IMG/VR virus record: IMGVR_UViG_3300027708_000059
DNA from: a virus
Strand: one strand, 5' to 3'
Length of the DNA: 64,000 nucleotides
Below are positions 1 through 64,000 of this stretch, in pieces. The notes beneath the pieces are model-generated. The model made no database searches. It saw nothing but the letters and a program-made list of their open reading frames with translations, and had not been told where the DNA came from. Within the stretch, counting starts at the first letter, position 1; each line of letters begins with the position of its first letter. The position numbers were made by a program, and so were the translations under genes.

Positions 1-857
1 GATATTTGAGCAGGTGTAATAATAAATCCAGAAGTAAGATGTGTATCACTACTATTATCTAATATGTGTCTAACAAGAAGAAACTTAGATCTAAGAGGAG
101 ATTTTTTAAAAGAACGTTTGCCATAGTCCATATTAGATTGATTTAATACTTTGTCTATAGATAAAGATTCACAGCTTACATTAAACATAGGGATTTGTGA
201 ACTTTTTATTAATGACCAAAATGTATTGTATTGATAGAAACTATCACTCTTAGTATAAGTGATGGTTTTGCTTTCTTCATTGTACATTGGGTATTTTAAA
301 TAGTCTTTTAAATTGTGTGCTGGTTTTGGTACAAGTTCTAATAATCCAGAACATTGTTGACCATTATAAAGAATAGCTTTATTAAACCATCTATCATTTG
401 TTTCTACACGTGCATTGTAATTAAACACTCCATCTGGAATAGGTAGGTATTTATAAGCTTTAGTAAAGTCTTTTACATTCTGCAAAATCTCATCATGAAA
501 TTGATAACTAAATGGATATTCAATTACATATGGTTCTATATTACCATAGTATGTATTATATAATATGGTGTTAGTTAAATGTCTCCATATAGAAGCTGTA
601 TTAGTTTCTTCAAACTTTATAGCTGCTATTTGTATTACATTAAGACTTGTTATAGGAAGCATTTTAGTCACCTTACACCTACCTGTAGATTGGATAATAA
701 TTACACTAACAAGATCATCTACACTATAACTGATTCCAGATATAACAGCACTTTTTGGAATATTAGTTCCAAGTACGTTTCCTAGATTATCAGATATAGT
801 GAAAGGACCAGTTCTGTTTCCAGCTTTTGTTAATTTTACTATTATTGTTTTTGCCAT
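1..857 (-). CDS. structural (tail-module) protein, 3' end beyond window edge
   Basis: Minus-strand ATG near 857, 10 nt after the stop of the 1567-aa gene. The frame stays open to position 1 (MAKTIIVKLTKAGNRTGPFTISDNLGN...). It is absent from the ORF track because there is no in-window stop. Coordinates +/-2. Confidence 0.45.
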   Translation of the reverse strand, partial: MAKTIIVKLTKAGNRTGPFTISDNLGNVLGTNIPKSAVISGISYSVDDLVSVIIIQSTGRCKVTKMLPITSLNVIQIAAIKFEETNTASIWRHLTNTILYNTYYGNIEPYVIEYPFSYQFHDEILQNVKDFTKAYKYLPIPDGVFNYNARVETNDRWFNKAILYNGQQCSGLLELVPKPAHNLKDYLKYPMYNEESKTITYTKSDSFYQYNTFWSLIKSSQIPMFNVSCESLSIDKVLNQSNMDYGKRSFKKSPLRSKFLLVRHILDNSSDTHLTSGFIITPAQI

Positions 858-866
858 TTTATTTTA

Positions 867-3800
867 TTATGGTAATATAGTTGTAGTTGTTGTAGTTGTA
901 ACTTGTAATGCCATTCCTGCTAAATTACAATCAGATTGTTTAATGGCTGTTCCTGATAAACGACAATCTATCTCTGTTCCAGTTCCTGTTAAACGACAAT
1001 CACGTGTTGTACTAGTGGTTGTAGTTGTAGGTTCTGGAGGCAATGGTTTACGAGTGGTAGTTGTAGTACTAGTAATAGGCACTTCATTAATAGCAAGTGC
1101 TTCAAGATCACATCCTTCATTAAGTCCAGAATAGAAGAAATTATTCTCAGCTATATAAAAATTAGGAATATAACTATGAAAAGAAATCCAGCTCTGTGTA
1201 TTCATGTTGAACGAAAGTGTCCAAGATTTATTACAGAAGTATTCAGAATCAGTGAGATTTACAATTTTTATAAGTGGTGCTGTTGTAGGATTTTCAATAA
1301 TATAAAAGTCTCTAGTAACACTATTGTATTTAATTTTATCATTTAATGGAATATAGTCAAGTTTTGATATTATAACTCTATCATATTTGGAATCATATAC
1401 ACCATGTAAACCACAGCCATTGAAATGATTATCTGTATCCACTCCCTTAGTAACTATTCTTTCATTGTTTATAATCTCTTCTCTATCAGGGAAATATCTA
1501 AGAATCTCAAATGCTAAATGATCTGTAAAGAATCTATTAAGTCCAGATCCAAATGCAGAAAGATCTTGTGCTTGATTACCTGATATTAAAAAAACTTGTC
1601 CTCTTTTAGCATCTATTGTTATTTGTCCTTGAGGAATCTTTAATAACATTTTGTTTTGACTTCCTACATATCCAAGATCAGTTTCAGCAAAATCAATTGG
1701 AGGAGCTGATCTAAATAAACTATCATTACCAAGATAGGCAGCTTGAGGATTACTAGTTTGAACAGTGAGCATTGTATTATACAAAAGACTCTTATTTTCA
1801 AATCTAGCAAGAATAGCTTTATTTTGAATACCATCTAGTGATGTTAGTTTTCCATAGTTCTGTGGAAAATCAAACATTGCCACTGGAGAATATGATAACC
1901 AGTTATTAACTCTGTTATCAGCATTCACTTCTTGCGTATCAGAATAAATTGCTCTAAATGGATAATTTGTAAAACAAAGTTGTGCTTTCCAATCTGGAGG
2001 AAGATGTGAGAAAAAATCTTCTTTATTCTGTTTAGAAAATGTTATATTATAATAATATGTATTATCAAAAGCAATAGGCACAACACTTTGTTGAAACCAG
2101 TTATCTGGAATACCTGTACTTACATGTGGAAAGAAATCTCCCTCTTTATTATTAAATGCTTGTCTAAGATCTACATTAATAGAAGACTCACAATAGAATG
2201 AAGGAATACCATATGCAAATAAATAAAACTTTCCATCATAGAATGTCCTGCCAGGATTATTATCTTTAGGTTCTTGAGTGTTAGGACAATCAAAATTATG
2301 AGCCTTGTATGAAATGATATTTTTAAACTCAACTGTACCAGATGGATTAGTACTAGTTGTAGTAAAATCACTTAATACAGATCTAGCAGAATGCCAGTAT
2401 TTTGGATAGGCAACATTACCTATCTCATCATAAAATACATCTGAATCATCAGGAGCTCCCACTCTATTATCTATAAAAAAAGGAAGCTTTGTTTTAAATG
2501 CAAATCTACTAATAAATGTATCACCACCAAATACTACATCAGTGGAATATTTAGTAAGTGAATTTAAACTTCTCTGAAAGCCTGTATCAATTGTATTATA
2601 AGAATACATCTGTCCCCATTGGTTAACAAATGTATTTTTTAAAGATCCATAATAAGAGACAACCTTTATAGGTTGTTCTTGTTCAGGAGTTAAACAATTA
2701 GCTGTTTCAGAAATAGTAAATCTTGAATAATCAGAAATAACACTAGTTCCTCCAGGTGCAAGTGTTGGTGTATCACTAGGAAAAGGAAGAGCAGGATATG
2801 AAGTTTTAAATCTTTCTGTAGCTGTCTTTAAATAAACAGAAGATTCTCTACTAAAGTTATTAATATTATAAGTGTCTCCTACATTCTGTACACCTGGAAT
2901 AAGATATTGATAAAGATCAAGTTCTCTTTGTTTAATACCACTATTAGCAATACTTGCAGAATAGTCATAACTAGCTATTGAGTTAAAAGAATAAGCATAG
3001 TTTTTTCTTGTTATTCCATTTACATATATAGTGAGATAGGCTTGATATGCAGTGAACATTGCTCCTGCATTAAATGGATTAGTAATATTTGCTAATGCAG
3101 CACTAGATGTTAATGCATCACTTTGAGCTTCCTTAGTCAGTAATTTATAGAATGCATTCTTTTGAACTTTTACAAAATGAGCATTTCCTGCACCAAAAAT
3201 AGCACTCTCTAATTTAAGAACACCACCTAAGAATGGTTGTCCAAAAGAAGTCTCTGGTGAATTAAATACCATTCTATATTTAGAACCATCAGTGAATCCA
3301 CTTAAGTTTCCACCATCTGTATTGCAAACAAGCTTTCCTGTAGTTTTAGAAACAAAATCAACTCCTGATCCAACATTGTTTGATATGTTTATAGGAACAG
3401 TTATTGAGTTTACTTGTGGAGTTGAATTAGCATCAACCCATTCTGTATGTAGTCCATCTACAGGACTCACCCAAGAATACCTATTTCCTTTAAGAAATGC
3501 TGTATTAAGACGATATGTACTATAATTAGATAGAGAGATAGTTCCTGATGGGTCAGTAGTTTGAAAACTTGGTTTTCCTAAAGAACATATTTCAAATGAA
3601 CCAGCTGAAGCAAGATATGTACGTGTTGCAGGTTGGTTAGTATTACAATCTATATAAAGTAGAGTGTTGTTAATATTAGGAGTTATTGTATAAGTTTGAC
3701 ATTGTGCAGTGTATGAATTACTGTCTGAAAGAAGAAATGGATCTTTTTTAAGATCATTGTATGGATAGTTGGGATAGAAGAAATTAGTTTTCTCTCTTGT

Positions 3801-5570
3801 ATATTGACCAACATTTCTTAATATACCTTTAGCAACAATAGATTTATTTGTACTTCTATCTCCTCTTACAATCTTATATGCAGCAATGTCTGCTTTTTGA
3901 TCTGCTGTTAAATTTGATGAGCCAATTAATTGACTTATTTGTTGAGGGTTTATTCTAACACCAATAGGATAGACAGCATCAGCAGTTTGTATCACTGGTG
4001 CAAGTTGACCTCCACTATACACTAATGTAGGAGTTTCAAATATAGGACTAACTAAAACATCAGGAAATTTATGATGTCTAATAGGAGTGTTAGCAAGAGT
4101 TCCCCAAACATCTACATTACATGGATAAAGTTCTGTTGATTCCCAATAAGCAAATTCACCATACTGATATGGTGTGGCATTTCCAATTGGATCTCCTAAA
4201 GCAGCTCCAGTTACAGATGCTGTATTATATATTTTCCAATACGGACTATATCCTGTATCTCCTTGATAGTAAGTTGGTTCACCTATAAAGTCTGGATTAG
4301 TTGTAGGAACGTCTGGTTGAGAGAATTCGTTAAATCCCATCACTCTTCCTGGAATATGAAATCCATCAGTTTGTTTACCATTTCTTAAAAGAAAAACAAT
4401 CTCAAATGCATACACCTCATCTCTAAGATAACCTCTTAGATTTGTAGCATTAAGAGCATTTGAATAATTTTCTGTAGCTGGAATTTTATAAGTTTCCCAT
4501 TGAAGAGAAATCTGATTTGCAATACCCTGATAGTTAATTCTATCTATAGAGGTAAGTTGATCCCATACAAGTATGTCTTGAACAGCTGTAAGATCTTGAG
4601 CAATTTCATAATATGGATATTTTTCAAATATATCATTAATAGTCAGTTTTATTTGTGTTACATTCTGACCAGTGTATGTAATGTTTCTATTAGCTTGATC
4701 AATAAAATATGTGCCTGCTAATTCTACAGAAGAAATAGCATTAACAGTTTTAATTACTGCTAAATTAAAATATTGCCATTGTCCTGTAACATCTAAATTG
4801 CTGACATTTAATACAATAGATCTACCCACTTGATAATTAAATTCAAGTGTAGTTATCTGAGGATTAGCAATAGGAGTTGGATTAGTGACAGAATAATAAG
4901 AAGTGTATGGATTACCAGCTGCATCAGAATATTGTATAGCAAATTGATAAGTGCCAGCAGTGAGATCTCCCCCAGTGTCAATATGTGTAATAGCTAAATT
5001 AGGAATACTGAAATTAGGTTGCATCTTGAGTTGATTACAATCAATTTCATTTAAATAAGATGGAGTACAGAGAGTGGCCCCAGGAGCTATTATATATGGA
5101 ATGTTATTAAGATCTAAATATCTTCTAGGATTAAGTCCATCAGTCCAGTAGATTTCTGTTGTACAATTGGTAATCTTGTGTACAATTTTATGTATAGGAT
5201 AATCTATATTAAATGCTAAACAAGGAGCATCTATGTAAATATGATAGATGCAATCATTGTTATCCATATATCCAATTTGAGATCCTCCTGTTCCAGGATT
5301 CACTAAAAAGAATATATGTTTATTTTGTTCAGCAATAAAATGCTCACCTATCAAATGATAATTTGTAGGAAAGAGTAGGCAAAATTCATTCCCTGGCTCA
5401 TTCTGATAATTAACAGAGTTTGAGTCAAAGTTTTCAACAGCAGCATTTAATGCATACGTGAGTTTACCTTTAGGAATCTGATTAACAGTTTGATCTAAAT
5501 TTAAACCTGTAGTAGCATTATTATATTCTGGTATAACATTGCCAGCTTGATTATTATCTTCTCCAGCCAT
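867..5570 (-). CDS. giant tail fibre / tailspike-like structural protein (1567 aa)
   Basis: Longest ORF, at the distal end of the structural operon. Poly-Thr linkers and three C-terminal DC(R/N)L-G cysteine repeats. Size and position are typical of a receptor-binding fibre. Confidence 0.6.
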   Translation of the reverse strand: MAGEDNNQAGNVIPEYNNATTGLNLDQTVNQIPKGKLTYALNAAVENFDSNSVNYQNEPGNEFCLLFPTNYHLIGEHFIAEQNKHIFFLVNPGTGGSQIGYMDNNDCIYHIYIDAPCLAFNIDYPIHKIVHKITNCTTEIYWTDGLNPRRYLDLNNIPYIIAPGATLCTPSYLNEIDCNQLKMQPNFSIPNLAITHIDTGGDLTAGTYQFAIQYSDAAGNPYTSYYSVTNPTPIANPQITTLEFNYQVGRSIVLNVSNLDVTGQWQYFNLAVIKTVNAISSVELAGTYFIDQANRNITYTGQNVTQIKLTINDIFEKYPYYEIAQDLTAVQDILVWDQLTSIDRINYQGIANQISLQWETYKIPATENYSNALNATNLRGYLRDEVYAFEIVFLLRNGKQTDGFHIPGRVMGFNEFSQPDVPTTNPDFIGEPTYYQGDTGYSPYWKIYNTASVTGAALGDPIGNATPYQYGEFAYWESTELYPCNVDVWGTLANTPIRHHKFPDVLVSPIFETPTLVYSGGQLAPVIQTADAVYPIGVRINPQQISQLIGSSNLTADQKADIAAYKIVRGDRSTNKSIVAKGILRNVGQYTREKTNFFYPNYPYNDLKKDPFLLSDSNSYTAQCQTYTITPNINNTLLYIDCNTNQPATRTYLASAGSFEICSLGKPSFQTTDPSGTISLSNYSTYRLNTAFLKGNRYSWVSPVDGLHTEWVDANSTPQVNSITVPINISNNVGSGVDFVSKTTGKLVCNTDGGNLSGFTDGSKYRMVFNSPETSFGQPFLGGVLKLESAIFGAGNAHFVKVQKNAFYKLLTKEAQSDALTSSAALANITNPFNAGAMFTAYQAYLTIYVNGITRKNYAYSFNSIASYDYSASIANSGIKQRELDLYQYLIPGVQNVGDTYNINNFSRESSVYLKTATERFKTSYPALPFPSDTPTLAPGGTSVISDYSRFTISETANCLTPEQEQPIKVVSYYGSLKNTFVNQWGQMYSYNTIDTGFQRSLNSLTKYSTDVVFGGDTFISRFAFKTKLPFFIDNRVGAPDDSDVFYDEIGNVAYPKYWHSARSVLSDFTTTSTNPSGTVEFKNIISYKAHNFDCPNTQEPKDNNPGRTFYDGKFYLFAYGIPSFYCESSINVDLRQAFNNKEGDFFPHVSTGIPDNWFQQSVVPIAFDNTYYYNITFSKQNKEDFFSHLPPDWKAQLCFTNYPFRAIYSDTQEVNADNRVNNWLSYSPVAMFDFPQNYGKLTSLDGIQNKAILARFENKSLLYNTMLTVQTSNPQAAYLGNDSLFRSAPPIDFAETDLGYVGSQNKMLLKIPQGQITIDAKRGQVFLISGNQAQDLSAFGSGLNRFFTDHLAFEILRYFPDREEIINNERIVTKGVDTDNHFNGCGLHGVYDSKYDRVIISKLDYIPLNDKIKYNSVTRDFYIIENPTTAPLIKIVNLTDSEYFCNKSWTLSFNMNTQSWISFHSYIPNFYIAENNFFYSGLNEGCDLEALAINEVPITSTTTTTRKPLPPEPTTTTTSTTRDCRLTGTGTEIDCRLSGTAIKQSDCNLAGMALQVTTTTTTTILP

Positions 5571-6525
5571 ATCTATTAGTTCTGTTTGGTAATTCGTACA
5601 TGTTCAATCTATTCAAATCTTGTGTAACTCTTCTTTGTTTAGCGTACACATCTTGCTTCTTAATTTCAATATCTGCCATAATAAAGGCTTCTTCTGAAAG
5701 TTGTTTATAATAAACTAGCTTCTGCTGAATCTGTTGAAATGTTTCATCATTCACCTGATTAGATAAAGTCTCAAACATTTTATATTTAATAAATGCTTCT
5801 ATATATTCCCTTACACGAAAATTATCAGGAATCATTTGATTACCTGCTGTGTCATATTCATTAGCATAAAATATAATTTGAACTACACCTCTTTGAAAGT
5901 TTGTAACAAATTTGTTATCTCTAATGTCAAATGAATCAACAGAAGAAGATCCTGGAGATGATGAGTTATTAGCAACACCATTGTATCCATAAGCTTCTGG
6001 ATTATTGTTATAATCTAAAGAACAATTTCTTCTAGCAGATATGTTTCCTGGCTTAAGTAGATAGGACTGTGTGAAAGATCGTGCTACTTGATTATTTGTT
6101 TTATATACAGTTTGAATTAATTCAGGCATACATTCTCCACCACACTGAGGATCGGTACATCCAACATTAGAACAAGCAGGTCCCCCATATGTAATTGGAG
6201 AAACTTGTATTGTTGTTTGGGATGCAGCTTGAGAATAAAATGAATTTGCTGATTGATATGGATATTGAGGAACTTCTGCACACATCCATGCTTCTCTCAT
6301 AGCAAAGAAGTTATCTGGAAGTCTAGCCTCATAACCCTCTATATAAAGAATTTGTTCAGCTATAACATATGAACTTCTGCCTAACTTCCTAAGACATTTG
6401 TCTGCATAAGTTGGGAACATTAGATCATCTATTGCTCCAGTGTCAAAATAACTTTTTAATTCTTCCTTTACGGTTGAATAAACTATTTCAGGAGTTGTAA
6501 AATTGTATTTGTAGTAGTATGACAT
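5554..6525 (-). CDS. hypothetical tail/baseplate-module protein (Cys-rich)
   Basis: ORF in the tail gene block, start overlapping the downstream gene. CxxxxCxxxQCGGEC cysteine cluster. Confidence 0.4.
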   Translation of the reverse strand: MSYYYKYNFTTPEIVYSTVKEELKSYFDTGAIDDLMFPTYADKCLRKLGRSSYVIAEQILYIEGYEARLPDNFFAMREAWMCAEVPQYPYQSANSFYSQAASQTTIQVSPITYGGPACSNVGCTDPQCGGECMPELIQTVYKTNNQVARSFTQSYLLKPGNISARRNCSLDYNNNPEAYGYNGVANNSSSPGSSSVDSFDIRDNKFVTNFQRGVVQIIFYANEYDTAGNQMIPDNFRVREYIEAFIKYKMFETLSNQVNDETFQQIQQKLVYYKQLSEEAFIMADIEIKKQDVYAKQRRVTQDLNRLNMYELPNRTNRYGWRR

Positions 6526-6532
6526 TTATATA

Positions 6533-7009
6533 TTATTTTCGCCATTCAGAATAAATATGTTGATATTTTTCATCAGTGTTAATGTAATGTGCCAAGAGTC
6601 TTGAGGTGGTACGAGAGGGTTTAAAATACCAAAACTCTAAATGTTTTATTCTTGCACGTTCTTTGAACCAAACCCATCCAAAGAAATAACCTTCAGTGTG
6701 GTAATTAAAATTATATATCACTTTACCTTTTGCTTTAGTCTTTTGCCAATCAATAGGAAGATTAATGAATTCTTTTCCATTATTTGTTTTTATCTTCTTT
6801 CTCTTCTTCTTATTGATTGAGAATTCTCCAAAACCAAAAGGGAGCCTTGCTCTCTCTCCAGTTTCTAATATATAATTTTTGAAAGACTCATTGAAAGAAT
6901 AAACGATATTCTTCCACTCATCAAATGTAATTTTAATTGATGGATGCTTTTTGCAGAAATTGTTGTAGTTTTCTTTACTGGAACTTCTCCAGTCAGTTTT
7001 TACTCTCAT
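6533..7009 (-). CDS. hypothetical protein (basic)
   Basis: Compact ORF in the structural operon. Stop and start are shared with its neighbour (7009). Confidence 0.4.
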   Translation of the reverse strand: MRVKTDWRSSSKENYNNFCKKHPSIKITFDEWKNIVYSFNESFKNYILETGERARLPFGFGEFSINKKKRKKIKTNNGKEFINLPIDWQKTKAKGKVIYNFNYHTEGYFFGWVWFKERARIKHLEFWYFKPSRTTSRLLAHYINTDEKYQHIYSEWRK

Positions 7010-7725
7010 TACTGTTTACTTACTTGATCATCTTTATTATCAGATGTTTTATCATCATTGATTCTAAAATATGTAGCAAGAAGCTTTTGTGATGTGAGAG
7101 CTAACACCTGGTTTTGCAAATATCCAGGTAGGGCATATTCTTTATCAAGAGGATTTTTACAAAAGTCTTCAAGATTGGGTTCATGTCCACCACAACCACA
7201 TTCAGGATACATTACTTCATTAGGAACATCTTCTTCAAATAAAGCAGAAATTCTTATTGCTTTTAATAAAGGATTGTTAATATATAGATAATCATTCTGA
7301 ATCCAATAGTATTCTTCATTCTTAATGATGGGAAGTTTTATTAGATTTACATATCTATTGATTGTAATTTCTTTTAATTTCTTACCAACACCACTTAATG
7401 CATTTATTGAATAAACTCCTTGTATAATATATTGATAGTTTCCCTCAGCTATACGTGGAAGTTTAAATCTACTTCTTCCAATTGAACAGGGATCTACATA
7501 TTCACAACATTCAGAAATAGAGACTTCCACCATCTCTAAACAAGGAATGGTGGTAAACAATGTATCAGTAGCCCAAAGCTTTCTGAGATTTGTTTCTCTC
7601 TTAACTAATAATAAAGTGTTATTTCTAATCTCAGATGCCACCACTCTATCAGTGATGAGGTTATCTGTTGATAACAATTTGTGCATTGAACGCACATCTG
7701 AAACTACTTTTCTTAATGTTGCCAT
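7009..7725 (-). CDS. hypothetical structural-module protein
   Basis: ORF with ATGA-type overlap to its neighbours. CGCGGHEPN cysteine motif. Confidence 0.4.
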   Translation of the reverse strand: MATLRKVVSDVRSMHKLLSTDNLITDRVVASEIRNNTLLLVKRETNLRKLWATDTLFTTIPCLEMVEVSISECCEYVDPCSIGRSRFKLPRIAEGNYQYIIQGVYSINALSGVGKKLKEITINRYVNLIKLPIIKNEEYYWIQNDYLYINNPLLKAIRISALFEEDVPNEVMYPECGCGGHEPNLEDFCKNPLDKEYALPGYLQNQVLALTSQKLLATYFRINDDKTSDNKDDQVSKQ

Positions 7726-8975
7726 TATAAATATTGTTTGAATATATTTGTCATTCCATCAAATTCATCTATTAGGAATGCTGTAACTTCTGCTTTGGAC
7801 ATTGTGTGACCGTTCTTATCATCCCAAAGACTTTTAGCGTTTGAGAAAGAAGGAATTTGATAAAACTTAATTCCATTAAAATCATGACTCACTTCATGAT
7901 GTTTATCTCCAGTGAATATGTAGAAATTGGAATGATCACTCCAAGAATCTCTATATTCCATTGGAAACAATGCTGCAAGTTTAGCTGGTTTAATTGCATC
8001 TCCATGATTAAACATTAATGCTGATTCACCATAGCTTACGTATTTTCTATATTTAGGAGAACCATCAAATGTAACTCTAGGTTCATTTCTAAAATATGTT
8101 TGTAACCAACTAACTAAATGCCATCCTACATATTCATCATGATTTCCAGCTACATATATAATTTCTACATCATTTGAGTATTGTAGCAACAGTGATGTCA
8201 TTAACACCTCATGTTCACAGATTAGTTTAAATGAATCTTGATATGAACATATGTTCTGTTGAGGAGTTCCTTTGGTGGTCATATTTGTCCACTCACTATT
8301 AAACTCATCAGAACCAATTATATATTTAATTTGAGAAAGATTATTAGACATATTAGCTTGTGCTAATATAACTTCCACCTTATACATGATAGTTGCAAAT
8401 CTATCATAAATATTATTATTTCCATCTATATCATGTTTGTTTAGATGGCTATCTTGTTTATTGATAATAATACAACCATTTCTTTTTGCTGGAGTATATT
8501 TTACCTCAACCATTTCTGGAGAGACTGGTTCATATGTAGATAGGAATTCTACAAATGCATCCTGAAAAACTTCTTCTGTTTTCTTCTTACCTAACCAAGC
8601 TTTAACTTGCCAATGAGGTGTTTCGCCATTACCCCAATAGTTCTGGACATATTTAGTTATTTCCCATTTAGATGTATCAATATTACATTTTTCAATCAAT
8701 TCATCTAGACTCTTAATTTCATTCTTGGAATTGATAACAACTTCTCCTGTTCCCTTTATAAGATCTTCTTCATATTTTAATATCTGTTCCTCTAGTTCAT
8801 TAATATAAACTCCAACCTCAGCATCATCTTGTACAGTTTCTCTATTTCTTAATTCATTTAATAATTCATCAACCTCATTTTCTGTAATTCCAAGCTTTTC
8901 AGCATAGAACTTTTTACTTTTTTTCCAACCTAAAAGTTTTTCAAGTTGTTGTAACAGTTGTTGATTTTCTGACAT
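7725..8975 (-). CDS. calcineurin-like metallophosphoesterase domain protein
   Basis: C-terminal half carries metallophosphatase motifs (YVAGNHDE ... MFNHGDA). Preceded by its own terminator, so it starts a transcription unit. Confidence 0.55.
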   Translation of the reverse strand: MSENQQLLQQLEKLLGWKKSKKFYAEKLGITENEVDELLNELRNRETVQDDAEVGVYINELEEQILKYEEDLIKGTGEVVINSKNEIKSLDELIEKCNIDTSKWEITKYVQNYWGNGETPHWQVKAWLGKKKTEEVFQDAFVEFLSTYEPVSPEMVEVKYTPAKRNGCIIINKQDSHLNKHDIDGNNNIYDRFATIMYKVEVILAQANMSNNLSQIKYIIGSDEFNSEWTNMTTKGTPQQNICSYQDSFKLICEHEVLMTSLLLQYSNDVEIIYVAGNHDEYVGWHLVSWLQTYFRNEPRVTFDGSPKYRKYVSYGESALMFNHGDAIKPAKLAALFPMEYRDSWSDHSNFYIFTGDKHHEVSHDFNGIKFYQIPSFSNAKSLWDDKNGHTMSKAEVTAFLIDEFDGMTNIFKQYL

Positions 8976-9080
8976 ATTTAGTTTAGTTTAGTTAAATTAG
9001 CCCAAAGATACGTATTAATTTTTATATTTACCAAATTAATTTAACTTATTTAGTTATATAGTTTAATCAAGTTGGTTATA

Positions 9081-9110
9081 AATAAAAACTCCCAGAGTAG
9101 AAACTCTAGG
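9081..9110 (-). terminator. rho-independent terminator after gene 9153-9764
   Basis: Minus-strand hairpin CCTAGAGT-ttct-ACTCTGGG followed by AGUUUUUAUU. Confidence 0.45.
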
Positions 9111-9152
9111 AGATAAACCCTGTAAAACCAATAAAACAGAGTTTTTTATTAT

Positions 9153-9764
9153 TTATAGAGTCTCACAAAGACCATATCCTGTTATTGTATATGTGTTACC
9201 ACCCACTATTATATCTTGTGGATTAGTTACTATTGTCTGACCTGCTATTACTAAATTTGAAAATTTTCTACTTTGCCAGTCATTATGTGGATTACCACTA
9301 AGAGCTACAAAGACATAACCAGGAAATCCAGTATTTAGTGTAGTTGCAAAGGTGCCTGTATCAGACATCACTGAACATCCTGTATCAGTGTATCCTTGAA
9401 CAGTACCACTAACACTTAAAGAATCAAGTAAGGTTCCAGGGAACACTACATCTATGTATGCTGTATAATCTGGTTTATCTTGTGTACGAACGTTTATTGT
9501 TGCTTGAACAGGTGGTAGAGTAGTGGTAGTTGTTGTAGTGATAGTTGCCAATGATATATCTATATAATTTGTACACGTAGCATTAGATTTAACTCTTATA
9601 GTTGTAGTGGAATTTGGAACTAAATACGATGTATATCCAGCTACAAGAGAAGATTTGGCTATACCTGTTTCAAAGGCTGCTGTATATCCATCTACATTTG
9701 AATATAGATTAAAGTTTCCTGTATCTGCCCCAGCAGTAGTTAGTGTTATTATAGCTGTTAACAT
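9153..9764 (-). CDS. Thr-rich structural protein
   Basis: ORF in the fibre region with a TTTTTTT linker, similar to its neighbours. Confidence 0.4.
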   Translation of the reverse strand: MLTAIITLTTAGADTGNFNLYSNVDGYTAAFETGIAKSSLVAGYTSYLVPNSTTTIRVKSNATCTNYIDISLATITTTTTTTLPPVQATINVRTQDKPDYTAYIDVVFPGTLLDSLSVSGTVQGYTDTGCSVMSDTGTFATTLNTGFPGYVFVALSGNPHNDWQSRKFSNLVIAGQTIVTNPQDIIVGGNTYTITGYGLCETL

Positions 9765-9789
9765 ATTATTTATTTATTTATTTGGTTTA

Positions 9790-10704
9790 TTAAAAAGAAC
9801 GAATAGCACGAACATTTAATGGATTACCTTTACTAGCATAATTTTGATTACCGCTAGAAAAATTCTGGAAAAACGCTTGGGTAAATCCACCATCAATAGT
9901 GTTTTCTTGTGTAGAACTCCAATATGAATCAAGAGTAAAACCACCAATTGCCACTCTATTTAAATAAAGTTTATTCAATTCATCTTCACTTGGTAAGTAC
10001 CAATCGGAATACCCTCCTTGAACCAAGTCTCCACAGAGTCTAGCAGCAATTCCTGCTGTTGAATCCACAGCTATTATATTAATTGTGTTTTGGTTTCCTG
10101 TTCCTATTAGATTGCTAGTAGTTACATGACTACCAACTCCAGATGTCCATATAGCAGAACTAGAAATATCAGCAACTGTTGCAATTAAACCATGTGTTTG
10201 TCCTGAAATATATCCAGGATCACTAGGTTGTAAAATATATGCTAATTTACCCCCTCCATAAGCATCTCCTATTGTATAAGGAAATATTGTACTAGTTGTA
10301 GTTGTAGTAGTAGGAGGTATTGTAGTAGTGGTTGTAGTAGTTGATGTACTAGTTGTAGTTGTAGTTGTAGAAGAAGTAGAAGAAGTAGAGGATGTTGTTG
10401 TAGTTGTAGGACCATATGCACACTGCTGCACTAATGCACAAAAAGCAACTTGTAATGCTGGATTAGTAGCAATACCTGTTAAAATTGTATTTATTAAAAC
10501 ATCACTACTGAGAGCTACGTCTATTTTCTGTAATGCTACAGTGAGAGAGTCGTTAGTGTTAATTCCTGTACTTGGTAAGTTTGGTCCTGAATATATAACA
10601 ATATCAGAATTAACTGGACAAGTCAAAGATTCACCACAACATCCTTTTGGATAAAATGCATAAATCTCTGGACCATAACAAGGCATTCCTGGTAAACAAG
10701 ACAT
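9790..10704 (-). CDS. tail fibre protein with C-terminal DUF1566 (Lcl C-terminal-like) domain
   Basis: Long poly-Thr/Ser linker, then GGYSDWYLPSEDELNKLYLN, which matches the W-x-LP-x(3)-EL-x(2)-L core of DUF1566 found in phage fibres. Confidence 0.55.
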   Translation of the reverse strand: MSCLPGMPCYGPEIYAFYPKGCCGESLTCPVNSDIVIYSGPNLPSTGINTNDSLTVALQKIDVALSSDVLINTILTGIATNPALQVAFCALVQQCAYGPTTTTTSSTSSTSSTTTTTTSTSTTTTTTTIPPTTTTTTSTIFPYTIGDAYGGGKLAYILQPSDPGYISGQTHGLIATVADISSSAIWTSGVGSHVTTSNLIGTGNQNTINIIAVDSTAGIAARLCGDLVQGGYSDWYLPSEDELNKLYLNRVAIGGFTLDSYWSSTQENTIDGGFTQAFFQNFSSGNQNYASKGNPLNVRAIRSF

Positions 10705-10716
10705 AGGAAAATTAAT

Positions 10717-11823
10717 TTAAGGGGTAACTGTAGGAATGTACATTATGTAATAACAAGCAAGAGCAGGTTGAGCATTACTATGTGCAAGTCCACCACCAAA
10801 AGAACTATTAACTGTTGTTGTAGCCACTGTTACTCCTGTAGTAGATGTAGTAGTTTGAACATTATATGGACTCTCATTAGTAATTCCTATAGTACCAGAA
10901 GCACCCCATTGTTGTGGAGTATGTCCTGCAAAGTGATGGTGACCAGGGTCTGTTACAACACTTGTACTAACTGCATTGTGTGTATGTGCAGGAATTTGTG
11001 TACCGTCTAATGTAATAGAATTTGAACCATACGTATTTCCTACAGCATAATTAAAATTATATACAGAAGATGCAGGGTTGACAGCAGCAGATAATGCAGG
11101 TCCAGGAACTAATTGTATAGCACCTACAGGAACACGTCCTCTTTTATCAGGAGTTCCATTTAAACCATTACATAAATAGATATCTTGAAAACCAAGTAGT
11201 GGATTACCAACACCTGTAGAATTAAAATAAGAAAGACTTCCGTAATATTCCACAACTGTATATGGAACCATTCTTGTATAATATTGTGTACTAGTAGTTG
11301 TACCATTAATGTAAGCTTGAATTAATGCATCAAGATCCGAAAGCTTTACATAATTTGTAGAAACGTTTAAAGCAAGAGCTGTAAGACTAACATCTATTTG
11401 ACAAAGCTTTGTAATTATAGCTTGAACAACTGCATGTGTATCAGAAGAACTAGTTACACCTGTAAGACAACCAACTGAATAATCAGCATTTAAGATAGCA
11501 ATATCAGCAGCAACTGCATTAACTTGTGTTTGAAGACTACAAGCAGACTTAATTAAAGCCTCAAATAAAGAAACAGCAGTGATATCACCACAAGTTGGTA
11601 GGAAGCTATTAACTAATGCACAATAGCTTGCTGGAGGTATAGTGATGACAATACCTGTTCCATCTAATGTAGATGTTAGAAAGGTAATCAATGCTTGTTC
11701 AACATATGATAGAGAGTCACCAGTTTTAATTCCTAAAACAGGAACATCTAGTCCTGTATATCTTACACATTGATCTGAGACAATCTCAGTACATCCATTA
11801 TAACAGTTCGAACAATTGCTCAT
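10717..11823 (-). CDS. tail fibre-like protein
   Basis: Gly/Thr/Ser-rich, beta-rich composition. Adjacent to the DUF1566 fibre. Confidence 0.4.
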   Translation of the reverse strand: MSNCSNCYNGCTEIVSDQCVRYTGLDVPVLGIKTGDSLSYVEQALITFLTSTLDGTGIVITIPPASYCALVNSFLPTCGDITAVSLFEALIKSACSLQTQVNAVAADIAILNADYSVGCLTGVTSSSDTHAVVQAIITKLCQIDVSLTALALNVSTNYVKLSDLDALIQAYINGTTTSTQYYTRMVPYTVVEYYGSLSYFNSTGVGNPLLGFQDIYLCNGLNGTPDKRGRVPVGAIQLVPGPALSAAVNPASSVYNFNYAVGNTYGSNSITLDGTQIPAHTHNAVSTSVVTDPGHHHFAGHTPQQWGASGTIGITNESPYNVQTTTSTTGVTVATTTVNSSFGGGLAHSNAQPALACYYIMYIPTVTP

Positions 11824-11833
11824 TTATTATAGT

Positions 11834-12103
11834 TTATTTATTAATTAAAAGTTTTACTTTACTTGCTATCATCTTCACTGAATAATGAACAGCATAATCT
11901 GGGTTACAATACTTGTATGTTAATATTCTTTTGTAGTTTAATAAATCACCAATCACTACATCAGGAATGGGTCTGTTCAATATAAATACAATATTGTTAT
12001 ATGCATCATTAGCAAGAATTGATAATTTGCAATCAATGTCTGCAAGAAGTGCAGGTATACTAGAACATTCTATACAATTCGTAAGCCTTGGTGATAACAT
12101 CAT
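11834..12103 (-). CDS. hypothetical protein
   Basis: Small ORF in the structural block. Its start is uncertain because an alternative Cys-rich micro-ORF overlaps it. Confidence 0.3.
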   Translation of the reverse strand: MMLSPRLTNCIECSSIPALLADIDCKLSILANDAYNNIVFILNRPIPDVVIGDLLNYKRILTYKYCNPDYAVHYSVKMIASKVKLLINK

Positions 12104-12212
12104 CTTTAAATCTTTTTATTTGATTAGCAGCATAATTACATGCTGAACACATTCCATTTACTAGTTGACATCCACAGCCAACTTGAACTCCACATGCTGT
12201 ACAGTTTGCCAT
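12057..12212 (-). CDS. possible Cys-rich micro-protein (51 aa)
   Basis: ATG one base after the stop of the upstream gene. Sequence MANCTACGVQVGCGCQLVNGMCSACNY..., which conflicts in frame with the 11834-12103 ORF. Confidence 0.2.
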
Positions 12213-12213
12213 A

Positions 12214-12825
12214 TTAATATAAATTATTGTTTACGTAATTATTACCTGTGCAATAACAGTTATTTTTTATAAAGTTATTTAACATATTATTTGCTTGAGT
12301 GTATAACTTATTTGATGTATCTACAGCACAAGTATTAGCAGCAGCAATAGATCCTTGTATGAAATAATAGATGCTGTTAAGATTAATTTTTTGTTGTTTC
12401 CTAATAGCAAGATCACATTCCATCATATCCAATTTCATAAATGCATTATCGAACTTTTCTTGAATAACTTCAGTACGCATAATTGTTCTCTCTACATAAT
12501 TTACATATGCAGGAGTAACAGAATATCTTAAATAATATACACCATCTGGTAGAGGTAGCAAAGGTTCACCCACTGCTGTAAGTCCTAAAGATGTAGAATT
12601 AAAAATATTAAAGTCATTAATATTAAAAGGAAGAGAAACCACTTTAAAACCTGGAACAGTTATTTCAATAGTGGGAGATGTTACAGCAGGGACAACTGGA
12701 TAGGTAGATGCATCAGCAATACCTAATGTTAAAGTATTATAAGTAGGTACTACTAATATTTCTAATTTGAGATCTGCCATATTTTTTAAAATAATAATGC
12801 CAGAGGAATTTGAGTTTCCTCTCAC
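12214..12825 (-). CDS. hypothetical structural protein
   Basis: ORF in the structural operon. Confidence 0.4.
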   Translation of the reverse strand: MRGNSNSSGIIILKNMADLKLEILVVPTYNTLTLGIADASTYPVVPAVTSPTIEITVPGFKVVSLPFNINDFNIFNSTSLGLTAVGEPLLPLPDGVYYLRYSVTPAYVNYVERTIMRTEVIQEKFDNAFMKLDMMECDLAIRKQQKINLNSIYYFIQGSIAAANTCAVDTSNKLYTQANNMLNNFIKNNCYCTGNNYVNNNLY

Positions 12826-12864
12826 CCTCTGGCATAGGTTATATGATATTAATTACCTTTCTTC

Positions 12865-14004
12865 TTATGGAATCAAAGTAGTTGTTGTTGAAGTAGAAGG
12901 CCAAACAGTAGTTGTAGTACTAGTAGTTGAAGTGATAGGAGCACTATCATTAACTGGAGTACCTAAAGCAACTGACAACAAAGTTTCAATTGCACCACTC
13001 AAAGATTGAGGAGCAGCAATAATAACCATTGAATCTTCATGAATATAATCTCCCCATTGATAAAGAGATTTATCCCAGTTGTTAAATTTAATGTAAAGAG
13101 TGTTGTAAGTGGTACCATCGGTAACCCAGCTTTCAAAGTTTTCGTTGTAACCAACCATTCTGTAAAGATGCTTCAAATAACCAGCTTGGTAGCTATAGAA
13201 GTTCTTTTCTAATTGTTGAATTTCAGCAGAAGTACCAGCAACATAAGAAGCACGTTGTGTGATAACAGGGTTAGCGATAATATTGCAATTATCAGCAACA
13301 ATGAAATCAGCAGTAGTTGCAGGTCCAGGATAGATGAATGTACGGAAGTACATACGATCATATTCCCAAGGGAATGCAGCAACATCACAAGGTTGACCAT
13401 ACTTAGTTAAAGGTTTACCAGAGATAACTAATTTAGCACTAGCATCATTACCAATACGTTGGAATTGATAGAAAGTACTGAAAGAAATGTTGTCTGGGTT
13501 GTTACCTGGAGCTTTCAAATTTAATTGATAAATCAATCTGTCAATCAAAGCAGGAACATCAACCTCAGCACAAGGATCAGCACCACATGCAAGACAAGGA
13601 GCTTTCACAGTTACTGAACGAGTGAAACCATTGAAATACAAAGTGTCAATGTAACTAGAATGAGCACGTAAGGTTAAAGTTACATCAGTACCAGGAGTAA
13701 CGTGAAAGTTAATAACTTCAGTTACTTGGTTAGAAGCAACAGGAGAACCTGTAACCTTATACCATTCAGTTACGTTAGCAGCAGAAATCTTATCAGATCT
13801 TTTGCTTCCTTGTAAGTAAGTATTTGTTCTACCTTGAGCTAAGTAGAAATAAGGACCAGTTGCTATATTACCAGCATTGGCAACAGCATAGGTGTTAGTG
13901 AAAACACCAAATTGACCAGCGGTCAAATTCTGAGTAGAACCAGAGCTAGGGAGTGTGTTTCCTACTGGAACTACGAAGAGGGTAGTTAATGAAAAATCAG
14001 CCAT
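12865..14004 (-). CDS. structural protein with C-terminal Thr-rich tail
   Basis: 379-aa ORF ending TSTTSTTTTVWPSTSTTTTLIP. Confidence 0.45.
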   Translation of the reverse strand: MADFSLTTLFVVPVGNTLPSSGSTQNLTAGQFGVFTNTYAVANAGNIATGPYFYLAQGRTNTYLQGSKRSDKISAANVTEWYKVTGSPVASNQVTEVINFHVTPGTDVTLTLRAHSSYIDTLYFNGFTRSVTVKAPCLACGADPCAEVDVPALIDRLIYQLNLKAPGNNPDNISFSTFYQFQRIGNDASAKLVISGKPLTKYGQPCDVAAFPWEYDRMYFRTFIYPGPATTADFIVADNCNIIANPVITQRASYVAGTSAEIQQLEKNFYSYQAGYLKHLYRMVGYNENFESWVTDGTTYNTLYIKFNNWDKSLYQWGDYIHEDSMVIIAAPQSLSGAIETLLSVALGTPVNDSAPITSTTSTTTTVWPSTSTTTTLIP

Positions 14005-14023
14005 TTTATTTTAATTTAATTGT

Positions 14024-14755
14024 TTACTCGTTTGTTTGTATTCTATATTGTGCAGACTGTACAGCAGGAGCATTCTCTGTATACATTGCAAGATTTTGTA
14101 CTGTAAGGTCTAGAAGTTCATCTTCCAGATATAATTCTAATTCACAGTCTTGATCAAATGATGGTTCACCATCTAACATTATATATCCTTCTTTATTTAT
14201 ATATTTAGGATATCTCATGTAGCTCAAATATATTTTAGTTGGTGTAAATGTACCATCTGTAAATATACTTATCTCATCTGAAGAAAGAAAGTTAAATGTT
14301 TCTTGATATTCAAATGATGGTTTATAATGATCATTTGTTAATATGAGAGAAAGATCACCATGCTTTGCTAATTCTCTATTAATCCAAAGTTTCCTATCTT
14401 TACATCTTCCTTTATCAGCCAATACATAACTATCTATATAGAACATGTATTTAGGTACTAAAACATTTGTTGGAGCAAACCATTGATTTAACTCAAGGTT
14501 CTTTATCTTTAAATCTAAAGGTTGGTTATTGTAAGTAACTACAAGACTTTGAAGATCTTCATAACGCTTTTTAAAAGCGTCAAGTCCTAATCCTGAAATT
14601 GTACTTTGACCATCAACCTTTTGTTTTATCAGCTTTATCTGAGCTTCATTTAAAGCTAAAATTTTATCTTCTAAAGGAATTTGCTGATGTTCGTTTGTTG
14701 ATAGTTTATTTAATTTCTGATCGATCTTATATAATAAACTATCTACTGGTATCAT
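14024..14755 (-). CDS. hypothetical structural protein
   Basis: ORF whose start overlaps the upstream gene. Confidence 0.4.
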   Translation of the reverse strand: MIPVDSLLYKIDQKLNKLSTNEHQQIPLEDKILALNEAQIKLIKQKVDGQSTISGLGLDAFKKRYEDLQSLVVTYNNQPLDLKIKNLELNQWFAPTNVLVPKYMFYIDSYVLADKGRCKDRKLWINRELAKHGDLSLILTNDHYKPSFEYQETFNFLSSDEISIFTDGTFTPTKIYLSYMRYPKYINKEGYIMLDGEPSFDQDCELELYLEDELLDLTVQNLAMYTENAPAVQSAQYRIQTNE

Positions 14756-15720
14756 ATCGAAGCGAGTTTCTTTGTTTTAAGTTTTCCTTCTAATGTGAGC
14801 AACTCATCTTGGTTATCATCATCAGCAAGGAATTTAATCAATGCATCTTCGTCAACAGCTATTTCATAATCACCCTCATAAATTCTACCATTAGGTTTTA
14901 CTCTATATACAGAATGAGTGACAGCTTGTTTAACAAGATCTCTAATATGGAGCAAGTTCTCTTTCATGTCTGCAAATCTATTAAATACTTCTACAGTTGA
15001 AAGTCCTTGGAATTTACCACCTTTGAATTCTGTTTCTTTCAAAATATTATCCACTAGGTTGTATACAACTTCTTCTTTACTATCATCTGATATTGGAAGT
15101 CCAAGAAGTCTTGCAACTTTCTTTTTCTTCTCTGGAGTCATTGCATCAAATTTGCTAATTGCTTTATTGATCAATTGTTTCTTCTTAAATAGAATTGCAT
15201 TTTCAATCTCATCGTCTGCAACATAAAACTGAATGTCAGCAGGATAGTCACCTCTTTCCCAAGCCTGATAGCTAGAAGCAATAGTTGGATGAACTCTCAA
15301 CCATGCAAATGCTAGTTCTTGGAAAGGATTACTTAAATCATAATAATTATCACCATCTGTAAGTTTAACAGCTTGTACATGTAGTACATCTTCTGTTGAA
15401 GTAGACATTCCGTAATTCCAGAAAGATGATCTAGGTCCTAGGTTAACATCACCAAGAGCTGTCTCTAACTTTGCTTTTAATTCTGTAACTCTTTCAATTT
15501 CCATCTCTCTTTCAAGAGGGTCAGAAATACGTCTAATATATCCAGCATTAGCATCTAATCCTGTTCTATACTGACCATCAAGTTCTTTGTAAGGATACTT
15601 AAATACTCCTGTACCAGGAATTCTTGTTAAGCCTTTGGTAGCAAGTCCACCTTGCATAGTTTGCAGTTGAGAGTTATTATACTCTTTTTTCAGCGTTGAG
15701 ATTTTTCCAATCTTGCCCAT
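14752..15720 (-). CDS. abundant virion protein (function unknown)
   Basis: Carries the conserved leader AAAACCAAATAAAATAACTACAT-ATG, shared with the scaffold-like gene. Sits immediately downstream of the putative capsid gene. Confidence 0.45.
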   Translation of the reverse strand: MGKIGKISTLKKEYNNSQLQTMQGGLATKGLTRIPGTGVFKYPYKELDGQYRTGLDANAGYIRRISDPLEREMEIERVTELKAKLETALGDVNLGPRSSFWNYGMSTSTEDVLHVQAVKLTDGDNYYDLSNPFQELAFAWLRVHPTIASSYQAWERGDYPADIQFYVADDEIENAILFKKKQLINKAISKFDAMTPEKKKKVARLLGLPISDDSKEEVVYNLVDNILKETEFKGGKFQGLSTVEVFNRFADMKENLLHIRDLVKQAVTHSVYRVKPNGRIYEGDYEIAVDEDALIKFLADDDNQDELLTLEGKLKTKKLASI

Positions 15721-15817
15721 ATGTAGTTATTTTATTTGGTTTTATTAGCAGGTAAATTCTCATCGAAGAGCCAGCAATTAGGAAACATATCCTAATTCAA
15801 TTACCTGTAGTTTAAGG

Positions 15818-15851
15818 AGGGCTCCCTAAAGGTGGGAGTTAAAGGGAGCCC
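15818..15851 (-). terminator. GC-rich stem-loop 17 nt after capsid gene stop (terminator or RNA-stabilising element)
   Basis: GGGCTCCC-17 nt-GGGAGCCC, a perfect 8-bp GC stem. The only such GC hairpin in the structural block. Confidence 0.4.
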
Positions 15852-15867
15852 TTCTTGGTAGGATTTA

Positions 15868-17421
15868 TTAGAACTGAGGTATTTCCTCAATCAAAACTGT
15901 ACGAGATAAATCTTCAATGAAAACATCACAACGATCTTTCATCCAGATTTCGTATCCAGGGAATTTGTTAGCACTAGACATACCTTGAGATTTTGCAAAT
16001 CCTAAGTGGTGACGAGTACCATCAATATAACCCCAAGTCATAGAAGGAGCACCTTTCATTCTTACTTCACGAATGTTGTTGATCATAGAACCATCACTCA
16101 TTGGACTAACATCAAACACCATAAATACTGGAGTGCTCTTTTTGTTCTGACCAAATTCAAGATTGCTCTGTGGAAGATCCAACTCTTTCAAGTGAATCAA
16201 TTCAACACGACCAGTCTCACGTGTAACCATTGCATCAAATGCAAAGTTATAAGTGATATGCTGACCTTCACCCTGCATGTAACGATTACCGCTATCTGCC
16301 ATGAAAGTAAGACCTGAGTTAAGAGCATCTGTTTTCAAAGCTTGTTGAAATACATCAAATCCAGCTTCATTTGTATACATCTTAACCTTACGATCTTTAA
16401 CATCAACCCTACGGTAGAATAGATCACCAAACACTGAACGAATCAAGTTAGCAGTAAATTCACCACGATTGTATTGTACTAAGTTACCATTGTTACGCAT
16501 TCTGTGGTAAACACCAGCAGATGTACGCTTCAACTCTTGTTTAGAACCATTAGTCTTAACAGTACCTGGTTTGCTCCAGATCATACGTTTAACCTTTAAT
16601 TCTAACATAGATTTACGCATCCAGAACTCAATGAATGGTTCCCATTTAACATCATTACGAGTTAAAGGTAATTGGTTTCTACGCTGTGGAGCATATACCA
16701 AAATATCCAAAGGTTTGCCAGAAGCATCAACCATCATTTTATCATCAGCCCATTCAGTGATTTTGTGCTCATAACCATATGCAGAACCTAAAGATTCAAA
16801 CATAGTGATTTGCTCACCTAAACGAGGAAGACCTAATAAGTCTTGATCGAATTCACCAATTGCAGCATCAACTAATTCTAATTCAATACCAGTTTGTAAG
16901 AAGTTAGCACTTACATAATCAACAGTTGGGTTATCACTAACCAAAGTGAAGCTATACAAGTAACCTACGTTCCAAGGAACTGGATCTTTAATTACATAGA
17001 AACGAGGACCATACTGACGAGAACCTACAGAAATAATTGCATTCTTAGAGAACTCATTAGTGTCTAAAACTAAAGAAAATTCTTGACCATCAATACCAGG
17101 CTTAGATAAAGCTCCAGTTGAATCAGGAATGTCAATAATTTTAGGGAATTTGTAAGGAACAGCTACTTGCCATTTCCAAGCATCACTATTATTATCAATG
17201 TAATAAGGAGTGCTTTTGTTAATCATATCTAAGAAATCATTGCTATACAATGAGCTCTGAGTGTACAGACTGATAATTTTCTTATCATAATCTGCTGGTT
17301 CGGTGCTATGGAAACTCTCTAAGTGGTTAGCGTCTGTAAGTTTACCTACAGCACGTTTATCCATAGAGGCTACTCTTGCATACGTAAAACCAGTAAGTCC
17401 TGGGATTGTTTGAATTGCCAT
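15868..17421 (-). CDS. putative major capsid protein
   Basis: 517-aa ORF directly after a scaffold-like acidic gene and a portal-like gene. Followed by a stem-loop. The call rests on position and size only. Confidence 0.5.
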   Translation of the reverse strand: MAIQTIPGLTGFTYARVASMDKRAVGKLTDANHLESFHSTEPADYDKKIISLYTQSSLYSNDFLDMINKSTPYYIDNNSDAWKWQVAVPYKFPKIIDIPDSTGALSKPGIDGQEFSLVLDTNEFSKNAIISVGSRQYGPRFYVIKDPVPWNVGYLYSFTLVSDNPTVDYVSANFLQTGIELELVDAAIGEFDQDLLGLPRLGEQITMFESLGSAYGYEHKITEWADDKMMVDASGKPLDILVYAPQRRNQLPLTRNDVKWEPFIEFWMRKSMLELKVKRMIWSKPGTVKTNGSKQELKRTSAGVYHRMRNNGNLVQYNRGEFTANLIRSVFGDLFYRRVDVKDRKVKMYTNEAGFDVFQQALKTDALNSGLTFMADSGNRYMQGEGQHITYNFAFDAMVTRETGRVELIHLKELDLPQSNLEFGQNKKSTPVFMVFDVSPMSDGSMINNIREVRMKGAPSMTWGYIDGTRHHLGFAKSQGMSSANKFPGYEIWMKDRCDVFIEDLSRTVLIEEIPQF

Positions 17422-17454
17422 TTTTGTTATTCGTTTAAGTTGTTATTTATTTGT

Positions 17455-18720
17455 TTATGAAAACCACGATTGAGATGCTGCCTGAGATTTAGTGTTTGAT
17501 TTAACACCACTTTTACTTACTTGTCTTGCAACTTCTCCAAATAACTCATTAGACTTTTTGCTAATTCCAGATTTTTGAATTGTTGAAAGAGTTGGATCTT
17601 TTTCTAATATTTTTAGAAGAAGAGCAACCTTTACTTTTTGCTCATGATTCTCAGGTCTTTTTAGATCTAGTATTGTTCTGTCAAAATCAGTTAAGGTTTC
17701 TCCAGATGGTGTTTTGTATTTATCTGTTAATAGAAAATCTTGTAGCTCACCAGCTAATTTCGGATTAAGAGGAATACCATCAAACTCTTTTGTTTTTAGT
17801 TTCTCTTGTAATACAGTTTGGACATTATTAACATATTGGTTCCTAATGGCTGCCTTCTGTTGTAATACCTTTTGTCCCTGTTCTTCTAATTGTTGAAGCT
17901 TTGCTGCTTCCTTTTTAATCAACACTTTGTGGTGTTTTGCTGCCACTGTTTCAAGATCACCATAGTTTTTCAATCTTTCGATTTCTGTAGTGACATCTTC
18001 AGGATCAAAACCCTGATCATTAAGTGCTTGTTTTAAAACTGCAATTTGATTATTCTCTTCAGAAAGATCAAGATTAGCAAAGCTTTCTATATTATTATAT
18101 GTACCGAAATATTCTTTAGGATCAACTCCTTTTACAAATATGGCTTCAAATGCTTGTTGATAATCTTCTCCAAACTGTCCAATAAAGTTATTTACCACTT
18201 CAATTGCACCTTTCTTTTTCTCTGCATTAAATCTTTCAAGAAACTCTTCAGGAGTAGAGATTGCTACATCTTCTTCATCTTCATCCTTAGAAAATACTCC
18301 AAGTTTAAAAAGATCATTAGAAAGAGCACCAAACTTACTTACTTCAGGTTCTTCTTCATCATCATCATCATCAGATTCAGAAACAGGAGCTTTCACTTTA
18401 GTAATAGGAGCTTGCTCCTCATTATCTTCATCATCATCTCCTCCTAGTAGAAAGTCTTCAATAGAAACTTTAGCGTCATCATCCTTCTTCTCTTCTTCAG
18501 CTTCTGGTATAACAGAAGTTGTTGCTTTCTTAGAAGATGGTGCTTTAGGAGCAGGAGCTTTGTCCTCTGGTGTGAGGTCTTTGATATCTTCAGGATTACT
18601 TGTAGAGGTTTCTGAGGACATCAGATCATTTAATAGTTCTGCGTTCCCTAGTCCCATTTCCATAGTATTTTGAATACTAAAGTTACCAAATGATTGGTTA
18701 TCAAAATTTTCTTCAGCCAT
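17455..18720 (-). CDS. putative scaffolding protein
   Basis: Highly acidic (DDDDDEEE runs) with a coiled-coil-like C-terminus. Lies between the portal-like and capsid-like genes. Conserved strong leader. Confidence 0.5.
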   Translation of the reverse strand: MAEENFDNQSFGNFSIQNTMEMGLGNAELLNDLMSSETSTSNPEDIKDLTPEDKAPAPKAPSSKKATTSVIPEAEEEKKDDDAKVSIEDFLLGGDDDEDNEEQAPITKVKAPVSESDDDDDEEEPEVSKFGALSNDLFKLGVFSKDEDEEDVAISTPEEFLERFNAEKKKGAIEVVNNFIGQFGEDYQQAFEAIFVKGVDPKEYFGTYNNIESFANLDLSEENNQIAVLKQALNDQGFDPEDVTTEIERLKNYGDLETVAAKHHKVLIKKEAAKLQQLEEQGQKVLQQKAAIRNQYVNNVQTVLQEKLKTKEFDGIPLNPKLAGELQDFLLTDKYKTPSGETLTDFDRTILDLKRPENHEQKVKVALLLKILEKDPTLSTIQKSGISKKSNELFGEVARQVSKSGVKSNTKSQAASQSWFS

Positions 18721-18855
18721 ATGTAGTTGTGTTTATTTGGTTTTAACGGTGTAAAAGTATATTATATTAAATTCATAGCAAAGGGTTTAGATACTATATG
18801 AGTCAATTTTCCAGATAATATAGCATTAACATTTTTTACTCTAACCCAATTTGTT

Positions 18856-19383
18856 TTATTCTTTGAATACTGTGTAGACTTTTGTAGTCACAATCCTTCC
18901 AAAATACACTTTATGTATATTAACTCCCATATCATCACATTCTTTTTTTAATGCATTTTTTATAGCAGTGAGGGTTGTTTTCTTCTTAATGTCTTCCCAT
19001 TCACAATCTGTAAGATAATCTGCAATTATTCCACGTGAAACGTCATGTATATTTCCATCAGCAGTATTTGTGTCTATTAGATATTTTTTTGGATCTATTA
19101 TATCAAACTTAATGATTGGTTCTACTGATACTTGTTTATTATCAATTGTTGTAATATCTACAGGCTGAACATGAAAGGTATCTATAGATTTCATCACTAT
19201 ATGCACCTCATCCATCAACGGTATTTTCCAATTAACTCCTTCTTTTAAATTGTATTTATACTTACCAAGTCTCAATAGAACACCTGATTCGTAACATCTC
19301 AATACAACAATTGGGGAGAAATAGTCTTTAAACTTTTCTGCTACCCATTCAATTGTACTTATTAAAAGATTTCCGTCTAGCAT
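18856..19383 (-). CDS. hypothetical head-module protein
   Basis: ORF whose stop overlaps the portal gene start. Confidence 0.4.
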   Translation of the reverse strand: MLDGNLLISTIEWVAEKFKDYFSPIVVLRCYESGVLLRLGKYKYNLKEGVNWKIPLMDEVHIVMKSIDTFHVQPVDITTIDNKQVSVEPIIKFDIIDPKKYLIDTNTADGNIHDVSRGIIADYLTDCEWEDIKKKTTLTAIKNALKKECDDMGVNIHKVYFGRIVTTKVYTVFKE

Positions 19384-21965
19384 TATTTAGTTTTTTTAGC
19401 ACGTCCTTTTGCATTTTCTCTAGCAACAGCTAAATCATTTGCTTGATTCTCTCTAGCCACTTGTAGTTTTTCTCTCTCTAATGCCATCTTATCCATAGCT
19501 TGTTTACTCTTAGATTGAATATCCATCACCTTCATATCATAATCTTTAGCAGCTTTAGCCTGGTCATTAGTCAGCTTACTCATTTCTAGTACATCTGGAA
19601 CAGCATTTGCATCCATATCAGGTAGAGGACCACTTTTAGCTTCAGCAGCTATAATGGCAAGTTCTTTCTTATTAATCCTGTCTAGCTCATTTTGATAATC
19701 ATCATGTGCAAGTTGTTGTTCGTGTTGAGCTTGAGCTTGCTGTAATTGAGCTTGAGCCTGTTGTTGCTGTTGTTCAAGCTGTTGTTGTTGCTGCTGTTGC
19801 TGTTGCATTTGCATAGCTTCTTGCTTCTCCTTAAGTGTCTTGAACACTTTTTTCATCTGACGTACAGAATCTGTACTGTATAATTCAATAATGTCATGAA
19901 GACTTCCACCATTCTGTATAACAGCTTGTGACAATCCTCTAAGCTCATTAAACATCTTCTGATCTTCAGGTCTATTAGTAAGGAACACTTTAAGATCTCT
20001 AAACTTAAGATCTGATCCGTTCACTTGAACAAATGCAGATTCTCCATTATTAGTGATGTATGACAATGTTGATTGTGGTTTCTTACTTTCTACATATAAA
20101 GCTGCATCTATAATAGCTTGATAGAGTTGACCAAGAACATATTCATGAGCTACAAATAAAGGTTCTGTTTGAGAATAAGACTGTGTAATAGCAGTGTTTG
20201 TACCTGTAGCACTCTCACTAGCTGATACACTTCCCATTCTTTGTTTAGACATACCTATCAGTTCCCAGCACTCATTCTTTAATTGTATAGCTAGTTGATA
20301 ACGAGCTTGCATTTCCTGTGTACGTGTAAGATCTAAAGATGTAAATTGATTGAATGAACTAGGAGCTTTTAAATTCTCAGGACTATCATCTATAAATACC
20401 ACACCTCTATTACGAGCTTCCATTTCCCAGATATCCAAAGCATCTTGTGCATCTCCATCTTTAGGAATAGGAATATGTCTCAATGACATAAGTTGCACCT
20501 TACCCACTTCTTTCTCAAGTAGTTTGTAAAGCTGGTTCATACATACATTATATAACACTTGGAAAGGTTTCATAAGATCCACTAAGCTTTTAGGCTCTGT
20601 ATTTTTAATCTCATGTACAAGTCCAATGATAGGACAATAGTTTAAAAGTTTATATGGTTTAATGAAATAGATATCTGGACCAATCTTAATTCCTTGATAC
20701 CATTGGTTAATCCATCCCCATTCTAAAGATTGTTGTGTAGGAATAGTTCCTGATTTATAGCTTTCGTCAACTAGGGTTGATTGCTCATTACCCATTTCAT
20801 CTATATATATCAACTTACCAATCTTCTTCTTAGAAATCCAATAGCTTCTCACTACAACATATTTATAACCAAATGAAGATACATTAGATGTAAGTCCTAA
20901 GAAATCTTTAAGACCATCATCGTTCTCTTTCATCTCAGATTCTATAATCATTCTTGTCTGAAGAACCAAAGGATCAAATGTATCATATTGTATTGAATCA
21001 TTTCCAGGTATAGCATCAGGGTTCCCAAGATTTGATTCTCTAACATTAATCAATCCATAATCTTGTAGTGAACTACGTAAATGATCAATCTCTTCTTTAG
21101 TCAATTCTGGAATTGATTCTATTATCTCAGAGAGTTCCATAACTTGCACAGTACCAGCAGCATATGCACCTCTTGCTCTACCTGTAGGATCTGAAATAAA
21201 TTTTCTATCTGGAGTACTTAGGAACCAAGTGGTCTTTGGATTAGCCACTTCTATATTAAATCCTAATTTAGAATTGTCTTCGTATATATGATAGAATTCT
21301 CTAGCAGATATTAACATATCCCTAAAAGCATCTTCACTCATTTCTTTTGTATTGAATTCAGCCTTCTGACATGTAAGAACATGGTTTGCCCATTTTTCAG
21401 CTACAGAAGTGTAGTCATCTAATTCATCCTTCACCTCTTCCATTGTCATTTGCTGAATCTCTTCATCTGGAATCTCCTGTCCTTGTAGGGCAGCTTTTTC
21501 CATAATCTTTTGTCTGGCTTGATTAATAACATACTCTTGTAGAATACCTGTCTTAAACTCTAGCTCTTCTGCTTGACTGTCATCATCAAAAGCCTTCACT
21601 CTAAATGCATCTGGTCTCTTAGAGATTTCTCCTACTAATTCATTAATAGGAGTGGTGAGAATAGAATAATGTTTAACGTGAGCAGGTAGTTGAAGATTAA
21701 CTTCAAGCATCTGTGTAAAACTTTTTACTGTTGGCTCTTGATAAAAATCCTCCATACGAAGAATTCCTTTTACAAGATCATAGTTCTTTACAAACGTATC
21801 TCTGTTTTTTACATATTCAGCATAAGCTTTATTTGCAAAATAATCCATTGTATTCTTAATCCAACTTTCATCTTGTTTTTCTTTATCTGTTTTAAATTGA
21901 TCAGGAAAGATGTTAAGATAGGCATACCTAATGGTAGCATCTTTTGTATATCTAATTATTGCCAT
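19383..21965 (-). CDS. putative portal protein
   Basis: 860 aa, start/stop-coupled to the terminase large subunit. Poly-Gln coiled coil and basic tail at the C-terminus. Confidence 0.55.
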   Translation of the reverse strand: MAIIRYTKDATIRYAYLNIFPDQFKTDKEKQDESWIKNTMDYFANKAYAEYVKNRDTFVKNYDLVKGILRMEDFYQEPTVKSFTQMLEVNLQLPAHVKHYSILTTPINELVGEISKRPDAFRVKAFDDDSQAEELEFKTGILQEYVINQARQKIMEKAALQGQEIPDEEIQQMTMEEVKDELDDYTSVAEKWANHVLTCQKAEFNTKEMSEDAFRDMLISAREFYHIYEDNSKLGFNIEVANPKTTWFLSTPDRKFISDPTGRARGAYAAGTVQVMELSEIIESIPELTKEEIDHLRSSLQDYGLINVRESNLGNPDAIPGNDSIQYDTFDPLVLQTRMIIESEMKENDDGLKDFLGLTSNVSSFGYKYVVVRSYWISKKKIGKLIYIDEMGNEQSTLVDESYKSGTIPTQQSLEWGWINQWYQGIKIGPDIYFIKPYKLLNYCPIIGLVHEIKNTEPKSLVDLMKPFQVLYNVCMNQLYKLLEKEVGKVQLMSLRHIPIPKDGDAQDALDIWEMEARNRGVVFIDDSPENLKAPSSFNQFTSLDLTRTQEMQARYQLAIQLKNECWELIGMSKQRMGSVSASESATGTNTAITQSYSQTEPLFVAHEYVLGQLYQAIIDAALYVESKKPQSTLSYITNNGESAFVQVNGSDLKFRDLKVFLTNRPEDQKMFNELRGLSQAVIQNGGSLHDIIELYSTDSVRQMKKVFKTLKEKQEAMQMQQQQQQQQQLEQQQQQAQAQLQQAQAQHEQQLAHDDYQNELDRINKKELAIIAAEAKSGPLPDMDANAVPDVLEMSKLTNDQAKAAKDYDMKVMDIQSKSKQAMDKMALEREKLQVARENQANDLAVARENAKGRAKKTK

Positions 21966-24007
21966 TATATAAAAAGTTTACTTTTTTGTTTACGATTTCC
22001 ACCAAATAATGTGGATGATGATTGTGAAAATAATTTATTATTATTTTTCTTATTTGAATAAAGTGACATCACTCTAGGATCTGAACTTCCTCCAATTCTT
22101 CCCATGATAGGATCCATTTTCATAGCTTGAGCTATTGCTAATTCTGCTGCTACGATTCTATCAAAGTTACCATTGTCATTATATTGTATAATCTCCTCTA
22201 ATAGAACAGGATCAAATATCTTGCTCACTCCTCTAACTTCTTTGATTACAACACCAGCATCATCTTTCTCTGATATAATAATTTCCTCCATATACTTCTT
22301 AAGACAGTTGTGAAGGTAATCAATTATCTTACCAGATGAACGATGAACACCATATTCTCTTTTAACAGTGGTGTTAGGAACAATCTCTTGTAACCATTGA
22401 GGTTGTTTCTCTAGATAATGAGCATCTCCCTTTGCTTTCATATATTCAATAAATGATATATCATCATTCTCACAAAGGGTTCTAGCATTATAAAACTTAA
22501 TAAGGAGTCTTGCTTGTTCTTCCCACACATCTTTATTATCTGGTCTAGCACAATACGAAGCTACGAACATATCTTGATATTTCTCTCCCATAAGATCGTG
22601 CATTCTCTTATATACATATACAGATCCTAAAGAAGAACTGTATGCTGCTTTACCTTGTCTGTAGGGATCCACTCCAGCTACATATAATCCATAAGGAGGA
22701 TTTTCTACAGGGAATTCATATACAACAATTGGAGCATCTTTCAGATCGTTATTCTTTAGAGGAAAGTTTGATATAGGAAGTTTATCTGTAAACTCATGAC
22801 TCACCTTGTCCTCATCTTGAAATAATATAATAGGAGTTCCTGTACGGTCCTGTTGTAACAACCTAGCTTTCTGCCTTTTAGCTGGTTCTATATCAAAGAT
22901 GTTTGTATCTTCATTTAAGAATATATCATCTACCTCCATAGGGTAGTACATCTTTTCTTTTAAATAAGCTATTCTATCACCAGCTTTCTTAAGTCTTTCT
23001 AGATTACTATTAGTAATTTCAAGTGCTTTCTGTTCATTACTAACCAGCATTTCTATATTATGCAAATCACTTCCAAGAGGTTGTTCTAGAAAAGCTCCTA
23101 ACGTAGACTTTTCTTTAGCTTCCATCCTATACTTATAGGAAAGAAATAATCCATGTATACGTTTCTCATCTTTTGCATTATTATATGTAAGAAAGTTAAA
23201 ATTGTCTACATCAAACATTAAGCTCTTTGCATCCATGAACTTCTTCATATCTCCACCTGTACCTGTAAGAATTGGAGAACATCCCCAACCAAATGGTGTG
23301 GTAAAACCTGGAACAGCAGCTTGTAATCCTCTAAGAAAATTACCCTTACCAATCTCATCTATAATAAGCTTACGTGGTTTTGTACCAGCAATAGCTTCCT
23401 CATTATTACCTTCATCAAGGTTACGTACAAGAATAGAAGAGAAAGGTATTCTCTCTCCTCCTCTGGTTTTAATACCCAATGTCACTTGACTCTTCCAATT
23501 GTCCTCAATTCTTTGCCATCTCCAAGCTTCTGGTAGGAAGTTAAGTCCTTTATCAATCTTATCTGTAATCAGTTTTATATCTGGAGAGTTTAGTCCAGCT
23601 ATAATGTTTTGGGAGTTCTCATCAAATGTAGCTCCCCATGATATATAAGAAGCCTCAATAACACTCTTAGCAAACCTTCGTATACCAAGAATGACTAAGC
23701 CTTTCTTTTCATTATGTGCCCTATCAATCTCATTTGTCACCACCCACTCATTATCTCGTAGATAAGGATTGGCATATTTCTGATTAATTCTACCTCTCTC
23801 ATCTATAATATCCACCTCTGTATGCCAGATGTTTAAATGCCAATAAAGAAAGGGGTTAATATAAACCCCATTCATCATTGCTCCATTTAAGCAAAGTTCT
23901 TTATGAAAATCAAAGAACGGTTTATGTTCAGCAGAATCTTTATCTGGGATTCTTTTCTGATTAGCAAACCAATCTTTGTAATCTATATTCTTTAGTTCTA
24001 AACTCAT
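21965..24007 (-). CDS. terminase large subunit
   Basis: 680 aa with an ATPase Walker A-like segment (GIRRFAKS), Walker B (LIIDEIGKG) and a C-terminal nuclease-like segment. Adjacent to the portal gene. Confidence 0.65.
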   Translation of the reverse strand: MSLELKNIDYKDWFANQKRIPDKDSAEHKPFFDFHKELCLNGAMMNGVYINPFLYWHLNIWHTEVDIIDERGRINQKYANPYLRDNEWVVTNEIDRAHNEKKGLVILGIRRFAKSVIEASYISWGATFDENSQNIIAGLNSPDIKLITDKIDKGLNFLPEAWRWQRIEDNWKSQVTLGIKTRGGERIPFSSILVRNLDEGNNEEAIAGTKPRKLIIDEIGKGNFLRGLQAAVPGFTTPFGWGCSPILTGTGGDMKKFMDAKSLMFDVDNFNFLTYNNAKDEKRIHGLFLSYKYRMEAKEKSTLGAFLEQPLGSDLHNIEMLVSNEQKALEITNSNLERLKKAGDRIAYLKEKMYYPMEVDDIFLNEDTNIFDIEPAKRQKARLLQQDRTGTPIILFQDEDKVSHEFTDKLPISNFPLKNNDLKDAPIVVYEFPVENPPYGLYVAGVDPYRQGKAAYSSSLGSVYVYKRMHDLMGEKYQDMFVASYCARPDNKDVWEEQARLLIKFYNARTLCENDDISFIEYMKAKGDAHYLEKQPQWLQEIVPNTTVKREYGVHRSSGKIIDYLHNCLKKYMEEIIISEKDDAGVVIKEVRGVSKIFDPVLLEEIIQYNDNGNFDRIVAAELAIAQAMKMDPIMGRIGGSSDPRVMSLYSNKKNNNKLFSQSSSTLFGGNRKQKSKLFI

Positions 24008-24336
24008 TTTCTGTTTTTAAGGAAATCTTCAGCCATAGAGCTCATCTCTCCTTTACCCCTAATCTCCACTTTACTCTCTTCAGCACTTCTAAGCTTATCT
24101 ACCACCTCAAGAAGAGATAGATAATTCTTCATTGTTTCCTGTACAAACTTACCCTGTGCTTCAATACTAGCTATCACCATTGGCAACATACCACCTTTGG
24201 ATGTAGGCTTCCATTCAATTCTATCCTTAAGCTCATGAAGCTGATTAGCTGTCACATATGCCCTCCAGGATGTTAATTGTTCTTCTGCCCAATCAAGCTC
24301 TGTATTAATGTATGTAGTTTTTTTAATAGTCGCCAT
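24004..24336 (-). CDS. hypothetical protein (candidate small terminase)
   Basis: Small ORF immediately upstream of TerL, overlapping it by 4 nt. Confidence 0.3.
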   Translation of the reverse strand: MATIKKTTYINTELDWAEEQLTSWRAYVTANQLHELKDRIEWKPTSKGGMLPMVIASIEAQGKFVQETMKNYLSLLEVVDKLRSAEESKVEIRGKGEMSSMAEDFLKNRK

Positions 24337-24628
24337 TATCTTCTTCTTCTTTTAAAATATTATCAAGGTCTAAGCCCTGTCTTATAATATCATCTATTTC
24401 ACTCTCATCTGTATGTGGAATATCCATATCTAGTTGAGCTTTGTATTTAGATAGGGCATATACAAATTCCTTATCTGTTATTCCCCATATATCTCCATAA
24501 TCTGCTAGGCTCGTTGCAATGTGTCTACCTATATTATATTGTGGATAGGAACTATGTAGTTCGTTTAATATACTGATTGTCTGATTGTAATAGTTTGGTT
24601 TCTTCGACATGTCCATAAGTTTATACAA
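24323..24628 (-). CDS. hypothetical protein
   Basis: ORF overlapping its neighbour. Confidence 0.3.
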   Translation of the reverse strand: MYKLMDMSKKPNYYNQTISILNELHSSYPQYNIGRHIATSLADYGDIWGITDKEFVYALSKYKAQLDMDIPHTDESEIDDIIRQGLDLDNILKEEEDNGDY

Positions 24629-24809
24629 GAATGCCTGCTCCTTGTGCTGTCAGCTTTGTTACAGCTGGCTTAACCACAGAATTCAGAATAGCTTGTATTT
24701 GTTCATTAGCTATTTGTTGTGTATCAGCTGTTATTCCAGGGGTAGCACATAGAGCTGCTAATCGTTCAATCATCATAAAAGAATCTTGTGTCATTTGGTT
24801 TGGGTTCAT
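24621..24809 (-). CDS. hypothetical protein
   Basis: 62-aa ORF in an overlapping chain. Confidence 0.25.
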   Translation of the reverse strand: MNPNQMTQDSFMMIERLAALCATPGITADTQQIANEQIQAILNSVVKPAVTKLTAQGAGILV

Positions 24810-25054
24810 GCTAATTCGTTTAAATCGTCTTCATCAGACAGTTTTATTGTTTGGGTTAAATCTTTTTCTACATTTTCAAAATTAATGTTCTCTCTCATAT
24901 ATTCACTATTAAAAGAGACACCTAATGTATCTTGTTCTTCTCCATGTATTCCCATTATGTCAATATATTCCACACCTCTATGATAGAGATCATGCAATGT
25001 ATCCATTAATATCTCTATAGGAATTTTCTTTAATATTATTTCTTGTCCATCCAT
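24806..25054 (-). CDS. hypothetical acidic protein
   Basis: ORF in an overlapping chain. Confidence 0.3.
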   Translation of the reverse strand: MDGQEIILKKIPIEILMDTLHDLYHRGVEYIDIMGIHGEEQDTLGVSFNSEYMRENINFENVEKDLTQTIKLSDEDDLNELA

Positions 25055-25341
25055 TATAATTGTTTTAATTCTTCAGCTATATTTTCTTCCACTACAGCTA
25101 GCCATTTATTCAAAGGACAGCTACAGGAAAGGCATTTAGTTTTTGCAGACAGCGTACATCCACAATCTGTGCAATGAACATCCAATCTGAATGTCTTATG
25201 CTTTGTAGAAATAAGAGGACACTCTTTACATATAGAGATTCTCTCTTTAGCCACTTCCTTAATGGCTTTTTTAAGTTTGGCTGGGGGAACTAAGTTGTTT
25301 CTCCATCCTTCATATACTTGTGAAAAATCAATTTTCATCAA
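25054..25341 (-). CDS. zinc-ribbon protein
   Basis: CKEC...CTDCGC...CLSCSC cysteine pairs. Confidence 0.4.
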   Translation of the reverse strand: MMKIDFSQVYEGWRNNLVPPAKLKKAIKEVAKERISICKECPLISTKHKTFRLDVHCTDCGCTLSAKTKCLSCSCPLNKWLAVVEENIAEELKQL

Positions 25342-25678
25342 TCTTTGGTTTTAATGATTCAATTGCCATTCTTATATTATCTAGCTTCACTGTTAACGAC
25401 TGCCTCTTTGTTTCTGTAATATCCTCGTTCAAAAGCGTTTTTTCATGTATTGCTTTAAAATGTAATAACTTATCTATTTGTTTAGCTGCTTTCTTTTTAT
25501 TAAAGAGCATCTTTCCAAATCCAGCTATCTCTACACTATGATTATTAGCCATTGCCTCATTAGTAGATTGATATTGGTGATCTACCACTGCGTCTATTAT
25601 CTTCTCACTTGTAAGCATCTTCACTGCTAACACCCTAACAAGATAATCTTTCACTGACAGACTCCTTGGCTTATCCAT
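25328..25678 (-). CDS. HU/IHF-like DNA-binding protein
   Basis: N-terminal helix region plus VEIAGFGKM arm motif, resembling the bacterial HU fold (GFG.F). Confidence 0.45.
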   Translation of the reverse strand: MDKPRSLSVKDYLVRVLAVKMLTSEKIIDAVVDHQYQSTNEAMANNHSVEIAGFGKMLFNKKKAAKQIDKLLHFKAIHEKTLLNEDITETKRQSLTVKLDNIRMAIESLKPKIDEN

Positions 25679-26021
25679 GTGTAATTTTTATTTCCATTTG
25701 AATATCCTTTTCAAAATTCAGAATAATCACTGGATTAACCTTCACCTTTGTTCCGTCCTTAACCAACACCCCTATCTTCTTCAGCTTACTAATCATATTG
25801 TTAATTGTAGGAGACGTTGTATTGTATTTTGCACAAAACTCTTGTCTGATGTTGGCGTAACTGATGTTTCCTTTAATGGCAGCAAAAGCTATCAATTGAA
25901 CTTCTCTTTGTGTAAGATGGAGATTGTTAATGGCTGACAAAACATTATAATACATCTGAGCAACAGCATATTGATCCCCTAAAGGCTTTTTAAGCTTCTG
26001 AACAATTACACTATTTTCCAT
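25671..26021 (-). CDS. winged-helix transcriptional regulator (first gene of leftward operon)
   Basis: HTH-like segment (TQREVQLIAFAAIKGNISYANIRQEF ... ISKLKKIGVLVKDG). Confidence 0.4.
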   Translation of the reverse strand: MENSVIVQKLKKPLGDQYAVAQMYYNVLSAINNLHLTQREVQLIAFAAIKGNISYANIRQEFCAKYNTTSPTINNMISKLKKIGVLVKDGTKVKVNPVIILNFEKDIQMEIKITHG

Positions 26022-26041
26022 ATTTAGTTTATAATAATAAG

Positions 26042-26072
26042 CAAAGATAGACCAATTAACAACATCTACAAA
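26042..26072 (-). promoter_or_regulatory. Bacteroidota-type promoter candidate for leftward operon
   Basis: On the minus strand: TTTG - 19 nt - TATCTTTG (TAnnTTTG), about 20 nt upstream of the ATG at 26021. Confidence 0.35.
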
Positions 26073-26123
26073 TAACTAATAACAATATTTACTAATGTTA
26101 TTGCTATATTATGTATTAATTTC

Positions 26124-26360
26124 CTATGCAGGTTTCCAAAACACCATAATAACATTAACAAAAAACAACCCTATAATCAATTCCTCTTCTGTAGAACCAT
26201 CATCTAATGTATATTCATTAAAAGACAACCCTGTATAATAATAAGGATTGTTAAGTGCTTTAATTTCAAATGTAGTTGTTAACTCTCTATATCCCCTAAA
26301 CCCATACACTAAAGCCAACACTAACAAAAATCCTGCAAAGAATAACAATGTCTCAATCAT
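26124..26360 (-). CDS. small membrane protein
   Basis: 78-aa hydrophobic ORF (MIETLLFFAGFLLVLALVYGF...). Confidence 0.35.
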   Translation of the reverse strand: MIETLLFFAGFLLVLALVYGFRGYRELTTTFEIKALNNPYYYTGLSFNEYTLDDGSTEEELIIGLFFVNVIMVFWKPA

Positions 26361-26394
26361 AATAAATTTGTTTATACGTATATGGAATTAATTA

Positions 26395-26605
26395 CACCTT
26401 CCCCACCCACTCACCCCAAAGGTCAATGTTTATTTTAAGACCACCAAATGTTTTTCCAGATATGTGCATATATATGTGAGAATGTCCCCCCTATATTAAA
26501 AATTTTTTATAAGCCCCCCCACCCCATTATATTGGGGAGAGAGAAGGTTACTCCACATATCAACCCCTCCTAAGTTTGGGCAAGTGGGTGTAATCCCCAC
26601 ACTAA
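26395..26605. other. C-rich / G-quadruplex-prone tract at divergent junction
   Basis: CCCCACCCACTCACCCC, GTCCCCC and GCCCCCCCACCCC tracts plus the inverted partner GGGCAAGTGGGTGTAATCCCCACAC, in a genome that is otherwise about 30% GC. Confidence 0.5.
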
Positions 26606-26624
26606 AACATTGCCTCTCATCATT

Positions 26625-27017
26625 ATGCCATTAGAATTTAAAAAGTATGAATCAGCAGAAGCAGGTATTTTCGAAGATCTTGGAACTATCAGATCTGTTG
26701 CAGGTAAAGGCGGAGAAATTGGTTTCATTCCAAAGAATTGGAATAACACTGCAAAGAACGTTGCAATTGTTATCTTCAAGAAGAATGGTACTTCTGCCAC
26801 AGTATCAGCAAGCAAGCCACTAAGCGTTGCACTGCGTGCTAAAGAAGTCAGCATTCGTCAGTTGATGAAGTTTCAGTTAACTGAAGCTCCTAACGGAACA
26901 ATCTTTGTCAGTATGCCAGGTGGTGGTGCTCCAATTCAAAAGCACGCTGTTGACAGCATCAAAGATGAAGACTTTGAGGTGGAGGAATTGTCTCACGAGG
27001 ACACTATTGCAATGTAA
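26625..27017 (+). CDS. early protein, GC-anomalous (about 43% GC), acidic C-terminus
   Basis: The ORF track start at 26610 is TTG; the first ATG is at 26625. Followed by a strong terminator. Composition differs from the neighbouring genes. Confidence 0.55.
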   Translation: MPLEFKKYESAEAGIFEDLGTIRSVAGKGGEIGFIPKNWNNTAKNVAIVIFKKNGTSATVSASKPLSVALRAKEVSIRQLMKFQLTEAPNGTIFVSMPGGGAPIQKHAVDSIKDEDFEVEELSHEDTIAM

Positions 27018-27025
27018 TGCAATCT

Positions 27026-27057
27026 AAGAAAGGGCTAATCGCCCTTTCTTTTCTTTT
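27026..27057 (+). terminator. rho-independent terminator
   Basis: GAAAGGGC-taatc-GCCCTTTC followed by TTTTCTTTT. Confidence 0.7.
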
Positions 27058-27377
27058 ATATACAATCTTTAAGCTGTAAACTGCAAGAGAATAGTAAACT
27101 TTATATAGTATTTGTATATAATATAATAGGTGTATCAACAGTCTTGGAATATAAACAACATTTTCAAACAGCTATATTATACAAATGTAACATACATATA
27201 GCATTAACATATTACAATTGTAATGAGACACAATAATCAGATGTACACTTATAAGATAGAGATAGGCTTATAAGAGCAAAGCAGGTACATCAGTGATAAA
27301 TATTTAATGCATTAGATTGTTATTAAATATCATTCTCATTGCAATTGTATTTTTATTCACACACAAAAAACAAAATT

Positions 27378-27527
27378 ATGAAAGAGTATATAATTACATA
27401 CCAACGTACAGATGGTTCTTTTAGATTTACATTCATTGATGCTAATAACATTGATCAAGCTAAAGAATTAGTATATAATGATAAATTAGATTGTGTTCAG
27501 ATATTAAGTGCTGAATGTAATTACTAA
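27378..27527 (+). CDS. small early protein (49 aa)
   Basis: An internal ATG of the 27339 ORF sits about 18 nt after the conserved TTCACACACA motif. Confidence 0.35.
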   Translation: MKEYIITYQRTDGSFRFTFIDANNIDQAKELVYNDKLDCVQILSAECNY

Positions 27528-27542
27528 AGTTTATTCTCCTGG

Positions 27543-27596
27543 GACACAATAATCGTCAACTGTGGTCATCATGCTACACGTTTGGGTTATTGTGTC
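27543..27596. repeat. perfect 10-bp inverted repeat with 34-nt spacer
   Basis: GACACAATAA ... TTATTGTGTC, inside a 340-bp noncoding stretch. Confidence 0.5.
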
Positions 27597-27880
27597 TACG
27601 AGATTTTAATGCACCAATCTATCTTCCCAAGGGATAGCAGTTATAACATAGTCGAGGTTAGTAGACTTTATATAATCAACTTAAGATAAGGTTATATAAA
27701 GAACGAAAGCCTAAAATCCACATATTGGAGTAGACGTACAAAAATGTTATAGCTGAGTGCAGAGGGATTTTATGTGGTGATACATGGATTAACCAAATAT
27801 ATTGGACAATTAATTGTATTCCAGACAGCAGGAAGACTGCTCACCACATTTTTCATTTACACACATTAAATAATAATTAT

Positions 27881-28081
27881 ATGAACAAACAATTTCTATT
27901 ACAAATGCTTGAATTATCAAACACTAACAGACCATTTAAATATGTAAGTGAGTTATTGTTACAAATAGCTGTTGATCCTGAGCTTGATGATAATGTATCT
28001 ATTGATGATTTTGATAATGAGTTCTATTCAGTTAGGAGTATTAGCTGGATTAAACAATGTTTCAATTTTAATTTAAAATAA
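27881..28081 (+). CDS. hypothetical early protein
   Basis: ORF preceded by the CACACA motif. Confidence 0.4.
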   Translation: MNKQFLLQMLELSNTNRPFKYVSELLLQIAVDPELDDNVSIDDFDNEFYSVRSISWIKQCFNFNLK

Positions 28082-28111
28082 TATTAATTAAACCTTATAA
28101 ATCAATTAGTT

Positions 28112-28483
28112 ATGAATGCAGCAATAGAATTTAACAGTTTTGTTACAGGTAAACCAGATGTTATATGTGCTTATGTAAGAAAGGTAAATTATGGTGAAGA
28201 TCATTATAATGTAAGTCTTCCATTGGGATATACAGAGGAACAATATGCTAATTTTATGCTTGATCTAGATTTTACATATGATAATGGATTTGGAGGACAA
28301 GAAGTAGATGGTGAAATATGGTTTAAAGATGGTACATGGGCTGATAGGGGAGAATATGATGGTTCAGAATGGTGGAACTATCATAAATGTCCTAAAGTAC
28401 CAACATTTCTTTATCCTTTAGAAGAAGAATTACCTTTTGATCAGGCAAATTATTGGGATGGTGATGAAACATCTAAACAATAA
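28112..28483 (+). CDS. hypothetical early protein
   Basis: ORF preceded by the conserved TTATAAATCAATTAGTT-ATG element. Confidence 0.45.
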   Translation: MNAAIEFNSFVTGKPDVICAYVRKVNYGEDHYNVSLPLGYTEEQYANFMLDLDFTYDNGFGGQEVDGEIWFKDGTWADRGEYDGSEWWNYHKCPKVPTFLYPLEEELPFDQANYWDGDETSKQ

Positions 28484-28523
28484 TTTTAAACAACAATTAT
28501 AAATCATTAAACTACAATTAGTT

Positions 28524-28676
28524 ATGAAAAAAGATTATTCAATACAGTTAATAATAATGTTAATATTTGGAGCATTGTTATTTATAATAGCAACAAGTTC
28601 TTGTTCTGTAAATAGAGGAGGATATAAAGCTCCTAAAACATGGCATTGTGTAGTTGGTAAACATCAATTGAGATGA
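28524..28676 (+). CDS. tiny secreted/membrane peptide (50 aa)
   Basis: MKKDYSIQLIIMLIFGALLFIIATSSCS... Signal peptide followed by Cys. Preceded by the conserved upstream element. Coordinates +/-2. Confidence 0.3.
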   Translation: MKKDYSIQLIIMLIFGALLFIIATSSCSVNRGGYKAPKTWHCVVGKHQLR

Positions 28677-28719
28677 TAATTTCAAATAAATATTATAAAC
28701 AATTATAAATCAATCAATT

Positions 28720-28947
28720 ATGAAAGAAAGTTTAGAAAAATTCACAGCCATTATATTTGATGGTAAAATAGACATCAATGATTTCTATCATGCTAGCTTT
28801 ACAGATAGATGTATTAGATTCCAGGGTAAAGCTAATAGTGATGTAATACATAAATACAAGGATGCAGGTTGGAAATTCACATTAGATGATAGTGCTACTA
28901 TTATAGAAGGTGATATGGATAATGTATCTTTAATATTCACATTTTAA
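28720..28947 (+). CDS. hypothetical early protein
   Basis: ORF preceded by the conserved upstream element. Confidence 0.4.
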   Translation: MKESLEKFTAIIFDGKIDINDFYHASFTDRCIRFQGKANSDVIHKYKDAGWKFTLDDSATIIEGDMDNVSLIFTF

Positions 28948-28959
28948 TATATTCCATAT

Positions 28960-29136
28960 ATGAGAAAGTATATTAATATAATAATGGGCATTGTTATGTT
29001 CATTGTTACAACAGCATTAATTGGATGTATTATATATTTCACTAATCCAACCATATTATCAATAGCACTAATATGTGTTATATCTGGAGTTGGGTATATA
29101 ATTTCTTATTTATTTATCACTGATTATTTAAATTAA
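28960..29136 (+). CDS. tiny two-TM membrane peptide (58 aa)
   Basis: MRKYINIIMGIVMFIVTTALIGCIIYF... followed by a second hydrophobic helix. Confidence 0.3.
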   Translation: MRKYINIIMGIVMFIVTTALIGCIIYFTNPTILSIALICVISGVGYIISYLFITDYLN

Positions 29137-29142
29137 ATCATT

Positions 29143-29262
29143 ATGAAAGATCATCAATTAGAAAAAGTTAAAAGAATAGAAGTGAGTATTAAGCTATTTG
29201 GCTTAATTCTCGTTCTCACATCGTTCATTTATTTATTACTTTACATTAAATTTGCAAAATAA
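29143..29262 (+). CDS. tiny single-TM peptide (39 aa)
   Basis: MKDHQLEKVKRIEVSIKLFGLILVLTSFIYLLLYIKFAK. Its stop overlaps the next ATG. Confidence 0.25.
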   Translation: MKDHQLEKVKRIEVSIKLFGLILVLTSFIYLLLYIKFAK

Positions 29263-29390
29263 TGAAAGCATTAATTATTATTTCAATATTAGCCATATTG
29301 TTTACATCATGTAGACCAACTAGAGGTTGTCCTGCATATGATAAAACATTTTGGTATAGAATGGGTGGATCTCGTCCATTTTTAAGATAG
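29262..29390 (+). CDS. tiny lipoprotein-like peptide (42 aa)
   Basis: MKALIIISILAILFTSC... (signal peptide plus Cys), followed by a T9 run. Confidence 0.3.
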   Translation: MKALIIISILAILFTSCRPTRGCPAYDKTFWYRMGGSRPFLR

Positions 29391-29488
29391 TCGTTTTTTT
29401 TTATTAGCAGTTAAAAAGGACTCTGGGTATTTCTATACCTGGAGCCATTTTTATTCATTTATTCACACACATTAAAAAATTATTAATT

Positions 29489-29626
29489 ATGAGTACAATC
29501 ACTCTTACACCAATTGAGTTTGATCTATTCAAGGACATTGCAGACTTTTATTTTGACTTCACTGTTAAAATGGGAATTGTACATGTTATAGCTAGCACAG
29601 AAATGTTAGCTAAGCTTGGATATTAA
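29489..29626 (+). CDS. small hypothetical protein (45 aa)
   Basis: ATG about 27 nt after the third copy of the TTCACACACATTAAA motif. Confidence 0.3.
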   Translation: MSTITLTPIEFDLFKDIADFYFDFTVKMGIVHVIASTEMLAKLGY

Positions 29627-29680
29627 TTCATTAAAGACTATCTTTGTATTTTACAGAGGTAGTCTTTTAAATCTTAAATT

Positions 29681-30184
29681 ATGAGTGATTTTATACCAGC
29701 TAGATTAGTACCAAAGAGCTATAAGCCTTTGAAACTAGAAAAAGGAATGTTCTTTGTTACAATAAAGAACAATGCTATTCATTTACATACACTTAATTTT
29801 GTTCCTAAGGATGTAGAATTATATACCCAATTAAATGGAATGCCTGTTGAATTATATATAGTTTATGAAGGCAATTCAAATCTTAATGAGTTTGAAATCT
29901 TAGCAACACCAGAACAAATAGGTTGGTTTGATGATGGTGATTATTCTGATGAGATATCAGATATTACAATTAGACAAATCAACATTATATTCTCTGAGCA
30001 TGAAGGATTTATAAATCTTGAATATGATATAGATGCAGATAAACCTGTATTATATGATAATAAAGTGACTATGAGATTTATAAATGACTCTGGACCTATA
30101 GATTTTGATGATTGGGAAGATTTTGATGAGGATGATCAAGATAATAATGAGAATGATTTTGAAGATAGATTAATTAACGAATAA
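29681..30184 (+). CDS. acidic early protein
   Basis: C-terminal DFDDWEDFDEDDQDNNENDFED tail. Confidence 0.5.
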   Translation: MSDFIPARLVPKSYKPLKLEKGMFFVTIKNNAIHLHTLNFVPKDVELYTQLNGMPVELYIVYEGNSNLNEFEILATPEQIGWFDDGDYSDEISDITIRQINIIFSEHEGFINLEYDIDADKPVLYDNKVTMRFINDSGPIDFDDWEDFDEDDQDNNENDFEDRLINE

Positions 30185-30195
30185 ATTTCATATAT

Positions 30196-30384
30196 ATGGA
30201 ACAATTAGAAAAAGCAATAGAGAAAGTATATTATATGTTCTTTCTAAGAAAAGAAAGAGATAACAGTAGAATAACAGGTAAGTTTAACACTGTACATCCT
30301 CCAAGAAAACCATCATACCAACAATGGTGTAGAGAATTTAATGTATCAATGCTCCATAATAGAGTGATTGTACATATGGACTAA
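30196..30384 (+). CDS. hypothetical protein
   Basis: ORF. Confidence 0.35.
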   Translation: MEQLEKAIEKVYYMFFLRKERDNSRITGKFNTVHPPRKPSYQQWCREFNVSMLHNRVIVHMD

Positions 30385-30460
30385 TTCAGGTGTGTGGATA
30401 GTAAATATGCCCTCAACATTAATTTGTTGGGGGCTTTTTATTTAACTTAAATCAATTAAA

Positions 30461-30649
30461 ATGGATAATACACAATTAAATAGGCTATTAAATGCAGCCT
30501 GCGAAATCATTATTTTGTTAGAACATCATGCTGATACATATATTGCAAATAAGATTGAAGCTTTGTTTCAAGAAATAAAATATTCAGATAACTTAGATGC
30601 TGATATGGAAGCACAAGATTGGGAAACTTTTAAAGAAAACAAAATATGA
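30461..30649 (+). CDS. hypothetical protein
   Basis: ORF overlapping the next start (ATGA). Confidence 0.35.
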   Translation: MDNTQLNRLLNAACEIIILLEHHADTYIANKIEALFQEIKYSDNLDADMEAQDWETFKENKI

Positions 30650-31044
30650 AAAAGCTAATAACATTAGTTATTACAATGGTAATAACAATAACAATTTATG
30701 CACAAGACAGTACAGTGTTAAAATCAGAAGCTCAGAAAATGTGTACTTGGAATGACACATTAAGAGATTGGAACTGTCCTGATGTTTTATACAAAGAAGT
30801 AGCAATTGTATTAAAGAATGAGGTGTTCTATGTAAATGATGAATATAATTCAAAATATAAATTGACTTCCAAGGGTGATTTAACAAAGTATGATGAGTAC
30901 AATTTAATTGTTTTCAATAATGTAATTGACAAAGATGGTGAAAGATGTGTTTTGTCTATGATTACACTTGTAAATGGTAATACGTCAATGTACATTGATT
31001 ACAAAAATAAACAATTGAGATATTTTTTCAATATCCCAAATTAA
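30646..31044 (+). CDS. secreted protein (signal peptide)
   Basis: N-terminal MKKLITLVITMVITITIYAQ. Confidence 0.45.
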   Translation: MKKLITLVITMVITITIYAQDSTVLKSEAQKMCTWNDTLRDWNCPDVLYKEVAIVLKNEVFYVNDEYNSKYKLTSKGDLTKYDEYNLIVFNNVIDKDGERCVLSMITLVNGNTSMYIDYKNKQLRYFFNIPN

Positions 31045-31074
31045 ACATTAAATCAAAATTTAAACTAGAAAGCC

Positions 31075-31629
31075 ATGGCAACAAAATTATCTTACAAAAA
31101 CGCAACAGAAAAGAAAGAAGTTAGAGATTTTTTATTCTCTTTATTTGCAAAACATCATTTTAATAAAATAGTTGGATTACCTGGTCCAGATATAAATGAT
31201 TATATATCGTTTTGTAAATCACATGGGTATAAGAAGTTTAAAATGTATGAAATGGATGCTGTTATTCTTAAGAAACAGTTAAAAAAGATTAAAACACACA
31301 GAGCATCATTAATACATGGAGACATAATCAAAGCTAATCCTAATAGAAAAGATGTACTCTATGATCTTGATTATTGCGTAACTGTTAGATATATGAAGGA
31401 ACATATTGAAAAATTCAATAATAACTTCATTATGACATTTAGCAGAAGAATCAAAGACATTGAAACTATTACATCATTCTTTCAGGCAAAAGATGAAGAG
31501 GTTATATCTATTGTTACAAAGTTCTACCCAAGAGAACATAAGATTTACAAGACAGATAAAGGAAATGAATACATATATATTAATTACAGAGATACATCTA
31601 ATATGTGTTGTATAGCTAAAATAAATTAA
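31075..31629 (+). CDS. hypothetical protein
   Basis: 184-aa ORF. Confidence 0.45.
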   Translation: MATKLSYKNATEKKEVRDFLFSLFAKHHFNKIVGLPGPDINDYISFCKSHGYKKFKMYEMDAVILKKQLKKIKTHRASLIHGDIIKANPNRKDVLYDLDYCVTVRYMKEHIEKFNNNFIMTFSRRIKDIETITSFFQAKDEEVISIVTKFYPREHKIYKTDKGNEYIYINYRDTSNMCCIAKIN

Positions 31630-31631
31630 TT

Positions 31632-32138
31632 ATGCCTACAATAGATATTCCAGATAAGATATGTTCTCATTGTGGTGGTATTAGATGGATAACTAAAAAA
31701 CAAAAATATGTTCGAAAAAATGGAAGTATTGGCGAAAGTATTGCAATGATATGTAATGTTATACAAAATGATTATGAAAAAAAATATAATGCTAAAAATT
31801 CTGATAAAAGAAAACTTGTTTATAAAAAATATCACAATAAATTAAAAGATGATTTAGAATATAAAGAAAAAAATAAAAAACGTTCAAAATTATGGCGTGC
31901 ATCTCATCCTGAAAAAAGTAAACAATCTTCTGTTTTGTTTAGATTAAATAATGAAATAAAAATTAAAAAGTGGAAAAAAGAATATAATAATAAATCTACA
32001 ACAGAATTAAATGACTATTATGTTAAAAAATTAATTAAGCAAGATACAATTTTAAATTCTAAAGATATACCACAAAAACTTATAGAATTAAAACGAAAAC
32101 AATTATTATTAACAAGAAAATCAAAACAAAATGGCTAA
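31632..32138 (+). CDS. Lys-rich zinc-finger protein
   Basis: N-terminal CSHCGG, followed by a highly basic repeat region. Confidence 0.45.
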   Translation: MPTIDIPDKICSHCGGIRWITKKQKYVRKNGSIGESIAMICNVIQNDYEKKYNAKNSDKRKLVYKKYHNKLKDDLEYKEKNKKRSKLWRASHPEKSKQSSVLFRLNNEIKIKKWKKEYNNKSTTELNDYYVKKLIKQDTILNSKDIPQKLIELKRKQLLLTRKSKQNG

Positions 32139-32376
32139 AATTAAAAAAGTACAAACAGTAATAGAAACAGCAGTAAAAACAGAATTTATTGATGATGTTA
32201 GAAGAGCATTACAAAACTTTGGAGATTCTAATGCAACATTATATAATGAAACAAAAGATCTTAAAGTGTGTCAAACAGCTATAAAAGCTTATAACTCAGC
32301 CATTAATGCTGCTAAAACACAAATTATTTACAAGAAAATTACTGGAACTCCAGCAGAAATTCCATTTTTATCATAA
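32131..32376 (+). CDS. hypothetical protein
   Basis: ORF overlapping the upstream stop. Confidence 0.4.
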   Translation: MAKIKKVQTVIETAVKTEFIDDVRRALQNFGDSNATLYNETKDLKVCQTAIKAYNSAINAAKTQIIYKKITGTPAEIPFLS

Positions 32377-32393
32377 TTAAAAACCCACACACC

Positions 32394-32606
32394 ATGGCAA
32401 CATTAGTATGGAGTAGCAAAGACTACTCAAGACATCACATTCAAGTGTCAGAAACAAATGACAATGTAAATAAGCTAATGAATAGCATATTTACTTATTC
32501 CAGGGAAAAGAGTGAGAGGATATTTGTTAGTAATAACAGATATTATTATGCTCCAAGCCCAGAATACAAAGCATTCGTAGTTAGATTTAAAGGAATTAAA
32601 AAATAA
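32394..32606 (+). CDS. hypothetical protein
   Basis: ORF. Confidence 0.35.
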   Translation: MATLVWSSKDYSRHHIQVSETNDNVNKLMNSIFTYSREKSERIFVSNNRYYYAPSPEYKAFVVRFKGIKK

Positions 32607-32612
32607 TAAAAA

Positions 32613-32987
32613 GTGAAACACAAATTTATAAAAACAGAAGATATATGGTATATTGACTTACCAGAATTTATTGAACAAGGATTAGGTACCAAAGCTAATT
32701 TAATGATGGTTGCAGGAGCAGATGTAATGTTAGACATTCTATCTAATGATGGAAATGAAATCACATTAGAATTTTCTAGTGAACCAATTGAAGGTAGCCA
32801 ACATACATTAGTCAAACAAAGATTTGGTTTAGATAAAGAACTATTAAGTAAAATAGGACATGCACCTGTAGATTATGGTGCTTATTATAACTGGAAAGAA
32901 AATAACAGTCAATCTGTTTGGTTATGTCCTGTTACAGAATATGTATTTAATGGAGCATATCCAGAAAAAATATACGTAAAAGTTTAA
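32613..32987 (+). CDS. hypothetical protein
   Basis: ORF. Confidence 0.45.
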   Translation: MKHKFIKTEDIWYIDLPEFIEQGLGTKANLMMVAGADVMLDILSNDGNEITLEFSSEPIEGSQHTLVKQRFGLDKELLSKIGHAPVDYGAYYNWKENNSQSVWLCPVTEYVFNGAYPEKIYVKV

Positions 32988-32988
32988 T

Positions 32989-33165
32989 ATGGAACTAATT
33001 TTCAATTGGTGCGTAGATGTATTAATATTCCTAGCCAATGTGCTAGGAATAACATACAAAGAGATTAATGTATGGATATTCTGTATAATAGAACCTATTG
33101 TATTTATATACATGTTAACATTAATTATTAAACAAAACAGATATATTAAAAGAATTATAAACTAA
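32989..33165 (+). CDS. tiny membrane peptide (58 aa)
   Basis: ATG one base after the upstream stop. Sequence MELIFNWCVDVLIFLANVLGITY... Coordinates +/-2. Confidence 0.3.
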   Translation: MELIFNWCVDVLIFLANVLGITYKEINVWIFCIIEPIVFIYMLTLIIKQNRYIKRIIN

Positions 33166-33469
33166 TCACAACCTGTCGTGATCCAAATCTTAATTAGATC
33201 ATTTGCCCTTGCACCCTTGTCTCAGGGTTGGGATAAACATAGATTACTTGACTTTCTTCTTCTAATTAAGATGTATGAGGTCTTTTTAAAGATAAAGTAA
33301 TCAGGGAGGTTTCTCTGTACCAGAACAGAAGCTTATTGATCATTGTTTATAGGTCTTTAGTTGGTTCTACCCTAACTATTGATCTATAAATGATGATTTA
33401 TTGATTGATAAATTATGGCTGATATGGCGGATATATGGCGGATTAAAATCATTTTGTTGACATCACCAA

Positions 33470-33502
33470 TATGATGAAATATAGTTGTATATTTGTCAAA
33501 TT
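33470..33502 (+). promoter_or_regulatory. promoter-like element (TTGACA-17 nt-TATAGT, then TATATTTG)
   Basis: Read directly in the sequence. Its function is uncertain in a Bacteroidota context. Confidence 0.3.
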
Positions 33503-33599
33503 CAGTAGTATGACTACTGATATATGAGAAAAAGTAAACCAATAGCTTTACCAATAGGTATGTTTAGTAAAGATATAGCTTTACATATTATGAGCTATT

Positions 33600-33880
33600 T
33601 AGTTTACATAATAAATGATTAATCCACCAAAAAGTGCCTTATATGACACATTATGATGTATTTATGCGACATTTAAGACACATTATCATACCAAAAAGTG
33701 CATTATACGACACTTTAAGCAACATAAAAATTAGAAATATAAATCTAAAAACATAAAAATTAGGCGCAAAAGAATATAAATAGGAGCAAATTAGAAATAT
33801 ATATCTAAAAGTATACGCAATAGGGTATAAATAGACAGAATATTAAGAATTTATATGCTAAAGGGTATAAACCGTTCCAA
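33600..33880. repeat. iteron-like direct repeat cluster
   Basis: CCAAAAAGTGC(C/A)TTATA(T/C)GACAC occurs twice, GACACATTAT twice, TTAGAAATATA(A/T)ATCTAAAA twice, and GGGTATAAA twice. No ORF spans the region. Confidence 0.5.
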
Positions 33881-33908
33881 TTTGTCACACCTTCAAATAA
33901 ATTAAATT

Positions 33909-34142
33909 ATGGATCATCCAGTAACAATATTAAGAAATAGATTAATTAAAATAGGTATAACCATTGAAATGGTTAGTAACTATCCATGGATATACTTAGA
34001 TAAGGTTAATGGTAATGTAGTGAAGGAAAAATACTTTGCTAATCATGGCTTTACAATAGGATTTAATCCTGCAAAAGTGGGAGATGTATTTAGTTACACT
34101 GATCTTAAAGAAATATTTAAAATTATTAGAAAATATAAATAA
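33909..34142 (+). CDS. hypothetical protein
   Basis: ORF immediately after the repeat region. Confidence 0.4.
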   Translation: MDHPVTILRNRLIKIGITIEMVSNYPWIYLDKVNGNVVKEKYFANHGFTIGFNPAKVGDVFSYTDLKEIFKIIRKYK

Positions 34143-34144
34143 TT

Positions 34145-34348
34145 ATGGCGGACATAACAAAATGCTTCGGAGAAGAAGATGAAATCATCTGCCCTTATAG
34201 AGACCGTTGTTACAGATTTACAGCAAAAGCTGATGAATATCAAAGTTACTTTCAAGGGATGCCACTTAAAAATGATAAATGCGACCACTATTGGGGAGAT
34301 GGTGGAGAAAATATCTGGAATCAATCAACAGAAATAGAAACATTATGA
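34145..34348 (+). CDS. Cys-rich small protein
   Basis: C..C...C and CDHYW cysteine pattern. Confidence 0.4.
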   Translation: MADITKCFGEEDEIICPYRDRCYRFTAKADEYQSYFQGMPLKNDKCDHYWGDGGENIWNQSTEIETL

Positions 34349-34536
34349 CATCAAAAGAAAAAGCAGAACAATTATGGGGTAAATATTTCCAATTAAATTA
34401 TGATTGGGATGGAGGGACAAAGGACCAATGGGCAAAAGAAGGTGCATTAATAGCAGTAGATGAGATATTGTATAATTGTTATGAAGTTATGAAACCATTT
34501 TGGGAAGAAGTTAAAAAAGAAATAGAATTATTATGA
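34345..34536 (+). CDS. hypothetical protein
   Basis: An internal ATG of the 34279 ORF overlaps the upstream stop (ATGA). Confidence 0.4.
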   Translation: MTSKEKAEQLWGKYFQLNYDWDGGTKDQWAKEGALIAVDEILYNCYEVMKPFWEEVKKEIELL

Positions 34537-34751
34537 TAGTACAAACAATACATGAAATCCTTAATCCTTTTGATGTAGAAACACCATTGGGATATGGTGT
34601 GGCAATATTTATGATCGCAGGTTCTATTCATTCCAATCCACAATTTATCATCAGGCTGTATAATACAGGTGAAGTTAGAACAGTGGATCAAAATGATATT
34701 AAAATTTACGGTAATCCTACAACTGGAGAACCATTAACACCTAAAAAATAA
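34533..34751 (+). CDS. hypothetical protein
   Basis: ORF with ATGA overlap. Confidence 0.4.
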   Translation: MIVQTIHEILNPFDVETPLGYGVAIFMIAGSIHSNPQFIIRLYNTGEVRTVDQNDIKIYGNPTTGEPLTPKK

Positions 34752-34753
34752 TC

Positions 34754-34954
34754 ATGACTATATTTGAAGTTTCAGTAAAACTAGAATTAATAGACAAATC
34801 TGATAATCATCACAGTTTTGCACGTACATTCACTTCTAATGAAGGTTTTTACGAGTGTTGGGAACAAATAGATATATTTAGAAACAGCAAGTTTGCTGAA
34901 CAACCAACAATAACACATGTGCTTAACACCGCATCATTAGATGTAATATATTAA
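34754..34954 (+). CDS. hypothetical protein
   Basis: ORF. Confidence 0.4.
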   Translation: MTIFEVSVKLELIDKSDNHHSFARTFTSNEGFYECWEQIDIFRNSKFAEQPTITHVLNTASLDVIY

Positions 34955-34960
34955 AAAATT

Positions 34961-35182
34961 ATGAAAACACCAATGGAATTAGCTCTATCTAGAATAGAAT
35001 TAATGAAAGATATTAAACCAGATAGTATACATTGGCAAATGTTTAAGGACAATTACATATACATGGAAAAGCTAATGATGGTGGATAAACAAATAGAACT
35101 GTATAATCAATTAAACACATTAGGCTTGTTATTACCAAATTCAATTGGTTTTGAACTAGCAGAATTAAAAAACAAATTATGA
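34961..35182 (+). CDS. hypothetical protein
   Basis: ORF. Confidence 0.4.
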   Translation: MKTPMELALSRIELMKDIKPDSIHWQMFKDNYIYMEKLMMVDKQIELYNQLNTLGLLLPNSIGFELAELKNKL

Positions 35183-35373
35183 GAAATGAAGAATTATACG
35201 AATATGTATTCCATTTTAATCCATATAATGAATTATGGAGTGCAATACCTAGAGACATCTACCAACAATATTTTAACAATAATGAGATGGATGGGGTATT
35301 AAAATCAAAAGAATTAACAACATTGTTTTCTTTAATAGGAAAAGGTGCTACCTTTGTAAACTCAATTAGATAA
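35179..35373 (+). CDS. hypothetical protein
   Basis: ORF with ATGA overlap. Confidence 0.4.
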   Translation: MRNEELYEYVFHFNPYNELWSAIPRDIYQQYFNNNEMDGVLKSKELTTLFSLIGKGATFVNSIR

Positions 35374-35380
35374 TACAGTT

Positions 35381-35638
35381 ATGGAAAATCGAGTTGGTTT
35401 AAGAAGCAATACATCAAACTATCAGAAATTATTGAGAGTTATAGCATTTGGAAAACATAACTTAGATATATCCAATAGTAAAACCCTTAAATATTTATAT
35501 ATAGGTAAAACTTATTATTTATTACGTTCAGGAGAAATAATGATTAAACGTGAATGGCATGAAAAAGGAAATCCAGAATATATAGTGTGTGGATTACATG
35601 AAGAATGTGTTGCTACTAAAAAAAGACTTAAAAAATAA
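35381..35638 (+). CDS. hypothetical protein
   Basis: ORF. Confidence 0.4.
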   Translation: MENRVGLRSNTSNYQKLLRVIAFGKHNLDISNSKTLKYLYIGKTYYLLRSGEIMIKREWHEKGNPEYIVCGLHEECVATKKRLKK

Positions 35639-35641
35639 TAT

Positions 35642-37594
35642 ATGAAAGTTTATATCTATGACATAGAAACTATGCAGGAGTTATTCCTAATAGGCTTATT
35701 TGATCCAGAGACAAAAGAATATCAAGAGTTTGAAATAAGTAGATGGAATAATTCACTTGACAGGTTCATTAAGTTCATAGAGAATAAAGATGAATATTAT
35801 TGGGTGGGCTATAACAATCTACGTTTTGACAGTCAGGTGATTGAATATGTTATTAAGAATTATGATGATTGGCATCATCTATCTGGTCTTGAAATATGTG
35901 CTAAAATTGCACAGAAAGCAGCAGATGTGATTCATGATGCTAATTATGATGTATTTCCTGAATACAGGGAACATGAACTCTCATTGAAACAATTAGATTT
36001 ATTTAAAATAAACCATTTCGATAATAAGAATCGTATGGTGAGCTTAAAAAGATTGGAGTTTGAGATGGATCTTGAGAACATTGAAGAGATGCCCATTCAT
36101 CATCAAAAAATTGATATGTCGAAAAAAGACATAATTCTCACCATGAACTATTGTAGAAATGATGTAATGGCTACTTATGAGTTCTATAAGATAACTACAG
36201 GTGATACAGAGCATCCTTTGTATAAAGGAAATAATCAGATACAGCTCAGAATGGATATAAAGGAAGAATTTGGTATTAACTGTCTTAATTATTCTGACAG
36301 TAAAATTGGTGATGAGATGATTAAGAAGTATTATTGCCAAGAGAAGGGTATAGAATATGCACAGCTACCAAAGAAAGGTTATTTTAGAACAGAAATCAAT
36401 GTAAAGAATTGTATTGCCAGTTATGTAGAATTTAAAACACCACAGCTAAAAGAGTTCCTCAAGAAGATTAAAGCCATTAAACTAAAGCTGTTAGATGATT
36501 TTAAAGAGAGTGTAGTGTTTTATGATAACACCTATTCATTCATGAAGGGTGGTTTGCATACAGAGAATAGTCCAAAGATATTTGAAGCTGATGATGAATA
36601 TGAAATCATTGATTGGGATGTATCTTCTTATTATCCTGCGATCATCATTAACAATGAGAAATATCCACAACATCTAGGTAAAGATTTTCTTAGAGGATAT
36701 AAGCAAATGTTTGATAAGAGACTAGAACTAAAGCCTTTAGCTAAGACAGATAAGAAGATTAAAGGGATTGTTGGTGCTCTTAAGCTCGCTGTTAACTCTG
36801 TTTATGGTAAAAGTTCTGACATGCAGAATTGGATATATGATAGACAACTAACTATGTTTACCACCATAACTGGTGAACTATCACTAATGATGTTAATTGA
36901 AGCATATGAACTTAGAGGTATACATGTTATATCTGCTAATACAGATGGTGTAACACTGAGAGTTAAGAAATGTGATCTTGAACTAATGAAAGCTATTAAC
37001 AATTGGTGGATGGACCTCACTAGTTATGAGTTAGAACGCACTGATTATAAGAAGATTATATTTTCAACAGTTAATGATTACCTAGCAATTAAAACAGATG
37101 GAGAAGTTAAAAAGAAAGGAGATTTCCTCACAGATTTCGAATTACATAAGAACAAAAGTGCTAGAATTGTACCATTGGCACTTGAACAATATTATATTCA
37201 CGATATACCTGTTGACATTACTATTAGCAGTCATAATAATATCTTTGACTTCTGCCTAAGACAAAAAGCAAGTAGGGATTTTCATTATGAAGGGCACACT
37301 AAGAATGGTAAAACAGTGTATAATAAGCTTATTCGTTATTATGTCTCTAATACAGGAGAGAAACTAATGAAGGTAAAGAATGATAGCTGTACAACAAATG
37401 CTGCTCCTATTAGTCAAGTTGAAGCTGGTGAATGGGTAATGACCGTATGTAATCATCTTACAAAGGATCATCCTCTATCTAATATCAATTATGAGTATTA
37501 TATAGAGAAAGCAAATAGAATCATACATAAGATACAGCTAGAAGGTAAGAAAAGAAAAGTCAATATTGACAAAAACCAATTAACATTATTCTAA
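35642..37594 (+). CDS. family B DNA polymerase with 3'-5' exonuclease domain
   Basis: Exo I YIYDIET, Exo II GYNNLRFD, Exo III YCRND. Pol motif A DVSSYYPA, motif B KLAVNSVYGK, motif C ISANTDGV. Confidence 0.8.
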   Translation: MKVYIYDIETMQELFLIGLFDPETKEYQEFEISRWNNSLDRFIKFIENKDEYYWVGYNNLRFDSQVIEYVIKNYDDWHHLSGLEICAKIAQKAADVIHDANYDVFPEYREHELSLKQLDLFKINHFDNKNRMVSLKRLEFEMDLENIEEMPIHHQKIDMSKKDIILTMNYCRNDVMATYEFYKITTGDTEHPLYKGNNQIQLRMDIKEEFGINCLNYSDSKIGDEMIKKYYCQEKGIEYAQLPKKGYFRTEINVKNCIASYVEFKTPQLKEFLKKIKAIKLKLLDDFKESVVFYDNTYSFMKGGLHTENSPKIFEADDEYEIIDWDVSSYYPAIIINNEKYPQHLGKDFLRGYKQMFDKRLELKPLAKTDKKIKGIVGALKLAVNSVYGKSSDMQNWIYDRQLTMFTTITGELSLMMLIEAYELRGIHVISANTDGVTLRVKKCDLELMKAINNWWMDLTSYELERTDYKKIIFSTVNDYLAIKTDGEVKKKGDFLTDFELHKNKSARIVPLALEQYYIHDIPVDITISSHNNIFDFCLRQKASRDFHYEGHTKNGKTVYNKLIRYYVSNTGEKLMKVKNDSCTTNAAPISQVEAGEWVMTVCNHLTKDHPLSNINYEYYIEKANRIIHKIQLEGKKRKVNIDKNQLTLF

Positions 37595-37830
37595 TGGCAA
37601 ACGTAAAAAAATCTGTTAACAAATTAACAGTAAAAAAATATATAGTGATATATGATGATAATAAGGGATTTGTTGAACAATGGGCAATGGGTAGTTCAAA
37701 GGAGATTATTGATCATTTTAATGAAGATCCTGAATTATATATAAATGCTGAAGAGTTTCTTACAATATATGAACTTGGTTCAGCTGTTCAATTTAAGTTT
37801 GTAACACCACAAATAGTATTAGATTTATAA
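37594..37830 (+). CDS. hypothetical protein
   Basis: ORF with start/stop coupling. Confidence 0.4.
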   Translation: MANVKKSVNKLTVKKYIVIYDDNKGFVEQWAMGSSKEIIDHFNEDPELYINAEEFLTIYELGSAVQFKFVTPQIVLDL

Positions 37831-37841
37831 AAATATATACA

Positions 37842-38099
37842 ATGGCTATTAATCGCACAAATATTGCAACACATTTAATTGAATATCAATTAACTATGGT
37901 GGGTAAAACTATGGCTGATGCTCAAAAAGATGATATGTGGTTCTTTAATTGGACATTTACACAGGAACAGCATGAAGAGTTCAAAGCTTATGCTCTTCCT
38001 TTGATTAAGAAAGTGTTTAAATGCAATAGAGCTAAAGCACAAGATACATTTGCTTGGTTTGATTTGCAATTTGGCTTACGTATAAAAGAAAAAGAATGA
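37842..38099 (+). CDS. hypothetical protein
   Basis: ORF. Confidence 0.4.
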   Translation: MAINRTNIATHLIEYQLTMVGKTMADAQKDDMWFFNWTFTQEQHEEFKAYALPLIKKVFKCNRAKAQDTFAWFDLQFGLRIKEKE

Positions 38100-38437
38100 G
38101 AAGAATAAAGAACTTACTACGTTGGATCCCAATCATCTGGAAAGACAGAGATTGGGATTTTTATTTCACATATGAAATCTTGAAGAAAAAACTTGAATTC
38201 CAAGCAGAATATACAAGAAAGTATGGATATCATGAAGCTTCTTTACGTGATGCTGATAGAATGCAAACTTGTGTAAATCTTATTACTAAGTTACAGAATG
38301 AAGAATATATAATTATTCCAGTGACAAATAGAGAATACACTGAGCAAGATTTTAAGAATGATCAAATTAGACATGATAAAGCAAGGAAATTATTGTTCAA
38401 AATATTAGAACAAGACATTGAAAGATGGTGGGATTAA
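38096..38437 (+). CDS. hypothetical protein
   Basis: ORF with ATGA overlap. Confidence 0.4.
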   Translation: MRRIKNLLRWIPIIWKDRDWDFYFTYEILKKKLEFQAEYTRKYGYHEASLRDADRMQTCVNLITKLQNEEYIIIPVTNREYTEQDFKNDQIRHDKARKLLFKILEQDIERWWD

Positions 38438-38460
38438 TTTAACAAATAAAACTAAAAATT

Positions 38461-38649
38461 ATGAAAAATTTTGAAGATTGGGAAAGAGAATATCTTACAG
38501 ATTTCATATATTTGCAAGAACAAGGTTATGAATTAGATCGAAAAATTGATGAGCTGATGAATGAACGTACTCCTGCAAATATAGTAGTTATAGACAAAGA
38601 TAAAATATTAGAACATGAACCTATCAAATCTGAAATTCTCCCATTTTAG
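38461..38649 (+). CDS. hypothetical protein
   Basis: ORF. Confidence 0.35.
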   Translation: MKNFEDWEREYLTDFIYLQEQGYELDRKIDELMNERTPANIVVIDKDKILEHEPIKSEILPF

Positions 38650-38680
38650 TTCTATCCAAAGGAGAGGATATAGTTTAGAT

Positions 38681-39250
38681 ATGATTTTTCTTCTCAATTT
38701 AATTGTAGAAGAACAACCAGATCTTGAGAAGCTATGTTCAGAAATTCCAAAGATAGAAGCTATATACCAAGGCATACAAAGAAAGGGACTAATAACAGAA
38801 GAGGGTAAATTAACTCTACCTGGAAAAGAACTAATGGCTTTCTTAGAAACAGAAGAAGATGAATCCTCTGAACTTGTTAAGAAAAAACCTAATGAAGATG
38901 ATTTTAATTCATGGTGGAAAGCCTATCCTGGAACTGATACATTTACACATAAGAACAAAAGTTTTTCAGGTAGTAGAAATCTTAGAGCTAAGAAGGATGA
39001 ATGTAAGATTAAATTTGATAAGATAATAGAAGAAGGAGAATACACTGTAGCTGAATTGATTGAAGCTGTAAAACATGAGGTGCTCCAAAAGAAAGAGAAT
39101 TCTGTAGCAACTAGTATTAACAAAATGACATTCATGCAAAACAGTCTCACCTATTTGAATCAAAGAACATTTGAGCCATTCATAGAGCTTATTAAAGAAG
39201 GACACAAGATTGTAGAAACACAAATTATAAAAGGGAGTACAGACATATGA
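38681..39250 (+). CDS. hypothetical replication-module protein
   Basis: Internal ATG of the 38615 ORF, chosen to avoid overlap with the upstream gene. Its stop overlaps the helicase start. Confidence 0.4.
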   Translation: MIFLLNLIVEEQPDLEKLCSEIPKIEAIYQGIQRKGLITEEGKLTLPGKELMAFLETEEDESSELVKKKPNEDDFNSWWKAYPGTDTFTHKNKSFSGSRNLRAKKDECKIKFDKIIEEGEYTVAELIEAVKHEVLQKKENSVATSINKMTFMQNSLTYLNQRTFEPFIELIKEGHKIVETQIIKGSTDI

Positions 39251-40314
39251 GTTTTGAACAACTTAAACAAGAAGTCCAATCAGGAATGGATGGTAGGAAC
39301 AATGGTATTCCTATGGGTTTTGATAGGCTTAACAAGCATATTGGAATTAGAAAGTCCATATATACACTAGTAGGTGGTAACACTGGTTCTGGTAAGACAT
39401 CATTCATTGATGATGCTTATGTATTAAATCCATTTGATTGGTATATTGATTCTAAGAGAAACAACACAGACATAAAGCTTAGAATTATATATCGTTCTAT
39501 GGAAAGAAATAGCACATATAAGCTAGCTAAATGGATCTCTAGAAAGATATTTGTAGACTATGGAAAACTTATTCCTGTAGGAAAGCTTCTTGGTTGGACA
39601 GATAAAATGACTCCTGATGAGCATGATTTATTCTTGATGTATGAAGACTACGCAAATCATATGAAAGAAGTGATTACACTTATTGGTGGTCCAGAGAATC
39701 CTGTAGGTATAGCTAAAGAGCTAAAAGAGCATGCACTAGCTAATGGTAAAATAGAACAGCTAGATGAACACAATAAGGTTTATATTCCTAATAATGCTAA
39801 TGAGATTACATTAGTGGTAATAGATCATATTGGTCTTCTTAAGACAACAAAGACACAACCCACTAAAAAGGATGCTATTGATAAGATGTCTGATGAACTC
39901 AGATATGCAAGAGATTTCTTTGGATATAGTCCTGTTGTTGTTAGTCAGTTCAACAGAAGTATTTCTAATATCACCAGACTAAAGAATGGTGATGTAGAAC
40001 CACAACTGGAGGATTTCAGTGAGAGTTCTAGTACACAGAATGATGCAGATGTTGTTCTTGCTCTATTTGATCCTATGAGATATAAGGTGGCAGATCCATC
40101 TGGTTATGATCTTAATATTCTTAGAGATGAATATGGTAATAAATACTTTCGTTCTCTCAGGCTTATTAAGAATACATTTGGTTCTGATGATCTTAGAATA
40201 GGAATGGGTTTCCTTGGTCAAGTGGGGATGTTCAAAGAGCTTCCTAAAGTTAGTGCAATGAGTGCAGGTTTATATGAATCAGTGGTAAATAAAACATTTT
40301 TCTTAAATAAATAA
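39247..40314 (+). CDS. DnaB-family replicative helicase (RecA-like C-terminal domain only)
   Basis: Walker A GGNTGSGKTS, Walker B LVVIDHIGLL, and SQFNRS (cf. DnaB SQLNR). Confidence 0.65.
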   Translation: MSFEQLKQEVQSGMDGRNNGIPMGFDRLNKHIGIRKSIYTLVGGNTGSGKTSFIDDAYVLNPFDWYIDSKRNNTDIKLRIIYRSMERNSTYKLAKWISRKIFVDYGKLIPVGKLLGWTDKMTPDEHDLFLMYEDYANHMKEVITLIGGPENPVGIAKELKEHALANGKIEQLDEHNKVYIPNNANEITLVVIDHIGLLKTTKTQPTKKDAIDKMSDELRYARDFFGYSPVVVSQFNRSISNITRLKNGDVEPQLEDFSESSSTQNDADVVLALFDPMRYKVADPSGYDLNILRDEYGNKYFRSLRLIKNTFGSDDLRIGMGFLGQVGMFKELPKVSAMSAGLYESVVNKTFFLNK

Positions 40315-40318
40315 AATT

Positions 40319-40519
40319 ATGAAATTAGAATTAGTAAAATTCAATTCCTTCCCAAATAAAAAGGATAAGTTTTGGCAGATAGTGCTAATACCAACCATCA
40401 CAATATTGGCTAATGAAGAAAACAAAGATGAATACATAGCTATTAACTTTGAGTGGTTATTTTGGACGCTAACACTTATAATCTCAGAACATGGAAAGAA
40501 GTACATATATCAAGATTAA
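40319..40519 (+). CDS. hypothetical protein
   Basis: ORF. Confidence 0.3.
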   Translation: MKLELVKFNSFPNKKDKFWQIVLIPTITILANEENKDEYIAINFEWLFWTLTLIISEHGKKYIYQD

Positions 40520-40736
40520 ATCAGAAGCTCCTCTACAATTAGTGTATGAACTATATAGAGAGAGATTTGATCATGGTGGAAATAACATATTTCTTAATCA
40601 AAATGATTTCTTCAGATTTGTCCAGATGTGGAACAATATAAATAACTTATGTCATCAAGCAATAGAATATTATGATGCAAAGTTTGGAATTGTAACAGTC
40701 TTGGATAAGGATGGCAAACCTTTAAAATACATGTAA
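40491..40736 (+). CDS. hypothetical protein
   Basis: ORF. Confidence 0.35.
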   Translation: MERSTYIKIKSEAPLQLVYELYRERFDHGGNNIFLNQNDFFRFVQMWNNINNLCHQAIEYYDAKFGIVTVLDKDGKPLKYM

Positions 40737-41827
40737 TGAAATCAATTAGAGATAAGCGACAACAAGAATTTGCAGATATATGGCTTAAGAAGAAGCGTGG
40801 TATTTTAAATTTATGTCCCAGGTTTGGTAAAATTTTCACAACTATTAATATTTTGGAGAAAATGCCTGATGATATTAATATTCTAATAGCCTATCCAGAT
40901 GTAAAGATTAAAGACTCTTGGCAAACAGATTTTAAAGCAAGAGGGTATAACAATCCAAATATTAGATATGTAACACATTTATCTTTATGGAAATATAATG
41001 GTATTGATGTTAATATTAAATTTGATGTTATTATTATTGATGAGATACATTTACTATCTGATGCACAACTAGATGAAACTGATGAGTTGATAAGAAATAA
41101 TAAACATATATTAGGACTCACAGGAACTCTATCTGTAGCAACAGAACGTGAGATAGAGGAAAGGCTTGATCTACATGTAATAGCTCACTATCCTATTGAA
41201 TTAGCCATTCAGGAGGGTGTTATAGTGGATTATGAGATAAATGTAATAAAGGTGCCCCTTGATAACACTGTTATGGTTAAATATAAGACCAAAACAAGAA
41301 CAGAAAAACAACAGTTTGATAGTTATGCATGGGTGATTGACCAATTAGAGAGACAAAATAGAAATACAATGTTTCTTAGGTTAGCCAGGATGAGAATTAT
41401 TCAGTCATCTCTTGCCAAAACTAATGCTACAAAGGCACTTTTGGCAAAATATAAAGATGAACGTATTCTTGTATTCTGTGGACTAACTAAAATAGCAGAT
41501 GAATTGGGTATTCCTTCCTATCACAGTAAATCAGACGAGAAACAGGTGTTTGATGATTTTGCTGAAGGTAGAGGTAATCATCTAGCTGTTGTAAAAATTG
41601 GTAATACAGGGGTGACATATAAACCTCTTAATAAGGTGATCATTAACTATTTTGATAGTAATGGAGAAAACCTAGCACAAAAGATAAATAGATGTATGGC
41701 CATGGAATATAACACTCCAGATAAAAAAGCACATATTTATATCATCAGTTCAACTGAAGAAGTGGAGGCTAAATGGCTAAAAAAAGCATTGGAATTCTTT
41801 GATAACAGTAAAATTAAATACATATGA
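40736..41827 (+). CDS. superfamily 2 (DEAD/DEAH-like) helicase
   Basis: Motif I-like GKIFT, motif II IIIDEIHLL, motif III-like GLTGTL. Confidence 0.6.
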   Translation: MKSIRDKRQQEFADIWLKKKRGILNLCPRFGKIFTTINILEKMPDDINILIAYPDVKIKDSWQTDFKARGYNNPNIRYVTHLSLWKYNGIDVNIKFDVIIIDEIHLLSDAQLDETDELIRNNKHILGLTGTLSVATEREIEERLDLHVIAHYPIELAIQEGVIVDYEINVIKVPLDNTVMVKYKTKTRTEKQQFDSYAWVIDQLERQNRNTMFLRLARMRIIQSSLAKTNATKALLAKYKDERILVFCGLTKIADELGIPSYHSKSDEKQVFDDFAEGRGNHLAVVKIGNTGVTYKPLNKVIINYFDSNGENLAQKINRCMAMEYNTPDKKAHIYIISSTEEVEAKWLKKALEFFDNSKIKYI

Positions 41828-42069
41828 AATTAATAAATATAAACACAACAGCGTATAAAGAAGAAGATTTTCTATTATACACTGATTTAACAAAAAAACA
41901 GATAATTGCAGTGATTGAACCCTTTGTACTTGCTGAACGTCAAGATTTATTAGATAGTGAAGGTACTTTTTATGATAATGAGATGTTAGTAAATGCTTTA
42001 AAAGCAACATATTCTAAAAATCATATAGACCATTACCAAATTGAGGACATTGATCAAATAAGCATTTAA
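41824..42069 (+). CDS. hypothetical protein
   Basis: ORF with ATGA overlap. Confidence 0.35.
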   Translation: MKLININTTAYKEEDFLLYTDLTKKQIIAVIEPFVLAERQDLLDSEGTFYDNEMLVNALKATYSKNHIDHYQIEDIDQISI

Positions 42070-42080
42070 ATTATATAAAC

Positions 42081-42278
42081 ATGAAAATAGAATTAATAAA
42101 AGAGCAAGAATTTAATGACACTCCTTGGTATAGTATCCATATAGATGGAATATATATAAGTGGAACATTAACTAGAAAACTTCATGATGCTGAAGGGTTT
42201 TATGAAACACTTTCTAAAAATCCTGATGCAAAAAAGATAAAAGAAATTTTGAAATATCAAGAAATAGTTGTACCTTAG
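42081..42278 (+). CDS. hypothetical protein
   Basis: ORF. Confidence 0.35.
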   Translation: MKIELIKEQEFNDTPWYSIHIDGIYISGTLTRKLHDAEGFYETLSKNPDAKKIKEILKYQEIVVP

Positions 42279-42296
42279 TGGCTAAAAAAAAAGATT

Positions 42297-42968
42297 ATGG
42301 CAAGTAAATTAATTGGTGTTGTTGGACAAACAGGTACTGGAAAGTCAACAAGCATTAAACATCTGAATCCAGCAGAAACCTACATTATTAATGTAGCAAA
42401 GAAAGAGTTGCCTTTTAAAGGAGCTGAAAAACTGTATAATGCAGAGTTGAAGAACTACAAAGAAGTGGATGATGCAAATGAGATAGCTCGTTTGTTAAAG
42501 ACTATTTCTGATAAAGCTCCTCATATCAAGAACATTATCATCGAAGACTCTAATTACATTATGGGATTCAATATTATCTCTAAAGCTACAGAGGTTGGAT
42601 TTACCAAATTCACTCTAATGGCTAGAGATATGGTGGATCTATTTAGAGAAGCTAGAAGACTAAGAGATGATATCAAAGTGTTCTATTTCACTCATCCAGA
42701 AACTATAGAAGATGGTGGTGAAATTATAGGATATAAGATTAAGACAGCAGGAAAAATGATTGATAATCAAATCTTGCTTGAAGGACTACTTACAATGTGT
42801 TTATATACATTTGTAGAAGATAACAAAGATGGTAGTGCTAGTTATAATTTCTTAACTAATAGATTTAGAAAGTTTCCAGCTAAAACTCCAGATGGAATGT
42901 TTAAAGACATTAAGATTCCAAACAACTTGCAATTAGTTGCAGATACAATTGATGCGTATTATATTTAA
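42297..42968 (+). CDS. P-loop ATPase (AAA_24 / Sak4-like recombination ATPase candidate)
   Basis: Walker A VVGQTGTGKST and Walker B IIIEDSNY. Sits among recombination genes. Confidence 0.5.
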   Translation: MASKLIGVVGQTGTGKSTSIKHLNPAETYIINVAKKELPFKGAEKLYNAELKNYKEVDDANEIARLLKTISDKAPHIKNIIIEDSNYIMGFNIISKATEVGFTKFTLMARDMVDLFREARRLRDDIKVFYFTHPETIEDGGEIIGYKIKTAGKMIDNQILLEGLLTMCLYTFVEDNKDGSASYNFLTNRFRKFPAKTPDGMFKDIKIPNNLQLVADTIDAYYI

Positions 42969-42989
42969 CAACAATAAAAACTTAAAACT

Positions 42990-43226
42990 ATGAATGAAGA
43001 ATTAATTAAAGAATTTGATGATCTTGTTGAAAAAATCTTAGAAGATGAATTTGATGATGTAAAAATGACAATGTATGAAGTATATGACATTGCAACTAAA
43101 ATGCAATATAATAGATTATATGCATCAGCCAATGTTATTAATACAGGATTAGATTGTATACCATCAGCATTAGAGAAAATTGCAATGGAATTAGCAAATG
43201 TAGCACAGTCAAGAGCAGAATTTTAA
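42990..43226 (+). CDS. hypothetical acidic protein
   Basis: ORF. Confidence 0.35.
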   Translation: MNEELIKEFDDLVEKILEDEFDDVKMTMYEVYDIATKMQYNRLYASANVINTGLDCIPSALEKIAMELANVAQSRAEF

Positions 43227-43252
43227 TAACAAACAATAAAAACTAGAAAACA

Positions 43253-44122
43253 ATGAGTAACATTGGAGGAAAAAAACGTGAGCAATCACAAATGTCAGAT
43301 TTTAAGAAATCTGTAGGATTATTTGAAGCAACTGTGGTTGCAATTAACCCTGATATTGAAGAATATAAGGAGAAATTGGGCATGGAGCTTAAAGAAGACA
43401 GTAAAGCTGTTGAGTATCTTGGTACAAGTCAAGATGGTAACAAAACACTTCGTGTAGATGTGTGGTTGGAAGATGTAAAGAACAACAACAAGTTCAAAAC
43501 AACGTTCTTCTTGGAAAACAAGGAAAAGGAGAATAAGGACAAAACAAAGAAGCAATATATTAACAATATTGGTTCTTGTTCTTGGGCTGATGATGCTAAC
43601 AATCTTCCTACATGGTTTGCTGCTAGAGAATATCGTGTAGCATTTGTAGGAGAAGAAGAGCTTTACAATTTCATGCGTACATGGTTGGGAGATCTTGATT
43701 ATCGTGATGCTGAAACCACTCTACAATTAGATTGGTCTAAGATGATGAAAGGTAATGTTAAAGATCTAAAAGCACAGGTTAATGGAGAATGGTGTACTAA
43801 TATTGTTGCACTTGCTACTATTAAGACTGTTCAAAAGGAAGATGAGATTAAGGAATATCAAGGTGTTTTCAATAAAGCATTCTTGCCATCTTATTCTCTA
43901 AAGCTGTTTAGATTGATTAACTATAATGATCAAACTATCATCAGTAATCTACGTGCTAAGAAGTCTAAAGACTTGAAACCACATGAACGCTTTGTTATTA
44001 ATGTAACAGGTGAGTATGGTTGTAAAGACTTTTACACTTTTAAAGACCTAAAGGAGTACAATTCAGATGATAACCTTGTAGCTTCGGACAAGGTGATTGC
44101 TGAAGATGATATGGAATTTTAA
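43253..44122 (+). CDS. hypothetical protein (possible ssDNA-binding/annealing protein by position)
   Basis: 289-aa ORF between the ATPase and the primase. No clear motif. Confidence 0.35.
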   Translation: MSNIGGKKREQSQMSDFKKSVGLFEATVVAINPDIEEYKEKLGMELKEDSKAVEYLGTSQDGNKTLRVDVWLEDVKNNNKFKTTFFLENKEKENKDKTKKQYINNIGSCSWADDANNLPTWFAAREYRVAFVGEEELYNFMRTWLGDLDYRDAETTLQLDWSKMMKGNVKDLKAQVNGEWCTNIVALATIKTVQKEDEIKEYQGVFNKAFLPSYSLKLFRLINYNDQTIISNLRAKKSKDLKPHERFVINVTGEYGCKDFYTFKDLKEYNSDDNLVASDKVIAEDDMEF

Positions 44123-44185
44123 TTTAGAAAAACCAATAAAACCCTCTCATCATTCAGTTGGTGAGGGGGTTTTTATATTTAAGCT

Positions 44186-45190
44186 ATGATTACAGGAAGA
44201 AAGAAAACAAAACTTACCATGCAGTCTGTTCTTGATAAGATTACAGAATATGACATATTTAGGTGGTATATGCCTGATAAATCATGGAAACTCAATCGTG
44301 TAACATATTCTCCATATAGAAATGAGAGTAATCCTTCCTTCATAATAGGGAATAAGAATGGCAATCTATCATTTATAGATTTTGCTGACACTAGTAGAAG
44401 AGGTGATTGTTTTGAATTTGTCAAGACATTACATAATCTTTCTTCTATGGATGATGTGTTAAAATTGATTGATAGAGATTTTCATTTGGGAATAGCTAGT
44501 GGTGTTGCTACAGAGGAATATAAAAAGATAGTTTCTGAATACAAACAACCTGAAGATCTTGGTAAGAGATATTCCCTTATACAAGTGGTAACAAGGAAGT
44601 TTAATAATGATGAGCTAGCTTATTGGAATGCCTATCACCAGAGTTTACAAGATCTCAGAGATAACAATGTATATGCTATTAAGAAGGTGTTCTTGAACAA
44701 GAGCTTATTTGCTATTAAGGAGAATGAGTTAACATTTGGTTATTTCTATGATGGTCACTGGAAGATATATAGACCATTTGCAGATAAGAAAGTTAAATGG
44801 GTTCCTAATAATGTACCTATCACAGCAATGGATGGTAAAGAAGATATAAAAGATTGTCAAATAGCCTTTATAAATAAAAGTAAGAAGGATTATATGGTGA
44901 TGAAGAAACTTTTTCCTTGTAGCTGTGCAGTGCAAAATGAAGGACTTGGTTGCTTTTCTACAGAGAATGTAGAATATCTAAGAGCAAACAGTGAGAAACA
45001 AATCTTAAGCTTTGATTCTGATGTTACAGGTGTACAGAATAGCCAGCAAATCACTAAAGTGTTTGGTTTTGGTTATCTGAATGTACCCAAGAAGTATTTA
45101 ACAGAAGGAATTAAAGATTGGGCTGATCTTGCTAAAATACATGGTATGGATGTAATTGAGAATTATTTAAAACAAAAGAAACTGTTATGA
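44186..45190 (+). CDS. DNA primase-like protein
   Basis: SPYRNESNPSF resembles the primase zinc-binding motif (CPFH..TPSF) with the Cys residues replaced. A later SFDSDVTG fits a TOPRIM D-x-D. Position is between helicase genes. Confidence 0.45.
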   Translation: MITGRKKTKLTMQSVLDKITEYDIFRWYMPDKSWKLNRVTYSPYRNESNPSFIIGNKNGNLSFIDFADTSRRGDCFEFVKTLHNLSSMDDVLKLIDRDFHLGIASGVATEEYKKIVSEYKQPEDLGKRYSLIQVVTRKFNNDELAYWNAYHQSLQDLRDNNVYAIKKVFLNKSLFAIKENELTFGYFYDGHWKIYRPFADKKVKWVPNNVPITAMDGKEDIKDCQIAFINKSKKDYMVMKKLFPCSCAVQNEGLGCFSTENVEYLRANSEKQILSFDSDVTGVQNSQQITKVFGFGYLNVPKKYLTEGIKDWADLAKIHGMDVIENYLKQKKLL

Positions 45191-45453
45191 CAGTAGAATT
45201 AGATTATTGGGATAGAGTGAGTTATACATCACCCCATTCTGAAATGAAACGTAAAGAAAATATAGAAGCAGATGCAGAAATAGAAATATTTGAGAAGTTT
45301 TATAAAATGAATAATAGACTTCGTTACTGTAATGGTTCTTATTATAGATTTGGTACAAAAGAATGGCAAGATAAATACAATAACTGGTTACAAAGTGATG
45401 ATTATAAAGCAAAATCATTTAACCTATATTATGGAAATGGAGTAGTAGATTAA
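45187..45453 (+). CDS. hypothetical protein
   Basis: ORF with ATGA overlap. Confidence 0.35.
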   Translation: MTVELDYWDRVSYTSPHSEMKRKENIEADAEIEIFEKFYKMNNRLRYCNGSYYRFGTKEWQDKYNNWLQSDDYKAKSFNLYYGNGVVD

Positions 45454-45464
45454 AAACATAAATT

Positions 45465-45638
45465 ATGAAACAGAAAGAAAATAACTTATTTGATCTAATT
45501 GAAGCTATTGAAGATAATATTGAATGGCTAGAGACATTAGAAGAAGATGAAATAGAATGTATATCTATTGAGAATTTAGAAGGAATATTAAGCAAATTTT
45601 TTAACAAAACAATTAAAATCAATAAAGATGGCAAATAA
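45465..45638 (+). CDS. small acidic protein (57 aa)
   Basis: MKQKENNLFDLIEAIEDNIEWLETLEEDE... Overlaps the next start by about 11 nt. Coordinates +/-2. Confidence 0.3.
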   Translation: MKQKENNLFDLIEAIEDNIEWLETLEEDEIECISIENLEGILSKFFNKTIKINKDGK

Positions 45639-46437
45639 AATAGAAGTTTACACAACAACAAAAGATTTATTATTAGCAGCACCTGTTCCACAAGATACAA
45701 GAACATATAAAGCTGTAAGTCATGGTCAATTAATTGATCTAACATTGAATAGTATTGAGAAAGCTGGATTTACACTAGACAAAGAGATATATAGTTCTAG
45801 TAGAGGTGGAAGTGTAGCTAATGGTAGATTTAGTATTAGTAATGTAGCTGATAGTGAAATGCAATTACAAATAGGCTGGCAGAATAGCTATGACAAAACT
45901 TTGACATTAAAGTTTGCTATGGGCACACGTATATTCATTTGTCAAAATGGTTGTGTATCTGGAGATATGGGAGCATTCAAGAAGAAGCACCAAGGAGTTA
46001 TTCAAGATTTCACACCTGGAGCAATTTCTGAATATATCAAACAAGCTGGAGATTCTTTTGTAAGCATGCAGAAAGAAAGAGAAGAAATGAAGCAAATCGA
46101 AATCACCAAGAGAATCAAAGCTGAATTGATTGGTAGAATGATGATTGAAGAAAGCTTCATCACCTCAACACAGATGAACATCATCATGAGAGAATTAGAT
46201 GCTCCTACACATGATTATAATGCTAAAGATAGTCTTTGGGAGTTGTATAATTATACAACATTTGCTATGAAAGAGTCTCATCCAACATTATGGATGGACA
46301 CTCACATGAAAGCACATAGTTTCTTTGTTAATGAGAGTGGATCTATTATATCTCCAACAAAAGAATATAATTATGAGCCTACAGAGATGTACAAACAAGT
46401 TGAAATAGATTGGAATCACGCTGAAATATTAAGTTAA
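45628..46437 (+). CDS. hypothetical protein
   Basis: 269-aa ORF. Confidence 0.4.
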   Translation: MANKIEVYTTTKDLLLAAPVPQDTRTYKAVSHGQLIDLTLNSIEKAGFTLDKEIYSSSRGGSVANGRFSISNVADSEMQLQIGWQNSYDKTLTLKFAMGTRIFICQNGCVSGDMGAFKKKHQGVIQDFTPGAISEYIKQAGDSFVSMQKEREEMKQIEITKRIKAELIGRMMIEESFITSTQMNIIMRELDAPTHDYNAKDSLWELYNYTTFAMKESHPTLWMDTHMKAHSFFVNESGSIISPTKEYNYEPTEMYKQVEIDWNHAEILS

Positions 46438-46438
46438 T

Positions 46439-47155
46439 ATGAATTTTGAGAAATTTAAAGAATCTTTTCATGAGAGCTGGCATAATAAAATGCAACCTTT
46501 CATAGAAAGTGAGGAGTGTGATGCTATTTATAAATTTCTAAAAGCTGAAAGTCAGAGGGGCAAGAAGATTGCCCCTCTTTCTTCTAATGTCTATAGATGT
46601 TTTGCAGAAACTCCTTTAGATGATGTAAAGGTGGTCTTGCTAGGTATGTGTCCCTATCATACACTAAAAAGTGGTAATCCTGTAGCTGATGGACTATTAA
46701 TGGGTTGTAGAAACACAATGGAACTACAGCCATCATTAAAACAGTTTTATGACGCTATAGAGAGAGAAGTATATGAAGGACTAACATTAAATGCATACAA
46801 AGATCCAGATGTCACTCATCTAGCAAAAAAGGGTGTATTGATGTTAAATGCTGCTTTAACAACAGAAATAAACAAAGCAGGCTCTCATATAGAATTATGG
46901 GAACCATTTACAAAGTATTTATTTGAACATGTATTAACACATTCAGGAGCACCAGTGATATTTCTAGGCAAAGATGCAGCTAAATATGAGAAATATTCAA
47001 ATCCATTCACATGGTCATTTAAACTATCTCATCCAGCATCTGCTAGTTACAAAAATACACAATGGGATACAGAGGGTGTATTTACAAAGGTTAATAAGAT
47101 AATTAAAGAAAACAACAATTTTACCATCGAATGGTTGAATATTCTACCATTTTAA
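46439..47155 (+). CDS. uracil-DNA glycosylase (family 1-like)
   Basis: WHNKMQPF ... DVKVVLLGMCPYH ... GLLMGC matches the UNG water-activating loop (GQDPYH) and surrounding pattern. Confidence 0.7.
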   Translation: MNFEKFKESFHESWHNKMQPFIESEECDAIYKFLKAESQRGKKIAPLSSNVYRCFAETPLDDVKVVLLGMCPYHTLKSGNPVADGLLMGCRNTMELQPSLKQFYDAIEREVYEGLTLNAYKDPDVTHLAKKGVLMLNAALTTEINKAGSHIELWEPFTKYLFEHVLTHSGAPVIFLGKDAAKYEKYSNPFTWSFKLSHPASASYKNTQWDTEGVFTKVNKIIKENNNFTIEWLNILPF

Positions 47156-47165
47156 AAATAAAACC

Positions 47166-47474
47166 ATGTTACAAGAAGTAGAAATCAAAGATTTAGAAGC
47201 AGGAGATGAAATACTCATCTCTTGTCAGAGCTTTTTTAAATATTTAATATTGTTGAGAACTCCTCAGACAGGAAAGAAATTACATTGGAAAACACAGGGT
47301 CCTATGTATAAATCTGTAAAATGTTCTACAAGAGTTGATTCAATAGTACATACATCTAATACACATAAATGGACAGAAAATAAATATATACTCACCAATA
47401 AAGATCATAATAAAGAAGTGTATATAGATTTAGCATATAGACAAATATTATTAGTTAAGAAAAACAGCAATTAA
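47166..47474 (+). CDS. hypothetical protein
   Basis: ORF. Confidence 0.35.
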   Translation: MLQEVEIKDLEAGDEILISCQSFFKYLILLRTPQTGKKLHWKTQGPMYKSVKCSTRVDSIVHTSNTHKWTENKYILTNKDHNKEVYIDLAYRQILLVKKNSN

Positions 47475-47476
47475 TT

Positions 47477-47665
47477 ATGAAAAACACTAGAGACCTTAAA
47501 AATTATGTCAGAGACATGATTGTTAAACATCCAGAACTAAAAGAGCAAATGCTTGAATTTTTAGAATTATGTATGAATGAAATTGAAGAAGGTGAAAGTC
47601 CTTCTAATGAAATGCATTTATGTGTACGTGATATTGAACAATTAATTACAAATCAACAATTATGA
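47477..47665 (+). CDS. hypothetical protein
   Basis: ORF. Confidence 0.35.
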   Translation: MKNTRDLKNYVRDMIVKHPELKEQMLEFLELCMNEIEEGESPSNEMHLCVRDIEQLITNQQL

Positions 47666-48033
47666 GAACATTAAAATACGGAGGAGATCTTCAAATAGGA
47701 GATTTTATTGGAGTAAGTGTTAATAATTGTATGGATTTTGGATGGTATTGTGGTGATGGTATAAATAAAACATTACAATATTATACTATATGGGCTCCTA
47801 AAGTTAGATATGAAGATTATGAAGCATGGAAAAAACTTCCAGAGGACAAAAATCCTGGGGCTTATAAGAATGGATGGACAATAAAATGTTTGTATAAATC
47901 ATATATAAACACTGTACATGATACAAGAGTGATAAAAATTCTTCATCCAGAAGATATATTTACAAATAAAGCAGATAGAGAAGCATACGAAAAGTCAAAA
48001 GAAGTATTAATTAAGTTAAATTTCATCAAATGA
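47662..48033 (+). CDS. hypothetical protein
   Basis: ORF with ATGA overlap to the GHKL gene. Confidence 0.4.
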   Translation: MRTLKYGGDLQIGDFIGVSVNNCMDFGWYCGDGINKTLQYYTIWAPKVRYEDYEAWKKLPEDKNPGAYKNGWTIKCLYKSYINTVHDTRVIKILHPEDIFTNKADREAYEKSKEVLIKLNFIK

Positions 48034-50366
48034 TATTAGAAAAACAAACAGAAGCCACCATTTTAGAAACAGGAGATTCATCAGAATCAATTGGTATGTC
48101 ATTAGACTTAGATTCTGCTCAGATATTGATGCAGATGTTAAGTAAGAATCTATATTCAGATTCAATAGGCTCCACTATCAGAGAATGTGCATCTAATGCA
48201 CTTGATAGTCATAGAAGAGCTGGTGTTGACAAACCTATAGTTGTAGGATTTAAGAAGAACAAAGAAGACAATTATGAATTCACTGTAGAAGATTTTGGTA
48301 TAGGCTTAGATGCTGATGATGTACGTAATATTATTAGTAAATACGGTAAATCTACCAAAAGGAATAGTAATACAGAATTGGGTATGATGGGACTTGGTTT
48401 TAAGGCTCCTCTTGCTTATAGTTCTAGTTTCTATTTTGTATGTAGGAAAGATGGTATGGAGAGGAAATACATGATGTATGAAGGTGAAGACACCAACAGC
48501 ATTGATCTTCTTTATGAAGCTTCTACAACAGAAGAAAATGGTGTAAAGATCATTATTCCAGTTAACTACTATGATAGAAGTGCATTCACCAGGAAGATTA
48601 AGGAGCAGTTGGCTTATTTTGAGAGTGTTTATTTTGATTGTGAGGATAATGTAAACAATGATTTTATCATCCACAGAAGTGAACATTTCCAATTCTCTGA
48701 ACTATCTAGTAGTGATTATTTACACATATCTCTAGACAATGTCTACTATCCTATTGATTTCGATAAACTAGGAATCAAAGAAAGGATAGACTTTCCTGTA
48801 GCATTGAGGTTTAGTCTTACAGATGGGTTATTTCCCACTCCAAACAGAGAATCCATTAGATATACCAAGGAAGCTAAACAAATCATCCTAGATAAGATAA
48901 GGAAGGTGGCTGATTTCTATGCTAATAAGTATAATGAGACTATGGTTGAAACAGATGATGTTACGGCTGTATTTAAACATTTCTCTGAATCTCGAAGGTA
49001 TGTAAAAGGATTCAAAAAAGATTCATCATTAAATATTAGCAATTTACATGAGTGGTGTTCTATAAAGCTTCTAAGTCCTACATTGAAAGGTGTTAAACTC
49101 TTAGATCTTGAGAGAGTTAATTTCATAAGAGAGCATCTTCTTCAGGAATATGAGATAAAGCATAGTGTTTCTAATAACAGAATAAAAGAAGCAAAGAGAA
49201 GCTATGATCAAGTGATTAATACATCAGACATAGACAGACATAAACTTTACATATATTCTGATAAAATCTCTGGTGCAAAGAAAAACTATTTGAAATCTAT
49301 TCATACTGGAAGATGGGAGAATGAAGGTAAACTAGTTAAGAGAAAACATACATCTGTTACATTAGGAAGTGTTTTACGTACCACTAATTATAAAACATAT
49401 GTAACATTACTAGAGCTTAAAAAACATCCAAAATCTGAATGGAGAGATAGAATTAAAGAATATCAACATATTGTATCCCTGTTAACTAATAATTTTATTA
49501 ATCTTGATGAGATGGTTATTCCTGATATATGGATAAAAAACAACACAAGAGCAAAAGCAGTTATCACTGGAACAACTGGTGGTGGTGTAAGAAGAGTTAA
49601 ACTAGCAGGAGAGATTGTTGGTAAAGAAGGCACACCATTAGAGAGATATGTAGATGGTAAAAACTGTAAATGGGTGAGTGTAACCTATAAACTAGAGGAA
49701 ATACATCGCATGAAACACCTTGTTGTATATGGTGGAGATGCTGATGTAGCTAAAATGGATAAATTGTTTAGTATTGTTGCAGGCAACAGGATGAAAACAA
49801 AGATTAAATTTATTCAGTTCTCAGAAAGGGAACTAAAGAATCTAGAAAAAATAGACATTCACAATTGGGTAAAACTTGAAACATTTATGGAAGGTAAAAA
49901 CAAACCATTCAAAAGACTAATCACTGCATATCTTATTCATCAATTAATGAGGAAAAATGAGGATGTGTTTGAGAAGAAACAACAACTTATGGGCATTTCT
50001 GGTGATCTCTATCTAAAACTTGATTTATTAGAAGAATACAAGGGTAAATATTTTTGTTATGCAAATGAAGACATATATAGTGCAATGTTAGAAATAGCTA
50101 ACGCTAACAATTTGTTCGATGGAGAGATATATCCTATATATAAGGAAATTAAAACTCTTACAGAGAAACTTACATTCTTACAACCATTATGTGATAAGCT
50201 TTCTTATTATCGTAATGAGAAAGATCCAATTCTAGATGCTATTGCAGATTTGTTCAAATATTACAGAACAAGAATAGATTGGAAAAACTACAACATTAAG
50301 TTGACAGAAGAAAAGTTGTTAGAGAAAGAGCTAACAGAAGAAAACGTTGAAGAATTAATAGACTAA
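48030..50366 (+). CDS. HSP90/HtpG-family GHKL ATPase (778 aa)
   Basis: LYSDSIGSTIRECASNALDS, EDFGIGL, ISKYGKST, GMMGLGFKAP, and middle-domain-like VNFIREHLLQ (cf. NVSREILQ). Confidence 0.65.
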   Translation: MILEKQTEATILETGDSSESIGMSLDLDSAQILMQMLSKNLYSDSIGSTIRECASNALDSHRRAGVDKPIVVGFKKNKEDNYEFTVEDFGIGLDADDVRNIISKYGKSTKRNSNTELGMMGLGFKAPLAYSSSFYFVCRKDGMERKYMMYEGEDTNSIDLLYEASTTEENGVKIIIPVNYYDRSAFTRKIKEQLAYFESVYFDCEDNVNNDFIIHRSEHFQFSELSSSDYLHISLDNVYYPIDFDKLGIKERIDFPVALRFSLTDGLFPTPNRESIRYTKEAKQIILDKIRKVADFYANKYNETMVETDDVTAVFKHFSESRRYVKGFKKDSSLNISNLHEWCSIKLLSPTLKGVKLLDLERVNFIREHLLQEYEIKHSVSNNRIKEAKRSYDQVINTSDIDRHKLYIYSDKISGAKKNYLKSIHTGRWENEGKLVKRKHTSVTLGSVLRTTNYKTYVTLLELKKHPKSEWRDRIKEYQHIVSLLTNNFINLDEMVIPDIWIKNNTRAKAVITGTTGGGVRRVKLAGEIVGKEGTPLERYVDGKNCKWVSVTYKLEEIHRMKHLVVYGGDADVAKMDKLFSIVAGNRMKTKIKFIQFSERELKNLEKIDIHNWVKLETFMEGKNKPFKRLITAYLIHQLMRKNEDVFEKKQQLMGISGDLYLKLDLLEEYKGKYFCYANEDIYSAMLEIANANNLFDGEIYPIYKEIKTLTEKLTFLQPLCDKLSYYRNEKDPILDAIADLFKYYRTRIDWKNYNIKLTEEKLLEKELTEENVEELID

Positions 50367-50369
50367 TTA

Positions 50370-50400
50370 AAAAGGGGGAGATATTCTCCCCCTTTCACAT
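50370..50400 (+). terminator. rho-independent terminator
   Basis: GGGGGAGA-tatt-TCTCCCCC followed by TTTCACATTT. Confidence 0.65.
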
Positions 50401-50416
50401 TTAAAACAAAAACAAC

Positions 50417-51973
50417 ATGAGTATCAGTTTCAATTGGTTCAAATCCAAAAAAGTACAAGAGTTACAAGATTTACAGATTGAGGAACAGAGGATCAAAAAT
50501 GACCTCTTACGTAAAGATTTATTTAAAACACCTTTCCCAGACACAATTAGTGTCAACATTGTAAGCAGTGAACCTAAAGTTGAGCCTAAAGAAGATTTAG
50601 ACAACAAGCCCTATCTAAATGTAAAACTAGTGAATGATGTGCTCACCATTGTTCTAAAAGATGGTAGCATAATTACAAAGCCTGGAGCTACAGCTGATGA
50701 TTTCAAAAGAGCTAGAGCATGTTTTACAGAGAACATGTTAATTGATCTTGTTGCTACACAGGAAGTGGTGCAAGAAAGAAAAGAAAGAGAAGATGAAGTT
50801 AAAAGGTTTAAAGCTATTCACAAAGGTTTTGAACTTTTGAGCAAGTTTAGCCATTTTAGAGTGGAGGGTAATTCTGTCTATCTATCTGGAATAAATAGAA
50901 GTCTTCCTCAATTACTAATAGAAAGATTTATAGAGATTGTAGACAGTTATAGCGATTTCTCCCAACCATATGCAGAAAAGTTGTTGTTACAAAATGATGA
51001 GTTCGTTGGACTAAAGAGGTTCTTTATGTGGGCTTGTCTAAATCCAAGAGTAGAAGTGGCAAACAGCTTATTTGATTTCCTAAGTAAAAATGGTATGAAG
51101 ATCACTAAACAAGGATTCTTTGTAGCATTGAGAAATGTTGTAACATCTCATGGATCTGCTGAACTAGTTCATTTCATTAGCAATGCTTATAATAAAGTGA
51201 AAGCTGTATGGAAGAAATCTCCAGCTGATTATCATGTATTCCTAGAGAATGGTGCATATAAAATGGTTCACACTGATTCCTTAACTTACACTATGATAGA
51301 AGATTGTGATAGATGTGATGGTTCTGGAACAACTTTTGAATATGATGAAGAATATGATGATCATGGTCATTGTTATGAGTGCGATGGTAAAGGTGATGTA
51401 GAAGTTACCTATCATAAAGACAATGGTCAATTGATTGGTAATCTAACAGAACTATATCTTGATCTTCCTAATAGATCAGAGAATAGATTTACAGACAACT
51501 GGACAAGAACATTTGATATTCGCATTGGACAAGTGGTGAGTATGCCAAGTGAGAATTGTGATTGGAGTACACAAGATTGTGCTACAGCAGGATTACACTT
51601 TGCTGGTCATACAGCTCCTTATGTTCTATGTGGTGATACAACAGTTTTCACTCTTCACAATCCTATGAAAGTTGTGGGTATTGGTACAGAGAAGGGTAGA
51701 TGCTGGGAATATCTTCCATTTATGACTACAAATGTTACTGAAGCAAATGAAATCATGAATGATAAAGATTTTGATTTCTTACAGCTAGATGAAGCATATG
51801 CAATTCGTGAATTGGAAAATCTTGCTGAGAAAGCTAAAGAAGGTTTCCAAACAGAAACTAGCAAGCATGATTTCAATCTGCCAAGTATTTCTGTAAATGA
51901 AATTAACAATATTGTAAAATCTCTAGATGAAATGAAAAGTGAAATTTCAAGTAGAGTGAGCAATATTGATTAA
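50417..51973 (+). CDS. protein with DnaJ-type CxxCxGxG zinc-finger repeats (518 aa)
   Basis: CDRCDGSG and CYECDGKG lie 20 residues apart. A further Cys cluster is CDWSTQDC...C. Flanked by terminators on both sides. Confidence 0.5.
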   Translation: MSISFNWFKSKKVQELQDLQIEEQRIKNDLLRKDLFKTPFPDTISVNIVSSEPKVEPKEDLDNKPYLNVKLVNDVLTIVLKDGSIITKPGATADDFKRARACFTENMLIDLVATQEVVQERKEREDEVKRFKAIHKGFELLSKFSHFRVEGNSVYLSGINRSLPQLLIERFIEIVDSYSDFSQPYAEKLLLQNDEFVGLKRFFMWACLNPRVEVANSLFDFLSKNGMKITKQGFFVALRNVVTSHGSAELVHFISNAYNKVKAVWKKSPADYHVFLENGAYKMVHTDSLTYTMIEDCDRCDGSGTTFEYDEEYDDHGHCYECDGKGDVEVTYHKDNGQLIGNLTELYLDLPNRSENRFTDNWTRTFDIRIGQVVSMPSENCDWSTQDCATAGLHFAGHTAPYVLCGDTTVFTLHNPMKVVGIGTEKGRCWEYLPFMTTNVTEANEIMNDKDFDFLQLDEAYAIRELENLAEKAKEGFQTETSKHDFNLPSISVNEINNIVKSLDEMKSEISSRVSNID

Positions 51974-51986
51974 ATTTTAACATAAT

Positions 51987-52030
51987 CTGTCCCATTTATT
52001 TCGTATATTTGGGACAGATTTTATTTATTT
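51987..52030 (+). terminator. rho-independent terminator (loop carries TATATTTG)
   Basis: CTGTCCCA-15 nt-TGGGACAG followed by ATTTTATTTATTT. Confidence 0.6.
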
Positions 52031-52033
52031 ATT

Positions 52034-52453
52034 ATGATTAGAAAGAAAAAAGCAGCCCCTAAGAAAGTTGCAAAGAAAAGAATAGCTGCTCCCAAGACTA
52101 GAAATGCTGGCACAATGAGTGAAAGTGCTTTCTGGAGTTTTATACGTAGTGGTCTTAGACAAAAATCAAGATGGTGGAAACCTATTACACAATGCAAAAT
52201 GTTAGCTAAAAGAGTTTACAAAGGACCTAATAAGCGACAAAGATTTGAATATCAATGCAATGAGTGTAAGAATTGGTTTATTGAAAAGAAAGTTAACGTA
52301 GATCATATTATAGGAGCAGGTTCATTGAAGTGTGCTAACGATCTTCCAGGGTTTGTAGAAAGGTTATTCTGTGAAATTGACAACTTACAAGTCTTATGTG
52401 AGAATTGTCACAATATTAAAACTCAAAACGATAAAAATGGAACAGAAAAGTGA
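52034..52453 (+). CDS. HNH endonuclease
   Basis: VDHII ... NLQVLCENCHNIKT (HNH H-N-H pattern with a Cys pair). Basic N-terminus. Confidence 0.55.
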   Translation: MIRKKKAAPKKVAKKRIAAPKTRNAGTMSESAFWSFIRSGLRQKSRWWKPITQCKMLAKRVYKGPNKRQRFEYQCNECKNWFIEKKVNVDHIIGAGSLKCANDLPGFVERLFCEIDNLQVLCENCHNIKTQNDKNGTEK

Positions 52454-52673
52454 AATTAGTATTAACAAAACACCATCATTCTGTGAGAATTGGCATGAAG
52501 GATATGTAGAATATCAAGGTAGACAACACAAGTTCTGGCTAATAAATCCAAAAAGAATTAATCCAGAAGATTACGATTATGAATTAGAAGTGAGATGGTT
52601 CTTTAAAAACGTTCCTACGGAAGTTAGAATGATGTACTCACTAATTGTTGAATCATTTAAACAAAAAATATGA
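52437..52673 (+). CDS. hypothetical protein
   Basis: Internal ATG of the 52371 ORF overlaps the HNH stop. Confidence 0.35.
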   Translation: MEQKSEISINKTPSFCENWHEGYVEYQGRQHKFWLINPKRINPEDYDYELEVRWFFKNVPTEVRMMYSLIVESFKQKI

Positions 52674-53689
52674 AAACAGAAGCAACCTATAGAGCAGTAA
52701 AAATGGACAGCTCTAGTTCCTTGAAGGAATTTTGTCTAGACAGAAAGAAATACCATCGTAAGTATATTCTTAATGAAGCAGTAGAAGAAGGTGTAAACAA
52801 GGCTGCGACAATTGGCAGGATAGTTGAGACACTTCTATTAGAACCAGAAGAGTTTGACAATAGATTCTATCTATCTGTATGTAGTAAAGCACCTACAGGA
52901 TTGATGTTAGACTTTGTAAATGCTTTAAGTAAGCATACAATAGATTCTACAGATGCTGATACTGGTGCAGTTACAAGAACATTTGAACAGATTGCACAGG
53001 ATGCATATGTTGATTCTGGGTTTAAGATTAAATTTGAAGCTGTTCTTACTAAGTTTATAGGAAGTGATGCAGAAATCTTCTATAAAGAAATGAGAGAAGT
53101 GCAGGCTAAAGGTCTTACAGTGGTAACCACTGAAGATATAGCTAATGCTGATAGAACAGTAACTGAACTTAAAACTAATTTTGTCACTAAAGAAGTGATT
53201 AATTTAGTTAGTAGTGTTCGTTATACAGTGATGAATCAATTCCAGGTAGAAGGATATCTTGTGGATGAGCATCCATTTAAGAGTATGATGGATAAAATTG
53301 TGATTGATCACAATGAGAAAACAATCCAGGTGTATGATCTTAAATGTGTTTGGGCTGTAGAAAACTTCTATGAAGAGTATTATCTATACAGGAGAAGTTA
53401 TATTCAAGCTTATTTATATTGGAAAGCATCTGCATATATATGTCCTGAAGGTTATACAGTTCTCTATCCTAAGTTTATTGTATGTGACAGCACAAACTAT
53501 TTCAATCCATTGATTTATACAATGACTGATATAGATATAATGGATGCATATAATGGATTTGAACATAAAGGAAGAGTCTATCCAGGTGTTAAATTATTGA
53601 TTCAGAACTTAGACTGGGCAATTGCTAATGATACATGGAATATCAGCAAGGAGAATTACATTAATAACGGAGTAGTAAACATTAGATAA
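52670..53689 (+). CDS. PD-(D/E)xK nuclease (phage exonuclease candidate)
   Basis: IVIDHNEKTIQVYDLKC fits the D ... (D/E)-x-K core. Lies in the recombination neighbourhood. Confidence 0.45.
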   Translation: MKTEATYRAVKMDSSSSLKEFCLDRKKYHRKYILNEAVEEGVNKAATIGRIVETLLLEPEEFDNRFYLSVCSKAPTGLMLDFVNALSKHTIDSTDADTGAVTRTFEQIAQDAYVDSGFKIKFEAVLTKFIGSDAEIFYKEMREVQAKGLTVVTTEDIANADRTVTELKTNFVTKEVINLVSSVRYTVMNQFQVEGYLVDEHPFKSMMDKIVIDHNEKTIQVYDLKCVWAVENFYEEYYLYRRSYIQAYLYWKASAYICPEGYTVLYPKFIVCDSTNYFNPLIYTMTDIDIMDAYNGFEHKGRVYPGVKLLIQNLDWAIANDTWNISKENYINNGVVNIR

Positions 53690-54247
53690 ATGGAGATAAA
53701 AAAGACAATAACTAGTATATTCATGGTTCCTACGCTAAAGATAGATAAAGACAAGCTAAAAGACAATGGATATATAAATGGTTATGCAAAAGATGAAAGC
53801 CCAGATGCAGCAAGTTATGAAAACTGTGTCTATCTTTTGTTTAAACCATCCAATCTTGATAAGTTTCGTAGTTTTCTAGATGGAGAATATGAAAGGACAA
53901 AAAGCGTAATAGATGATTATGATTATGAAGATGGATATATTGTCGTAGTTTACAAGCTAAATCCAAAATTTAATAAGGATTACAAGCTTGTAAAAGAAGG
54001 TTTATATTCTAGAACTTCTAAAGAATTCCAAGCATTATTTCCAAAAATTGTCAAAATTGTAAAGAATGGACTTCATAGAGAGGAAATATCTTTACAATAC
54101 AGAGTTTTTAATAAAACTGAAGACATGATTTTATTTTGGGAAGAAAAGCTAGGAGTTATATTTGATCATGATCAAGAAGTTTGGCATGGATATGAGTATA
54201 AAAATGAAATTCTTAACATTAATAAATTTAAAGAGCATGTACAATAA
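53690..54247 (+). CDS. hypothetical protein
   Basis: ORF. Confidence 0.4.
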   Translation: MEIKKTITSIFMVPTLKIDKDKLKDNGYINGYAKDESPDAASYENCVYLLFKPSNLDKFRSFLDGEYERTKSVIDDYDYEDGYIVVVYKLNPKFNKDYKLVKEGLYSRTSKEFQALFPKIVKIVKNGLHREEISLQYRVFNKTEDMILFWEEKLGVIFDHDQEVWHGYEYKNEILNINKFKEHVQ

Positions 54248-54443
54248 AGAAATACTAGATGAACTAGTGAGACAATTTGGTGTAACTAGTGTTATATTAT
54301 TTTGTAAAATGGAAAGTACAAAGAATTCAATTCTATATAATGATTGTATCAAATCTGGAGACAATGAATGTGTAGAATATGATTTTGAGAGAGATTGGTG
54401 GGGAAAAGCAGGAAATGAATTAACACAAAACTTAAAAAAATAA
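54237..54443 (+). CDS. hypothetical protein
   Basis: Internal ATG of the 54162 ORF, chosen to avoid a large overlap. Confidence 0.3.
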   Translation: MYNKEILDELVRQFGVTSVILFCKMESTKNSILYNDCIKSGDNECVEYDFERDWWGKAGNELTQNLKK

Positions 54444-54444
54444 T

Positions 54445-54816
54445 ATGACAGCATTAGAATTATTAGAAGCCTACCCAAAAGCTGCTATTGTAGTGAAACA
54501 ATGGTATTTAGAAAAAATGTTAGAATCATTAAACAACGATTCTCTTCCAGAAGATTTTAAAGAACATGTCAGGAATGAAGGAGTGGATGATTATAAAATT
54601 GCAGCAGTGATTGATATTGGTCCAAGAGCATTATTTGATGCATTTGATGAAAATCATATATATATTCAAATTAATGTATTACCAGAAGATTCATCAGCTA
54701 CATTTACTCATATTATAAATAATTCTTTTGTTTCTTTAATTGTTTATAATAATAGAAAAGGAGCAGAAAGAGCTGCTATTGAACAAGCATTTGAAATTTT
54801 AAATAGTAAGTTATGA
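54445..54816 (+). CDS. hypothetical protein
   Basis: ORF. Confidence 0.4.
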   Translation: MTALELLEAYPKAAIVVKQWYLEKMLESLNNDSLPEDFKEHVRNEGVDDYKIAAVIDIGPRALFDAFDENHIYIQINVLPEDSSATFTHIINNSFVSLIVYNNRKGAERAAIEQAFEILNSKL

Positions 54817-55112
54817 GACAAATAGATGAACTGGTCAAAACAAATTTTACTATAAAAAGACGTTTTCGTAATAAACATACGAAAATAGATATTATAGATT
54901 GTCAGCCTCATTTATATTTACATGATAATCTTATAGCTAAAAGAAATGACAAAGATGAACTTCTAATTAATCATTGTGGTTGGGAAACTGTCACTACAAG
55001 AGCAAGGTTAAATTCCCTACCTGGCGTAAATATTAGAATTCTTAAAGGAAACTTTATATTAAATGAAAAAGGACCTATGGAAGAAGGTTGGATAAATATA
55101 GATAAATTATGA
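54813..55112 (+). CDS. hypothetical protein
   Basis: ORF with ATGA overlap. Confidence 0.4.
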   Translation: MRQIDELVKTNFTIKRRFRNKHTKIDIIDCQPHLYLHDNLIAKRNDKDELLINHCGWETVTTRARLNSLPGVNIRILKGNFILNEKGPMEEGWINIDKL

Positions 55113-55360
55113 GAGATAAAATAGTAGAACAAGTTATTAATAAATATGAAGATAGGAGTTATATTGGTATTGCTAAATATGGCACCACTCTAGAAGACAA
55201 TAACAAGGATAATTATTTAAAACATCTACAGGAAGAATTGATGGATGCTACTCTTTATTTAGAGAAAATAATGTATCTAAATAAAGAAATAACTAGGTTA
55301 GTTAAAGATCATCCAAATGATTGTGAACTTGGTATGTTAATAAGGAACATGGTTATATAA
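55109..55360 (+). CDS. hypothetical protein
   Basis: ORF with ATGA overlap. Confidence 0.4.
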   Translation: MRDKIVEQVINKYEDRSYIGIAKYGTTLEDNNKDNYLKHLQEELMDATLYLEKIMYLNKEITRLVKDHPNDCELGMLIRNMVI

Positions 55361-55386
55361 TATTTTAGTTTTCTCTTGGTTAGTAA

Positions 55387-55420
55387 AGGGGGATGCATTA
55401 AATTCGCATTCCCCTTTTAT
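55387..55420 (+). terminator. rho-independent terminator
   Basis: GGGGGATGC-attaaattc-GCATTCCCC followed by TTTTATTTTTT. Confidence 0.55.
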
Positions 55421-55445
55421 TTTTTAACATACAAACAAAAAACAC

Positions 55446-57302
55446 ATGGATTTAGGATTAGAAGCCTTGAGCAAAATTACAATTTTTAGCAAATATGCTA
55501 AATACAATTCAGAACTAAAACGAAGAGAAACCTGGGATGAAATTATTGATCGTTATCAAACAATGATGATTAAAAAATATCCTTTATTAGAAGATGCTAT
55601 CATCAATAGTGCTAAATTCATCAGAGAAAAGAAAGTCTTACCATCTATGAGAGCATTACAGTTTGCAGGAAGTGCGGCTGAAGTGAATAATGCAAGAATT
55701 TACAACTGTTGCTACCTACCAATTGATAGCTTACATAGCTTTTCAGAAACTATGTTTCTTTTATTAGGAGGAACTGGTGTAGGATTTAGTGTTCAAAAAC
55801 ATCACGTAGAACAACTTCCAGCTATAAAGAAGCAAGACACTTATAAAATGAGAACCTATCTAATTGAGGATAGTATTATGGGATGGGCTGATGCTGTTAA
55901 AGTGTTAATGAAATTCTACTTTGAAGGTGGATATAAGCCTAAATTTGACTTTAGAGCTATTAGACACAAAGGAGCAAGACTTGTTACAGCTGGTGGTAAA
56001 GCACCTGGTCCTGAACCATTAAAGATAGCATTAGCTCATATTGATGCTGTTATGGAAAGAAAAGAGAATGGTAGTAAGCTATCTCCTTTAGAATGCCATG
56101 ATATTCAATGTCATATAGCAAATTCTGTATTAGCTGGAGGAATTAGAAGAAGTGCAATGATCTCTTTATTTAGTCATGATGATGAGGAAATGATCACATG
56201 TAAATATGGATCTTGGTGGGAATTGAATGAGCAAAGAGGTAGAAGTAATAATTCAGCTGTTCTTGAGAGAGGACAAGTTGGAGAAGAAGAATTCTTAGCT
56301 CTTTGGAAAAGGATTGAACTATCAGGAAGTGGTGAACCAGGAATCTATTGGACTAATAACAAAGATTGGGGAACTAATCCTTGTTGTGAGATTGGGCTAA
56401 GACCATATCAATTCTGTAACCTATGTGAGGTGAATGTTAGTGATATATCTAGTCAGGAAGAATTAAATGATAGAGTGGTGGTAGCATCATTCTTTGGTAC
56501 ATTGCAAGCTGGATTTAGTGACTTTCATTATCTAAGACCTATCTGGGCTAAGACAACACAGAAAGATGCTCTATTGGGCATAGGAATGACAGGTATAGGA
56601 TCTGGTGAAATCTTAAAATACAATCTTGAGATAGCTGCAAACACAGCAAAGGTTGTTAATAGTATGATATCTGCCCAAATTGGAACTAATGAAGCAGCTA
56701 GAATTACATGTATTAAGCCTAGTGGAACAACTAGTCTAGTCTTAGGTACAGCTAGTGGAATTCATGCTTGGCATAATGACTACTATTTAAGAACCATGAG
56801 ATTTAATAAGAATGAGGACATTGCTAGCTATTTAATGGTGAACCACCCAGAATTATGTGAAGATGATGTACTTAGACCTAAAGATACAGTGTGTGTACGT
56901 ATTCCAGTTAAAGCTCCTGAAGGATCTATCCTTAGAACAGAAACAGCACTTGATACATTAGAACGTGTAAAGAAATTTGCTACACAATGGATTGTACCAG
57001 GACATTTAAATGGAGATAATACACATAATGTAAGTGCTACAATCTCTATTCTAGAAGATGGATGGAAAGAGGTAGGTGATTGGATGTGGGAAAATAGAGA
57101 AGTGTACAATGGACTATCTGTACTACCACATTTTGGAGGAAGCTATAAACAAGCACCTTTCGAGGACATTACAAAAGAACAATATGATGAGAAGATTAAT
57201 TCTTTAAAATCTATTGATCTTACAAATGTTACAGAGCTAGATGATACAGTGAATTTTAATGAATCTGTTGCTTGTGGAGGAGGAGCATGTGAAATAGTGT
57301 AA
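55446..57302 (+). CDS. ribonucleotide reductase catalytic subunit, probably class II (B12-dependent, NrdJ-like)
   Basis: GGTGVGFS, the catalytic NPCCEIGL (N-x-C-x-E) and a C-terminal CGGGACEIV Cys pair. No NrdB/NrdF small subunit nearby. Confidence 0.7.
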   Translation: MDLGLEALSKITIFSKYAKYNSELKRRETWDEIIDRYQTMMIKKYPLLEDAIINSAKFIREKKVLPSMRALQFAGSAAEVNNARIYNCCYLPIDSLHSFSETMFLLLGGTGVGFSVQKHHVEQLPAIKKQDTYKMRTYLIEDSIMGWADAVKVLMKFYFEGGYKPKFDFRAIRHKGARLVTAGGKAPGPEPLKIALAHIDAVMERKENGSKLSPLECHDIQCHIANSVLAGGIRRSAMISLFSHDDEEMITCKYGSWWELNEQRGRSNNSAVLERGQVGEEEFLALWKRIELSGSGEPGIYWTNNKDWGTNPCCEIGLRPYQFCNLCEVNVSDISSQEELNDRVVVASFFGTLQAGFSDFHYLRPIWAKTTQKDALLGIGMTGIGSGEILKYNLEIAANTAKVVNSMISAQIGTNEAARITCIKPSGTTSLVLGTASGIHAWHNDYYLRTMRFNKNEDIASYLMVNHPELCEDDVLRPKDTVCVRIPVKAPEGSILRTETALDTLERVKKFATQWIVPGHLNGDNTHNVSATISILEDGWKEVGDWMWENREVYNGLSVLPHFGGSYKQAPFEDITKEQYDEKINSLKSIDLTNVTELDDTVNFNESVACGGGACEIV

Positions 57303-57401
57303 TATGAAAGGAGATAACCTAGTACAGAATATAATAAATGGTATTTATTATTCTATAAAAGATAAAAGATAATATTTTTTGTTTTTGATTAATAATGATG
57401 A

Positions 57402-57438
57402 AAGCCCTGGTGTTTCTACACTGGGGCTATTTTTTTTC
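57402..57438 (+). terminator. terminator-like hairpin with T8 run
   Basis: AGCCCTGGTG...CACTGGGGCT followed by ATTTTTTTT. Confidence 0.45.
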
Positions 57439-57511
57439 AAAAAAAGTGTATATTTTTTAACGTTATGTGGATTAATTTTAGTAAATTTGTTAAAATAAAA
57501 AAAGAAAAAAT

Positions 57512-58594
57512 ATGGCAAAAGCAACAAAAGAAGTAAAGGTGAACAGCAAACATCAAGAGGCTCTTGATAAGCTAAACAAAACCTATGGTGTAGGTACAAT
57601 TCTTACATTAGACAGTAAAGGAACTGGTGATTATGATCTAATCAGTACAGGAAGTATTGGATTTGATAACATCACTCTAGGTATTGGAGGATTTGCAAAA
57701 GGTAAAATGTATGAACTAATGGGATGGGAAGGTTCAGGTAAATCTACAATCTGTGGACATGCTGTAGCAGAATGTCAAAAGAAAGGTGGAGTGGTGCTCT
57801 ATATAGATGGAGAGCATGCTGTAGATAAAACTTATTTCCAATCTCTAGGAGTTGATACAAATAAAATGTTGATTGCTCAGCCAAGTTGTGGTGAAGAAGG
57901 TTTTAACATTGCTATGGAAATGATTAATACAGGAACAATTGATCTTGTTATCATCGATTCAGATTCAAGTTTAATTCCTAAGAAAGTGTTAGATGGTGAG
58001 GTGGGGGATAGTTCTATTGGTAGAAAAGCTTTATTGAATAGCAATGCCTATCCAAAACTAAAAGGTGCCCTATCAGCAAACAATGTTTGTGTTATTGTAA
58101 TTTCTCAATACAGGGAAAAGATTGGTGTTATGTTTGGTAACCCCACTACAACACAAGGTGGACATGCTCTTAAGTTTTATACAGATGTACGTATAGAAGT
58201 GAGTAAGAGTCTTGCAAAAGAAGGTGATCAAGCTTATGGTAATATAACTAAGGTGAAGTCTATTAAGAATAAAATGTCTCCTCCATATCAACTTGCACAA
58301 TTTGAGATTGTTTATGGTGTGGGTATTGATAAACTTAAAGAGATTATGGAACTTGCTAGTGACTTTGAACTTATCAAGAAATGGGGAAAAACCATCACTA
58401 TGGGAGAAACCAAATATACTATTGAGGAATTCAGTGCTTTATTAACAGACAATGAAGAATTCTATAATCAATTAAAGTCTCAAATCATTGACAAGATTAA
58501 TGCAATAGAGAAGGTTGTCGTAGAAGAACCTAAAATAGAAATTGAATTTTTAACCGATGAAAAAATAATTGCTGATGTTACAAGTGAAATTTAA
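57512..58594 (+). CDS. RecA/UvsX-like recombinase
   Basis: ISTGSIGFDNITLGIGGFAKGKMYELMGWEGSGKST ... YIDGEHAVD, a near-canonical RecA core. Confidence 0.8.
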   Translation: MAKATKEVKVNSKHQEALDKLNKTYGVGTILTLDSKGTGDYDLISTGSIGFDNITLGIGGFAKGKMYELMGWEGSGKSTICGHAVAECQKKGGVVLYIDGEHAVDKTYFQSLGVDTNKMLIAQPSCGEEGFNIAMEMINTGTIDLVIIDSDSSLIPKKVLDGEVGDSSIGRKALLNSNAYPKLKGALSANNVCVIVISQYREKIGVMFGNPTTTQGGHALKFYTDVRIEVSKSLAKEGDQAYGNITKVKSIKNKMSPPYQLAQFEIVYGVGIDKLKEIMELASDFELIKKWGKTITMGETKYTIEEFSALLTDNEEFYNQLKSQIIDKINAIEKVVVEEPKIEIEFLTDEKIIADVTSEI

Positions 58595-59012
58595 AAAAAT
58601 CTCTAGCAACACTAAACTTCCTTTTAAAGGGAGTTTAGATGCTGCTTGCTCTGATGTATATGCACATTCTATTACATTTGAGGATGGTAAAATGGTAATA
58701 GGACTAGGATTCAAAACAGAAATCCCTAGAGGATATAAAGGAATTCTTATCCCTAGAAGTAATCTAACTAAACATCCCTGGATGATGAATAATTCAATGG
58801 GAATTATTGATGCTGACTATCGTGGAGAATGGAAAATGATTCTCACACCATTAAATGGTGATCTTATAACTACTTCTCTTCCTTATGGTGCAGGAGATAG
58901 AGTGGGACAAATATATTTTGAAGCTGTCACTCCTGTTGAATTCATAGAGGTGGAAGACCTATCAGAAACTGAAAGAGGAACAGGAGGATTTGGAAGTACA
59001 GGATTAAATTAA
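58575..59012 (+). CDS. dut: dUTPase
   Basis: dUTPase motifs PRSN, GIIDADYRGE, GDRVGQI and RGTGGFGSTG. The track start at 58569 is TTG; the ATG is at 58575. Confidence 0.8.
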   Translation: MLQVKFKKISSNTKLPFKGSLDAACSDVYAHSITFEDGKMVIGLGFKTEIPRGYKGILIPRSNLTKHPWMMNNSMGIIDADYRGEWKMILTPLNGDLITTSLPYGAGDRVGQIYFEAVTPVEFIEVEDLSETERGTGGFGSTGLN

Positions 59013-59017
59013 TATTT

Positions 59018-59395
59018 ATGGAAAATAAATATTTTACTCCAGATATAGAAGATATACATGCTGGTTATGAATGTGAGCTTTTATTATATGCTGAGTGGGA
59101 CCCAATTACAGTAAAACCATACACTGCATTAGAATCAGTAGTTAAGTGTATAAAAGATAAAATAATTAGAGTTCCCTATCTCACTAAAGAACAAATAGAA
59201 GCTGAGGGATGGAAAGAGACATCTATAAATCATTATACTAAAAAAGATATATTTCTTAAAGTCTACATTGGTTATTTACATGATGAGATATTGTCCTTTA
59301 GAATTTCTATATATAATGCTGAGGGAACATTATTTAAAGGAGAATGTAAAGACATTAACACATTTAGAAAACTCTTTAAATTATTAGATATATGA
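59018..59395 (+). CDS. hypothetical protein
   Basis: ORF. Confidence 0.4.
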   Translation: MENKYFTPDIEDIHAGYECELLLYAEWDPITVKPYTALESVVKCIKDKIIRVPYLTKEQIEAEGWKETSINHYTKKDIFLKVYIGYLHDEILSFRISIYNAEGTLFKGECKDINTFRKLFKLLDI

Positions 59396-59607
59396 GTATA
59401 ATCACATCCCTTAATGAAGATGAAATAGACATCTTTAAAAAACAATATCTTAGTGCTCCTGATATTAAAAAGGAGATAGAAAAACTTGAAACTGAAAAGG
59501 TTAGCAAGACTAAGAAGAAAGCATATAAGATATGGAAGGATCAAATTAACCTCTTTATTGATCTTTATAATTTAAAAACAGGAGGAAACTATAAAAAAAT
59601 AATATGA
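59392..59607 (+). CDS. hypothetical protein
   Basis: ORF with ATGA overlap. Confidence 0.35.
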   Translation: MSIITSLNEDEIDIFKKQYLSAPDIKKEIEKLETEKVSKTKKKAYKIWKDQINLFIDLYNLKTGGNYKKII

Positions 59608-59966
59608 AGCTAACAGAATTAGGAAAAATTAAGGAATACCAGAGAGACTTTTATGAACTATTTGATAGAAAATTAGAGATAGACTGGTTGAGAATGAAAG
59701 GATTGATTGACTATCCTAGAGAAGATGTTGTAAGTAATCAATCTCTGGAAGAACTATTTAATGATTGTGTTTCAAAACATGGGGCTGATGCTAACAAACT
59801 TAGAGCTAAGAAACTCAGAGTGAGTCACAGTGATTATGAAAAAGAAAGACGTGTATTAATAGATTTTAGTAAGGCTGTAATTAGTAGAAGACTAAATACA
59901 AGAAAAGCAGCATTATTGATCAATAGAGATCGTAGCGTATTATATCATTTTCTAAACTGTATGTAA
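59604..59966 (+). CDS. hypothetical protein
   Basis: ORF with ATGA overlap. Confidence 0.4.
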   Translation: MKLTELGKIKEYQRDFYELFDRKLEIDWLRMKGLIDYPREDVVSNQSLEELFNDCVSKHGADANKLRAKKLRVSHSDYEKERRVLIDFSKAVISRRLNTRKAALLINRDRSVLYHFLNCM

Positions 59967-59967
59967 T

Positions 59968-60360
59968 TTGAAATGTTTAACCTGTGGTAAGAATGCTGAT
60001 AGTGAATATTGTTTTCAACATAAACCTAGAAAACCTCTAGCTCAATCTAGATTAAACAAATCTGCATTTTCTGCTGGTAACGTAAAGAAAATTAGTGAGA
60101 TGCAGGAGTTTTTTATGTCTTTATGGAAAAAAAGAAGACATTTCTCTGAGATTAGTGGAAAATATTTAGGTAAGGAACCAATGAGCACATATTTCCATCA
60201 CATTCTTCCAAAAGAAAAATACCCAGAAGCTTCTTTAGATGAAGAAAATATCATACTTTTGACACTTGATGAACACACCAATGTAGAAGGTGATATGTAT
60301 AAATACGAAGAAGTTAATAAACAACGTGAATTATTAAAAATTAAATATGGAAAAGCCTAA
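59968..60360 (+). CDS. HNH-like (His-Me finger) nuclease candidate with N-terminal zinc ribbon
   Basis: CLTCGK...CFQH, then FHHILPKEKYP ... NIILLTLDEH. Confidence 0.4.
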   Translation: MKCLTCGKNADSEYCFQHKPRKPLAQSRLNKSAFSAGNVKKISEMQEFFMSLWKKRRHFSEISGKYLGKEPMSTYFHHILPKEKYPEASLDEENIILLTLDEHTNVEGDMYKYEEVNKQRELLKIKYGKA

Positions 60361-60997
60361 CAGAGAAAGAAAAACAGATATAAAATATCTTATTCAACTC
60401 AATGAAGAACAAAAAATTGCTAAAAGTCTTATTGTAGATAATCAAGTGGTTGTTGTTACAGGTGTGGCAGGTACAGGTAAAAGCCTTGTATGTGCCCAAG
60501 TGGCATTAGATTTTCTTAATAAAAAACAAATAGAAGAAATCTACATCACTAGAGCAGCAATTGAAGTGGGCAAATCATTAGGTTTTCTACCTGGAGATCT
60601 TGGAGAAAAGTTTGATCCATATCTAGAAGCATTCAAAGATAATCTTTACAAATGCTGGGATAAAGTTAAAGTGGACAACATGCTCAAAGATGGTAAGGTG
60701 AAGGCTCTTCCTGTACAATTCATTCGTGGTAAAACTGTAGATGATCTTTTAATTGTAGAAGAGGCTCAAAATCTTTCTAAGCATGAAATATTAGCAATTT
60801 TAACTAGGCTTGGTAAAACAGGAAAGATTATTATTAATGGAGATAATGAACAAAAGGATATTAAAGATGACTTTAATGGACTTAGTTATGTTATAGAACT
60901 ATCTAAGAAAATCAAAGACATTAAATGGATTAAATTAAAAGAAAATCACAGAAGTGATCTTGTTGGAAAAATCCTAGATTATGAATATAATAGATAA
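60347..60997 (+). CDS. PhoH-like ATPase
   Basis: VVVVTGVAGTGKSLVCAQVAL (Walker A) and FIRGKTVDDLLIVEEAQNLS (PhoH box). Confidence 0.7.
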   Translation: MEKPNRERKTDIKYLIQLNEEQKIAKSLIVDNQVVVVTGVAGTGKSLVCAQVALDFLNKKQIEEIYITRAAIEVGKSLGFLPGDLGEKFDPYLEAFKDNLYKCWDKVKVDNMLKDGKVKALPVQFIRGKTVDDLLIVEEAQNLSKHEILAILTRLGKTGKIIINGDNEQKDIKDDFNGLSYVIELSKKIKDIKWIKLKENHRSDLVGKILDYEYNR

Positions 60998-61025
60998 TAA
61001 TTTTAAACAATAAACCAAAATAAAC

Positions 61026-61328
61026 ATGAAAAATCAGTTCTTTTACACTAGAAAAGACATTACAGGAGGAACTCCTGAAGCCCCAGAATTTAAAACTTAT
61101 ACAGACAGTTTTAACGTTGAAAAGGTTATTCGTAGCCTATCAATTGAAGATGGTAGGACATTAGTCTTATTAGATGATCTTCATGAGAGAGTACAAGAAA
61201 CTCCAGATATAGATGTTAGGACCAACAAGATTAAAGGTGTTAAGCGTGAACGTAATATATTTCAAAGTGAAATCTATTTAGATGATGCTGATGCTAGTAG
61301 ATTCTATATGTTAACATCAATTGGATAA
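61026..61328 (+). CDS. hypothetical protein
   Basis: ORF. Confidence 0.4.
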   Translation: MKNQFFYTRKDITGGTPEAPEFKTYTDSFNVEKVIRSLSIEDGRTLVLLDDLHERVQETPDIDVRTNKIKGVKRERNIFQSEIYLDDADASRFYMLTSIG

Positions 61329-62073
61329 TATGCTTCCATTCATTAGTTGTAAATGTATAACTTACGGAAGAGTAGTTACGCTTGAGGAGAGTATTGAATC
61401 TTTTCTCAAGCAAGACTATCCTTCAGATAGGTGTGAGCTTGTAATAGTTAATGACTATCCTTTGCAAACTCTTATTTATGATCATCCTCAAATTAAAATA
61501 GTTAATCTATCTGAGACCTTTACCACTATAGGTAAAAAAGAGAATTATGCTACAGAATTATGTCAAGGAGATATAATATGTCAATGGGATGATGATGATG
61601 TAGCTCTACCACACCATTTAAATAATGTAGCTAAATACATGACTGATAGTGTGAATATCATTCACTGGGAAACAGGAGTGTTATGTCATATTACAGGAAT
61701 TGAACAAGTGGGTTGGATAGGTAATTCTGGTATTGTGTTTCGTAAATCAGCTTGGAAAGCTGTAGGAGGACATCCTCTTGAAAATGCTGGATATGATATG
61801 ACATTTATTGAAAGTATCAATAGATATGGAGGAAGACTATTTGTTAAAATGCCTAAAGAAGAAGCTTCTTGGTTTTATATGTGGGGAGGTAGAGGTTATC
61901 ATATGAGTGGAGAAGGTACAGATCATCCTGGAAAACTCAATGCTATACAAAGGCACAGTGCTCATATTGAAAGAGAAAGAATCAATGGAAGAATTCCAAC
62001 AGGAGAAGTCTTATTAGTTCCTAATTGGAAAGAAGATTATTCAGAAATATTAAAAAACTATTTAAAATTGTAA
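61321..62073 (+). CDS. family-2-like glycosyltransferase
   Basis: ELVIVNDYP (the VVDDGS position) and ICQWDDDDV (DXD motif), in a GT-A-like arrangement. Confidence 0.5.
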   Translation: MDNMLPFISCKCITYGRVVTLEESIESFLKQDYPSDRCELVIVNDYPLQTLIYDHPQIKIVNLSETFTTIGKKENYATELCQGDIICQWDDDDVALPHHLNNVAKYMTDSVNIIHWETGVLCHITGIEQVGWIGNSGIVFRKSAWKAVGGHPLENAGYDMTFIESINRYGGRLFVKMPKEEASWFYMWGGRGYHMSGEGTDHPGKLNAIQRHSAHIERERINGRIPTGEVLLVPNWKEDYSEILKNYLKL

Positions 62074-62074
62074 A

Positions 62075-62611
62075 ATGGCACATCCAGAACAGAGAACATT
62101 CATGACATATGTAAAAGATAAATTTCCTGAAAAGTTTACAAATTGCAGAGTGTTAGATATTGGTTCATTAGATATTAATGGAAACAATCATTATTTATTT
62201 ACAAACTACAAATACATTGGTGTAGATATTGGTGCAGGAAATAATGTAGATGTTGTGTGTAGAGGACATGAATTTAAAGACTCTGAAGGATTTGATATTG
62301 TTATATCAGCTGAATGTTTTGAACATGATGAATTTTGGAAAGATACAATTAAAAACTGCATCAATCTAACTAAACCAGGAGGAGTGTTCTTATTTAGTTG
62401 TGCTACAACAGGAAGACATGAACATGGTACAAAAAGAACTACTCCTCAAGATTCTCCATTTACATCAGAAATTGAGAATGATTATTACATGAATCTTACA
62501 GAACAAGATATTCGTGAAGAGATAGATATGGAAAATCATTTCTCTGAGCATGAGTTTATTGCTAGAGAAACATGGCCTCAAGATTTATATTTCTGGGGAA
62601 TGAAGAAATAA
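62075..62611 (+). CDS. class I SAM-dependent methyltransferase
   Basis: Motif I VLDIGSLDINGN, DIVISAECFEH, and KPGGVFLFS. Confidence 0.55.
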   Translation: MAHPEQRTFMTYVKDKFPEKFTNCRVLDIGSLDINGNNHYLFTNYKYIGVDIGAGNNVDVVCRGHEFKDSEGFDIVISAECFEHDEFWKDTIKNCINLTKPGGVFLFSCATTGRHEHGTKRTTPQDSPFTSEIENDYYMNLTEQDIREEIDMENHFSEHEFIARETWPQDLYFWGMKK

Positions 62612-62647
62612 AAAAAAGCTCCTTAATAGGGAGCTTTTCTTTTAGTC
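62612..62647. terminator. bidirectional terminator between convergent blocks
   Basis: A8 - AGCTCC-ttaata-GGGAGCT - TTTCTTTT. Confidence 0.6.
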
Positions 62648-62750
62648 CTATAATACTGAGACTATAGGGGGGCTTGCCAGTTTTATTTATTATTACTTTC
62701 TAGGCAGTTAGGACATGTTCCTTCATAATATATATTATGAATAGAGCATA

Positions 62751-62909
62751 TCATTTTGATAATCTTTTTTGTTTCATAGGAGCCATAGGACTCTTTAGTC
62801 TCTTAACTGTATCAGCTTCCTTCATATAATTTCCATTAACTGGATTAGGAGGCTTTACCTTGGGAGCCTTTCTTGGTGCTCCAGACTTCTTAGCTTTACC
62901 TGATGTCAT
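62751..62909 (-). CDS. Lys-rich small basic protein (52 aa)
   Basis: MTSGKAKKSGAPRKAPKVKPPNPVNG... Its ATG overlaps the upstream stop as TAATG. Not in the track because it is under 60 aa. Confidence 0.4.
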   Translation of the reverse strand: MTSGKAKKSGAPRKAPKVKPPNPVNGNYMKEADTVKRLKSPMAPMKQKRLSK

Positions 62910-63328
62910 TAGCAACCATTTTTACATTTACCACCCATCTTCATCATTCCACCTTTTTTCATAGATGTAGGTACCATAGAAGCAGCTGATCCACCATATT
63001 GCATTTTCTTCTTAGGTGTTTTGCCTTCTTTCTTCATAGCAATTGCTATTGCAGCCTGCTTAGCCATCTTACCACCCATTTTCATCTTAGATCCAGCTTT
63101 AGCTTTAATAACTCCACGTCCTACAAGAATATCAGCTTTGCTAATTTTACCATCTTTATTAAGATCAGGAAATGAAGCACCGTCTTTAGCTTTGTTAAGG
63201 TTACCAACATTCTTAGAAACAGAATTCTTAGATGGAGATAATGTACCACCACCTTTCATCATTGGTGCCATTTTATCCATTACTTTTTTAGCTATTGCTT
63301 TTTTAACAGCTTTTTTAATTGTTGCCAT
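62909..63328 (-). CDS. Lys/Gly/Met-rich basic protein (139 aa)
   Basis: MATIKKAVKKAIAKKV ... MKKGGMMKMGGKCKNGC. Low-complexity basic sequence. Confidence 0.5.
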   Translation of the reverse strand: MATIKKAVKKAIAKKVMDKMAPMMKGGGTLSPSKNSVSKNVGNLNKAKDGASFPDLNKDGKISKADILVGRGVIKAKAGSKMKMGGKMAKQAAIAIAMKKEGKTPKKKMQYGGSAASMVPTSMKKGGMMKMGGKCKNGC

Positions 63329-63353
63329 TTTTATTTGTTTTATATTTTAATAA

Positions 63354-63905
63354 TTATTTACCTTTACGAGCTTTGCCCATTGCTTTAAATGTTTTAGCTA
63401 ATGCTTTTCTTTTAGGAGTACATGTTGCTTTTGTCATAGGAGTGCAATATCCTTTGTGTTTAGGATTAACAGCCTTTTGAATCCAGTTCTTGTCTTTTAC
63501 TTTACCACCAGATTTCATCTTTGTAGCACCAAGTTCTTTATCTTTCTTTAATACAGGAGCAGCAGCTGTTTTTCCAGCTATTGTATTTTCTTGAACTTTA
63601 GTCCATGCACCATTAGGATCAATTGGTCCAACAGCAGCAGATGGTTTAAGACCAAGACCAGCTTGAGCTTTTTTCATTTTACCACCACCTCTAAGTTTAA
63701 AGCCCATTTTATCATATCCAGGCTTTCCTTTAAGCTTTTGTCTATCCACATCTTTATCTGCTTGCTTTATTTTCATAGAAGCTTCTCTCATAGCAGGAGC
63801 TGAAGTAGCTTTTGACATTTCTAATGCAGCTTGATTACCTTTTTTCTTGTAGATAGCTGTACTATCACCGTATTGAGCTTTTTTAATTTTTTTAACTGTT
63901 GCCAT
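63354..63905 (-). CDS. Lys-rich basic protein (183 aa)
   Basis: MATVKKIKKAQ ... KTFKAMGKARKGK. Its N-terminus is paralogous to the 139-aa protein. Confidence 0.5.
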   Translation of the reverse strand: MATVKKIKKAQYGDSTAIYKKKGNQAALEMSKATSAPAMREASMKIKQADKDVDRQKLKGKPGYDKMGFKLRGGGKMKKAQAGLGLKPSAAVGPIDPNGAWTKVQENTIAGKTAAAPVLKKDKELGATKMKSGGKVKDKNWIQKAVNPKHKGYCTPMTKATCTPKRKALAKTFKAMGKARKGK

Positions 63906-64000
63906 TATTTTTTTGTTTTAGCTTTAATTTTCTTCTCTTGTTTAAGCATCTGAGCTGTAGGTTTCTTTCCAGATCCTTTAGCTGCTCTGATATTATCCCA
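63906..64000 (-). CDS. Lys-rich basic protein, 5' end beyond window
   Basis: Open frame ...WDNIRAAKGSGKKPTAQMLKQEKKIKAKTKK with its stop overlapping the next ATG (TAATG). Confidence 0.4.

Follow-up and report, generated by a model that had tools for sequence, protein, structure and literature searches.

A six-gene cassette of small lysine-rich mini-module proteins in an uncultured phage and its possible role inside the head

Introduction

What is the function of a row of small, extremely basic genes at one end of a 64,000-nt stretch of virus DNA (the whole stretch that was analyzed is called the window below)? An earlier note described the row as a tandem array of at least four low-complexity genes, possibly histone H1-like, that encode packaged DNA-binding cargo or ejected internal proteins. 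Precedents exist for proteins that travel with phage DNA. The T4 head holds about 1000 internal-protein molecules packed with the DNA, of which only lysines were seen contacting DNA phosphates (PMC3012670), and T4 internal proteins leave the head with the DNA on ejection (PMC3012670, PMC9026906). For IPIII, the first 10 residues are enough to direct the protein to the head, with positions 4 and 7 important for targeting and positions 8 and 10 for processing (PMC9026906). For polyvalent proteins, which are encoded near virion genes, packaging and delivery together with the DNA have been predicted (Iyer et al., 2017, PMC5512222).

Gene layout

The features of the locus are collected in Table 1. 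The hairpin at the end of the array was scored terminator-like on each of the two strands and closes both the minus-strand basic cassette and a converging plus-strand block, as expected of the bidirectional terminator described earlier. The consecutive minus-strand genes of 52, 139 and 183 aa and the partial gene were recovered by their coordinates, and two of the three junctions have the reported TAATG form, in which the stop codon of one gene overlaps the ATG of the next (62911-62907 between the 139- and 52-aa genes, 63907-63903 between the 49- and 183-aa genes). The remaining junction, between the 183- and 139-aa genes, is a 25-nt spacer.

Table 1. Positions of the terminator, genes and protein modules in the window
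Feature	Position	Strand	Details
Terminator hairpin, bidirectional intrinsic	62610..62642		AAGCTCC..GGAGCTT, T-runs on both strands
52-aa gene	62751..62909	-	ATG 62909-62907; final gene of the cassette
139-aa gene	62909..63328	-	
EF-hand/dockerin-like loop (D-x-N-x-D-G-x-I-x-x-x-D + helix)	63110..63175	-	residues 52-73 of the 139-aa protein
183-aa gene	63354..63905	-	
Module C	63357..63503	-	residues 135-183 of the 183-aa protein; K(D/N)WIQKAVNPKHKGYCTPMTKATCTPKRKALAKTFKAMGKARKGK
Module B	63504..63680	-	residues 76-134 of the 183-aa protein; KMKKAQAGL..VGPIDPNGAWTKVQE..AGK..KDKELGATKMKSGG
Module A	63681..63905	-	residues 1-75 of the 183-aa protein; MATVKKIKKAQYG start, helical hairpin, KGKPGYDKMGF motif
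49-aa gene, 3′ part	63905..64000	-	31 codons + stop, MAKQMIKRADGSTSQRGLWDNIRAAKGSGKKPTAQMLKQEKKIKAKTKK; cut by the window end

The array had been proposed to enter from beyond the window end, and it does: metagenome contig L001, identical to the window at 2000 of 2000 bases of overlap, continues into further genes. There, the gene cut at the window end is 49 aa at full length, and two equally basic genes, one of 119 aa (DUF6321) and one of 134 aa, lie further upstream. The full array has six genes rather than four, in the order 134-, 119-, 49-, 183-, 139- and 52-aa genes. The four array genes of the window are best explained as the distal two-thirds of a six-gene late cassette.

Identical ORFs were found on at least 4 of the 14 contigs carrying the 183-aa protein, and the array occupies the same syntenic position in five independent contigs, preceded by DUF5856 and two small acidic genes and followed by a converging glycosyltransferase block. 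In related contigs, an M15 endolysin is encoded in the co-directional block about 5-7 kb upstream of the cassette, not adjacent to it. The host phages are best explained as an abundant, uncultured lineage of about 100-130 kb, distant kin of the crAss-like phages.

Composition, modules and linkers

The extremely basic, Lys-rich character of the products was confirmed by calculation. The array proteins of the window have pI 10.3-11.0, 22-24% Lys and net charges of +12 to +34; among the 39 ORFs of ≥150 aa in the window, the median pI is 5.6. All six cassette proteins (49-183 aa) have pI 10.2-11.1 and 18-24% Lys, with a summed net charge of +135 over 676 aa, and their neighbors are acidic. AF2 models were mostly of low confidence (mean pLDDT 67 for the 183-aa and 56 for the 139-aa protein). 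The six proteins start MAT.., MAK.. or MTS.., and both larger genes of the window have the MAT(V/I)KK start that had been pointed out. As an array-specific targeting tag this start was discarded, since three ORFs of the window that lie outside the array share it (MA[TK][IV]KK). Common to the six proteins are only the start, the composition and a linker that recurs between modules (K-M-K-x-G-G-K or KK(A/M)QxG). Cys pairs are frequent (CKNGC end, CTP..CTP, SFCARM..WKC).

Each cassette protein strings together short conserved mini-modules, 20-70 aa in length. The 183-aa protein (pI 10.3, net charge +34) consists of modules A, B and C with K-x-G-G linkers. Module A, its only confidently folded part (AF2 pLDDT >90 at roughly residues 20-60), is present in homologues with or without modules B and C. 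Module B occurs independently of A and C and is joined to modules of the 139-aa family in P0143 and P0159; its GP[VI]D..G[AW] motif was seen in 59 of 120 homologues among the matches listed. Best conserved is module C, with 27 nearly invariant columns (W141-T172 included) in a 51-sequence alignment; it was present in 110 of the 120 homologues among the matches listed, twice in the acidic 300-aa proteins P0038 and P0058, and together with DUF3008 in P0069.

The 139-aa protein (23% Lys, 11% Met, pI 10.4) runs from its MATIKK start through GGTLSPSKNSVSKNVGNLNKAKDG, the Ca-loop-like FPDLNKDGKISKADIL and KQAAIAIAMKKEGKTPKKKMQYGG to a terminal KMGGKCKNGC, and AF2 gave it no confident fold. The Ca-like loop is a single copy modeled with low AF2 confidence, and its Pfam matches are sub-threshold (EF-hand_5, E = 0.04; Dockerin_1, E = 0.03; 13.9-14.9 bits against cut-offs of 22.9-25.9). 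The motif was found in 88 of 120 homologues of the 139-aa protein among the matches listed; columns S52-V73 are nearly invariant in the family, with the pattern DLNKDGKISKAD present. The 52-aa product (MTSGKAKKSGAPRKAPKVKPPNP..MKEADT..LKSPMAPMKQKRLSK, pI 11.0) has orthologues that terminate the array in contigs L005, L006 and L133. The 49-aa protein belongs to the GL(W/Y)xNI family of small basic proteins, the 119-aa protein matches DUF6321 (PF19846) at 68.1 bits (gathering cut-off, 28.5 bits), and the 134-aa protein ends in a CWPGYKKKGT..CVK (CWxGY) module. The DUF6321 profile of Pfam had no match in the four array genes of the window.

Conservation and exchange of modules

At E ≤ 0.01, 1998 homologues were found for the 183-aa protein, 659 for the 139-aa protein and 1393 for the 49-aa protein. 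The term low-complexity, applied to these proteins at first, therefore misses their main feature, a mosaic of conserved mini-modules. Orthologues in diverged phages share 64-92% amino-acid identity, and clearly orthologous pairs gave dN/dS values of 0.06-0.48 (0.06-0.14 for the 52-aa gene); in several of these pairs, synonymous sites were saturated or nearly so. The cassette genes are under purifying selection, and their frames are always open although gene boundaries vary among phages. The earlier note had named a single frameshifted gene as the outcome that would overturn it; since the genes are real, separate and conserved, with intact orthologues in diverged phages, that objection falls. 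Its notion of a tandem array of paralogues was rejected: in an all-versus-all BLASTP among the six cassette proteins the best E value was 0.11, with no detectable homology between neighboring genes.

Modules are evidently shuffled between genes in related phages. In L005, a 153-aa protein combines a piece of the 139-aa protein with the 49-aa protein, and a 160-aa protein combines an N-terminal piece of the 119-aa protein with the 134-aa protein. P0057 fuses modules from the 134-, 119-, 183- and 49-aa genes, while P0013, P0017, P0143 and P0159 fuse modules of the 139-aa gene with those of the 183-aa gene.

Database searches

Searches of PHROGs, Pfam and NCBIfam with the four window proteins returned only the sub-threshold EF-hand and dockerin matches; enzymatic domains and similarity to ribosomal or known nucleoid proteins were absent from the results of all three. 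No linker-histone or other DNA-binding domain of Pfam matched the four proteins at E ≤ 1. The cassette proteins share with linker histone H1 a Lys/Ala-rich, disordered and strongly cationic character but lack the winged-helix globular domain and any sequence or profile similarity, and the proposed H1 likeness is one of composition only.

When the 183-, 134-, 139- and 49-aa proteins were run by tBLASTn against 50,697 phage genomes, the only match was one at E = 0.5, a result to which the low-complexity filter may contribute, and a megablast search of phages with window positions 60000-64000 was negative. Among 11,197 ORF segments from T4-like and T7-like loci, profile HMMs of the 183- and 139-aa families found no significant match. 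Overall, no relatives of the 183-, 139- and 52-aa families were found in the 50,697 deposited phage genomes and the T4-like and T7-like loci examined. A PDB sequence search with the 183-aa family profile and with two small proteins of P-SCSP1o was negative, and Foldseek of the 183-aa model against the PDB gave only generic helical hairpins, all at E >0.9. Six NCBI-sourced homologues carried no annotation but 'hypothetical protein' in a cluster look-up, and none of the papers searched mentions DUF6321.

Relatives in T4-like and T7-like phages

Three modules of the cassette (DUF6321, GLW/YxNI and CWxGY) recur in marine phages, where identity reaches 85%. DUF6321 shows 60-85% identity among phages whose hosts belong to different phyla, and in cyanophage T4-GC119 proteins it is 62-85% identical to the 119-aa protein. 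DUF6321 and GLW/YxNI are very highly conserved across phages of cyanobacteria, SAR11 and Methylophilales and the present lineage. PSSM7_194 of P-SSM7, built as MKTYSQFIEE-GKKKGLWDNIHAKRKRGE..-DUF6321, keeps Y4, F7, I8 and E10 of the T4 capsid-targeting sequence (MKTYQEFIAE at the N-terminus of T4 IPII and IPIII). Among 124 IMG/VR ORFs with a CTS-like N-terminal pattern, 87 have pI >9, 5 carry DUF6321 (two of these 5 with GLWDNI straight behind the tag) and 5 carry the CWPGYKKKGT..CVK module. None of the six cassette proteins has a T4-type tag with Y4, F7, I8 and E10, the first 240 homologues among the matches listed include no MKT[YF] start, and a non-exhaustive search of the head-region genes examined found no gp21-type prohead protease.

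PSSM7_194 is also the P-SSM7 member (519 nt) of the cyanophage family T4-GC119. The S-SM1 member, SSM1_115, is encoded between gp16 and gp17 and holds a CWxGY module and DUF6321 (79.6 bits). In purified S-SM1 virions, T4-GC119 was recorded by mass spectrometry as a 'Structural protein' with 13 peptide counts (Sullivan, 2010, PMC3037559, Suppl. Table 8), and the Syn9 member was not detected in virions (Sullivan, 2010, PMC3037559). Small and large terminase genes flank the DUF6321-carrying or fused gene in S-SM1, S-CAM4 and ACG-2014f; gp151 of S-CAM4 fuses DUF6321 with the small-partner module, and a 939-aa protein of ACG-2014f has DUF6321 at its C terminus.

In the T7-like phages P-SCSP1o (genes 14/15) and HTVC031P (gp29/gp30), a DUF6321 gene adjoins a gene for a 49-58-aa GLYANIHAKRKR protein, the same adjacency as that of the 119- and 49-aa genes in the cassette. 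Both pairs sit inside portal-scaffold-capsid-tail-tube clusters, where that of HTVC031P separates scaffold from capsid genes and that of P-SCSP1o separates capsid from tail-tube genes, and encode proteins of pI 11.3-12.0 that are all annotated as hypothetical. The P-SCSP1u cryo-EM paper and the MPP-C genome paper apparently leave the small basic genes untreated: the terms 'hypothetical', 'gp14', 'gp15' and 'mass spectrometry' were not matched in the former, and no passage on mass spectrometry or a virion proteome was found in the latter. The 49-aa family HMM, run against the 11,197 ORF segments, ranked three CTS-GLWDNIHAKRKR ORFs at the top and did not reach the T7-like GLYANIHAKRKR proteins directly; the link to these rests on the bridging sequences PSSM7_194 and S-CAM4 gp151. 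For the DUF6321, GLW/YxNI and CWxGY modules, homology to modules in proteins of T4-like and T7-like phages is clear.

Discussion

The cassette may encode packaged internal head proteins that neutralize DNA charge, comparable to the T4 internal proteins without their tag; we put the probability of this reading at about 0.5. It is preferred because related modules occur in head clusters, behind a head-targeting tag, or in virions. The earlier proposal of packaged DNA-binding cargo or ejected internal proteins stands in its direction, given the CTS-like relatives, the S-SM1 virion data and the T7-like head clusters. The proteins would be synthesized late and enter the head along with the genome, their lysines would compensate the phosphate charge of the DNA both while it is packaged and afterward, and they would exit the capsid together with the DNA; single conserved modules may have further, more specific targets. 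Packaging in the present lineage, and with it DNA binding, charge neutralization and ejection, is what we infer for the cassette proteins, and the 183-, 139- and 52-aa proteins, tied to the head-associated modules indirectly through gene fusions and co-location, would share this fate. Against this reading, the 60-85% identity of DUF6321 exceeds what a simple counter-ion needs, which suggests a specific conserved partner. Also counted against it were the lack of detectable relatives of the 183-, 139- and 52-aa proteins in deposited phages, the failure to identify a capsid-targeting signal or a prohead protease in the present phage, the absence of the Syn9 T4-GC119 member from the detected virion proteins, and the endolysin in the same co-directional block as the cassette in related contigs.

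Like IPI, IPII and IPIII of T4, the cassette comprises small basic proteins from several unrelated genes with little in common beyond an N-terminal signature, and three of the cassette modules follow a CTS-like N-terminus of the T4 type in marine T4-like phages. The present phage, however, is not T4-like, and its cassette lacks an MKTYQEFIAE-type tag and an identified gp21-type protease. The T4 proteins are also less basic (pI 8.9-9.5 and 13-15% Lys, against 10.2-11.1 and 18-24%) and form single folded domains such as IPI*, whereas the cassette proteins are mosaics of mini-modules. T4-GC119 (SSM1_115, PSSM7_194, S-CAM4 gp151 and the ACG-2014f 939-aa protein) is likewise mosaic, Lys-rich and furnished with DUF6321 and, in different members, with GLW/YxNI and CWxGY modules. 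The cyanophages have these modules fused into a single protein (141-939 aa) that often starts with a CTS-like sequence or is encoded between terminase genes, whereas the cassette splits its modules over adjacent small genes and has WIQKA.., VGPxDPxGAWTKVQ, Ca-like loop and CKNGC modules that the cyanophages lack. The T7-like pair presents the same two families as adjacent small, very basic genes but stands alone in the head cluster; the cassette pair lies within six genes at the far end of the late block. Polyvalent proteins are also combinatorial strings of independent modules, as the cassette proteins are, but are large, with enzymatic or effector domains and often a processing peptidase; the cassette modules are basic, 20-70 aa long and without a recognizable catalytic domain.

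The proteins might instead act in the infected cell without being packaged, as nucleic-acid-binding or host-takeover proteins that, for instance, compact or coat phage or host DNA or RNA or bind conserved host machinery (the ribosome or RNA polymerase, say). The very high conservation of DUF6321 and GLW/YxNI across host phyla, which suggests a universal specific target, would fit such a role, as would the missing packaging signal on the cassette proteins and the Syn9 homologue undetected in virions. We nevertheless consider it unlikely: the homologous modules belong to head or packaging clusters of T4-like and T7-like phages, not to early regions, several relatives bear a CTS-like tag, one was detected in virions by mass spectrometry, and Pfam, NCBIfam and PHROGs gave no ribosomal or nucleoid protein similarity.

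A bolder proposal, which we hold to be decidedly doubtful, is that basic mini-modules form a pan-phage alphabet spread by horizontal exchange, with the cassette as its unfused form and with processing at the linkers. DUF6321, GLW/YxNI, CWxGY, WIQKA..CTP..CTP and the Ca-like loop may be among its members, which T4-like, T7-like and crAss-related lineages may string together, load by lineage-specific means and inject. K-M-K-x-G-G-K may then be a processing site that releases peptides, whose freed N-termini (..GG|KIKKAQxG) may mimic separately encoded starts (MA|KIKKAQxG), and the extreme conservation of the modules may reflect specific universal bacterial targets beyond DNA coating alone.

The clusters that speak for packaging also suit transient helpers of head assembly or DNA packaging that neutralize charge at the motor, or bind the inner capsid or scaffold in the manner of scaffold-like accessory proteins, and are not retained: DUF6321 pairs lie between scaffold and capsid (HTVC031P) or capsid and tail-tube genes (P-SCSP1o), a DUF6321-carrying gene lies between the terminase genes of S-SM1, S-CAM4 and ACG-2014f, and internal-protein electrostatics were proposed to speed T4 packaging (PMC3012670). 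Such a helper role is improbable because the S-SM1 homologue was found in mature purified virions and CTS-tagged T4 internal proteins remain in the head (PMC9026906).

Very improbable is a function as cationic, membrane-active lysis or entry peptides, disruptin- or antimicrobial-like and perhaps cleaved at the G-G linkers. The M15 endolysin is co-directional with the cassette in related contigs, and the proteins are small, cationic and often have Cys pairs. The endolysin is not adjacent, however, the T7-like and T4-like modules lie in head or packaging clusters, not lysis cassettes, and a membrane-active amphipathic helix was not identified in the mostly disordered models; moreover, 676 aa of basic protein far exceed the known single-peptide outer-membrane disruptors. 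An artifact, be it non-coding AT-rich sequence with AAA-rich frames (at the window's 32% G+C, Lys codons are common) or one frameshifted gene, is already refuted by the identical ORFs on several contigs, the intact diverged orthologues with their dN/dS values, the hundreds to thousands of homologues, and the frames that stay open in each phage.

The module architecture itself, punctuated and freely recombining, is an unusually clear natural case of genes fused and split at peptide scale. If the cassette proteins are internal head proteins, abundant uncultured aquatic phages would pack a whole disordered, Lys-rich cassette without the T4 targeting tag, made of building blocks that also occur, up to 85% identical, in cyanobacterial and SAR11 phages of the T4-like and T7-like groups. 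DUF6321, and several unnamed small-protein families that are very common in marine and lake viromes, would thereby gain a first functional handle. The internal-protein concept would also be carried past the T4-like phages, and attention drawn to virion proteins of a kind that often escapes tryptic proteomics and cryo-EM.

Gene layout and conservation of the cassette

Genes were placed by reading the minus strand of 62400-64000 together with the ORF list. As an earlier note had described, four minus-strand genes for extremely basic proteins (52, 139 and 183 aa, and one cut by the window end) lie beside a bidirectional terminator, a hairpin scored on each strand. TAATG stop/start overlaps were seen at two of the three junctions (62911-62907 and 63907-63903), the third being a 25-nt spacer. 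For the array proteins in the window, pI is 10.3-11.0, Lys content 22-24% and net charge +13, +27 and +34; window ORFs of ≥150 aa have a median pI of 5.6 (n = 39).

Positions of the array genes and the adjacent hairpin in the window
Feature	Position	Strand	Basis
13-bp hairpin	62610-62642	both	scored as intrinsic terminator on each strand
52-aa gene	62751-62909	minus	strand reading and ORF list
139-aa gene	62909-63328	minus	strand reading and ORF list
183-aa gene	63354-63905	minus	strand reading and ORF list
Gene cut by window end (49-aa gene)	63905-64000	minus	strand reading and ORF list

Among the metagenome contigs read, 14 encode the identical 183-aa protein. One of them, L001 (JGI 3300009684), equals the window at 2000/2000 bases and reaches 3.5 kb further. 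On it the cut gene is complete at just 49 aa (MAKQMIKRADGSTSQRGLWDNIRAAKGSGKKPTAQMLKQEKKIKAKTKK), and upstream lie 119-aa and 134-aa genes, basic to the same degree, the former a member of Pfam DUF6321 (68.1 bits, cut-off 28.5 bits). The unit therefore has six genes (676 aa in total, summed net charge +135), confirming and extending the first observation; its upstream flank encodes acidic proteins (pI 4.5-6.4).

At E ≤ 0.01, homologues numbered 1998 (183-aa), 659 (139-aa) and 1393 (49-aa). Codons were compared with diverged relatives on contigs L005, L006 and L133. In clearly orthologous pairs dN/dS was 0.06-0.48, with synonymous sites near or at saturation in several pairs; protein identity was 92% for the 52-aa gene (dS 0.91) and 86% for the 49-aa gene (synonymous sites saturated). 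The idea that the frames are pieces of one frameshifted gene was dropped, because the separate genes are conserved. The description as a tandem paralogue array was also abandoned, since no two of the six proteins are significantly similar (best E 0.11). Starts of the form MA[TK][ILV][KR]K occur on three ORFs outside the cassette (window 24336, minus; 7725, minus; 32131, plus) and therefore may stem from a favoured context for translation starts in a genome of 32% G+C, not from a cassette-specific signal.

Module architecture and linker motif

Aligned homologues show every cassette protein to consist of short conserved modules in series. The 183-aa protein comprises module A (MATVKKIKKAQYG, a helical hairpin and KGKPGYDKMGF), module B (KKAQAGL..VGPIDPNGAWTKVQE..KDKELGATKMKSGG) and module C (KNWIQKAVNPKHKGYCTPMTKATCTPKRKALAKTFKAMGKARKGK), and its relatives carry A+C, B+C, A+B or other combinations. 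The 139-aa protein has four modules, GGTLSPSKNSVSKNVGNLNKAKDG, a nearly invariant loop FPDLNKDGKI(S/T)KADIL, KQAAIAIAMKKxGKTPKKKMQYGG and a terminal KMGGKCKNGC; the loop fits the EF-hand/dockerin Ca-site pattern D-x-N-x-D-G-x-I-x-x-x-D, sub-threshold in Pfam. AlphaFold2 with family alignments gave a confident helical hairpin in module A only and low confidence elsewhere (mean pLDDT 67 for the 183-aa and 56 for the 139-aa protein).

Modules shift between genes across related phages. On L005, a 153-aa protein joins part of the 139-aa protein to the entire 49-aa protein, and a 160-aa protein joins the N-terminal part of the 119-aa protein to the 134-aa protein. Database homologue P0057 (212 aa) holds modules from the 134-, 119-, 183- and 49-aa genes, and P0013, P0017, P0143 and P0159 fuse modules of the 139- and 183-aa genes. 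P0152 has the first ~60 residues of the 139-aa family and switches, precisely at its DLNKDGKIT loop, to another C-terminus, by eye SusC/TonB-dependent-receptor-like; the join comes either from chimeric assembly or from recombination at a common Ca-loop motif.

A joint consensus of K(49%)-M(64%)-K(65%)/Q(19%)-x-G-G-K(40%) emerged from the residues flanking 744 G-G sites, taken from the first 259 homologues of the 183- and 139-aa families. The pattern [MLK][KRQMN]xGG occurs 12 times in the six proteins versus a mean of 1.1 (maximum 6) in 2000 composition-preserving shuffles. Internal G-G is often followed by KIKKAQxG, resembling the MAxIKKAQxG starts of separate genes. The array of a related phage is interrupted midway by a 142-aa gene that is not basic (L006:9146-9574). 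Its product has an HExxH motif (HETMH), finds nothing in Pfam and matches HNH in PHROGs only weakly (E about 1e-3); it could be a small metalloprotease, which would be relevant to the proposed cleavage at G-G linkers.

Relatives in T4-like and T7-like phages

Among 50,697 deposited phage genomes, no match was found for the 183-, 139- or 134-aa proteins; the DUF6321 gene matched 547 records at up to 85% identity, mostly T4-like cyanomyoviruses and also pelagiphages, Microcystis, Methylophilales and T7-like cyanophages. All PHROGs of DUF6321 are annotated 'unknown function', and no paper in the literature searched mentions the family.

PSSM7_194 of cyanophage P-SSM7 reads MKTYSQFIEE-GKKKGLWDNIHAKRKRGE...-DUF6321. 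Its residues 1-10 closely match the T4 capsid-targeting sequence (CTS); T4 IPII and IPIII start MKTYQEFIAE. The first ten residues of IPIII are enough for head loading of proteins; positions 4 and 7 are important in targeting, and 8 and 10 in cleavage (PMC9026906); all four are retained in PSSM7_194. The module after the tag, GLWDNIHAKRKR, matches the 49-aa gene of the window. With the HMM of the 49-aa family, the top three of 11,197 ORF segments were tag plus GLWDNI ORFs (E 1e-4 to 1e-2), the fourth-best match falling to E>3. IMG/VR was scanned with a DNA pattern of the CTS-like N-terminus, giving a sample of at least 124 distinct ORFs: 87/124 had pI >9, five carried DUF6321, and five had KKCWPGYKKKGTQKLFGKTYNRCVKE straight after the tag, matching the C-terminal module of the 134-aa protein (SCWTGYMKKGTKKGKGGKTVNNCVKKK).

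GenBank labels PSSM7_194 as T4-GC119. The S-SM1 member, SSM1_115 (495 aa), lies between gp16 and gp17 and is a mosaic that includes the CWxGY module, which ends the 134-aa protein, and DUF6321 (79.6 bits). Tryptic mass spectrometry is ill-suited to Lys-rich proteins. T4-GC119 is listed as 'Structural protein' with 13 peptide counts in purified S-SM1 virions, in the same table as a 519-nt P-SSM7 member (Sullivan et al. 2010, Suppl. Table 8, PMC3037559); the Syn9 member was not detected in virions (PMC3037559). SSM1_115 (L130:28537-30024) and a 939-aa ACG-2014f protein (L008:1418-4237) contain many further mini-modules (for example GDFWHPDPDKDRK.., DACYHKVKSRYSVWPSAYASGALVKCRK and RDWFSKSKSSDGKPGWV..KPKCGS), and at least the GDWWHPDP module also stands behind a CTS-like start in IMG/VR ORFs L010, L079 and L116; the pool of modules thus reaches well beyond those in the cassette.

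Genes in Prochlorococcus phage P-SCSP1o run portal, scaffold, major capsid, 84-aa DUF6321, 58-aa MAKKKGLYANIHAKRKRIKAGSGEKMRKPG.., tail tube gp11, gp12; in Pelagibacter phage HTVC031P the order is portal, scaffold, 49-aa MAKRGLYANIHAKRKRIAAGSGEKMRK.., 81-aa DUF6321, capsid and tail tube. S-CAM4 has the pair fused as ..KRGLYANIHAKRKRGE..AFQKAARTAKE..-DUF6321, between the small and large terminase genes, and in the cassette the same two families are adjacent (119-aa, then 49-aa). The gene pair is thus conserved: the T4-like and T7-like phages examined have it in head/packaging neighbourhoods, and a third lineage has it in this cassette. The MPP-C podovirus cryo-EM and genome papers apparently do not discuss the small basic genes.

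Phage lineage and genome surroundings

The minus strand of the window encodes terminase, portal, major head protein and a 1567-aa virion protein; the plus strand encodes DNA polymerase, rIIA/rIIB, ribonucleotide reductase, RecA, dUTPase and PhoH. The rIIA-like (48030-50366, plus; PHROG E=1e-54) and rIIB-like (50417-51973, plus; E=2e-11) genes are in a phage that is not T4-like. The portal is ~26% identical to crAss-like phage portals, with weaker matches in Flavobacterium, Cellulophaga and Leptolyngbya phages, and a DNA-level search with 60000-64000 of the window found no close deposited phage genome. Contigs bearing cassette homologues are 86-130 kb long and some 90%-identity clusters have up to 207 member sequences, which marks this as an abundant, uncultured lineage. 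A 175-aa SPFH/Band-7 protein (18856-19383, minus; Pfam 53.7 bits), encoded between the portal gene and a 421-aa gene upstream of the major head protein, is an unusual member of the head-morphogenesis module.

Cassette position is kept in five independent contigs, in the order DUF5856, two small acidic genes, cassette, and a converging block with glycosyltransferase and RecA genes; in 5/5, DUF5856 lies ahead of the array. The final gene in relatives encodes 46-58 aa with 'KLRLKSPMxPMKQKRLSK'. Directly upstream on L001 are genes for a 321-aa LCIB/C beta-carbonic-anhydrase-like protein (1690-2655; 68 bits) and the DUF5856 protein (467-892). Other upstream genes (L001:231-455; L005:7103-7336, 7348-7953) end in long poly-Thr/Ser tracts and have a common KAYVRFDGxGRxVxGSLI.. 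domain at the N-terminus, which recurs in three successive genes; they may encode fibre or appendage proteins.

Proposed function

The best-supported reading, at a probability of about 0.5, is that the cassette encodes co-packaged, charge-balancing internal head proteins. Late, very cationic and mostly disordered, they would be packed together with the genome, their lysines would offset DNA phosphate charge, and they would exit with the DNA. T4 packs about 1000 internal-protein molecules per head, of which only the lysines were seen contacting DNA phosphates, and these proteins have been proposed to contribute to the rate of packaging (PMC3012670). The earlier suggestion of packaged DNA-binding or ejected proteins thus held in direction, through head-linked module relatives, and not in precision. 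We rate the internal-head reading no higher because the three complete window genes are tied to head-associated modules only by fusions and co-location, because neither a targeting signal nor, among the head-region genes examined, a protease was found in this phage, and because the MATxKK start is shared with non-array ORFs. A further reason is DUF6321: phages whose hosts belong to different phyla keep it at 60-85% identity, which points to a specific partner and not just bulk DNA.

Unpackaged intracellular binders of nucleic acid or host machinery are an unlikely second reading, and transient helpers of assembly or packaging are less probable again. Cationic peptides for lysis or entry are improbable; on their side, an M15 endolysin lies 5-7 kb upstream of the cassette in relatives, in one co-directional block with it. 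An artefact is very nearly discounted.

T4 internal proteins are closest to the cassette in proposed working, but it is without their defining feature, the CTS. The likeness to histone H1 drawn earlier did not survive: a Pfam search of the window's array proteins found no linker-histone or other DNA-binding domain, a PDB sequence search with the 183-aa family profile found no relatives, and Foldseek with the 183-aa model returned generic hairpins only, so the cassette is unrelated to histone H1. Polyvalent proteins (PMC5512222) resemble it in combinatorial architecture and predicted delivery but have enzymatic domains, of which the cassette has none. From sequence, the cassette is best read as phage internal basic proteins in the form of a split, freely recombining mini-module set in a non-T4-like phage. 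A module pool common to T4-like, T7-like and crAss-related phages was unexpected, as was the K-M-K-x-G-G-K motif, and culturable cyanophages and pelagiphages allow a direct test of both.
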